DNA from: a virus
Lineage: Duplodnaviria; Heunggongvirae; Uroviricota; Caudoviricetes
Strand: one strand, 5' to 3'
DNA length: 6,653 nucleotides
IMG/VR virus record: IMGVR_UViG_2541047174_000021
This document shows positions 1-6,653 of the stretch, in pieces. Numbering within the stretch: position 1 is the first letter of the stretch; each line of letters begins with the position of its first letter. The notes under the pieces are model-generated. The model was not told where the DNA came from. It ran no database searches and saw only the letters and a list, made by a program, of their open reading frames with translations. The position numbers and the translations under genes were made by a program.

Positions 1-13
1 CGTTGGTTAGCTA

Positions 14-232
14 TTAACGTGGGTATGTAATCATTCTGGCAATGCTTAATGCCGCTGCTTTTTCCAGATTGGTGATATCCTGCTCCAGAGCGGACAGATT
101 TTCAGCCTGCTTAGCCCTGGCTTCATTGGCCCATTTCAGATCCTGCGCTGCCTTAATTTTCTGGTGCATCCACTCATAAAGTTCATCATCGGTATAGTCT
201 GGCGCGATGATGACGGGGTCTCGTTTCTGCAT
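14..232 (-). CDS. Small prophage early-left-operon protein, 72 aa, probably coiled-coil (YdfC-like by size and position)
   Basis: ATG at 232 is preceded on the minus strand by AAGGAG about 6 nt upstream (plus 238-243, ctcctt). Same strand as and downstream of the dicA-like gene, as ydfA-ydfB-ydfC follow dicA in K-12 Qin; K-12 YdfC is also 72 aa (recalled, not aligned). Charged, heptad-like sequence. Confidence 0.6.
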   Translation of the reverse strand: MQKRDPVIIAPDYTDDELYEWMHQKIKAAQDLKWANEARAKQAENLSALEQDITNLEKAAALSIARMITYPR

Positions 233-304
233 GTCGGCTCCTTGTGGTTAGCGTTGCCTGCTTTTTAACCACGTCAGGCGAGGTGGTATCCTCTGAGGGG
301 TCTG

Positions 305-604
305 TTACTCGAGAGGAAATTGGTTATGAATACAATCAAGTTTTCTTGCCCAGAATGTGGTGGCTAAGTCTTTGACACATCCTTTAAGCCGCAGGGCTCT
401 GACAGTTTCGCGGGAGCCATCTGCAAAAATTGTGGTCACCTTGTAACTGAAGATGAGTCCTCGCAGTTCGATGACGAAATCGTTGACAATATCTTCGGTG
501 CACTCACCAGAGACTTTCTGAAGTAAAGGCGCATACCGCTTAGTTACCGCTCTGATAACTCTTACCTGTCCGGCAATGGCGCTGATATCAATATAAAGCG
601 CCAT
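305..604 (-). CDS. Hypothetical protein, 99 aa, unknown function, in leftward early operon
   Basis: ORF-track frame. It stays open upstream to a stop at 743-745, but no in-frame ATG/GTG/TTG lies upstream of the ATG at 604. Weak Shine-Dalgarno. Co-oriented between the repressor and the 72-aa gene. No family recognised. Confidence 0.4.
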   Translation of the reverse strand: MALYIDISAIAGQVRVIRAVTKRYAPLLQKVSGECTEDIVNDFVIELRGLIFSYKVTTIFADGSRETVRALRLKGCVKDLATTFWARKLDCIHNQFPLE

Positions 605-739
605 CGCTGTTTCTTTGCTGATCCCTGGACGCCTTCCATTCTGATGTTTGACTCGCCCACTGAGAAATCCTCTGCTTCCCCTTAACGCCGGGTAGCGGAA
701 CTGTTTGCTGAGAACACCGTGCGGTGTCTTGATGAGTAG

Positions 740-800
740 AATTTAGAATAGCCTAAGAGTTATGGTCAAGCTTTTTGTGTAGAAAAACCTAAGCTTCTTG
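740..800 (-). promoter_or_regulatory. Putative promoter with operator-like CTTAGG motifs for the leftward early operon
   Basis: On the minus strand: TTGACC (plus 764-769), an 18-nt spacer, then TAAATT (plus 740-745). Two CTTAGG motifs (plus 752-757 and 788-793) match the motif repeated in the dicA/dicC intergenic region. The minus-strand 13-mer CTTAGGTTTTTCT nearly equals CTTAGGTTTCTCT at 1301-1313. Confidence 0.25.
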
Positions 801-804
801 ATGT

Positions 805-838
805 AAAAAACACAAGTATTTGAAAGTTTGTGCTTTTT
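805..838 (-). terminator. Weak candidate intrinsic terminator downstream of the dicA-like gene
   Basis: Inverted repeat CACAA (811-815) / TTGTG (828-832) with a 12-nt loop. The plus-strand A-run at 805-810 gives a U-tract for the minus-strand transcript. Short stem, so low confidence. Confidence 0.25.
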
Positions 839-867
839 ATTACAGAGAGTTGCGAAAAAAAGGGGGG

Positions 868-1275
868 TTATTTATTTGCGCTTCTTTTGCGAGCTTTGAG
901 TAGTTCTTCAAAAAGTTTGTTGAAATTCTCAACTCGAGCACGCATCTCTGACAACAGAGCCTTTTGCTCTGACTCAGGCAGTGCGTCGAACAGTTGAAGC
1001 AACTCTTTTTGATCTTCTGTCAGATTGACTGGCTGATTATCTGGGATCGGTTCGCCTGGTTGCTTATCTTCATCTCCAAAAAGAAGCCAAGTCGGCGAGC
1101 ACTGAAGCGCCTGGCTCAGTGCGAATAATCTCTTCCCCGCTGGCTGTGTTTCATCTCTTTCCCATTGAGAAATTGTTACGTGAGCCACTTTGACCAGCTT
1201 ACCTAATGCGGCCTGAGACAGTTTTAATTTTTTTCGCCTGTATAAGAGGCGAGCACCGAAGGTTTCGTTTTTCAT
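868..1275 (-). CDS. dicA: DicA-like XRE-family HTH repressor (cI/c2 analogue), 135 aa
   Basis: 135 aa, the same length as E. coli DicA. Helix-turn-helix region (LSQAALGKLVKVAHVTISQWE) plus blocks I recall from DicA (LQCSPTWLLFGDEDKQP; EMRARVENFNKLFEELLKARKR). Divergent from a DicC-like gene. Confidence 0.85.
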   Translation of the reverse strand: MKNETFGARLLYRRKKLKLSQAALGKLVKVAHVTISQWERDETQPAGKRLFALSQALQCSPTWLLFGDEDKQPGEPIPDNQPVNLTEDQKELLQLFDALPESEQKALLSEMRARVENFNKLFEELLKARKRSANK

Positions 1276-1351
1276 ATTAGGTAATTCTAATTTTTCTTGA
1301 CTTAGGTTTCTCTACGATCTAGTTTCCTTAGGAAAATCTAAGGGTTTCGAT
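1276..1351. promoter_or_regulatory. Divergent promoter/operator region between dicA-like and dicC-like genes
   Basis: TTAGG motifs at 1277-1281, 1302-1306, 1327-1331 and inverted CTAAGG at 1338-1343. Inverted repeats ATTAG-N6-CTAAT (1276-1291) and CCTTAG-N6-CTAAGG (1326-1343). For dicC: -35 TTGACT (1297-1302), -10-like TAGTTT (1320-1325), SD AGGG about 7 nt before ATG 1352. For dicA: minus-strand TAGAAT (plus 1283-1288) only 8 nt before the ATG and no SD, suggesting a leaderless mRNA like lambda cI from PRM. Confidence 0.5.
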
Positions 1352-1579
1352 ATGTTGAAAATTGATGCTATAGCGTTTTTTGGCAGCAAAACAAAGCTTG
1401 CCAATGTCGCAGGAGTTAGGCTGGCAAGCGTTGCTGCATGGGGGGAACTGGTTCCTGAAGGTCGCGCGATGCGCCTGCAAGAGGCATCCGGCGGGGAACT
1501 TCAGTACGACCCCAAAGTTTATGACGAATATCGTAAGGCAAAGCGGGCGGGGCGGTTGAACAATGAAAATCACCACTGA
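1352..1579 (+). CDS. dicC: DicC-like Cro-type regulator, 75 aa
   Basis: Size, divergent arrangement with the repressor, and recalled similarity to E. coli DicC (GSKTKLA, VPEGRAMRLQEASGGELQYDPKVYDEYRK). Confidence 0.85.
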   Translation: MLKIDAIAFFGSKTKLANVAGVRLASVAAWGELVPEGRAMRLQEASGGELQYDPKVYDEYRKAKRAGRLNNENHH

Positions 1580-2114
1580 ACAGGTTTGTGAGGCTCTGGA
1601 TACCTGGGTATGCCGACCAGGAATGACACAGGAGCAGGCGACGATATTAATCACGGAAGCATTCTGGGCTCTGAAAGAACGCCCGAACATCGATGTTCAA
1701 CGCGTCACGTTTAATGATGGCGAGGTTGATCAACGGGCGCTGGGCGTTAACCGGGTGAAGATATTCGAACGCTGGAAAGCTATCGACACCAGAGATAAGC
1801 GTGACAAATTCACGGCGCTGATTCCGGCAATTATGGAGGCTATCCGGATCAGCGATTTCAGATTGTATTGTGAAATTACTGACGGAAAAAGCATTACGTA
1901 CATGATCGCCGGGTTAAACAAAGAATATGGCGATGTGGTGGAGTCCGGGCTGCTTTTTGCGGATCCAGTTGTTGTGGAACGTGAGACTGACGAGCTTATA
2001 GAAAAAGCTATTGCTTTCAAGCACGCGTATCGTCAGCAATACCAATATTACTTTGCAGATAAACAAATGTCTGCCAGGGGGGCGTATGAGTATCGATGCA
2101 CTACGATGGGCTAA
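1563..2114 (+). CDS. Prophage early protein at the cII position, 183 aa (possibly YdaT-family regulator)
   Basis: Immediately follows the Cro-like gene; its ATG overlaps the dicC 3' end by 17 nt and its 3' end overlaps the next gene's start. The YdaT-family assignment is a weak recollection (IPAI-containing segment), not verified. Confidence 0.55.
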   Translation: MKITTEQVCEALDTWVCRPGMTQEQATILITEAFWALKERPNIDVQRVTFNDGEVDQRALGVNRVKIFERWKAIDTRDKRDKFTALIPAIMEAIRISDFRLYCEITDGKSITYMIAGLNKEYGDVVESGLLFADPVVVERETDELIEKAIAFKHAYRQQYQYYFADKQMSARGAYEYRCTTMG

Positions 2115-3126
2115 AAAGGTGAAAACCGGCAGTTCATCCAGTAAGTCAGTATTGACCTGGCTTGCTGATATGTGCGGTGCCGATTTGTGTGCATACCCGT
2201 CTGTATCTGCACTGGCAGAAGTAACGGAACTGAACAAAAAGACTGTGCAGGACAGCTTACGACACCTGATGGAGATTGGGTTAATTGTTGATACCGGTGA
2301 GAGAAAAGGCAGAACAAAGCAAATTGTGGTGTACCGACTTATCGGTGTAGAAGAAAGTGTTGCCGAGCCTGAATACACCCAAAAACGGGAGTCTTTAAAG
2401 GTGGGTAAAATTGGTGCTGTTAATAAAAACAGTACCGAAAATGGTTATGTTTCAGCACAAAACAGACCCAAAAACAGAACTCTTAGCTGCATGGAAAATA
2501 ACCAAAGACACCCAAATTTTCCATCAAAGACACCCAAAAACGGATCACGGAACCCAAAGGAACCCAAAGATCTAAACCCCACACATAACGCACGCGAGAG
2601 TGCTCCGACCAGTGAGCAGGAAGTTTTGTCGTTACAGGCAGCCCCCCCTGTATTCCTGTATGGCCTGAGCGAACCCATCGGAAAATTCCCGATGAGCGAT
2701 AGCTGGTATCCGTCACGGGATTTTCGACGACGGGCTGCGTTGTGGGGGATGGCTTTGCCGGAGACAGAATTTACACCTGCTGAACTTGCCGCCTTCCGGG
2801 ACTACTGGGCAGCGGAGGGGAAAGTGTTTACGCAGATTCAGTGGGAGCAGAAATTCGCCCGTCACGTAAATCACGTCAGGGCGCAGGTTAAACCAGTCAG
2901 CAAAGGGGTAAACCATGCAGCAGCACCAGGTGGCACCGCATCACGGGCAGTTCAGGAAATTCGGGCAGCACGTGAGCAGTGGGAACGTGAAAACGGATTT
3001 ATCAGCGACGGAAACGGCCTGGAAGCTGTGGGAACTCATGGGGGTGGTTTATTCGAACCGCTGGATCCAGAAGAACGGGGCCGCACCTTCGAAGCTCTGG
3101 ATTGCACAGATTGGCGCGATGACTGA
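2086..3126 (+). CDS. Phage replication initiator / replisome organiser (lambda O-like role): N-terminal HTH, iteron-encoded linker, C-terminal DnaT-like domain
   Basis: The track ORF 2011-3126 starts at a TTG; I prefer ATG 2086 (MSIDALRWAKK), which has a G-rich SD (2074-2081). C-terminal segment GKFPMSDSWYPSRDFRRRAALWGMALPETEFTPAELAAFRDYWAAEGKVFTQIQWEQKFARH resembles the E. coli DnaT C-terminal domain (recalled). Low-complexity Pro/Lys/Asn linker is encoded by the repeat array. Confidence 0.8.
   Translation: MSIDALRWAKKVKTGSSSSKSVLTWLADMCGADLCAYPSVSALAEVTELNKKTVQDSLRHLMEIGLIVDTGERKGRTKQIVVYRLIGVEESVAEPEYTQKRESLKVGKIGAVNKNSTENGYVSAQNRPKNRTLSCMENNQRHPNFPSKTPKNGSRNPKEPKDLNPTHNARESAPTSEQEVLSLQAAPPVFLYGLSEPIGKFPMSDSWYPSRDFRRRAALWGMALPETEFTPAELAAFRDYWAAEGKVFTQIQWEQKFARHVNHVRAQVKPVSKGVNHAAAPGGTASRAVQEIRAAREQWERENGFISDGNGLEAVGTHGGGLFEPLDPEERGRTFEALDCTDWRDD
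2375..2570. repeat. Iteron-like direct repeats (candidate phage origin of replication) inside the initiator gene
   Basis: Exact 14-mer CAAAGACACCCAAA at 2503-2516 and 2525-2538 (22-bp spacing). Related copies ACACCCAAAAACGG 2375-2388, AGACCCAAAAACAG 2464-2477, AACCCAAAGG 2551-2560, AACCCAAAGA 2561-2570. An AT-rich stretch lies within the array at about 2401-2462. Confidence 0.45.
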
Positions 3127-3580
3127 GCAGCAAATCCGGCAGGTCTGCCGCCAGTGCATGGACCGCTGCCGGGCGGGTGAAACATGGCCTCCGGACCTGG
3201 CTGAGTTTGTGGCACTGATTTCGAAAAGCGGAGCCAATCCATTCGGTCTGACGGTGGATGCTGTGATGGAGGAGTACCGCCGCTGGCGCAATGAGTCCTG
3301 GCGATACGACGGAAGTGATAAGTACCCGTGGTCTCAGCCTGTGCTGTATCACATTTGCCTCGAGATGCGTTCAAAGGGGATTGAGCGCCAGATGACCGAA
3401 GGGGAATTAAAACGGCTTGCAGAACGGCAACTGACGAAATGGGCAAAGCATGTTAGTAACGGCCTGAGCGTTCCGCCAGTCCGGCGACAACTGGCGGCCC
3501 CCAAACGCCCGTCGGGGCCAACGCCAATTGAGTTGCTGAAACAGGAATATGAACGCCGGAAAGCGGCTGGTTTTGTTTGA
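2915..3580 (+). CDS. Lambda P-like replication protein (helicase loader), 221 aa from ATG 2915
   Basis: C-terminal half resembles lambda P (recalled), e.g. YPWSQPVLYHICLEMRSKG...LTEGELKRLAERQLTKWAKHV versus lambda YPWKSNAHYWLVTNLYQNMR...LTDAELRRKAADELVHMTARI. Best SD (AGGGG 2901-2905) precedes ATG 2915; alternative starts are ATG 3038 and ATG 3119. Start uncertain. Confidence 0.75.
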   Translation: MQQHQVAPHHGQFRKFGQHVSSGNVKTDLSATETAWKLWELMGVVYSNRWIQKNGAAPSKLWIAQIGAMTEQQIRQVCRQCMDRCRAGETWPPDLAEFVALISKSGANPFGLTVDAVMEEYRRWRNESWRYDGSDKYPWSQPVLYHICLEMRSKGIERQMTEGELKRLAERQLTKWAKHVSNGLSVPPVRRQLAAPKRPSGPTPIELLKQEYERRKAAGFV

Positions 3581-3613
3581 GTTGAGAAGTGATTTTTTAC
3601 CGGGAGGAAATTT

Positions 3614-4348
3614 ATGGAGACTGTTTTTGACGCACTGAAAGCGATGGGAAAAGCCACGTCGGTATAGCTGGCTGCGCGACTTGATATCAGTCGTGAAGAA
3701 GTACTGAACGAGCTGTGGGAACTGAAAAAGGCTGGCTTCGTTGATAAAAGCGTATACACCTGGCGTGTGGCTGATAACAACGTTCAGCAGGAACAGCCAG
3801 CGCCAGAAGAAACCACCACGGCAACAGAAGCGAAAATCTCAGAGTGCGATTTAACCGCGACGATTGAACAACGCGGACCACAAACGGCGGATGAACTGGC
3901 TACGCTGTTCGGTACAACATCCCGCAAAGTTGCTTCAACGCTGGCAATGGCAATCAGCAAAGGTCGTCTGATTCGCGTAAACCAGAACGGTAAAATTCGT
4001 TACTGCATACCAGGTGATAATTTACCAGCAGAGCCGAAAGTTGAATCGGTAGCGGAAACCGATGGTAAAGCCTTTCCTCAGCCAGCCGGTGTTGCGTTAC
4101 CGGTACAGAAAGATGCAACACAGGAAGATATTAAAACAGAAACTGTGGCGGACATTGTGCAGTCGCTGCCATCGTTTACTGCAACGCGAGAAGATGATTT
4201 GATTTTGCCATCGCTGCATATGGCAAATCGCGAACTGCGTAGGGCGAAGAATCATGTCCAGAAGTGGGAGCGAGTCTGCGCCGCGCTGCGGGAGCTGAAC
4301 AAGCACCGGGATATGGTTGCCGGGATTTGTCGGAAGTCCGGGCAATGA
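3614..4348 (+). pseudogene. Tandem winged-helix (HTH) phage protein, 244 codons, interrupted by an in-frame amber codon at 3665-3667 (Ren position after P)
   Basis: Strong SD GGAGG (3603-3607) before ATG 3614. Frame reads [48 protein letters not shown] and runs without further stops to TGA 4346-4348. The TAG sits where HTH motifs usually have Gln/Glu. The track ORF 3767-4348 is the same frame restarting at a GTG. A second HTH-like segment is [33 protein letters not shown]. Confidence 0.6.
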
Positions 4349-4509
4349 GCGGATGGTGCAGGCCTGAAATCATGATACTAACAATGAAGGTAAAATGCAT
4401 CGGCAGTCTGATTGGTCGTAGTGAGGCGGCGGTCAGGATGAAAGCCCAGGTTAAGGGAATAAGCCTGATTCTGCGGGGTGATTTTCACCAGTCAACAAAA
4501 TATCCGTAG
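4345..4509 (+). CDS. Short ORF (54 aa) translationally coupled to the preceding gene; possibly the disrupted 5' part of the following remnant
   Basis: Its ATG (4345-4347) overlaps the upstream TGA (4346-4348) in an ATGA arrangement. No recognisable family; product [24 protein letters not shown]... Confidence 0.25.
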
Positions 4510-4956
4510 CGCGATAACGGTCAAAAATTATGGCGCTGACACTTTTGTGCCACTGGAGATGACTGTACCTAAGTTCAGGGGAGAAGAACACGTCCGGTGG
4601 GATGGTCGGGCCAGATTTAAAGGGCAGGTCATGGCTCCAGCCTGTACGCTGGCAATGGAGGCTGCCTGGCGGGAAATTGATATGGGAACCACGCCACTCA
4701 GGGATTTACTGCCGGTCCAGAGAATAAATTCCTGTTACGGTTACACCACTGTGATCTTGCAAGTGCAGGAAAGTAGGTCTACACGGTAACGCGAGTGCGT
4801 GTAACTTTTGATGTCATTCCCGTAGAAACACCGGACAAATTTTCGCTGACAGGTCATGCAGAAGGTATAAATCTGCAGATTATGGACAATTACGGATATC
4901 CGGCAAGAGCCGGAAAAAGCATGCCGCCTCTAATTCTCAGTGGAAGATGGACTTGA
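4478..4956 (+). pseudogene. Fimbrial (chaperone-usher pilin) subunit-like remnant, frameshifted and 3'-truncated
   Basis: Frame 2 (4478-4789) has GRARFKGQVMAPACTLAMEAAWREIDMGTTPLRDL, matching the pilin N-terminal pattern F-x-G-x-V-x3-C...L-G-x-V (compare FimA GTVHFKGEVVNAACAV...VQLGQV, recalled), with a second Cys about 30 residues on. Frame 1 (4777-4956) continues with VTFDVIPVETPDKFSLTGHAEGINLQIMDNYG, like FimA GVQILDRTG. No in-frame signal peptide, at least one frameshift near 4775-4790, and it ends at the AT-rich boundary. Confidence 0.35.
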
Positions 4957-5015
4957 TTATACTCATTGCATTGTCAGAAATAGTTATCCATTAAAGGCTG
5001 GCTATTCCAAACAGG

Positions 5016-5043
5016 ATGTTGATTACAAAAATGTAATCAACAT
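5016..5043. promoter_or_regulatory. Perfect inverted repeat (12-bp arms, 4-bp spacer) upstream of the binding-protein gene; candidate operator
   Basis: ATGTTGATTACA (5016-5027), AAAA, TGTAATCAACAT (5032-5043), arms exactly reverse-complementary. Sits in the AT-rich region about 165 bp before ATG 5208. A perfect TATAAT is at 5070-5075. Confidence 0.3.
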
Positions 5044-5207
5044 GTAAGGTTTATACTCTTCAATATGCGTATAATTTTCCTTATTTTGTTGACTTTAAAT
5101 AACAAGCTATGCACGAGGTAAAGTCGGATAAGTTTATCTGGATGTAATATATATTATTTGTAGTGTTTATAACTTTATTTCATGATAACCAATAAAAGGA
5201 GTTTTTT

Positions 5208-5966
5208 ATGAGGAACATAATGGCAGGTTTTTTAATATTCCTGTCTTCTGCTGCTTATGCTGATATCAATCTGTATGGTCCTGGTGGCCCGCATACAGCC
5301 TTGCTTGATGCAGCCAAACTTTATGCCGAAAAAACAGGTATTATAGTGAACGTTCATTACGGCCCACAGAACAAATGGAATGAAGATGCCAAAAAAAATG
5401 CAGATATCTTGTTTGGCGCATCAGAACAATCTGCTCTGGCTATCATTCGGGACCATAAAGACAGCTTCAGTGAAAAAGATATTCAGCCTCTTTATCTGCG
5501 AAAAAGTATTTTACTGGTAAAGAAAGGTAATCCTAAAAATATCCGGAGTATTGACGACCTGACCAGACCTGGGATTGGCGTAATTGTTAATGATGGTGGT
5601 GGTACCAGTAATACATCAGGCACTGGCGTCTGGGAAGATATTGCCGGACGTAAAGGGAATATAGAAACTGTCGCCGCAATCCGAAAAAATATTATTTTAT
5701 ATGCGCCCAATAGCGGAACTGCACGTAAGGCTCTTGAGAATCAGCCTGGAGCAGATGTCTGGATAACCTGGGCTGACTGGGCAGCCAGTAATCCAGAAAT
5801 TGGTGATGTCGTGGAAATAGCGCCAGACTACGTGATATGGCGTGATATGAACATTACAGTACGTCAGGATGCAAATGATGAAACCCGTCGATTTGCAGAA
5901 TGGCTACAAACCGATGAAGCGGCGCCTGCATTCAAAAAATATGGCTGGACCAGGAAAGGCACTTGA
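5208..5966 (+). CDS. Secreted periplasmic substrate-binding protein, ModA-like (molybdate/tungstate-type fold), 252 aa, orphan
   Basis: SD AAGGAG (5195-5200) 7 nt before the ATG. Signal peptide MRNIMAGFLIFLSSAAYA, then DINLYG. Architecture parallels E. coli ModA (recalled): ADILFGASEQ versus ADLFISADQ, C-terminus AAPAFKKYGWT versus AAEIFKRYGFT. AT-rich codon usage unlike the phage module. No permease or ATPase gene nearby. Confidence 0.75.
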   Translation: MRNIMAGFLIFLSSAAYADINLYGPGGPHTALLDAAKLYAEKTGIIVNVHYGPQNKWNEDAKKNADILFGASEQSALAIIRDHKDSFSEKDIQPLYLRKSILLVKKGNPKNIRSIDDLTRPGIGVIVNDGGGTSNTSGTGVWEDIAGRKGNIETVAAIRKNIILYAPNSGTARKALENQPGADVWITWADWAASNPEIGDVVEIAPDYVIWRDMNITVRQDANDETRRFAEWLQTDEAAPAFKKYGWTRKGT

Positions 5967-5970
5967 CATC

Positions 5971-5998
5971 CTCGTCCTTCAGGACGTGGATTCTTTTT
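5971..5998 (+). terminator. Candidate intrinsic terminator after the binding-protein gene
   Basis: Imperfect hairpin CTCGTCC-TTCA-GGACGTG (5971-5988) followed by a T-rich tract, TTCTTTTT (5991-5998). Confidence 0.3.
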
Positions 5999-6085
5999 CC
6001 GGATGCCGCGCCAGCGGCATGTAGGGGCAGCTCACAAAACGGAAAAAATTGTACGCTAAGCCTCGCCAGGTGAACTGAATTCATT

Positions 6086-6109
6086 CCGATATGGGAATTC
6101 CCATATCGG
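6086..6109. repeat. Perfect 24-bp palindrome centred on GAATTC, upstream of the hok promoter region
   Basis: CCGATATGGGAATTCCCATATCGG equals its own reverse complement. A second GAATTC lies at 6077-6082. Confidence 0.6.
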
Positions 6110-6179
6110 GCGAAAACGGTTTGCTGTAACGGCAGAGTTAAGTAGGATTGCTGCGGGTGCTTGAGGCTATCTGCCTCGG

Positions 6180-6255
6180 GCATGAACACCAACGGCAGAT
6201 AGATAAAAGCCCCACCCGACTATAAATCGAAGTGAGGCCCCTATATGCTCGTCAC
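6180..6255 (-). ncRNA. sok: Putative Sok-like antisense RNA (approximate bounds)
   Basis: By analogy with hok/sok loci, the antisense RNA covers the mok SD/start (SD GAGG 6233-6236, ATG 6245). A minus-strand TTGACC -35 candidate is at plus 6283-6288; I found no convincing -10. Ends not determinable from sequence. Confidence 0.3.
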
Positions 6256-6457
6256 ATATAGATTGCCTCTTACGGACCGAAAGGTCAAGGAGAAGCAGGC
6301 TATGAAGCAGCAAAAGGCGATGTTAATCGCCCTGATCGTCATCTGTTTAATCGTCATAGTGACGGCACTGGTAACGAGGAAAGACCTCTGCGAGGTACGA
6401 ATCCGAACCGGCCAGACGGAGGTCGCTGTCTTCACAGCTTACGAACCTGAGGAGTAA
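6245..6457 (+). CDS. mok: mok-like reading frame (in-frame upstream extension overlapping hok), 70 aa
   Basis: ATG 6245 with SD GAGG (6233-6236). Reads MLVTYRLPLTDRKVKEKQA then the Hok sequence, the same layout I recall for chromosomal MokC/MokB. The region from about 6153 closely parallels the plasmid R1 hok mRNA leader (recalled). Confidence 0.5.
   Translation: MLVTYRLPLTDRKVKEKQAMKQQKAMLIALIVICLIVIVTALVTRKDLCEVRIRTGQTEVAVFTAYEPEE
6302..6457 (+). CDS. hokD: Hok-family type I toxin (HokD/RelF-like), 51 aa membrane peptide
   Basis: MKQQKAMLIALIVICLIVIVTALVTRKDLCEVRIRTGQTEVAVFTAYEPEE: Hok family signature, near-identical to my recollection of E. coli K-12 HokD (RelF). SD AAGGAG (6287-6292). 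Confidence 0.9.
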   Translation: MKQQKAMLIALIVICLIVIVTALVTRKDLCEVRIRTGQTEVAVFTAYEPEE

Positions 6458-6525
6458 GAGACCAGGCGGGGGAGAAATCCCTCGCCACCTCTGATGTGTC
6501 AGGCATCCTCAACGCACCCGCACTT

Positions 6526-6552
6526 AACCCGCTTCGGCGGGTTTTGTTTTTT
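6526..6552 (+). terminator. Rho-independent terminator of the hok transcript
   Basis: Stem AACCCGC (6526-6532), UUCG tetraloop (6533-6536), GCGGGTT (6537-6543), then TTGTTTTTT. Confidence 0.7.
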
Positions 6553-6653
6553 CTGGTCGTTCTGGTTTACAATCCATCCGTCAGCCTGAACAACTGGCAC
6601 CTGCTGCGCCAGCAGAGAAAACAGATGGCGCACGATACCAAATTTTACAATTC

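Follow-up and report, generated by a model that had tools for sequence, protein, structure and literature searches.

The dicB (dicBF) operon of the Qin prophage of E. coli K-12, with the gene order ydfA-ydfB-ydfC-dicF-dicB-ydfD, is repressed by DicA/DicC (PMC5069750). A locus of the same type lies in the Sakai prophage Sp12, where ECs_2282, the prototype of the family NF047912 ("ECs_2282 family putative zinc-binding protein"), is found antisense between a repressor/ParE module and ydfC (ECs_2283), followed by dicB. The stretch of DNA analysed here, 6,653 nucleotides in length and called the window below, is the immunity/early-left region of an ompW-integrated Qin-like prophage of E. coli O157:H7 and is 99.8% identical to the TW14359 genome. 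A reading made from the sequence alone (the sequence-only reading) had placed a leftward early operon downstream of a dicA-like repressor gene. In agreement with this, a Qin-family prophage operon of the early-left (dicB) type, repressed by DicA, begins in positions 14-867, which cover its promoter-proximal part. On the minus strand, two DicA-type operators round a sigma-70 promoter are followed by a 60-nt leader, a 443-bp cassette and ydfC. The features of the operon start are as follows.

868-1275, minus strand: gene of a DicA-family repressor, 135 aa (NF007257, 241.6 bits; cut-off 101)
605-867: spacer of 263 bp between ORF99 and the repressor gene, downstream of the latter
804-839, minus strand: hairpin resembling a terminator, downstream of the dicA-like gene (inverted repeat I10; arms at 839-828 and 815-804 with 92% complementarity)
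740-793, minus strand: early-left promoter with two operator-like sites (promoter scan and motif enrichment)
676-734, minus strand: conserved leader of dicB-type operons (95% identity to the 60 nt that directly precede ydfA in K-12)
233-675: cassette of 443 bp replacing ydfA-ydfB of K-12 Qin, between the leader and the ydfC ATG
14-232, minus strand: ydfC, 72 aa (Shine-Dalgarno sequence, SD, AAGGAG at 243-238, 6 nt before the ATG)

The window shares with the K-12 operon a DicA-family repressor, a divergent DicC-like Cro gene beside the operon (NF007282, 167.6 bits; cut-off 130), a repressor-controlled promoter downstream of dicA, the 60-nt leader and ydfC. It differs from K-12 in the absence of ydfA and ydfB, whose place is taken by the two-strand cassette, in a repressor that is 63% identical to K-12 DicA, and in a different operator sequence. 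The suggestion that dicF and dicB would lie to the left of the window agrees with TW14359, in which a dicF-like sequence (43.5 bits, E = 1.6e-7, which is below the Rfam gathering score of 48) and an annotated dicB are found there. In that genome a 135-aa ORF, extra relative to K-12, is located between ydfC and dicF, and a DUF1482/ydfD homologue and an exonuclease gene lie further downstream.

Regulatory spacer and ydfC

The spacer had been said to contain promoter-like elements, and this was borne out. The early-left promoter, TTGACC-18-TAAATT, has its -35 element at 769-764 and its -10 element at 745-740 on the minus strand, and two operator-like sites of the form CTTAGG-N5-CTA flank and overlap it, CTTAGGCTATTCTA (757-744) and CTTAGGTTTTTCTA (793-780). 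Three more copies of this motif lie at 1276-1342, in the intergenic region between the dicA-like and dicC-like genes. Six matches to the motif were observed against 0.92 expected, and six or more were obtained in none of 200 shuffles. Judged by these motifs, the spacer promoter is a repressor-controlled sigma-70 promoter with candidate operators. Two hairpins were read off the sequence: that at 804-839, after which the minus strand has a run of T and which may act as a terminator, and a 5'-proximal one in the leader (ACACC-GCAC-GGTGT, 727-714), which could serve as a stabiliser. Of 5426 complete E. coli genomes, 2748 were matched by a query containing the leader, mostly over the leader only, and 937 with a query coverage of at least 80%.

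Comparison with K-12 by blastn aligned only positions 2-232 (97% nucleotide identity) and 676-734 of the window; 233-675 gave no alignment, and no DNA similarity to ydfA or ydfB was found in the window. The sequence-only reading had seen new genes throughout the slot held in K-12 by ydfA-ydfB-ydfC. This holds for ydfA-ydfB, which are replaced, and fails for the 72-aa ORF, which does have the strong SD attributed to it and whose product is 96% identical to K-12 YdfC at the amino acid level. RefSeq names this ORF ydfC (WP_001171903) and its product also matches phrog_1744, of unknown function. By sequence identity we take it to be ydfC itself, retained rather than substituted. Searches of Pfam, PDB and PADLOC with YdfC returned no match, and the ydfC literature searched gives no native function for the gene.

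A cassette with one frame on each strand

In the place of the cassette the sequence-only reading had described a 99-aa ORF. ORF99 and the 263-bp spacer are present as described, while an ORF of 66 codons encoding a Cys4 zinc ribbon, wholly nested in ORF99 on the other strand, had been missed.

305-604, minus strand: ORF99, 99 aa, pI 8.9 (phrog_21318; core ATG at 604)
562-660, minus strand: 32-codon out-of-frame ORF starting at GTG660 (SD AGAGGA)
326-526, plus strand: Cys4 zinc-ribbon ORF, 66 codons, nested in ORF99 (NF047912); pseudogene in the window
256-292, plus strand: conserved non-coding element upstream of the zinc-ribbon ORF, GCCTGCTTTTTAACCACGTCAGGCGAGGTGGTATCCT

Prophages of E. coli, Klebsiella, Citrobacter, Enterobacter and Serratia were compared. 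The cassette occurs in three contexts, at P(dicB), downstream of cro and in the PL region (once beside sieB), and in all three ORF99 shares the direction of the early operon, to which the zinc ribbon runs opposite.

The claim that ORF99 belongs to no recognisable family was not upheld, as its product (WP_001240336 in the genome of the window) matches phrog_21318 over residues 1-99 of 99 (E = 4.6e-67; function unknown). Homologues with 57-98% identity were found in E. coli, Klebsiella and Citrobacter, and an exhaustive profile search with the ORF99 alignment gave 11 matches among 1.84 billion proteins, all of this same family. Pfam, NCBIfam, PADLOC and PDB-sequence searches with ORF99 gave nothing above threshold. 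AlphaFold produced a model of moderate confidence (pLDDT 71.8) with a predicted alpha/beta fold, for which a fold search found no match. Its position suggested an N-like antiterminator or a CII-like regulator; both candidates were dropped, there being no Arg-rich motif, no helix-turn-helix and no family match. The core ATG at 604 is the start common to distant homologues and is preceded by strong SDs in Klebsiella and Citrobacter. Most E. coli-type copies have GTG660 in frame, as the start codon of a form with 118 aa. In the window a 1-nt deletion near 653 (gcgaAgtc to gcgagtc) frameshifts this start. The extension reads "VGEVKH..." in most IMG/VR haplotypes and "SGRVKH" in the window type. 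Only the 99-codon core ORF and ydfC are still intact in the window copy. Counting the frameshift allele of the GTG extension with a 55-mer was ambiguous and was abandoned, the other allele seeding megablast too.

The zinc-ribbon ORF is preceded by the SD GAGAGGAA at 311-318 and is interrupted in the window by TAA at codon 14 (365-367), which turns E14 into a stop; this copy of the gene is a pseudogene. With codon 14 restored, the E. coli allele scores 57.3 bits against NF047912 (cut-off 37), and the Klebsiella homologue 50.5 bits. In all lineages examined, E. coli and Serratia included, the ORF keeps its start, its stop and the four Cys (CxxC...CxxC), and each lineage has an SD before the ATG. 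The acidic protein has 66 aa in most lineages and 62 aa in Serratia. Its four Cys, putative zinc ligands, are invariant in all homologues. The AlphaFold model (pLDDT 55) was too low in confidence for a fold search. A scan of species-representative genomes gave Serratia sp. L9 as sole member; weak zinc ribbons of Rhizobium/Sinorhizobium from the same scan were not counted. The expectation that the products are of undescribed function was sustained, profile and structure searches matching no family of known function. No significant match to Pfam, NCBIfam or PADLOC models of defence or toxin-antitoxin systems was obtained for the zinc ribbon, ORF99, YdfC or the 135-aa neighbour, and ECs2282 is mentioned in no paper of the literature searched.

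The exact 55-mer carrying the codon-14 nonsense allele was present in 516 complete genomes, and the zinc-ribbon ORF was broken in 18 of 79 IMG/VR loci; the gene is therefore dispensable in many prophages. The nonsense codon also explains why the zinc ribbon is unannotated in the window. RefSeq annotates ORF99 or the zinc ribbon depending on a single SNP, the latter wherever it is intact, and in metagenomes it is mostly the longer ORF that gene callers retain. This flip of the annotated strand is systematic, and as a result each of the two families is under-counted in protein databases.

Despite different flanking genes, the element at 256-292 is kept in lineages of Citrobacter, Enterobacter, Klebsiella michiganensis and Serratia as well as in the E. 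coli types. It contains an extended -10-like TGgTATCCT (284-292) and the interleaved inverted repeats GCCTG/CAGGC and ACCAC/GTGGT, and may be the zinc-ribbon promoter, which would be weak by consensus, as it fell below the threshold of the promoter scan and was not reported there. Its reading as an RNA structure was set aside, since RNAalifold gave no covariation and Rfam no match. The EDL933 transcription start site supplement contained no sequence matching the locus.

Substitution pattern of the two cassette frames

We examined the substitution pattern of both frames. Among the E. coli-type variants, omega was 0.08-0.13 in the zinc-ribbon frame versus 0.7-1.8 in the ORF99 frame, the zinc ribbon being almost invariant and ORF99 highly variable. 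Between the sequences L012 and L015, for instance, 15 changes were synonymous and 6 non-synonymous in the zinc-ribbon frame, against 3 and 18 in the ORF99 frame. An OLGenie-style dNN/dNS of 0.08-0.18 was obtained for the zinc ribbon. These values (omega 0.08-0.18) show strong purifying selection on the zinc ribbon. A different explanation, that of the sequence-only reading and of the RefSeq annotation of this genome, takes ORF99 for an ordinary early-left gene that stands alone, with a chance open frame on the antisense strand. That explanation draws on the annotation of ORF99 in the genome of the window, on the interruption of the antisense ORF there, and on an AlphaFold confidence that is higher for ORF99 than for the zinc ribbon. 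However, changes that are synonymous in ORF99 and non-synonymous in the zinc ribbon were about a third as frequent as those of the reverse kind (p 0.10 vs 0.32), whereas a single ORF99 gene would give the contrary pattern; the four Cys, start, stop and SD of the antisense ORF persist from E. coli to Serratia, and its protein scores above the NF047912 cut-off. The single-gene view is already contradicted by the substitution pattern, and we consider it highly improbable.

The reverse question is whether ORF99 is itself a gene. If the zinc ribbon were the sole real gene, ORF99 would be a shadow ORF, lying in the frame in which open antisense ORFs persist most readily, and would be chosen by gene callers for its length or because the zinc-ribbon ORF is broken. 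Much of the pattern suits such a shadow: the main coding signal within the overlap is that of the zinc-ribbon strand, PGAP calls the zinc ribbon wherever it is intact, ORF99 varies highly among E. coli types in which the zinc ribbon is nearly invariant, and ORF99 lacks a match to any fold or family of known function. Moreover, its omega of 0.35 in the overlap is fully matched by a null model in which only the zinc ribbon is under selection. The OLGenie-like dNN/dSN was rejected as evidence for ORF99 for the same reason, the null reproducing its value.

Three independent signals nevertheless point to ORF99 as coding. The first comes from its 25-26 codons outside the overlap, where substitutions are conservative in the ORF99 frame only. 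In a BLOSUM-based permutation test, N-terminal conservation gave P <= 0.0004 for most inter-lineage pairs, with five control frames non-significant; the P values of these pairwise tests are not independent because the sequences compared are related. Pooled, this region had pS 0.67, pN 0.29 and dN/dS 0.22, with 24/23/50 changes at the three codon positions. Within the E. coli-type variants the constraint on it was non-significant (P = 0.14-0.28), ORF99 changing freely there. The second signal is the retention of the frame, which is open in all lineages and in 79 of 79 IMG/VR loci. In simulations where only the zinc ribbon was selected, 33% of lineages kept it open over 27 substitutions; as the tree carries at least 149 changes, this corresponds to a rough P of 0.002. 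The third is codon choice: synonymous choices in the zinc ribbon favour alike residues in ORF99 (mean BLOSUM62 0.86 vs -0.2 to 0.05 at random), with P <= 0.0007 across kappa 1-8. Within the overlap, neither frame uses the codons that would be stop complements in the other, the window's TTA being the exception. Together with the kept start position and the strong SDs of distant lineages, these observations make the shadow reading unlikely in our judgement. The check on conservation and coding signal in related prophages, which the sequence-only reading had put forward for ORF99, gave a mixed outcome: the dominant signal in the overlap lies on the other strand, yet ORF99 has a coding signal of its own both outside and inside the overlap.

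The freedom of ORF99 to vary among E. coli types, in a frame that is always open, would also fit selection for its translation rather than for its product, that is, for an open frame and efficient initiation. Ribosome transit over the 370-nt cassette would then prevent Rho-dependent polarity on ydfC-dicF-dicB, or would strip or occlude the antisense gene. The promoter-proximal position of ORF99 in a long polycistronic operon and the shift of its start between GTG660 and ATG604 across lineages are in keeping with this idea. Neither the conservation of the N-terminal amino acids between genera nor the ORF99-conservative codons at zinc-ribbon synonymous sites is expected from it, and we give it a rather small chance, below that of the shadow ORF. 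On balance, both frames of the cassette have probably been kept by selection across enterobacterial prophages, with the zinc-ribbon frame under the stronger constraint.

Proposed expression of the two frames, and known systems

The account that we favour as probable is that of a DicA-repressed operon start in which ydfC has been kept and ydfA-ydfB have given way to a two-strand cassette, both of whose frames are selected and whose expression would be mutually exclusive. Exclusive expression is suggested by the convergent arrangement of the two genes and by the constant orientation of the cassette towards an early promoter under repressor control: convergent transcription would set one gene against the other. 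In the lysogen, with P(dicB) repressed, the zinc ribbon alone could be expressed, and its transcript would be antisense to leaky early-left RNA. Once P(dicB) is derepressed, the zinc-ribbon gene would be occluded or silenced by transcripts that run through ORF99, ydfC, dicF and dicB. A more tentative extension, which we regard as possible rather than probable, is that enterobacterial lambdoid prophages share the cassette as a conserved, mobile "strand-switch" module: an acidic zinc ribbon and a basic alpha/beta protein would be encoded on opposite strands of the same ~200 bp, one being expressed by the lysogen and the other in the derepressed state, and these products or their antisense RNAs might have opposing roles in lysis-lysogeny, superinfection immunity or containment of DicF/DicB toxicity.

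The cassette is a tractable test case because natural single-frame knockouts of the zinc ribbon exist: E14* is a missense change in ORF99 (F80L), and E44* is silent there (CTC to CTA). For the biology of enterohaemorrhagic E. coli (EHEC), it adds an uncharacterised element immediately ahead of the dicF/dicB module.

Comparable systems are prophage genes that run against the early-left operon and are expressed in the lysogen, such as sieB of lambda and P22, antisense control such as that of lambda oop/cII, and the "excludon" idea. Like such genes, the zinc-ribbon gene lies near the immunity region and is always directed against the early lytic operon; in one Enterobacter prophage it comes immediately after a gene of the SieB family, with which it shares the strand. 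It has no sequence relationship to these systems, and its lysogen expression and antisense effect are inferred only. As a small CxxC...CxxC protein of a lambdoid early-left region it is also like the Lar/Ral restriction-alleviation zinc ribbons; membership in that group was rejected, the matches being sub-threshold (TIGR03655, 15.7 bits with a cut-off of 39.6; phrog_6422, E = 0.0098). With respect to the NF047912 prototype, the window copy differs by its codon-14 nonsense mutation, and nesting inside a second conserved ORF is absent from the description of that family.

Bacteria and phages offer few well-supported pairs of antiparallel, fully nested protein-coding genes, and many of the pairs reported are under dispute. 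Such pairs have been described in EHEC: ano/ECs2385 (PMC5960689), pop/ompA (PMC7103648), asa (PMC6294744) and three more (PMC9927249). None of the titles and abstracts of these reports concerns the cassette locus. As summarised there, the pairs are like the cassette in that a protein-coding ORF is embedded antisense in another ORF of E. coli O157:H7. They are supported by RNA-seq, Ribo-seq and phenotypes, and consist of young, taxonomically narrow ORFs in well-established genes. By comparison with these summaries, the support for the cassette is purely comparative, and its embedded gene is the more conserved partner. The cassette pair is small and occupies a defined regulatory position, and both of its frames are conserved across several genera.

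The immunity region and the gene downstream of the cassette

Over positions 1-1300 the window is 99.8% identical to the ompW-adjacent prophage of O157:H7 strains such as TW14359, and of 5426 complete E. coli genomes, 3942 contain partial matches. The gene order of TW14359 is ompW, int, xis, exonuclease, DUF1482 (ydfD-like) and dicB, followed by an unannotated gap with a DicF match, an opposite-strand 77-aa ORF and a 135-aa ORF, and then by ydfC, a 99-aa hypothetical gene and an HTH repressor; the divergent side carries a Cro/CI regulator, YdaT, replication genes, paa and hokD. Because the repressor is of the DicA family (NF007257, 241.6 bits; 63% identical to K-12 DicA) and the divergent gene is DicC-like (NF007282, 167.6 bits), the region was assigned to the immunity/early-left part of a Qin-family prophage, which bears out the Qin-type early-left operon proposed in the sequence-only reading.

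That reading had also seen two novel small genes in place of ydfA-ydfB-ydfC. The coordinates of the two ORFs, the 263-bp spacer (605-867) and, by promoter scan, its promoter-like elements were recovered as described, as was the strong SD of the 72-aa gene. This gene is not novel, however: it shares 96% protein and 97% DNA identity with K-12 ydfC, and RefSeq gives it that name. Only two blocks align with the K-12 dicB operon at the DNA level, window 2-232 (ydfC) and 676-734, the latter 95% identical to the 60 nt preceding ydfA in K-12. Thus ydfA-ydfB alone have been replaced, by a 443-bp cassette (233-675), and ydfC is retained. Both products are indeed uncharacterised: the 99-aa ORF (ORF99) matches phrog_21318, of unknown function, and the native function of YdfC is not characterised in the ydfC literature.

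Features of the spacer, cassette and ydfC
839-804 (-): terminator-like hairpin after dicA
793-780 (-): operator-like site
769-764 (-): -35 element, TTGACC
757-744 (-): second operator-like site, overlapping the -10
745-740 (-): -10 element, TAAATT
676-734 (-): conserved leader, opening with a small hairpin (727-714)
305-604 (-): ORF99, 99 aa
326-526 (+): zinc-ribbon ORF, 66 aa
256-292: element of about 40 nt upstream of the zinc-ribbon ATG, with an extended -10-like TGgTATCYT and interleaved inverted repeats
14-232 (-): ydfC, 72 aa, AAGGAG 6 nt before the ATG

Besides the two operator-like sites of the spacer, the motif CTTAGG-N5-CTA has three copies between dicA and dicC; 6 matches were counted where 0.92 were expected, and none of 200 shuffles reached 6. 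The spacer elements fit a repressor-controlled early-left promoter with putative operators. A query containing the leader matched 2748 of the 5426 genomes, mostly via the leader alone; the leader is a standard component of dicB-type operons regardless of the first gene.

Several neighbouring features were also recorded. In the compared locus L001, a dicF copy lies at 4989-5038 (-), some 960 bp beyond the left end of the window; its score (43.5 bits) falls short of the Rfam DicF gathering value of 48, so that default thresholds miss it, and a weak STnc100 match (32.5 bits) adjoins it. In the same locus the 77-aa ORF (5373-5606 (+)) converges on the 135-aa ORF (5584-5991 (-)) with a 3' overlap of 23 nt. 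Both are hypothetical, lie downstream of ydfC and are kept in several related prophages, also in locus L019 and phage Evi (L115), the pair representing another opposite-strand gene inside the early-left operon. Within the window, a YdaT-family "toxin" gene (1563-2114 (+)) follows the DicC-like cro, its start and stop overlapping its neighbours, in the usual YdaS/YdaT-type arrangement of Qin/Rac-like prophages. The stretch at about 4514-5047 (+), which holds several short ORFs, is a fimbrial protein pseudogene (frameshifted, internal stop) in the RefSeq annotation of TW14359. A 252-aa ORF at 5208-5966 (+) is identical in position to RefSeq paa (AcfC family adhesin Paa), a virulence-associated moron, and 6155-6304 (+) and 6245-6457 (+) mark a hok/sok-type type I toxin-antitoxin locus, where an Rfam sok match (103.9 bits; gathering 59) overlaps a 70-codon mok/hok-type ORF and RefSeq places hokD in TW14359.

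An antisense zinc ribbon nested in ORF99

No match to ORF99 was found in Pfam, NCBIfam or PADLOC. Its homologues (57-98% identity) occur in E. coli, Klebsiella and Citrobacter, the E. coli copies being mostly called at 118 aa from an upstream GTG. RefSeq annotates the locus in two ways, as a 99-aa hypothetical protein or as an opposite-strand 66-aa "ECs_2282 family putative zinc-binding protein"; with codon 14 restored, the window's version of the latter scores 57.3 bits against NF047912 (cut-off 37). ORF99, taken at first for a plain novel gene, is one half of a two-strand cassette, and the other half is the better conserved.

This better-conserved half is a pseudogene in the window. Its translation reads MNTIKFSCPECGG*VFD..., with a TAA at codon 14 (E14*) that is the complement of the ORF99 Leu80 codon TTA; in other copies ORF99 Phe80 (TTC) corresponds to zinc-ribbon Glu14. 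The TAA-bearing 55-mer was matched exactly in 516 complete genomes and the GAA version or close variants in 851; in many O157:H7 strains the two coexist, the copy at ompW being broken and the Sp12 copy intact. Of 79 IMG/VR loci, 61 have an intact zinc ribbon. E14* accounts for another 17, spread over at least four haplotype backgrounds, and the remaining locus has E44*, a change silent in ORF99. In addition, a 1-nt deletion in the window shifts the E. coli-type GTG660 start (SD AGAGGA) out of frame, leaving a 32-codon ORF (562-660) and a 99-codon core with a weak SD.

One SNP suffices for PGAP to switch between hypothetical ORF99 and the antisense ECs_2282-family gene (loci L012, L013, L014 and TW14359). 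In a collection of metagenome-derived proteins, 575 members fall into the 118-aa ORF99 cluster and 85 into that of the zinc ribbon. Together, these observations indicate that the embedded gene is systematically under-called, and the cassette is a clear example of strand-flipping annotation.

Probable coding on the two strands

Codon position 1 in each frame faces position 3 in the other, and the second positions face each other, so that substitution patterns tell the frames apart. Differences among E. coli-type variants are mostly synonymous for the zinc ribbon and non-synonymous for ORF99: L012 and L015, two such variants, are separated by 15 synonymous and 6 non-synonymous changes in the former frame and by 3 and 18 in the latter, and omega across the variants is 0.08-0.13 versus 0.7-1.8. 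An OLGenie-style partition put the zinc-ribbon omega at 0.08 among E. coli types and at 0.18 (CI 0.10-0.31) when distant lineages were compared. The start, stop and four Cys are kept from E. coli to Serratia, an SD lies upstream in each lineage, and the length is 66 aa in most (62 aa in the Serratia homologue). These data argue that the antisense gene is real and dominates the evolution of the overlap.

ORF99 could then be no more than a shadow of this gene. In agreement with that possibility, its dNN/dSN of 0.35 is exactly the value predicted by a null with selection on the zinc ribbon only, and it varies freely within E. coli types. The 25-26 ORF99 codons outside the zinc ribbon (window 527-604), however, show conservative substitutions between lineages in the ORF99 frame (permutation test, P <= 0.0004 for most inter-lineage pairs), whereas five control frames were not significant; pooled, pS is 0.67, pN 0.29 and dN/dS 0.22, with 24/23/50 changes by codon position. 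Within the overlap, all lineages and 79/79 IMG/VR loci keep the ORF99 frame uninterrupted along the full length of the zinc-ribbon gene. In a simulation with selection on the zinc ribbon only, the frame stayed open in 33% of lineages after 27 substitutions; given at least 149 changes on the tree, openness by chance has a rough P of 0.002. TTA, CTA and TCA are used by neither frame there, the window's own TTA excepted. Where different synonymous codons are used in the zinc ribbon, the ORF99 residues that result are more alike than under random synonymous choices (mean BLOSUM62 0.86 vs -0.2 to 0.05; P <= 0.0007, also at kappa = 8). The lineages share the ORF99 start position, with strong SDs in Klebsiella and Citrobacter. 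These patterns suggest that ORF99 is not merely a shadow ORF. Both strands are probably coding, the zinc ribbon being under the stronger constraint.

ORF99 is basic (pI 8.9-9.7), and for its predicted helix-helix-hairpin-helix fold (pLDDT 72) neither PDB nor BFVD yielded a match. With a pI of ~4.1, the zinc ribbon is very acidic, and it has a C-terminal helix; its structure model is poor, and matches to Lar-like, TFIIB-like and Elf1-like ribbons were all below threshold.

Settings of the cassette

Three settings were found among the prophages compared: after a dicB-type promoter in E. coli, sometimes with toxin-antitoxin modules between repressor and cassette; directly after cro in Klebsiella and Citrobacter prophages; and beside a CI-type repressor in the PL region (Citrobacter, Enterobacter, K. 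michiganensis, Serratia and a metagenomic contig), where one copy follows a SieB-family gene on the same strand. In all of them the cassette lies within a few hundred bp of a repressor-controlled promoter, with ORF99 in the direction of the early lytic operon and the zinc ribbon in the opposite one. From this convergent geometry and conserved orientation, we propose that the immunity switch would make expression of the two strands mutually exclusive, and that early-left RNA arising from leaky transcription would be complementary to the zinc-ribbon transcript. The element at 256-292 is kept in most lineages despite different neighbouring genes. It was not reported by the consensus promoter scan, and an RNA structure had no covariation support; we regard it as a putative zinc-ribbon promoter or operator.

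The repressor-leader junction is a hotspot for small modules. In related prophages, HigB/HigA-like or PaaA2/ParE pairs separate the repressor gene from the leader/cassette (L010 5057-5721; L017 2031-2509; L019 3604-4081; L030 6052-6523). In Citrobacter prophages (L021/L022, 4995-5519 (-)) an upstream gene of about 77 aa continues in-frame into ORF99, giving a 174-aa ORF; this gene is separate in a related metagenomic contig (L028 5298-5531 (-)).

ECs_2282 itself has the same locus arrangement as the window's zinc ribbon, the order in Sakai prophage Sp12 being repressor, PaaA2/ParE, antisense ECs_2282, ydfC and dicB. Judged from sequence comparison, the cassette would be an antiparallel nested gene pair, a known but rare kind.

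Follow-up and report, generated by a model that had tools for sequence, protein, structure and literature searches.

The analyzed window, i.e., the whole stretch of 6653 nt, comprised the immunity and replication region of a lambdoid prophage of E. coli O157:H7; its segment 2000–3600 matched E. coli O157:H7 chromosomes at 100% and the 'PPompW' prophages at 99.7%. The genes were arranged in the following order: a DicA-like repressor (868–1275, minus strand; Pfam HTH_3), a cro-like gene (1352–1579, plus strand; Pfam P22_Cro), a cII/YdaT-like gene (1563–2114), an initiator gene encoding 346 aa (2086–3126, plus strand; ORF and PGAP annotation), a lambda-P-like helicase loader gene (3119–3580, plus strand), a DUF1627 pseudogene, paa and sok/hokD. 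The loader gene, which was identified by Pfam Phage_lambda_P (PF06992, E-value = 1.3 × 10−16), PHROG 109 'P-like helicase loader' (E-value = 1.8 × 10−54) and PGAP, was located directly downstream of the initiator gene, its start overlapping the end of the latter. Rightward transcription across the repeat array found within the initiator gene presumably originates in the putative divergent early promoter region of the repressor and cro genes (868–1579). No promoter-like or terminator-like sites were found at 2300–2700, and no DnaA boxes (TTWTNCACA) were found in the window. Past the 3′ end of the repressor gene lay 1.9 copies of the 23-bp tandem repeat AAGCTTCTTGTGTAGAAAAACCT (768–811), and CCTAAG/CTTAGG motifs, which may be operator sites, recurred near this repeat and in the repressor–cro intergenic region (1276–1351). 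The DUF1627 gene (3614–4348) carried an in-frame TAG at 3665–3667, and the region before paa (about 4514–5047) corresponded to a frameshifted fimbrial pseudogene in the annotation of the matching O157 record; both are signs of prophage decay beside intact initiator and P-like genes. A hok/sok type I toxin–antitoxin locus occupied positions 6155–6457, where the sok RNA (Rfam RF01794, 103.9 bits) overlapped the hokD leader and ORF; sok at 6155–6304 was the sole match in the Rfam scan of the window.

The product of the initiator gene matched the PHROG 1032 'replication initiation protein' profile over aa 1–298 (E-value = 8.8 × 10−91) and was composed of a winged-helix N-domain (aa 1 to about 92), a low-complexity linker and a DnaT-like ssDNA-binding domain. 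The HTH_36 profile scored 20.9 bits in the window protein, i.e., under the Pfam cut-off of 25, whereas relatives were above the cut-off (30.5–55.9 bits). The AlphaFold2 model of aa 1–100 (pLDDT 84.9) contained four helices and a beta-hairpin. A PDB fold search with the modelled N-domain gave generic winged-helix matches that were not discriminating (E-values of about 1 × 10−3 to 1 × 10−2), with the plasmid RepA N-domain and Rep–DNA entries (4pql, 5kbj and 4pt7) occurring amid many generic winged-helix proteins. The proteins retrieved in a homologue search with the N-domain were mainly truncated or partial and were used for a shallow alignment alone. The DnaT-like ssDNA-binding domain (aa 201–267, encoded at 2686–2886, plus strand) was recognized by Pfam DnaT (E-value = 9 × 10−17) and by PDB DnaT chains (E-value = 1.7 × 10−19). 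Identity with full-length DnaT (primosomal protein I) was rejected, as the NCBIfam PRK02854 profile matched the C-terminal domain alone, with 93.4 bits where the cut-off is 201. Judging from these profile matches, the C-terminus of the initiator is a DnaT-like domain and not DnaT.

Within the initiator gene, the motif ACCCAAA occurred six times (at 2377, 2466, 2510, 2532, 2552 and 2562), always on the plus strand and within a span of 192 nt, against an expected count of 1.3 per window in whole-window shuffles; synonymous recoding that retained the same peptide gave 0.4–0.8 copies, and six were never reached in 20,000 trials. The copies occupied codons 98–161, past the part coding for the HTH region and ahead of that for the DnaT domain (aa 201–267), which agrees with an earlier account of this DNA made from its letters alone (hereafter, the sequence-only reading), according to which the array codes for the linker between these two domains. 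The exact pair of 14-mers 22 bp apart described in that account was likewise found, with CAAAGACACCCAAA starting at 2503 and 2525 (start-to-start distance of 22 nt); the identical 14-mers were in different reading frames and thus encoded different peptides, QRHPN and SKTPK. All six ACCCAAA copies were present at the places claimed, but the true unit was CCCAAAAACGG with its flanks, and three of the six copies are not iterons: that at 2510 is part of a hybrid or inverted element, and those at 2552 and 2562 belong to a second repeat class containing GAAYC, present here as a 10-bp tandem.

Matches to the core with no more than one mismatch were limited to three array copies in the window and 13.6 kb of the O157 locus; the initiator ORF held these same-orientation cores at 2378, 2467 and 2533 together with decayed copies (codons 98–153), and no other repeat clusters were seen in the window. 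The first iteron, ACACCCAAAAACGGGAG (2375–2391; core 2378–2388, 0 mismatches), is read as T-Q-K-R, and its position (+292) and frame were common to the window and the loci L002, L007–L008 and L010–L016. It was followed by a weak, decayed copy, GGTAAAATTGG (2401–2417), placed by its register with the CCAAAAACGGG of relatives in alignment A2 alone, by a degenerate copy (2431–2447; core ACCGAAAATGG at 2434–2444, 3 mismatches) and by an iteron copy with the core CCCAAAAACAG (2464–2480; core 2467–2477, 1 mismatch). The region of the first 14-mer contained the hybrid or inverted element ACACCCAAATTTTCC (2508–2522), recognized from alignment A2 and a Klebsiella sequence; its counterpart in relatives is CCCGTTTTTT, i.e., AAAAACGGG in reverse. 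The terminal iteron (2530–2546; core 2533–2543, 0 mismatches), the core CCCAAAAACGG of which was invariant in 7/7 enteric sequences of alignment A2, was followed by the second repeat class, GGAACCCAAA GGAACCCAAA GATCTAAACC (2549–2578; TRF period 10, 2.1 copies). All of these elements were on the plus strand. In the same alignment, AAAGATCT was conserved in several enteric relatives, and GATC (Dam) sites at 2542–2545 and 2568–2571 flanked the second repeat block in the window.

The homologue set, obtained by tblastn and a pattern scan for the N-domain, comprised 65 loci. The N-domain was recovered in four phages, namely, Edwardsiella phage EPP-1, phiV10, Vibrio phage H20 and Acinetobacter phage LZ35, and in 60 species-level genomes (36–77% identity), and in nearly all homologous loci it was directly followed by an array with the core CCCAAAAACGG or a near variant. 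The unit conserved across the 65 loci consisted of this core and partly symmetric flanks and was longer than ACCCAAA. In the 550 nt past the N-domain, 235 matches to the core (≤2 mismatches) were found in the 65 loci, i.e., 6.7 per kb, versus a same-strand rate of 0.22 per kb elsewhere and an opposite-strand rate of 0.16 per kb (30-fold enrichment across the family) and versus 8.3 matches in mononucleotide shuffles; the shuffles and the outside-region rate served as the enrichment controls. The orientation and position of the core were fixed across genera, and the conservation of the core extended to such distant hosts as Acinetobacter and Vibrio. Core-to-core spacings peaked at 17–18, 24 and 33 nt across the family; helical phasing of the copies was dropped from consideration, as the spacing peaks share no single phase. 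The dyads in the flanks differed by lineage (GATCCC..GGGATC, GTCCC..GGGAC, GTACC..GGTAC and ACCCCC..GGGGGT), and the pairs −1/+12 and −2/+13 exceeded all 2000 permutations, whereas the pair −3/+14 did not, in a permutation control that ignores relatedness. The dyad comparison is suggestive of a partial symmetry of the core flanks. The co-variation of wing residues with core positions 8–9 was likewise suggestive, but it was not systematic. Tandem duplications of 24 nt were present in phiV10 and Vibrio phage H20; in phiV10 (locus L003, 2843–2945), the iteron core, identical to that of the resident prophage, was repeated three times (GATCCCAAAAACGGGAT, 24-nt spacing) and was followed by three copies of AACCAGTCATAT. 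Cross-talk between phiV10, which infects O157:H7, and the predicted origin of the resident prophage is a possibility. In the non-subscription literature searched, neither a description of the origin or motif nor experimental work on binding or replication by members of the family was found.

The second repeat class comprised two to three GAAYC units per locus, spaced by 12 nt in 42 cases and by 13 nt in 34 cases; counted from where the last core begins, the first GAAYC came exactly 17 nt later in nearly all loci. The units spanned two reading frames in 48 of the 63 loci, and a long A/T run was present behind the GAAYC block in AT-rich hosts. The spacing of 10 nt in the window was the sole one of this size in the set, and the window block (2549–2585) was 49% GC, i.e., not AT-rich. 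In RK2 and oriC, 13-mers form the unwinding element, and an initiator-binding array adjoining short-period repeats is the usual anatomy of an iteron origin with its unwinding element; the candidate for this element in the window is 2549–2578. The sequence-only reading had noted an AT-rich stretch among the copies. A drop in GC content was indeed present at 2400–2500 (32–37% versus 46% upstream and 56% downstream), but it was not conserved in relatives, which carry more GC-containing iterons at the same place; consequently, the stretch looks like a series of decayed copies, and it was rejected as the unwinding element, the short-period repeat just downstream (2549–2578) being the likelier one. 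The tandem pair of GGAACCCAAA (2549–2569) is prone to slippage: strain 2013C_3653 (L151) has one 10-bp unit, and the loss of the other frameshifts the initiator, resulting in an HTH-only ORF and a DnaT-like fragment.

The reading frames of the 235 core matches were distributed as 151/51/33; accordingly, 151 were in the frame encoding P-K-N-G, and 84 (36%) were outside it, with all three frames used within single genes (L019). In the P[KEQN]NG peptides, which were chosen at the protein level, proline was encoded by CCC in 94/94 cases versus 14% elsewhere in the same genes, lysine by AAA in 62/62 cases versus 66% elsewhere, and asparagine by AAC in 85% versus 54% elsewhere. The terminal block CCCAAAAACGGGAnnCGGAATCTA was conserved in E. 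coli relatives, Edwardsiella, Serratia and Yersinia, and its reading frame (0 or 1) varied with the genus. Based on the use of three frames, the invariable CCC, the frame-independent terminal block and the fixed orientation and position of the copies, it was concluded that selection acts on the repeats as DNA and not on the protein. Thus, the iteron-like array inside the initiator gene, proposed from the window alone, was upheld by the comparison of 65 loci and by conservation at the DNA level. The sequence-only reading had named homologues that keep the protein linker and lose the repeats as the case that would speak against it; the comparison gave the reverse, since the DNA repeats were kept and the linker peptide was changed by frame shifts. 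The linker is a clean natural case of dual coding, in which an array of DNA-binding sites constrains the linker codons and even the reading frame.

The same data bear on two explanations in which the repeats are not sites for the initiator. The repeats could be a slippage by-product of an indel-tolerant P-K-N-G protein linker, with no DNA function, and this would agree with the 151/235 copies in the P-K-N-G frame, with the 24-nt tandem duplications in phiV10 and Vibrio phage H20, and with the reality of slippage, as illustrated by the 10-bp unit lost in one strain and the frameshifted truncated ORFs in databases. Such an origin of the repeats is very improbable, since 36% of the copies lie outside the P-K-N-G frame, synonymous sites are fixed (CCC 94/94), recoding simulations always remained under the observed count, orientation and position are fixed across genera, and the block survives changes of frame. 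Truncated ORFs restricted to the N-domain (P0004, P0006 and P0007; Klebsiella-type relatives in public protein sets) have a shifted frame across the repeats, which suggests frequent frameshift mutations inside the repeat region. According to the other explanation, the A-tract repeats are slippery or hypermutable sites that give rise to N-domain-only truncated proteins via frameshifting or phase variation; the truncated ORFs in public data, which read the repeats in another frame, and the form C CCA AAA of the copies in one of the frames are in line with it. Nevertheless, the copies are spread over all three frames, no consistent structure lies downstream of them, the truncated ORFs resemble ordinary pseudogenes or contig ends, and the second repeat class and fixed geometry are left unexplained, so that this explanation is hardly credible.

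The array was found with different C-termini, namely, DnaT-like (the window, phiV10 and L017), Phg_2220_C (EPP-1) or unassigned ones. It co-occurred with the HTH_36-type N-domain and was gone where this domain was replaced; Rac-SA53 YdaU (DUF1376 and DnaT) had no CCCAAAAACGG array. Meanwhile, the DnaT-like half of the initiator and the P-like gene were 92.7% identical to Rac-SA53 ydaU/ydaV, and sequence comparison placed the mosaic junction at which this homology starts at 2570–2573 (about 2572), directly past the repeats and not inside them. The DnaT-like C-terminal/P module was present in 1257 E. coli genomes, at up to six places per O157 genome, whereas the N-module with the array was present in 909 E. 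coli genomes (about 900 of 5426 complete ones), usually once. From these counts per genome, it follows that co-resident prophages share the loader module and differ in the origin-specificity module; the separate exchange of origin-specificity and loader-interaction modules is the lambdoid pattern. The junction right past the array and the excess of genomes with the C-terminal/P module (1257 versus 909) could also be expected if the conserved block were a recombination linker that promotes the exchange of N- and C-terminal initiator modules among phages. However, a junction at the domain boundary is expected from function alone, it lies past the repeats and not within them, and the oriented copies, the fixed 17-nt distance and the conservation in Acinetobacter and Vibrio are left unexplained by recombination, which makes a linker of this kind improbable.

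The O157 allele had three good cores, compared with five or six in close relatives. The perfect cores at 2378 and 2533 were invariant among E. coli variants; the commonest difference was at position 2476, which is A in the window but G in the majority of related E. coli contigs, the G making the middle core perfect, and position 2442 was C in some E. coli, i.e., nearer to the family consensus than the window base. The O157 allele thus carries the weaker versions of these copies. Considering the three good cores, the two or three decayed ones, the 10-nt spacing and the stop codon in the DUF1627 gene, the O157 copy of the origin may be weakened. Two circular 'plasmid' records from PLSDB, NZ_CP148379.1 (8461 bp) and NZ_CP148543.1 (15643 bp), originating from different E. 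coli strains, held just the repressor–cro–initiator–P region and its neighbours. All three cores were perfect in both records, including the G at 2476, and no other replication gene was listed for them in the PLSDB gene tables, which are incomplete. These records could be lambda-dv-like plasmids or else products of local amplification or assembly artefacts, and they count as a hint toward the origin reading.

It was concluded that the region 2375–2578 is probably the replication origin of the lambdoid prophage, located inside the linker-coding part of its own initiator gene; comparative tests upheld the candidate origin proposed earlier. From the repeats and their conservation at the DNA level, the association of the array with the N-domain, the presence of a second repeat class and the domain identities, we infer binding, unwinding, helicase recruitment and origin activity along the following lines. 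The winged-helix N-domain of the initiator would bind the direct repeats (cores at 2378, 2467 and 2533) within its own gene, the bound complex would destabilize the adjoining block 2549–2578, and the DnaT-like C-terminal domain together with the neighbouring lambda-P-like protein would recruit host DnaB, while rightward early transcription would cross the site, as in lambda.

Most of the remaining weight belongs to the sites acting mainly in control. In that case, the repeats would be initiator sites with autoregulation or copy control as their main role (titration, transcription roadblock or copy pairing), and initiation would occur elsewhere; the roadblock variant implies that transcription into the C-terminal half of the initiator gene and the P gene is blocked. 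The DNA-level conservation and the linkage with the N-domain fit control sites as well, and the window is without a clearly AT-rich block beside the array. On the other hand, the block of GAAYC 12/13-mers at a fixed distance of 17 nt, followed by an A/T run in AT-rich hosts, fits an unwinding element better, and any other repeat cluster is absent from the window, so that a predominantly regulatory array is rather unlikely. It should be noted that the iterons of plasmids act in initiation as well as in control; a control role is compatible with the origin reading and does not exclude it.

A more tentative suggestion, which may be correct but is doubtful at present, is that the winged-helix N-domain together with the CCCAAAAACGG iterons and GAAYC 12/13-mers constitutes one ancient portable origin cassette with interchangeable helicase-recruiting C-termini, the likeness to lambda then being due to common descent. 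This putative cassette would be common, with little change, to the temperate phages found in Enterobacterales, Acinetobacter, Vibrio, Marinomonas and Pseudoalteromonas; the core had hardly diverged while the N-domains were down to about 35–45% identity. If the suggestion is true, the initiators of different phages (e.g., phiV10) might fire or titrate each other's origins, and the similarity to the lambda iterons would mean that the initiator and its site descended together. The predicted origin also provides a testable signature, in which CCCAAAAACGG repeats are followed 17 nt on by GAAYC 12/13-mers, and this signature is expected to be of use for locating the origins of related phages across many Gammaproteobacteria.

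Among the known systems, an active origin, oriJ, has been described for the Rac prophage (PMC3945230). The Rac module (ydaU–ydaV, oriJ) has the DnaT-like half and P-like gene in common with the window but differs in its DUF1376 N-domain; as the YdaU gene of Rac-SA53 is without the array, the origin determinant of Rac must be different. In iteron origins of the RK2 type, tandem direct repeats bound by a winged-helix initiator adjoin an unwinding element made of short repeats (PMC4081077). The theta plasmids (RK2, R6K, pPS10, P1 and others) resemble the locus under study in having tandem direct repeats beside short repeats, whereas here the predicted origin is inside a coding sequence and the helicase loader is phage-encoded. 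A Rep_3/RepA plasmid-type origin was rejected: the initiator of the window has one winged-helix domain and a DnaT domain instead of two winged-helix domains, and the DnaA box is absent.

A further close parallel is lambda, in which the origin, composed of iterons and an AT-rich tract, sits in the middle of gene O (PMC7466680). The lambda origin, with its four iterons and AT-rich tract, acts through the O-some and P-mediated loading of DnaB. The annotated lambda iterons, ATCCCTCAAAACGAGGGA, have the CCC/A-tract/GGG layout in common with the window family and lie 348–432 nt into gene O, in its linker-coding middle, compared with about 290–460 nt from the start codon here. In both cases, the copies have one orientation and are read in several frames, the P-like loader gene comes next, and the N-module with the repeats is exchanged apart from the C-module with P. 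The lambda-like arrangement recognized in the sequence-only reading is borne out with respect to the place in the gene, the layout of the repeat unit and the use of several frames. The differences are as follows: the core is 11 bp here and 18–19 bp in lambda, and its dyad symmetry is partial; the array is followed by a short-period GAAYC repeat (49% GC in the window) in place of a plain AT-rich tract; and the C-terminus is DnaT-like. The kinship with the O family at the protein level is weak, as Pfam Phage_rep_O (the lambda O family) gave no match in the initiator at E ≤ 0.01, matches to PHROGs named 'replication initiation O-like' were weak (E-values from 4 × 10−12 to 1.1 × 10−7), and the hhalign profile comparison of the N-domain with lambda O gave a probability of 4%; consequently, the initiator falls outside the Pfam-defined O family. 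By analogy, the predicted origin would nevertheless work like ori-lambda. The arrangement itself is well known and the initiator family is uncharacterized; the lambda paradigm is extended by this family rather than changed.

Follow-up and report, generated by a model that had tools for sequence, protein, structure and literature searches.

Proteins of the DUF1627 family (PF07789; PHROG 630), which are encoded by the gene named ydaW in Rac-type phages, are found very widely among enterobacterial prophages; 2727 homologues were recovered from the 5.8 billion proteins searched, and of these the 120 best cluster representatives were aligned for the present analysis. PHROG 630 itself bears the label 'unknown function'. 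According to previous studies, Rac ydaW came out of an overexpression screen as a blocker of retron-Sen2 RcaT toxicity (bioRxiv 10.1101/2020.06.22.160242), and the prophage sRNAs PasA and PasC have DUF1627 genes as conserved neighbours (bioRxiv 10.64898/2026.05.13.724894). As for the prophages that carry such genes, those of the PPompW type are integrated at ompW and occur widely in LEE-positive E. coli, among them O157:H7, a serotype to which the O55:H7 lineage gave rise (bioRxiv 10.1101/2020.11.04.367953).

The stretch of DNA analysed here (hereafter the window; 6,653 nucleotides of IMG/VR record IMGVR_UViG_2541047174_000021) matches O157:H7 at 99.9% identity over positions 1-6551, and its sequence identifies it as a lambdoid prophage of E. 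coli O157:H7 that belongs to the PPompW type and carries paa, hokD and ydfC. In the RefSeq annotation of O157:H7 strain TR01, the genes follow one another in the order ydfC, cI-like HTH repressor, Cro/CI regulator, YdaT-family gene, DnaT-domain replication protein, replication protein P, DUF1627 protein, 54-aa hypothetical protein, fimbrial pseudogene, paa and hokD. The closest free-standing phage records are 'PPompW' prophages of O145:H28, and the window prophage probably corresponds to Sakai Sp9 and to CP-933O (OI-57) of EDL933. The DUF1627 gene of the window and its immediate surroundings comprise the following features:

2915..3580, + strand: lambda-P-family replication gene (PF06992 Phage_lambda_P, E 1.3e-16), called 'replication protein P' by PGAP with its start at 3119
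3603..3607, + strand: Shine-Dalgarno GGAGG, read in the sequence, 6 nt before the native ATG and kept in phage orthologues
3614..3664, + strand: native ATG and 17 codons (METVFDALKAMGKATSV) before the stop, from translation
3665..3667, + strand: amber codon TAG (E18*), read as derived from GAG by G-to-T at 3665
3668..4348, + strand: rest of the gene (226 codons and TGA), called by PGAP as CDS WP_077744273.1 with its start at CTG 3668
4345..4509, + strand: 54-codon ORF, whose ATG (4345-4347) overlaps the DUF1627 stop as ATGA; PGAP hypothetical protein WP_001505071.1

Reading of the sequence from the ATG at 3614-3616 to the TGA at 4346-4348 gives 244 sense positions with a sole interruption, the TAG at codon 18. 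The strong Shine-Dalgarno sequence, the ATG and the frame open to 4348 apart from this codon are thus all in the sequence, as the first-pass annotation had described, and the Phage_lambda_P match of the upstream gene bears out its statement that the gene sits directly after P. The predicted anti-SD duplex amounts to -10.3 kcal/mol at ATG 3614, and all later in-frame starts reach -6.1 or weaker; among the downstream in-frame ATG, GTG, TTG and CTG codons that were scored, no usable SD was found and no internal ribosome-binding site was detected.

The orthologues point to the same start. In PPompW, Rac-SA53 and pPE4, the annotated CDS begins at the ATG of the window gene and has no interruption; that of 666R9, annotated from an upstream start, is longer and includes the shared ATG. 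At the family level, 113 of the 120 representatives share this Met start, residues 1-51 form the best-conserved stretch, and residues 1-17 are near-invariant. Since the N-terminal residues are the best conserved in the family and the phage orthologue is uninterrupted from the same ATG, the first 17 codons are, on the alignments, truly coding rather than open by chance, and their SD is genuine. A downstream start in the orthologues, with an unconserved N-terminus, was consequently rejected. As an observation apart, the pPE4 record (PP818812.1, 'Actinobacillus phage vB_Apl-pPE4') shows ~95% DNA identity to the E. coli prophage region, which is surprising for a Pasteurellaceae host (Actinobacillus pleuropneumoniae) and may point to contamination or to a phage that came from E. 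coli.

Base 3665, which is T in the window, is G in PPompW_132418, Rac-SA53, pPE4, 666R9 and O55:H7 CB9615, and the aligned codon 18 reads GAG in PPompW and GAA in Rac-SA53, pPE4 and 666R9. The PPompW_132418 orthologue is a 244-codon CDS with the same ATG and a DNA identity of 99.6%, and base 3665 is its sole difference from the window over the 5' 200 nt of the gene. As well, the corresponding prophage region of O55:H7 CB9615 is 99.85% identical to the window over 6551 nt, with 10 differing positions (eight substitutions and two single-base indels); its DUF1627 CDS is intact, with 244 codons, and the only difference within the gene is G or T at 3665. Glu stands at position 18 in every family representative that covers it (117/117, of the 120 best), and a stop at this codon was found in none of the 117. 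Because Glu is present in the orthologues and the family representatives and G in O55:H7 CB9615, the ancestral codon is reconstructed as GAG (Glu) and the change as a G-to-T transversion at 3665. The first-pass annotation had expected Gln or Glu at this codon, and Glu is indeed what the orthologues carry; its derivation of the TAG from CAG by a C-to-T change is rejected, GAG or GAA being present in every orthologue compared.

A 69-mer centred on the TAG occurs exactly in 293 complete E. coli genome records, and among the matches listed all carriers with a serotype label are O157 or O157:H7, from several countries and sources. The GAG version of the 69-mer is exact in 311 records, including those of O55:H7 (strains CB9615 and RM12579), O145:H28, O26:H11, O111, O103 and O121, and none of the 60 listed of these 311 carriers is labelled O157. 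TAG therefore appears, among the matches listed, to be confined to the O157 allele, and the pattern of TAG in O157 and GAG in O55:H7 and other serotypes argues for a single mutation after the O55:H7/O157:H7 split, followed by clonal inheritance. If the source record were wrong at this base through sequencing or assembly, an origin that had been offered for the stop, a single-base difference from close relatives would likewise result, and nothing else speaks for such an error. It would have to be reconciled with the identical TAG 69-mer in 293 independently sequenced complete genomes, from different laboratories, countries and platforms, and with the 100% identity of 1101 nt around the TAG in at least 30 O157:H7 genomes; we consider such an error next to impossible and rejected it. 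A literature search for a description of the E18* mutation found none.

What the stop interrupts can be described from the family. The stop-repaired protein matches Pfam DUF1627 with an E-value of 7.8e-93 and 308.8 bits, a score far above the gathering threshold (28.1). A database protein two substitutions away from the repaired window protein (P0001) matches phrog_630 over residues 1-242 of 244 (E 2.5e-121), and through it the full-length PHROG 630/YdaW architecture, including the N-terminal winged helix, is recovered; in the window this match is interrupted by the TAG. An AlphaFold2 (AF2) model built on 72 family members, together with the Pfam match, divides the protein as follows:

3614..3769, + strand: winged-helix domain 1, codons 1-52 (AF2 pLDDT 81-87, H-E-H-H-E topology)
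residues 54-72: disordered linker (AF2 pLDDT below 50)
3836..4009, + strand: winged-helix domain 2, codons 75-132 (AF2 pLDDT 82-85)
3863..4321, + strand: Pfam DUF1627 (PF07789) match, codons 84-236 (profile positions 1-153 of 155)
residues 136-196: second disordered linker (AF2 pLDDT below 50)
4190..4342, + strand: long C-terminal alpha-helix, codons 193-243 (AF2 pLDDT 78-92)

In the model, winged-helix domain 1 includes helix 4-11, strand 13-15, helix 16-23 and recognition helix 27-40, and winged-helix domain 2 of helices 77-87, 92-99 and 103-115 with a hairpin at 120-131. The predicted topology of three helices and a hairpin is seen twice, in line with the two winged-helix-like segments that had been proposed from the sequence, and residue 18 is modelled in helix 16-23 (helix 2), ahead of the recognition helix, which agrees with the proposed position of the TAG inside an HTH motif. 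Codons 1-17 account for helix 1 of domain 1 and for the first turn of its helix 2. As residue 18 falls in helix 2, a product without residues 1-18 would lose helix 1 and the start of helix 2, and the TAG is thus predicted to destroy winged-helix domain 1. The C-terminal helix (193-243) is likely an oligomerisation element, and the intact protein would be a DNA-binding, probably dimeric, accessory protein of the early region.

Among the family models, HTH_20 matched residues 4-46 below threshold (24.6 bits, cut-off 27), as did models of the MarR, TrmB and ArsR types over the same residues; the NCBIfam ArsR/SmtB model scored 23.5 with a cut-off of 55, and a weak FeoC-like match covered residues 80-126. 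No curated HTH family model in Pfam or NCBIfam was matched significantly. The Foldseek search against the PDB returned winged-helix structures with probabilities of 0.96-1.0 but E-values of 2.6e-3 or worse, and a profile search of PDB sequences found nothing below E 0.46. No function was obtained from the PHROG and NCBIfam scans, and an assignment of function from the fold was rejected, since AF2 and Foldseek gave generic winged-helix or ScpB-like matches with E above 1e-3.

Two side observations concern how the family is recorded in databases. Fragments of P0001 are matched by separate PHROG families, namely phrog_16668 (residues 1-47), phrog_11856 (88-244) and phrog_29124 (178-241), so that, from these sequence matches, DUF1627 proteins are evidently often annotated as split or truncated ORFs. 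In addition, the Pfam DUF1627 boundary at residue 84 falls inside winged-helix domain 2 of the AF2 model, and this boundary may reflect truncated ORF calls rather than a structural domain.

With a sense codon at position 18 and conserved upstream coding in the orthologues (117/117 Glu), and with the stop present as a real allele in the 293 complete genome records, the window copy is probably a pseudogene in O157:H7. E18* (GAG to TAG) is, with high confidence, a recent, clonal and lineage-specific loss-of-function nonsense mutation in a dispensable DUF1627/YdaW prophage gene of O157:H7; of the three origins offered in the first-pass annotation, a recent nonsense mutation is the one that the evidence favours. 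The GAG codon would have changed to TAG after O157:H7 and O55:H7 had separated and would have been inherited clonally since then. In O157:H7, initiation would still take place at the strong SD and ATG, and the ribosomes would stop at the TAG after a peptide of 17 residues; the frame behind this stop, having no ribosome-binding site, would give little or no protein; judged from the sequence, 3668..4348 is probably untranslated or barely translated. As the gene is dispensable for the lysogen, the spread of the allele would most likely be due to drift or hitch-hiking. The gene remainder carries no second lesion, and the youth of O157:H7 would explain why decay has gone no further; the remaining frame being intact, the gene may retain some residual function.

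The loss would also touch the neighbouring 54-codon ORF (4345-4509), in which a Pfam scan found no family. This ORF was probably coupled formerly to the DUF1627 gene through the ATGA overlap and is now uncoupled, as translational coupling would be lost when ribosomes terminate at the upstream TAG, and the TAG may in addition have a polarity effect on it.

Since the frame after the TAG is intact, a truncated protein might be made by reinitiation at CTG 3668 or GTG 3767. Such a product would be without winged-helix domain 1 and would keep domain 2 and the C-terminal helix, and its function would be reduced or altered, for example as a dominant-negative partner of DUF1627 paralogues from co-resident prophages. 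Paralogues do exist, as the conserved N-terminal 69-mer is often present twice in an O157:H7 genome (one to two places per record), and the stop precedes the whole of the Pfam DUF1627 domain (residues 84-236). It also speaks for reinitiation that PGAP calls a 226-aa CDS from CTG 3668 and that fragments such as those of phrog_11856 and phrog_16668 form PHROGs of their own. However, the anti-SD duplexes of -3.0 kcal/mol at CTG 3668 and -0.9 at GTG 3767 compare poorly with -10.3 kcal/mol at the native ATG, and in E. coli translation starts very poorly at CTG. Moreover, PGAP places starts of this kind by protein homology, which is no proof that translation begins there, and none of the 120 representatives naturally starts at the CTG site, except P0099, which has the same 5' allele. 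Reinitiation is therefore held to be unlikely, and the 226-aa RefSeq CDS with its CTG start is most likely an annotation device, in which a homology-driven start was placed right after the TAG.

The exception just mentioned deserves a brief description. P0099 is a protein of 231 aa that starts with 'MAARLDIS...', the same post-TAG start as in the O157 allele, and its C-terminus differs and is Rac-like. This sequence suggests that, in some genome, the TAG allele has recombined with a DUF1627 paralogue.

Alternatively, the TAG could be decoded by a suppressor tRNA or by near-cognate readthrough, in which case the stop would be an expression throttle and not a knock-out. The base after the stop is C (TAGC), and in E. 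coli a UAG followed by C terminates translation comparatively weakly; the frame downstream is also intact. A programmed event should leave a conserved stop, yet TAG occurs in 0/117 family representatives, all of which carry Glu, and this gives no indication that a recoding site is conserved. A tRNA scan of the window found no tRNA gene, so a suppressor encoded within it was rejected. The suppressor survey covered the supE44-type glnV allele, of which an exact copy is present in only 155 of 5426 genomes, a number below that of the TAG carriers (293). The 60 listed of these 155 carriers are K-12 or other laboratory-type strains and none of them is labelled O157, which gives no support to supE as a trait of the O157 lineage. 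Amber suppression as a mode of expression, another origin proposed from the sequence alone, thus finds neither a tRNA in the window, nor supE-type glnV in O157-labelled genomes among those 60, nor a conserved TAG, and we regard readthrough in either form as very unlikely.

An equally improbable extension of these two alternatives is that the amber codon is not neutral and that a low-level product, truncated through reinitiation or full-length through readthrough at UAG-C, with winged-helix domain 1 absent or under-dosed, acts via its C-terminal helix on co-resident DUF1627 paralogues and so modulates prophage-prophage interactions or anti-defence. The anti-defence part of this idea would be in line with the retron-blocking result for Rac ydaW. 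A loss-of-function nonsense mutation remains our preferred reading of E18*.

The first-pass annotation had linked the TAG to prophage decay. This holds insofar as one accessory gene is lost, but only nine other positions differ between the window and O55:H7 over ~6.5 kb. Other lesions in the neighbourhood were considered as signs of general decay and give it little support, the TR01 ydaT frameshift being absent from the window and the fimbrial pseudogene being already present in O55:H7. In the window, the YdaT-family gene (1563-2114; 183 codons, PF06254) is intact, and in TR01 it is frameshifted by the loss of the A at window position 1649, a strain-level decay of the same prophage. The fimbrial-protein pseudogene (4514-5047), which lies just upstream of paa (5208-5966, AcfC-family adhesin), has a frameshift and an internal stop in both O157:H7 TR01 and O55:H7 CB9615 according to RefSeq; as the lesion is already in CB9615, this pseudogene is older than the TAG.

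Several further features of the window are independent of the DUF1627 gene. A hok/sok type I toxin-antitoxin system is present, with sok at 6155-6304 (Rfam RF01794, 103.9 bits) and a hok-type ORF at 6245-6457, and the RefSeq hokD adjoins it; the Rfam scan of the window found sok only, with nothing at the coordinates of the DUF1627 gene. The last ~100 bases (6552-6653) are not matched by the prophage locus of O157:H7 and O55:H7, which elsewhere is 99.9% identical. For 6300-6653, a match of 99.4% was found at another hokD locus, situated elsewhere in O55:H7 and other genomes, and none of the matches listed is 100%. These alignments look like a mosaic or recombination junction immediately after hokD, and the exact arrangement around 6552-6653 was seen in none of the complete genomes listed. 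At the other end, positions 140, 147 and 149, within ydfC (minus strand, 14-232), carry substitutions relative to TR01, CB9615 and PPompW_132418 alike; these three substitutions within 10 bases seem specific to the source of the window and are possibly a micro-recombination tract.

The stop codon of the window is, in summary, an ordinary nonsense mutation, and nothing points to recoding. The TAG allele is already in hundreds of public genomes and is annotated there as a truncated CDS, and RefSeq WP_077744273.1 (226 aa, CTG start) most likely corresponds to a pseudogene tail rather than to a genuine protein. In O157:H7 the TAG amounts to the loss of one accessory prophage gene, which is decay in a weak sense only, and it has no bearing on the function of the DUF1627/YdaW family. 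It adds one dated point mutation (E18*, in the paa-carrying prophage) to the differences between O157:H7 and O55:H7, which matters little, and base 3665 could potentially be used as a simple marker of the O157 lineage.

Compared with known systems, the slot of the gene recalls phage lambda, in which ren follows P: both genes lie immediately downstream of a lambda-P-family gene. The analogy is positional only. The window gene has 244 aa, unlike lambda Ren with about 96 aa, and no Ren-like family was matched in the Pfam, PHROG and NCBIfam scans, in which only DUF1627 and generic winged-helix families appeared. In structure, the top Foldseek matches in the PDB were ScpB (3w6j, 2z99), regulators of the ArsR/MarR type, FeoC and AspA, which share domains of three helices plus a hairpin; all of them are weak, with E above 1e-3 and a query TM-score of 0.26 or below, and the long C-terminal helix of the window protein and its pair of disordered linkers are without counterpart in them.

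The DUF1627/YdaW/PHROG 630 family itself is far closer. As in Rac-SA53 (ydaU-ydaV-ydaW), pPE4, 666R9 and PPompW, the window gene is positioned directly after the replication genes, whereas its copy has an amber codon at residue 18, where intact members have Glu. The nearest relatives are the alleles of the same prophage region in O55:H7 CB9615 (WP_000450692.1) and in the O145:H28 PPompW prophages (e.g., BCI49274.1), which have the same start, SD and stop as the window gene, with 99.8% identity over 6.5 kb. The CB9615 allele codes identically except for base 3665, and both alleles carry GAG (Glu18) where the window has TAG.

Follow-up and report, generated by a model that had tools for sequence, protein, structure and literature searches.

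A conserved candidate operator in the AT-rich region upstream of the prophage gene paa of Escherichia coli O157:H7

The prophage locus and its mosaic cargo

The DNA analyzed here, referred to below as the window, is a stretch of 6,653 nucleotides from the IMG/VR virus record IMGVR_UViG_2541047174_000021. It was 99.9% identical to E. coli O157:H7 chromosomes and represents the lambdoid prophage at the ompW site, OI-57/CP-933O, which is named PPompW in GenBank phage records. In these chromosomes, the genes follow each other as repressor/Cro, YdaT, the DnaT-like and P replication genes, a DUF1627 gene, a short hypothetical gene, a frameshifted “fimbrial protein” pseudogene (4514-5047 of the window), paa (5208-5966) and hokD. 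The gene paa/adfO is a widely used virulence marker for EHEC, EPEC, and ETEC. Its product, a periplasmic solute-binding-type “AcfC family adhesin” encoded on the forward strand (RefSeq WP_001449026.1), matched the Pfam family SBP_bac_11 with an E-value of 5.5e-34. OI-57 was previously reported to carry adfO (z2053), the homologue of paa, next to the hok-type gene ckf (PMC8565820), and the 99.9% identity, the position of paa and the downstream hokD (ckf) identify the locus as the same one. The gene and the prophage that carries it are already well known, and so is the distribution of the gene. The OI-57 literature describes the gene and where it occurs, whereas the fusion to a fimbrial fragment, the end points of the module and the conserved upstream element described below were not found in the searchable papers.

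The GC content was 0.279 in 4957-5207 and 0.269 in 5007-5207, compared to 0.494 in 1-4513 and 0.512 in 6027-6653. The sharp shift to AT-rich DNA that had been predicted for 4957-5207 was therefore borne out by the windowed GC analysis (27-28%). The biggest drop in GC between left and right 200-bp windows was a tie between 4956 and 5019, and the GC content recovered at about 5240. The AT-richness was also expected to extend through the next gene, and this part was true only in a mild form. The paa coding sequence has a GC content of 0.439 and a GC3 of 0.35, compared to 0.47-0.61 in the adjacent phage genes, which confines the trough to the noncoding 250 bp. Such AT-richness is normal for a foreign promoter and leader. 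Since about 27% GC is typical of foreign DNA bound by H-NS, silencing of the putative paa control region by H-NS is likely by analogy.

The composition was expected to change from phage-like to AT-rich DNA near 4957, but the DNA to the left of this position proved to be cargo as well. The similarity to the related prophage RM13752 stopped after 4516, and this end of the phage backbone (4345-4516, forward strand) includes a hypothetical-protein gene at 4345-4509, a homologue of a prophage “DNA-binding protein” gene. Its intact homologue in RM13752 is 255 bp long, so the copy in the window is truncated. The RM13752 prophage has wholly different genes ahead of its hok locus. The segment 4542-5006 (forward strand), which was 85.6% identical to positions 4993-5472 of L004, is a dead piece from the interior of a fimbrial subunit gene of the chaperone-usher type. 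In L004, the gene (4923-5510; Pfam Fimbrial) encodes the second subunit in an intact chaperone-usher operon that includes a PapB-type regulator. Compared with this gene, the fragment is missing 70 nt at the start and 38 nt at the end, and 10 and 5 bp are deleted internally. From these alignments, the boundary between phage and cargo is placed near 4517-4541, where the backbone stops, and not at 4957.

The fimbrial fragment was fused to the paa module at about 5004-5007: the fimbrial similarity ended at 5006, and the similarity to paa-like sequences of plasmids began between 5004 and 5022. The first 50 bp of the AT-rich region (4957-5006) are thus the last 50 bp of the decayed fimbrial fragment. 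PGAP annotates the fimbrial pseudogene at 4514-5047. Read against the fusion point, the end at 5047 is an artefact, being the first in-frame stop past the fusion and lying inside the putative paa control region. The junction map corrects this annotation.

The paa module (about 5004-6026) matched paa-like modules of plasmids with 86-89% identity overall and 72-81% in the upstream 200 bp. The plasmid genes are annotated as “substrate-binding domain-containing protein” and were found in E. coli, E. albertii, E. marmotae, Shigella, and Salmonella. In total, 190 plasmid records matched some part of 4400-6100, either the fimbrial or the paa part (blastn), and the Paa protein was matched in 109 plasmid records (tblastn). 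At its right side, paa is followed by a terminator-like hairpin and a T-run at 5973-5998 (forward strand; terminator scan), and then by a second hairpin, ATGCCGC gcca GCGGCAT, with its stem at 6004-6021. This second hairpin and the right end of the module (6004-6026, forward strand) were kept in the plasmid homologues, and the similarity to plasmids ended after CATGTAGGGG, at about 6026. Related prophages (L251, L254, L259, and L261) aligned again from exactly 6086. The original prediction of horizontally acquired cargo is supported, as paa/adfO is a known accessory gene of O157 prophages (PMC8565820) and the module was present in many unrelated plasmid contexts.

A chimeric query made of the two flanks was searched against 5426 complete E. 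coli genomes, and no record covered both flanks, so an empty-site prophage was not found. As a result, the end points of the insertion were not readable from a comparison of prophages, and the plasmid paralogues, the intact fimbrial operon and RM13752 were used instead. The proposal to define the end points by alignment was thus realized with the plasmid paralogues and the intact fimbrial operon, but not with related prophages. In 573 genomes, a single aligned place covered at least 80% of the 4400-6100 query (563 records at 99% identity or more), and the surroundings of the junction were identical in 44 copies of the palindrome region among the loci from the viral collection. The original prediction had counted the same junction in all related prophages, without variation, as an argument against itself, and the junction was indeed essentially invariant in these 573 genomes and 44 viral copies, with no empty site. 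The junction map shows that two or more unrelated pieces had already been joined in this cargo when it spread with the prophage. The general picture of prophage cargo genes is unchanged by these results.

The palindrome and the conserved element

The inverted repeat with 12-bp arms predicted at 5016-5043 was found to be perfect: the arms ATGTTGATTACA (5016-5027) and TGTAATCAACAT (5032-5043) are 100% complementary and are separated by the 4-bp spacer AAAA. Since inverted repeats arise more often in AT-rich sequence of low complexity, a chance feature was considered. When the whole window was shuffled 2000 times with a first-order Markov model, perfect arms of 12 bp or longer around a loop of 10 or shorter arose in 14 of the shuffles, and in only 5 of 5000 composition-matched local shuffles of 4957-5207. 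The core pattern ATTACANNNNTGTAAT, with at most one mismatch, had one match in the window compared to none in 200 shuffles. The 19-mer ATTRCAAAAATGTAATCAA gave 94 matches in species-representative genomes, a number that would speak for chance. All of them were in unrelated AT-rich taxa and none was beside a paa-like gene, which indicates that those matches are themselves chance occurrences. Among viral contigs, a paa-like gene was present at 42 of the 60 loci matched by the 19-mer (tblastn). As the core is also conserved in diverged homologues, it is extremely improbable that the palindrome arose by chance alone.

The core, ATTACA-AAAA-TGTAAT (5022-5037), was present in 16 of 16 distinct upstream regions of the paa family. 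These sequences comprised nine independent plasmid contexts, three more distant plasmid homologues (L166-L168) and metagenomic relatives including L183 and L190. After CA and three variable bases, the core is followed by a second conserved block, TGTAAGGTTTAT (5043-5054, forward strand), with the consensus tGTaAGgTTTAT, or (T/C)GT(A/C)AG(G/C)TT(T)AT, at a fixed spacing in the 16 sequences. The element can be described as three hexamers, with an inverted pair ATTACA-N4-TGTAAT and a direct repeat TGTAAT-N5-YGTAAG with an 11-bp period. The consensus of the whole footprint over the 16 distinct upstream sequences was ATTACAAAAATGTAATCA..tGTaAGgTTTAT followed by TATaAT. The variable positions lay in the spacers, and variable spacers between conserved positions are the usual pattern of a protein site. 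The core of the palindrome is thus a conserved element that probably binds a protein, judging by this pattern.

Relatedness is fairly close for most of the 16 sequences (72-81% identity upstream), so part of the conservation reflects shared ancestry. The strongest support for conservation comes from the five diverged sequences L166, L167/L168, L183, and L190. Their Paa proteins were 88% (L166, the Salmonella plasmid pSalMiami), 86% (L167/L168), 86% (L183), and 69% (L190) identical at the amino acid level, and the core was kept in all of them although the flanks failed to align. L166-L168 were missed by blastn with a 218-nt upstream query, which indicates that the element outlasts the alignability of the surrounding DNA. 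The element was absent in two homologues, L169 and L170 (74-81% amino acid identity), and in one of them a Tn3-type fragment stands in place of the upstream region. The 43-nt composite element was present in 576 E. coli records at 99% identity or more. At the sensitivity of BLAST, every copy detected in the 5426 E. coli genomes was linked to paa and the median number of places per genome was one, so that no regulon is in evidence at this sensitivity.

The palindrome was unchanged in the 44 copies of the region from the viral collection, and throughout the prophage lineage all 12 bp of its stem pair perfectly without variation. It could act as a nucleic-acid hairpin, in the form of a barrier, a processing site or a stabilizer that insulates paa from transcription of the phage early/replication operon, since the upstream genes are co-oriented. 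The predicted fold is stable on either strand, with -14.3 kcal/mol (z = -3.95; the RNA fold) and -17.1 kcal/mol (z = -4.79). On the other hand, full complementarity of the outer 6 bp of the arms is restricted to the O157 lineage, and L002 and L005 show part of it. In most plasmid homologues, the arms are 6 bp long, too short for a stable stem. This distribution indicates that selection keeps an asymmetric set of hexamers, the right arm with the downstream block, and not the 12-bp stem. There is also no U-tract, and the terminator scan did not list the palindrome, so that a hairpin function appears improbable. An intrinsic terminator in particular was rejected, as the stem has 3 G-C pairs of 12, is followed by GTAAGGTTTATAC with no U-tract and was unlisted by the scan.

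As an alternative to a regulator site, the palindrome had been proposed to be a recombination scar, or it could be a terminal or recognition site of the mobile unit that moved paa. At the left end of the paa module, only about 10 bp precede the palindrome, and in some contexts, such as L010 beside IS21, the similarity begins within the left arm. In addition, 5 bp of the module follow the second hairpin at the right end, and both hairpins share the flanks GGATG...CATGTARGG in the window. However, the junction at about 5004-5007 is outside the repeat, about 10 bp to its left, and the ends of the module differ between contexts, each with different IS elements. No target duplications and no matching terminal repeats were seen, and the GGATG flank is specific to the lineage of the window. 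Furthermore, the core is kept in independent contexts at a fixed distance to the -10 hexamer, which would be unexpected for a scar. These results make a scar or terminal site very improbable. The variation of the module ends and the restriction of the left flank to one lineage also led us to reject a cassette bounded by the two hairpins with their shared flanks. The proposal of a regulator site was supported, since the core is conserved and keeps a constant spacing to a -10 hexamer that is itself conserved.

The predicted promoter and its possible regulation

The hexamer TATAAT at 5070-5075 (forward strand) is the probable -10 hexamer of the paa promoter and was kept in 11 close homologues. 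Its distance from TGTAAT of the core is 32 nt, and 33 nt in L183 and L190. The hexamer is TATGAT in L167/L168/L184 and TATAGT in L166. Both the TATAAT and the TTGACT at 5089-5094 (forward strand) of the original prediction were present, and the consensus promoter scan paired neither of them with a partner hexamer. TTGACT is replaced by TTAAGT, TTAACT, or TTAACG in the homologues. It was classified as a chance -35-like hexamer, since it is unconserved and has no -10 hexamer 16-18 bp downstream. By eye, the hexamers located 16-18 bp upstream of TATAAT match TTGACA at no more than 1 of 6 positions. The second conserved block overlaps the expected -35 position. The Shine-Dalgarno sequence AAGGAG (5196-5201, forward strand) lies 6 nt before the ATG of paa, and ATAAAAGGA was invariant in 9 aligned homologues.

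From this arrangement, we infer the transcription start, the binding of a protein and the direction of regulation as follows. The paa module probably brought its own control region. This would contain a sigma-70 promoter with a good -10 hexamer (5070-5075) and no -35 hexamer, a start near 5082 and a leader of about 125 nt. The -35 hexamer would be replaced by the conserved element ATTACA-N4-TGTAAT-N5-YGTAAG at about -60 to -34, with the core at about -60 to -45. These coordinates assume a -10 hexamer at -12 to -7, which places the third hexamer at -39 to -34. The lack of a -35 hexamer, together with a conserved element in its place, led us to read the promoter as factor-dependent. A chromosomally encoded DNA-binding protein may sit on the element and control the recruitment of RNA polymerase, and the missing -35 hexamer would make an activator more likely than a repressor. 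The dyad would be centered at about -52.5, which differs from the classical positions of class I and class II activators.

The element shows symmetry beyond chance, conservation above that of the surrounding noncoding DNA and a fixed position relative to the predicted promoter, all of which would be expected of an operator. On balance, we consider it rather likely that the AT-rich region 4957-5207 is the upstream control region of the prophage cargo gene paa/adfO. With a similar degree of confidence, the region can be read as the tail of the fimbrial fragment followed by the paa promoter and 5′ leader, with the promoter factor-dependent and equipped with a conserved putative operator. A promoter/operator of this kind is ordinary for a prophage cargo gene.

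The leader and the reading frames of the region were also considered. No Rfam family was found in 4957-5207. The only hits in the window were sok (6155-6304) and a sub-threshold isrK. No conserved RNA structure was detected in the leader (-4.2 kcal/mol, 1 compensatory pair). A leader RNA or riboswitch was thus rejected for lack of an Rfam match and of covariation. The region contains only two small open reading frames, a 35-aa frame that is the read-through tail of the pseudogene and a 25-aa antisense frame without support, and both were discarded.

The element may instead work through general factors, as a UP-element-like contact of the RNA polymerase alpha subunit or as a site of nucleation or bending by H-NS, IHF, or Fis. 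Its position at roughly -60 to -38 is where UP elements lie, it contains an A5 tract, the GC content of the region is 27%, and, by eye, AATCAACATGTAA is similar to the IHF core WATCAANNNNTTR, from which it differs at a single position. However, L166-L168 have AATCAT and L190 has AATTAT in place of the IHF-like core, which is thus not the conserved part, and the match to the UP consensus is weak by eye. The conserved discrete hexamers, with their dyad and direct-repeat geometry and free spacers, are also unlike degenerate A/T-tract sites. An action through general factors is therefore regarded as unlikely, and a specific protein site remains the preferred reading of the element.

The element was then compared with known regulator sites. 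The boxes of response regulators include YTTAAK-N5-YTTAAK for PmrA/BasR, TGTTTA-N5-TGTTTA for PhoP and GTAAA-N5-GTAAA for CpxR. Like boxes of the OmpR/PhoB family, the element has two direct hexamers with an 11-bp period that abut the -35 position of a promoter without a -35 hexamer. In contrast to these boxes, no half-site matches one of their consensus sequences exactly, the period of CpxR is 10 bp, and there is an extra inverted hexamer upstream. The PmrA/BasR type came nearest by eye, and this likeness to the OmpR/PhoB family serves as a lead only. Compared with the half-site YTTAAK, the 6-5-6 geometry and the end at about -34 agree, and both half-sites have G for T at position 2. The third hexamer in L166-L168 is TGTCAG.

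Other regulators were compared by eye with the sequence and its spacing, and none of FNR, CRP, TyrR, LexA, Fur, Fis, IHF, RcsB, PhoB, CpxR, PhoP, RstA, or the LysR type fitted both. In an FNR/CRP-type site (TTGAT-N4-ATCAA), the half-sites are 4 bp (FNR) or 6 bp (CRP) apart. In the window, TTGAT (5019-5023) and ATCAA (5036-5040) are 12 bp apart and the TTGAT half is missing in most homologues, so this type was rejected.

A response regulator is conceivable because of the 11-bp direct repeat that abuts the missing -35 hexamer. We tentatively suggest, with less confidence than for the control region as a whole, that the three-hexamer element could be the operator of a regulator from the core genome of Escherichia and Salmonella, possibly a response regulator. 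If this is true, every paa-family adhesin gene, on prophages or plasmids, would be under one host signal. This would also account for an element that accompanies the gene and is kept unchanged while the remaining upstream DNA decays.

In previous work, the paa gene was induced in the contents of the bovine rumen and rectum relative to M9-glucose (PMC8524897), which fits a regulated promoter. Regulation of paa by Fur was tested and not found (PMC4382993). For the paa promoter, the searchable literature contained no transcription start, protein-binding or expression data, nor either palindrome sequence of the window. The predicted promoter and the compact conserved candidate operator offer a handle for the regulator and the gut signal of paa. 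A related case is acfC of V. cholerae, a ToxT-regulated gene of the TCP island. It encodes a homologous AcfC-family solute-binding protein and is likewise horizontally acquired and associated with colonization (PMC5976639). In contrast, E. coli is without ToxT, and the paa element is a short dyad with a repeat and not a toxbox.

Accessory genes with their own promoter and terminator between phage modules, as in the lambdoid phages HK97 and HK022, are known as morons. The solute-binding protein gene has a function unrelated to phages and sits between the replication genes with DUF1627 and hok/sok, a slot that carries other genes in the related prophage RM13752. By its position between phage modules, its deviant composition and its presence as a unit in other replicons, paa is a moron. 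It also resembles prophage morons in a predicted -10 hexamer of its own, which is conserved at a fixed spacing from the element, and in the terminator-like hairpin at 5973-5998, a sequence prediction. With this hairpin past paa, the module has its own predicted start and stop signals. Unlike a simple moron, the cargo is a composite of a dead fimbrial fragment, the paa module and a further 59 bp, and a prophage with an empty site that shows a plain insertion was not found among the 5426 E. coli genomes.

A second palindrome at the right edge of the cargo slot

The right edge of the variable cargo slot is marked by a perfect 24-bp palindrome, CCGATATGGGAATTCCCATATCGG, at 6086-6109, and 6086 is the exact position from which the related prophages align. 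This palindrome is odder than that at 5016-5043. It recurred exactly in at least 7 unrelated flanking contexts in viral contigs, with GC contents from 27 to 69%. It may be a protein-binding site that recurs, a very small mobile sequence or a piece that spread from the genes named below. In Dhillonvirus coliphages, it is a conserved intergenic site, and in phage KarlBarth it lies exactly between two copies of a 32-nt direct repeat. Within genes, the palindrome reads DMGIPIS in one frame, and this was seen in KilA-N-type “DNA-binding protein” genes, in a RecT-like tail and in a 2380-aa protein. In an enterobacterial family of KilA-N-type genes, the DMGIPIS peptide was conserved and its DNA was the same palindrome with 1-2 mismatches.

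The palindrome at the right edge of the cargo slot

On its right side, the variable cargo slot is bounded by the perfect palindrome CCGATATGGGAATTCCCATATCGG, which occupies 24 bp (6086-6109) with no spacer between its arms, and the alignment of related prophages to the window begins exactly at 6086. An EcoRI site forms its centre, and all reading frames are open across it. As coding sequence for the peptide DMGIPIS, the palindrome occurs within genes of KilA-N type, in a RecT-like tail, and in a 2380-aa protein. In Dhillonvirus coliphages, it is kept as an intergenic site. In one Dhillonvirus locus (L266), it is flanked by two 32-nt direct repeats. Exact copies were found in at least seven unrelated flanking contexts among viral contigs of 27-69% GC. 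No paper containing CCGATATGGGAATTCCCATATCGG was found in the searchable literature.

The paa module and this palindrome are separated by 59 bp (6027-6085), for which no match was found to the plasmid paa flanks or to the related prophages that were examined. A hairpin, ATGCCGC gcca GCGGCAT (6004-6021), lies immediately within the right boundary of the module. In the lineage of the window, this hairpin and the left palindrome of the paa control region (5016-5043) have the immediate flanks GGATG...CATGTARGG in common. In the plasmid homologues, the right hairpin is kept and the flank of the left palindrome is not.

The fimbrial fragment and the truncated phage gene left of the paa module

On the left, the paa module adjoins an internal fragment of a fimbrial subunit gene (4542-5006), which is annotated as a 'fimbrial protein' pseudogene at 4514-5047. 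Both ends of the gene are missing from the fragment, and deletions of 10 bp and 5 bp are present. The subunit gene from which this piece derives belongs to a PapB-regulated chaperone-usher operon. Its annotated 3′ end (5047) lies past the fusion point and inside the paa control region, so that the left palindrome is included. The complete prophage-type composite of fimbrial fragment and paa was also found, with 99-100% identity over 4400-6100, in NZ_CP031350.1 (187 kb) and NZ_CP148543.1 (15.6 kb). Both records were submitted as plasmids and may represent phage-plasmids, integrated prophages, or assembly products.

Further to the left, a short 'hypothetical protein' gene (4345-4509, within the region 4345-4516) corresponds to the 5′ portion of a prophage gene of 255 bp for a 'DNA-binding protein'. 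The 255-bp gene is intact in the prophage of strain RM13752, which carries different genes in the same cargo slot. The truncation dates to the joining of the cargo.

One viral-collection copy, L108, carries a secondary IS1 insertion in the fimbrial fragment. In nucleotides 1-53 of this copy (window 4959/4960), GGTAATGACTCC... (reversed), which we take to be an IS1 end from its terminal repeat, adjoins window position 4960. The original prediction had placed the start of AT-rich DNA near 4957, and the IS1 joint lies a few bases from this coordinate.

RNA elements and a probable further boundary near hokD

To the right of the palindrome, the sok antitoxin RNA was identified by Rfam upstream of hokD (6155-6304, 103.9 bits). 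Downstream of hokD, an isrK-like match (6466-6547) was sub-threshold (27.2 bits; gathering score, 50). The alignment to the window ends at 6551 in most O157 genomes, whereas it continues through 6653 in some viral-collection copies (L112, L114, L125, and L165); this difference points to an additional mosaic boundary at ~6551, with 6552-6653 lying beyond it.

Follow-up and report, generated by a model that had tools for sequence, protein, structure and literature searches.

paa (adfO) in a lambdoid prophage early region: a probable exported solute-binding protein of the AcfC/PEB3 family on a mobile unit of about 1 kb

Introduction

Crystal structures are available for two homologues of the protein Paa (AdfO), AcfC from Vibrio cholerae (4jb7) and PEB3 from Campylobacter jejuni (Cj0289c; 2hxw, 3fjg, 3fj7, 3fir). 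AcfC is a periplasmic protein. V. cholerae with an acfC deletion adheres to Caco-2 and HT-29MTX cells as before, but its chemotaxis to mucin is altered and it is distributed differently in the gut. In an ELISA, heparin sulfate, chondroitin sulfate and mucin were bound by recombinant AcfC (PMC5976639). PEB3 is a glycoprotein and has been considered a possible transporter of phosphate-containing compounds (PMC5424204).

For Paa itself, the setting is O-island 57 (OI-57) of EDL933, which is part of prophage CP-933O. It contains adfO (paa) and ckf, the latter now being annotated as a Hok-family toxin (PMC9729726; PMC9144400). In the literature on OI-57, z2053 is adfO and z2054 is ckf, and the pairing of the two genes has already been described (PMC8565820; PMC9144400). 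Mutation of adfO impairs adherence to HeLa cells and lowers the production and secretion of several proteins (PMC8565820). According to summaries, Paa contributes to attaching-and-effacing (A/E) lesions and intimate attachment (PMC11420993; PMC5378719). Transcription of the EDL933 gene, there termed 'acfC', rises in bovine rumen and rectum contents (PMC8524897).

paa/adfO is widely used as a virulence marker in the typing of EHEC, EPEC and ETEC, and there is an association of OI-57 with the seropathotypes of highest pathogenicity, so that the locus itself is nothing new. Publications already cover the gene, where it lies in the prophage, the hok-family gene paired with it, the protein family and crystal structures for two homologues. 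The literature also recognizes a mechanistic question: how can a soluble binding protein without an adjoining transporter promote adherence and colonization? Here, we analyzed a stretch of 6,653 nt from a tailed-phage genome record (the window), which carries this gene. A preliminary description made from the sequence had presented it as an orphan encoding a secreted, ModA-like substrate-binding protein. The gene proved to be a named marker, and its solitary state is family-wide. It is very probable that the best overall description is paa/adfO, coding for an exported solute-binding protein of the AcfC/PEB3 family that is carried as a prophage unit of about 1 kb. What is added here is the family-wide absence of adjacent ABC genes, which slightly sharpens the question concerning ligand and partner.

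Identity and prophage location of the gene

The window represents a lambdoid early region, with genes for a CI-type repressor, a P22-Cro-type protein, YdaT, a replication protein with a DnaT domain, a lambda-P protein and a DUF1627 protein. The program-made ORF list of the window contains an ATG-to-stop ORF of 252 aa (Table 1), with an AAGGAG Shine-Dalgarno sequence that is spaced 6 nt from the ATG. Its product matches the Pfam domain SBP_bac_11 (E 5.5e-34, residues 20-247) and is identical at 252 of 252 residues to WP_001449026.1 from E. coli O157:H7 ("AcfC family adhesin Paa"). Because of this domain match and the full-length identity to an annotated paa product, the ORF is far beyond chance. 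It is paa (synonyms adfO and z2053), the 'porcine attaching-and-effacing associated' gene. Two short minus-strand ORFs (5232-5357 and 5492-5710) lie beneath this strongly supported plus-strand gene.

Hundreds of E. coli chromosomes contain a near-identical region, with the gene bearing the annotation 'paa: AcfC family adhesin Paa'. paa was found in 611 of 5426 complete E. coli genomes, the places being chromosomal in 582 cases and on plasmids in 36. The annotation 'Paa/adherence factor AdfO' is also carried by 11 deposited PPompW/Stx2a phage genomes. The element that hosts paa is the lambdoid, ompW-integrated prophage CP-933O/O-island 57 of EHEC. The Paa/AdfO protein of CP-933O is identical to that of the window, with no difference in the gene. 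The order of genes is also the same: lambdoid replication genes, DUF1627, a fimbrial pseudogene, paa, hokD/ckf, rem, ydfU and rusA. The ompW-integrated prophage type is likewise shared (deposited phage PPompW_EH2246; PMC9144400). In O157:H7 PV15-279, a replication gene is interrupted by IS1203, whereas the window is without an IS1203 insertion. At the end of the window, ~100 bases (6552-6653) do not align to the best-matching O157 genomes.

The phage replication genes lie on one side of paa and the hok/sok-nin region on the other. The Hok/Gef ORF downstream of paa and an Rfam sok match (Table 1) bear out the earlier view of prophage cargo next to a hok locus. This hok gene is the "ckf" of the OI-57 literature.

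Composition and extent of the mobile unit

The composition of paa (GC 43.9%, GC3 34.8%) differs from that of the window as a whole (GC 48.2%) and from that of the phage genes, which have a GC3 of 42-65%. The intergenic region upstream of paa (4957-5207) has only 27.9% GC. The AT-rich, foreign codon usage that had been noticed before is thus a property of the gene. When the window was compared by blastn with an IncF plasmid from porcine ETEC (ETEC1749), the sole match had 85.9% identity and covered paa with both of its flanks (Table 1). The insert with paa is self-contained, spans about 1 kb and is also found on ETEC plasmids.

Table 1. Features of the paa locus (positions refer to the window of 6,653 nt)
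Feature	Position	Strand	Basis
Transferable paa unit, ~1 kb (upstream region, gene, hairpin)	5004..6026	+	blastn against plasmid-borne paa homologue
AT-rich upstream region, presumed promoter/regulatory	5004..5207	+	TATAAT at 5070-5075, AAGGAG at 5196-5201; plasmid homology from 5004
paa ORF, 252 aa	5208..5966	+	program-made ORF list
Predicted signal peptide, residues 1-18, MRNIMAGFLIFLSSAAYA	5208..5261	+	hydrophobic core, A-Y-A before D19, no Cys
Predicted mature Paa/AdfO, residues 19-252, with stop codon	5262..5966	+	identity to WP_001449026.1, SBP_bac_11, PDB matches, AF2 model
Terminator-like hairpin CGTCCTTCAGGACG with T-rich tail	5973..5996	+	terminator scan; starts 7 nt past the paa stop codon
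sok	6155..6304		Rfam match, 103.9 bits
Hok/Gef ORF	6245..6457		Pfam HOK_GEF, 75.9 bits

The preliminary description had also proposed that paa could be a moron. A moron is unlike its flanking phage genes in composition, which applies to paa and even more so to the DNA upstream of it. It is also dispensable for the phage cycle; paa is flanked by the replication module and the hok/nin region, and the same 1-kb unit occurs on plasmids. With its AT-rich upstream DNA, the gene and a hairpin, the unit has the anatomy of a moron. Composition, position and the plasmid-shared unit are thus in favor of moron cargo. For a promoter of its own, only a perfect TATAAT with a poor -35 region is found. As a consensus scan gave no full sigma-70 match within 5004-5207, the promoter of paa is assigned to this segment only presumptively. 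The hairpin 3' of paa, at 5973-5986, is located within the segment common to the window and the ETEC plasmid copy, the homology ending at 6026, and it probably serves as a terminator. We also considered that paa might be tied to the fimbrial pseudogene upstream of it, but discarded this idea because the plasmid homology starts only at 5004.

Export

The signal peptide of Paa was read from sequence features. The N-terminus (MRNIMAGFLIFLSSAAYA, followed by DINLY) has one positive charge, a hydrophobic core and the cleavage motif A-Y-A. Cysteine is absent from the whole sequence; hence, there is no lipobox, and Paa is not a lipoprotein. The PDB chains of PEB3 and AcfC align with Paa from residues 11-19 onward, and low pLDDT values (53-65) in the structure model are confined to residues 1-20. 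Paa is thus predicted to be exported by Sec, with cleavage by signal peptidase I, as a soluble, non-lipidated protein of ~26 kDa. This agrees with the initial assignment as a secreted protein with a signal peptide.

Family, fold and signature loops

In a phmmer comparison against PDB, the closest matches to Paa were PEB3 (E 1.2e-81, Paa residues 11-248) and AcfC (E 3.5e-81, Paa residues 16-248), while sulfate-binding proteins reached only E 1e-4. An AF2 model computed from an alignment of 33 homologues has a pLDDT of 91.7. In a Foldseek comparison, the model superimposes on AcfC (4jb7) with a TM score of 0.96 (target-normalized), an rmsd of 1.3 Å and 52% identity, and on the PEB3 entries with TM scores of 0.94-0.96 (target-normalized), an rmsd of 1.5-1.8 Å and 52% identity. 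The next tier consists of ModA structures (TM 0.72-0.79 in both normalizations, rmsd about 3.5-3.8 Å, 16% identity). From sequence and model, Paa is predicted to be a two-lobed, class-II periplasmic binding protein of the AcfC/PEB3 family and not a ModA. The oxyanion-binding-type fold that had been proposed is consistent with SBP_bac_11 and with the class-II fold in the AF2/Foldseek comparison. The orphan status, on the other hand, had been made to depend on the lack of a clear match to a well-characterized binding protein, and AcfC (4jb7) and PEB3 (3fjg, 2hxw) provide such matches (E about 1e-81), with conserved signature loops.

These loops are G24-P-G-G-P28, G52-P-Q54, S134-N-T-S-G-T-G140 and P167-N-S-G170. 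A W-x-T-W-x-D-W motif is also present. In two family alignments, most positions of the loops and of the W motif are invariant or at least 90% conserved. Each of the four loops directly precedes a helix in the AF2 model. A loop just before a helix is the usual anion-binding geometry of the class-II fold. By analogy to this fold class, the four loops probably converge on one cleft. The Paa clade is distinguished from the rest of the family at nine positions. As eight of these are conservative (the ninth being K56 versus T), there is no sign of a changed ligand class. The signature loops are retained in a relative from Sulfitobacter, which is a non-pathogen, and the GPGGP and W-TW-DW motifs are kept in the surveyed loci (see below), including those from Synechocystis and Paracoccus.

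PEB3 resembles Paa in having a conserved SNTSGTG loop and in being encoded by a solitary gene. According to the phmmer alignment, T138/S139 of PEB3 correspond to T136/S137 of Paa and are conserved; these reportedly are ligand-site residues of PEB3 (Min et al. 2009). The proteins differ in that PEB3 is N-glycosylated at a DFNVS sequon where Paa has DSFSEKD, and in that K135 of PEB3 is T133 in Paa. In addition, peb3 is chromosomal while paa is phage-borne. AcfC shares with Paa the signature loops, a Sec signal peptide, the location on a mobile pathogenicity element and the lack of an ABC partner.

According to the crystal entry titles, AcfC (4jb7) was obtained with D-aspartate and one PEB3 entry with L-phospholactate. 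Loop conservation and these homologue complexes suggest that a small anion is bound in the interlobe cleft of Paa. Candidate ligands would be phospholactate (as in PEB3) and D-aspartate (as in AcfC). Based on the literature, 3-phosphoglycerate and phosphoenolpyruvate (PEB3) or sulfated glycans (AcfC) may also be considered.

Comparison with ModA and sulfate-binding proteins

The term 'ModA-like' holds at the level of the fold and fails at the level of the family. E. coli ModA (b0763; PDB 1wod) and Paa share the class-II fold (TM 0.72-0.78), export, a similar size and a homologous first strand-loop-helix. Paa scores far below the cut-off of the modA equivalog model TIGR01256 (18.3 versus 62.5 bits). 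The same applies to the other modA models (NF002920, 17.7 versus 470 bits; NF002918, 14.4 versus 288; NF007958, 11.7 versus 253).

The replacement of AAASL by GPGGPH, which had been pointed out before, is seen in an hhalign alignment that covers only the N-terminal 57 columns (the first strand-loop-helix). It places LYGPGGPHTAL of Paa opposite VFAAASLTNAM of E. coli ModA. Ser12 of ModA (S36 of the precursor) is aligned with G27 of Paa, and Ser39 (S63 of the precursor) with Q54. We take Ser12 and Ser39 to be oxyanion-ligand residues of E. coli ModA. Judged from this aligned stretch, the earlier suspicion that the ligand might not be molybdate is well founded, and binding of molybdate by Paa in the manner of ModA is very unlikely. 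The GPGGP sequence itself is a signature of the AcfC/PEB3 family rather than a peculiarity of the prophage copy.

Gene organization differs as well. In the K-12 control, modABC are contiguous, with modA being directly followed by modB and modC, while paa is solitary and has no modB/modC neighbors. Membership of Paa in ModA was rejected for these reasons: missed modA cut-offs, 16% identity, replaced serines and the lack of modBC. Paa as a divergent molybdate or tungstate binder of the ModA/TupA/WtpA type could draw on the fold resemblance, on a weak local similarity of both termini to ModA and on the fact that the Pfam family SBP_bac_11 includes ModA. These points are outweighed by the arguments just given, and far closer relatives have been crystallized with organic anions. 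We consider this reading effectively refuted.

Membership in the sulfate/thiosulfate-binding proteins (Sbp/CysP) was likewise rejected, as the curated cut-offs were missed (NF008022, 22.6 versus 288 bits; TIGR00971, 21.5 versus 155.5; NF008106, 19 versus 308). The TM scores of Paa to sulfate-binding structures are about 0.6-0.7.

Genomic context across the family

The ORF list and the domain matches revealed no ABC permease or ATPase in the window, and none is found within ~9 kb on either side of paa in O157:H7 PV15-279 or around paa in the deposited phage PPompW_EH2246. The preliminary description had noted that no cognate ABC gene is nearby and had named adjacent transporter genes just outside the window as grounds for refuting its reading. 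The observation extends to these flanks, where no such genes were detected.

The same situation was encountered in the relatives. A dedicated ABC permease/ATPase is next to the gene in none of 12 annotated contexts, which are from an ETEC IncF plasmid, from plasmids of Sulfitobacter, Agrobacterium and Acinetobacter, from Edwardsiella, Enterobacter and Francisella, from a P2-like prophage of Aeromonas, from a TCP-type island of V. cholerae, and from Campylobacter and Helicobacter. In addition, 80 loci from 80 species were surveyed, with six-frame ORFs being probed for ABC ATPases, ABC permeases, methyl-accepting chemotaxis proteins (MCPs), TDT transporters and LysR regulators. With a flank of up to 6 kb on each side, an ABC gene is absent from 70 of the 80 loci. 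In the other 10, it is 3-5 kb off or convergent, and not a single locus has an ABC gene that is both co-oriented and adjacent. The solitary position is a trait of the whole AcfC/PEB3 family and not of the prophage copy. As the missing adjacent transporter is family-wide, the idea of a lost transporter is disfavored and a role independent of ABC transporters is favored. A neighborhood with LysR and a TDT transporter recurs around distant relatives.

Paa could still be the binding component of an ABC importer that is encoded elsewhere, for example for phosphorylated three-carbon acids as proposed for PEB3. In its fold, Paa matches the ABC-type cluster-D binding proteins, and PEB3 was crystallized with L-phospholactate, as given in the entry title. 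The 80 loci and the 12 annotated contexts argue against such an importer, and a gene that reaches new hosts by itself, on phages and plasmids, could not count on a specific resident transporter. We regard this possibility as very improbable.

Alternatively, Paa might be a chemotaxis co-receptor. By analogy to AcfC and AcfB, its ligand-bound form would dock on the periplasmic domain of an MCP and steer cells to mucus. This would fit to the altered mucin chemotaxis and gut distribution of the acfC deletion strain (PMC5976639), to the MCP gene that is directly upstream of acfC in V. cholerae ATCC 14035, and to the induction of paa in EDL933, which was discussed alongside chemotaxis genes (PMC8524897). 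acfC is downstream of the MCP gene acfB in the TCP island (PMC5976639), whereas paa has no MCP neighbor: no MCP gene is present in the window or in its flanks in the O157 genome and the deposited phage. In the survey, ATCC 14035 is the only locus of 80 with an adjacent MCP gene, and such a gene is ~2 kb away in one more. A co-receptor function is, in our view, quite improbable.

Possible periplasmic role and adherence

Both the importer encoded elsewhere and the chemoreceptor partner can be seen as special cases of a more general model, in which Paa would be a ligand-binding or sensing protein of the periplasm. Acting by uptake or signaling via an unlinked partner, it would influence adherence indirectly and would not be a surface adhesin of the classical kind. 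We favor such a periplasmic role slightly, because the adfO mutant is pleiotropic and because the signature loops are conserved in free-living bacteria. Further points are the lack of an anchor in Paa, the periplasmic location of AcfC, which affects chemotaxis to mucin but is not required for adhesion to cells (PMC5976639), and the suggestion that PEB3 may be a transporter of phosphate-containing compounds (PMC5424204). The name that is used for Paa in the literature, adhesin, counts against it.

The work of Batisson from 2003 bears on this point: antibodies against Paa reportedly blocked A/E lesions. Such blocking would imply some extracellular or surface exposure of Paa, which speaks against a location solely in the periplasm.

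The strongest competing view is that Paa is a genuine adhesin, at the cell surface or secreted, which would bind sulfated or phosphorylated glycoconjugates of the host in the first step of intimate attachment. It is in line with the RefSeq name 'AcfC family adhesin Paa', with the role in A/E lesions and intimate attachment given in summaries (PMC11420993; PMC5378719), with the reduced adherence of the adfO mutant to HeLa cells (PMC8565820) and with the binding of heparin sulfate, chondroitin sulfate and mucin by AcfC in ELISA (PMC5976639). Paa has, however, no anchor, beta-barrel, autotransporter domain or lipid attachment site. In fractionation, AcfC is found in the periplasm, and the acfC deletion strain shows unchanged adhesion to Caco-2 and HT-29MTX cells (PMC5976639). 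The homologues differ in this respect, as AcfC was reported to be non-essential for cell adhesion (PMC5976639) while adherence phenotypes were reported for Paa/AdfO (PMC8565820). In addition, the loops of a small-molecule pocket are kept in free-living bacteria that have no host, and the phenotype of the adfO mutant is pleiotropic (PMC8565820). An adhesin in the strict sense thus seems doubtful to us.

Returning to the indirect periplasmic role, we speculate that all members of the AcfC/PEB3 family may be ABC-independent anion binders of the periplasm, 'adhesin' being a misnomer, and that Paa detects or takes up an anionic metabolite of gut origin in its cleft, handing on the signal or the ligand to a partner that is not an ABC transporter. 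We put this forward tentatively, as a possibility that is by no means the expected outcome. If true, a phage or plasmid would confer an advantage in colonization via one gene. For such a partner, two kinds of protein come to mind: a chemoreceptor, in line with what was suggested for AcfC and AcfB, or a secondary transporter, which is hinted at by the LysR and TDT-transporter neighborhood of distant relatives.

Neighbourhood of paa in the prophage

Downstream of paa, the window carries a complete type I toxin-antitoxin locus, hok/sok, in which both components were recognized (see table). This locus is the ckf gene of the literature on O-island 57 (OI-57), according to which adfO (paa) is always accompanied by ckf (PMC8565820, PMC9144400).

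Immediately upstream of paa, and still inside the prophage, there is a fimbrial-subunit pseudogene, annotated in RefSeq as frameshifted and having an internal stop. The region common to the window and the plasmid-borne homolog of paa starts at 5004 and does not include this pseudogene. A Pfam search with its two ORF fragments gave no match. The replication gene with a DnaT domain is intact in the window; in O157:H7 strain PV15-279, an IS1203 insertion divides it.

Features in the window and in related loci
Feature	Sequence	Coordinates	Evidence
DnaT-domain replication gene	window	2011-3126	
DnaT-domain replication gene, split	L001 (PV15-279)	4975-7327	
Fimbrial-subunit pseudogene	window	4514-5047	RefSeq
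ORF fragments of the pseudogene	window	4478-4789, 4795-4956	
D-M-N-I-T (Paa residues 213-217)	window	5844-5858	
hok/sok locus	window	6155-6457	
sok	window	6155-6304	Rfam, 103.9 bits
mok/hok reading frame	window	6245-6457	
hok proper	window	6302-6457	Pfam HOK_GEF, 75.9 bits
Family member in P2-like prophage	L010 (Aeromonas sp.)	6001-6774	
Loop-deletion homolog	L004 (Agrobacterium plasmid)	4998-5759	
Loop-deletion homolog	L005 (Acinetobacter plasmid)	4977-5705	
PEB3 homolog	L013, L014 (Campylobacter sp.)	6001-6753	

Start codon and sequon of Paa

RefSeq starts paa at the first ATG (5208; 252 aa), and the deposited phage records at the second (5220; Met5, 248 aa). Because of the position of the Shine-Dalgarno sequence and the basic M-K/R-K N-terminus that is conserved in homologs, we favor 5208 over 5220.

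Paa contains D-M-N-I-T, which matches the Campylobacter N-glycosylation sequon (D/E-x-N-x-S/T). The glycosylation site of PEB3 from Campylobacter jejuni, DFNVS, is not conserved in Paa. E. coli is not known to possess the glycosylation enzyme PglB, and the Paa sequon is probably irrelevant in this host.

Family members in other genomes

An Aeromonas family member with 54% identity is cargo of a P2-like prophage, flanked by the replication gene gpA and by ogr, with portal and terminase genes adjoining. This copy is an independent capture of the AcfC/PEB3 family as a phage moron.

In Sulfitobacter/Roseobacter, Paracoccus/Falsirhodobacter, Burkholderia and Agrobacterium (genome loci L061-L064, L068-L071 and L084; plasmids L003 and L004), distant relatives (40-48% identity) are encoded next to genes for a LysR regulator and an anion transporter of the TDT family (TehA/Mae1 type). 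Three different arrangements occur, and the one in Agrobacterium is followed by a gene for malate dehydrogenase. In these loci, the binding protein may be paired with a secondary transporter.

The signature loop SNTSGTG is otherwise well conserved but is short of five residues (GAGQN-----GLWED) in the Agrobacterium and Acinetobacter plasmid homologs, and this alignment points to a possible subfamily whose pocket differs.

In two Campylobacter sp. loci, a PEB3 homolog is encoded ca 1 kb upstream of cytolethal distending toxin genes (CDtoxinA, Exo_endo_phos, CDtoxinA), with a DUF817 gene in between.

Follow-up and report, generated by a model that had tools for sequence, protein, structure and literature searches.

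Does the hok gene of a Qin-like Escherichia coli prophage, whose toxin is nearly that of K-12 HokD, stand behind relBE and devoid of its own control elements as in K-12, or does it belong to a complete hok/mok/sok module? The question is raised by a window of 6,653 nucleotides from a Caudoviricetes record (IMG/VR IMGVR_UViG_2541047174_000021). An initial annotation, made from the letters alone, described at 6120-6552 of this window a complete hok/mok/sok-type locus not fused to relBE, suggested that it could be an ancestral form of hokD, and proposed as checks the folding of the RNA and a comparison with the K-12 relBE-hokD junction. The answer we reach is that a Qin-like lambdoid prophage carries here, with high probability, an intact type I toxin-antitoxin locus of the hok/mok/sok kind, which belongs to the hokD/hokW/hokC clade, and that its mechanism would be of the plasmid R1 type. 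The sequence elements, the homology to annotated loci, the predicted folds and the covariation on which this identification is built were observed directly for the locus.

The hok and mok reading frames

The toxin gene occupies 6302-6457 on the plus strand and encodes 51 residues of the Hok/Gef family (Pfam PF01848, HOK_GEF: 77.2 bits for a cutoff of 22). The protein is identical to RefSeq WP_032287685.1, annotated HokD, and the near-identity to K-12 HokD that had been stated at first is borne out by 50 common residues out of 51 (98%), the difference being T17I. The identity amounts to 90% with HokW, 80% with HokC and only 37% with the Hok of R1. The hok Shine-Dalgarno (SD) sequence, AAGGAG, is read at 6287-6292 on the same strand.

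In the list of open reading frames, mok starts at ATG 6245, 57 nt upstream of the hok start, and runs in frame through hok to the common stop codon (6245-6457, plus strand; 70 aa); GAGG at 6234-6237 (plus strand), 7 nt 5' of this ATG, provides its SD, so that the in-frame mok start with SD of the earlier description stands. The same layout is found in the annotated mokW/hokW of phage 933W and mokC/hokC of K-12. In R1, unlike the window, mok is out of frame with hok because the two starts lie 58 nt apart (PMC9841398).

Genomic setting and distribution

In the Qin-like lambdoid prophage of E. coli, the window represents the early region. The upstream neighbour of hok is paa (5208-5966; an SBP_bac_11 protein, the AcfC-family adhesin Paa of near-identical genomes). 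In these genomes, a dicA/dicC-type repressor pair is followed by a YdaT-family gene, replication genes, a DUF1627 gene, a decayed fimbrial gene, paa, hokD, a rem-like gene, DUF968/ydfU, rusA and the genes of the Q region. relBE is not annotated in the near-identical prophage regions (L001 and L004), and the arrangement is not the relBEF one of K-12. The locus is indeed not fused to relBE, and paa lies in the upstream position.

From 6060 to 6551, the sole difference between the window and STEC strain 08-3914 is a 1-nt indel in the terminator T-run, and the loci annotated 'gef, phage maintenance protein' in PPompW prophages are 99.5% identical to the window locus. A query covering 6060-6600 finds some match in 4734 of 5426 complete E. 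coli genomes, and at least 80% of it, leader included, is held by 2354 of them; 535 records match it at 99% or better. The relE-hokD junction of K-12 occurs in fewer genomes (1166 of the 5426). Contrary to the suggestion of an ancestral form, the locus is neither a rarity nor an ancestral survivor but the common and already annotated prophage form.

Predicted promoter and terminator of the hok mRNA

A consensus promoter scan of 5900-6653 returned no sigma-70 site on either strand, and the promoters were therefore assigned through homology and through a -10 hexamer found at a fixed offset. All 27 tac-bearing homologues, unrelated in their upstream sequences, have a TANNNT hexamer with its end exactly 4 nt upstream of GCGGG; this putative -10 is TAGGAT in the window (6143-6148, plus strand), TAGAAT in 933W and TATAAT in K-12 hokC. 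The putative -35-like hexamer TTTGCT (6120-6125, plus strand), proposed from the 17-nt spacer to the -10, matches TTGACA at only 3 of 6 positions and lies under the scan threshold, the overall match of the promoter to the consensus being weak (7/12). These hexamers point to an own hok promoter, from which the mRNA is predicted to start at G6153-G6155. A hok promoter of low strength is also the usual design of plasmid R1 (PMC3827094). At the 3' end, the terminator scan gave an intrinsic terminator of the hok mRNA (6526-6552, plus strand), in which AACCCGC-TTCG-GCGGGTT (6526-6543) forms a 7-bp stem with a UUCG loop and is followed by the U-run, in agreement with the UUCG terminator of the first description.

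Pairing between the two ends of the mRNA

The 5' end of the predicted hok mRNA carries the translational activator element tac (GCGGGTGCTTGAGG, 6153-6166, plus strand) and its 3' UTR the fold-back inhibitory element fbi (CCTCAACGCACCCGC, 6507-6521, plus strand). Both had been noticed as complementary segments, the 3' one at its exact position and the 5' one a base off, at 6154-6167. They are predicted to form 14 bp around one bulged C (C6513), which is one U-A pair more than the R1 helix. Between the 5' element and the 3' UTR the duplex energy is -27.3 kcal/mol; mononucleotide shuffling of the 3' UTR, repeated 2000 times, never gave this value (mean -16.6, sd 2.3), so that the pairing is far stronger than chance. 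The proposed folding of the RNA gives, for 6153-6550, a minimum free energy (MFE) structure of -170.6 kcal/mol (z = -8.4), which contains tac/fbi together with the helix between the upstream complementary box, ucb, and the mok SD.

The comparative test made use of 34 homologous loci, one genome per species, collected with a single Hok protein as query, and of additional phage and plasmid loci. The alignment holds 21 distinct mRNAs from Escherichia, Kluyvera, Pseudocitrobacter, Photorhabdus, Pantoea and one further enterobacterium. Among the R1-type plasmid loci, L009, with IS150 in its leader, and L010, with an alternative leader, were unusable as intact comparators and L013 was taken. The tac sequence is nearly invariant in the homologues. 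In the 21 mRNAs tac/fbi is 86% paired and shows compensatory changes at 3 pairs, U-A being replaced by C-G in 5 sequences and G-C by A-U in 3; this column-wise count understates the pairing in Photorhabdus and Pantoea, where MAFFT sets fbi one column out of register because the bulged C is absent in both, and where per-sequence duplex energies give 12-14 contiguous pairs. Furthermore, cognate tac/fbi duplexes have a mean energy of -22.9 kcal/mol versus -20.8 for non-cognate ones, and 0 of 10,000 permutations do as well.

Short inverted repeats do arise by chance, and two other 12-nt inverted pairs (I3 and I4) look like products of it; one could therefore hold that the 5'/3' complementarity and the hairpins surround the hok ORF fortuitously and have no regulatory meaning. 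We give practically no credit to such a reading, which is refuted by the shuffles, by the cognate-duplex test and by the covariation: tac/fbi forms in the MFE fold and is conserved with compensatory changes in six genera.

Leader elements and the predicted fold switch

The leader matches Rfam RF01794 over 6155-6304 with 103.9 bits (gathering score 59), across model positions 1-157 of 157 and on the hok-sense strand. It is collinear with the R1 leader, 109 of 186 aligned columns being identical. The locus shares with R1 hok/mok/sok (parB) the tac, the metastable hairpin, the ucb, the mok SD and the Sok target on the 5' side, and the downstream complementary box (dcb), the hok SD, the 3' stem-loop, the fbi and the terminator on the 3' side. 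The parallel first drawn with the R1 leader thus extends to every named element and to the predicted switch described below, and the locus is complete, as had been claimed, with respect to the R1 paradigm. All the elements that follow lie on the plus strand.

In the nascent transcript, the fold of 6153-6190 (-18.8 kcal/mol, z = -3.9) is a metastable 5' hairpin (6157-6183) of 11 bp, formed by 6157-6167 and 6173-6183 with a UAUCU loop; 97.4% of its cells are paired in the 21 homologues versus 30-51% when the partners are slid, and U-A becomes C-G in 6 sequences. The apical 9-bp hairpin of the tac-stem extends over 6167-6202, with the arms CTATCTGCC (6167-6175) and GGCAGATAG (6194-6202). It is present in the predicted folds and 96.3% paired in the homologues, where three pairs are altered on both sides; the 9-nt arms are those first described, and the start, given as 6166, is to be corrected to 6167.

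Two alternative sets of partners are predicted for the following segments. In the full-length fold, ucb (6207-6215) pairs through 6209-6215 with 6232-6238, which includes the mok SD, in a helix that is 95.7% paired in the homologues with 4 covarying pairs, and dcb (GCCUC, 6265-6269) contributes to the sequestration of the hok SD. In the fold of the 3'-truncated RNA (6153-6503), ucb 6207-6213 pairs with tac 6155-6162 and dcb with the mok SD region GAGGC (6234-6238), the latter stem being located at the base of the Sok-target hairpin (6241-6261). This hairpin has a 7-bp stem, contains the mok AUG, and presents directly after the AUG the loop CUCGUCA (6248-6254), which carries a YUNR-type CUCG. 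The G+C-rich stem-loop at 6465-6486, formed in the full-length fold and 95.3% paired in the homologues, is likely to act as the stop for 3' exonucleolytic trimming, by analogy with R1 (PMC9841398). In these predictions, the folding reproduces the switch between full-length and 3'-shortened mRNA of the R1 model (PMC9841398, PMC3827094).

When projected on the 21 homologues, the full-length structure has 89.0% of its cells paired versus 40-46% with slid partners, a difference inflated by the fact that the tested structure was taken from the window sequence, which is one of those aligned. Double-sided changes occur at 29 pairs, a number reached in 0 of 500 shuffles, a count that is not a probability because the homologues are related. 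At tac position 6158, U is replaced by C together with its fbi partner and its metastable-hairpin partner, as expected of one segment with alternative partners. These compensatory changes in the helices imply selection on the RNA. The tac/ucb and SD-mok/dcb helices are 99-100% paired yet invariant, GAGGC being the same in all 21 homologues, and are therefore neither supported nor contradicted by covariation.

A sub-threshold Rfam match of the hok 3' UTR to isrK (27.2 bits versus 50) was treated as chance or architectural similarity. In the phage-collection search made as a follow-up, the matches listed beyond hok loci covered short pieces of the query's final ~40 bases, none of them annotated isrK.

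The predicted Sok antisense RNA

The annotated genes sokW of 933W and sokC of K-12 both have their start 9 nt within mok and their end at GGGGCUUUU; aligned with them, the window shows a predicted Sok gene of about 49 nt with the same limits on the minus strand (6205-6253). The annotated sokW is longer (71 nt) because 21 nt of the Sok terminator hairpin are missing from the window; sokC, annotated as 59 nt, likewise forms a short hairpin. In its fold (-18.7 kcal/mol, z = -4.0), the predicted Sok begins with a single-stranded 5' tail of 11 nt, followed by a stem-loop and UUUU, and the tail is complementary to the loop and 5' arm of the target hairpin. The putative promoter (6260-6288, minus strand), assigned by homology of layout, comprises TTGACC (-35, complement of 6283-6288), a 17-nt spacer and CAATCT (-10, complement of 6260-6265), with the start 7 nt downstream at 6253. 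It is arranged as in K-12 sokC (TTGACC-17-CACTCT, hence the common pattern TTGACC-17-CA.TCT) and in 933W sokW (TTGCCT-17-TAACCT), and its -10 matches the consensus weakly.

The Sok-target segment is the most variable one among the 8 closest homologues; in near-identical prophage hok/sok copies, no segment changes faster than the 7-nt loop recognised by Sok.

Relation to K-12 hokD and to other hok loci

K-12 hokD (relF), the third gene of relBEF in the cryptic prophage Qin, shares with the window locus its type of prophage, its downstream neighbours (rem, ydfU-type) and, from window position 6288 on, a CDS and 3' UTR (fbi and terminator) that are about 98.5% identical. Upstream it is different: relBE precedes the gene, and the hok promoter, tac, metastable hairpin, ucb, Sok gene and mok SD are not there. 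Indeed, the identity begins only at AGGAGAAGCAGGCTATG (~6288), one base into the hok SD, which accounts for the missing tac, ucb, Sok gene and mok SD. The description of K-12 hokD as lying downstream of relBE without regulatory elements of its own is therefore accurate, a spacer of 66 nt following relE, and the proposed comparison of the junctions establishes that the full leader, absent from K-12, is present in the window.

This spacer is no random piece of junction DNA. A Klebsiella plasmid that lacks relE has, upstream of an R1-like hok, a sequence about 85% identical to it, and a Kluyvera locus is nearly identical to spacer and relE together, the Hok of that locus having only 68% protein identity; the spacer also holds a uORF of 15 codons, which stops 2 nt short of the hok SD. 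Since the spacer belongs to a different leader type, K-12 hokD is, from its sequence, a mosaic in which that leader type appears joined at the conserved hok SD, and does not descend from the window form by truncation. The idea that K-12 hokD arose from the window locus by simple deletion was considered and is ruled out by the homology of the spacer to the other leader type.

A close and characterised relative is hokW/mokW/sokW of the Stx2 phage 933W and of the Sakai prophage Sp5, with 85% DNA identity over 6120-6529. All three genes of the 933W locus are annotated (GenBank AF125520). It has identical tac, apical hairpin and fbi, an in-frame mok and a lambdoid prophage host, and differs in its position in the prophage, in its 3' terminator, in the Sok tail and target loop (GACGAGCAUAU in the window versus GUUCAGCAUGG) and in its promoter hexamers (TAGGAT versus TAGAAT for hok, TTGACC/CAATCT versus TTGCCT/TAACCT for Sok). 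Experiments have established hokW-sokW as a functional type I toxin-antitoxin system (Takada et al. 2021, PMC8621323). The module is thus already known, complete copies in lambdoid prophages being publicly annotated (AF125520) and one of them having been characterised in 2021. K-12 hokC (gef)/mokC/sokC possesses the same tac and an in-frame mok of 69-70 aa; unlike the window locus, it is chromosomal and outside any prophage, and its 3' UTR with fbi is displaced by an IS186 copy whose end lies 20 nt downstream of the hokC stop. The R1 locus, in turn, is plasmid-borne and its post-segregational killing has been demonstrated.

Proposed mechanism and role

The model we propose for the transcription of both RNAs, the 3' processing, the toxicity and the biological role follows that of plasmid R1. 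The weak promoter with TAGGAT as its -10 would direct the synthesis, from a start near 6153-6155, of a ~395-nt mRNA, in which the metastable 5' hairpin would hide tac during synthesis. In the finished mRNA, tac would pair with fbi and ucb would cover the mok SD, thereby allowing neither translation nor Sok binding. The slow trimming of the 3' end would remove fbi; ucb would then become the partner of tac, and dcb that of the mok SD, at the base of the hairpin presenting the mok start. The translation of mok, coupled to that of hok, would then produce the membrane toxin, unless Sok (the complement of ~6205-6253) prevents its synthesis by the binding of its 11-nt tail to the loop and the degradation of the resulting duplex.

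Would such a module be active in its host? It may be argued that the locus, intact as it is in sequence, is a physiologically silent relic like the chromosomal hok loci of K-12, which neither kills nor stabilises because of too little hok transcription or a permanent excess of Sok. The weak match of the hok promoter to the consensus, unseen by the scan, would be consistent with this. Chromosomal hokA, hokB and hokC were reported without post-segregational killing, as cited in a preprint (bioRxiv 10.1101/2025.08.07.668861), so that an intact sequence is no guarantee of killing activity; decayed copies are also met elsewhere, with a mutated tac (L016), the IS186 end after K-12 hokC or an IS150 in the leader (L009). 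Against silence stand the integrity of every element, the same sequence in another strain apart from a 1-nt indel, the 535 records at 99% or better, the compensatory changes that imply selection on the RNA, the normality of a weak hok promoter in R1 and the activity of hokW-sokW at 85% identity. On balance we judge silence unlikely.

For this module, the role could be addiction, lysis assistance or phage exclusion, the last being illustrated by the exclusion of T4 by R1 hok/sok, as cited in PMC3827094. By analogy with HokW, the role would most likely be prophage addiction or help with lysis at induction. hokW-sokW is reported to assist the lysis of the host and the release of phage when the prophage is induced. 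That this, instead of post-segregational killing, should be the main role here as well is a possibility that we hold tentatively and at less than even chances: DNA damage would lower Sok, and Hok would help to permeabilise the membrane. The 85% identity to hokW-sokW and the common lambdoid prophage host speak for it. On the other hand, the 933W locus lies near the end of the phage record among other neighbours and that of the window between paa and the rem/ydfU/rusA/Q region; the transcriptional context is therefore not the same, and the sequence does not discriminate lysis help from addiction or abortive infection. Could the variable Sok-recognition loop give each co-resident prophage a private, non-cross-reacting pair, the K-12-type leader representing a second, Sok-independent layout of hok? 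We regard this as a speculation with a low chance of being correct.

In conclusion, the significance of the finding is small, since it concerns a textbook hok/sok module that had been correctly recognised. It nevertheless provides a map, at the level of coordinates, of all the regulatory elements of a widespread hokD-type variant for which the RefSeq annotation is limited to the CDS. It also corrects an impression drawn from K-12: hokD without a leader and linked to relBE is in the minority among complete E. coli genomes and is, as its sequence indicates, a mosaic.

Results and Discussion

Two matches to Rfam families fall within the hok locus. The first, RF01794 ('sok antitoxin', 157 positions), lies at window 6155-6304, from the tac element to the hok AUG, on the hok-sense strand and not on the strand that would encode Sok, so that neither the coordinates nor the strand of the antitoxin should be read from it. 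The second is a sub-threshold match of the hok 3' UTR (window 6466-6547) to isrK, a Salmonella Hfq-binding sRNA, with 27.2 bits (E = 0.008) where the gathering score is 50. When the phage collection was searched with this 3' UTR, the matches listed outside hok loci were short pieces from within the query's final ~40 bases. The resemblance to isrK is probably due to chance. The same end of the locus carries, on the minus strand, an ORF of 44 amino acids (window 6499-6633) running antisense across the fbi element and the hok terminator. A CDS for a 'hypothetical protein' is annotated at the corresponding position of the locus from another genome (L005 610-789, minus strand); the ORF in the window is likely spurious. 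Within the toxin gene itself, the Tyr47 codon TAC is followed by G (window 6440-6443), generating the TACG context in which A-to-I editing by TadA reportedly recodes Tyr to Cys in hokB, an editing said to extend to hokC/D/E (bioRxiv 10.1101/2025.08.07.668861).

The hok locus is directly preceded by paa (window 5208-5966), an adhesin gene of the AcfC family whose product has an SBP_bac_11 fold, and, further upstream, by a frameshifted fimbrial gene (window about 4500-5050) identified from the annotation of a near-identical genome. These two genes are virulence-type cargo of the early region of the prophage. A perfect 24-bp palindrome, CCGATATGGGAATTCCCATATCGG (window 6086-6109), separates paa from the hok promoter; among the 47 loci compared it is present only in L001 and L004, the two prophage loci that are near-identical.

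Several hok loci elsewhere are decayed: one of the three copies of strain ECMA0423 (L016, CP178302.1) has a mutated tac, GACTGCATGTGGC, K-12 hokC (L011) meets the end of an IS186 20 nt past its stop codon, and the R1-type plasmid hok of pC0044 (L009) contains an IS150 within its leader. In K-12 hokD (L012, NC_000913.3 1645275-1645345, minus strand), relE and hokD are separated by a spacer of 66 nt containing a uORF of 15 codons that ends 2 nt before the hok Shine-Dalgarno sequence. This spacer is ~85% identical to the region upstream of the R1-like hok on the Klebsiella plasmid NZ_LT994840 (L010 about 237-300), a locus without relE. Together with relE, it is also nearly identical to its counterpart in Kluyvera sp. 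CHPC 1.2972 (L030 about 200-500), whose Hok is nevertheless only 68% identical. These comparisons suggest that relBE plus leader would form a mobile module, exchanged by recombination at the conserved hok Shine-Dalgarno sequence.

Finally, in the alignment of the eight closest homologues, the most variable 8-column stretch falls on the loop (window 6248-6254) of the hairpin that Sok is predicted to target; its mean entropy is about 0.9 bit, compared with 0.11 for the hok coding sequence. The three copies carried by the single genome of strain ECMA0423 (L015, L016 and L020) all differ at this loop. Such variability would fit a selection for Sok/hok pairs that do not cross-react.
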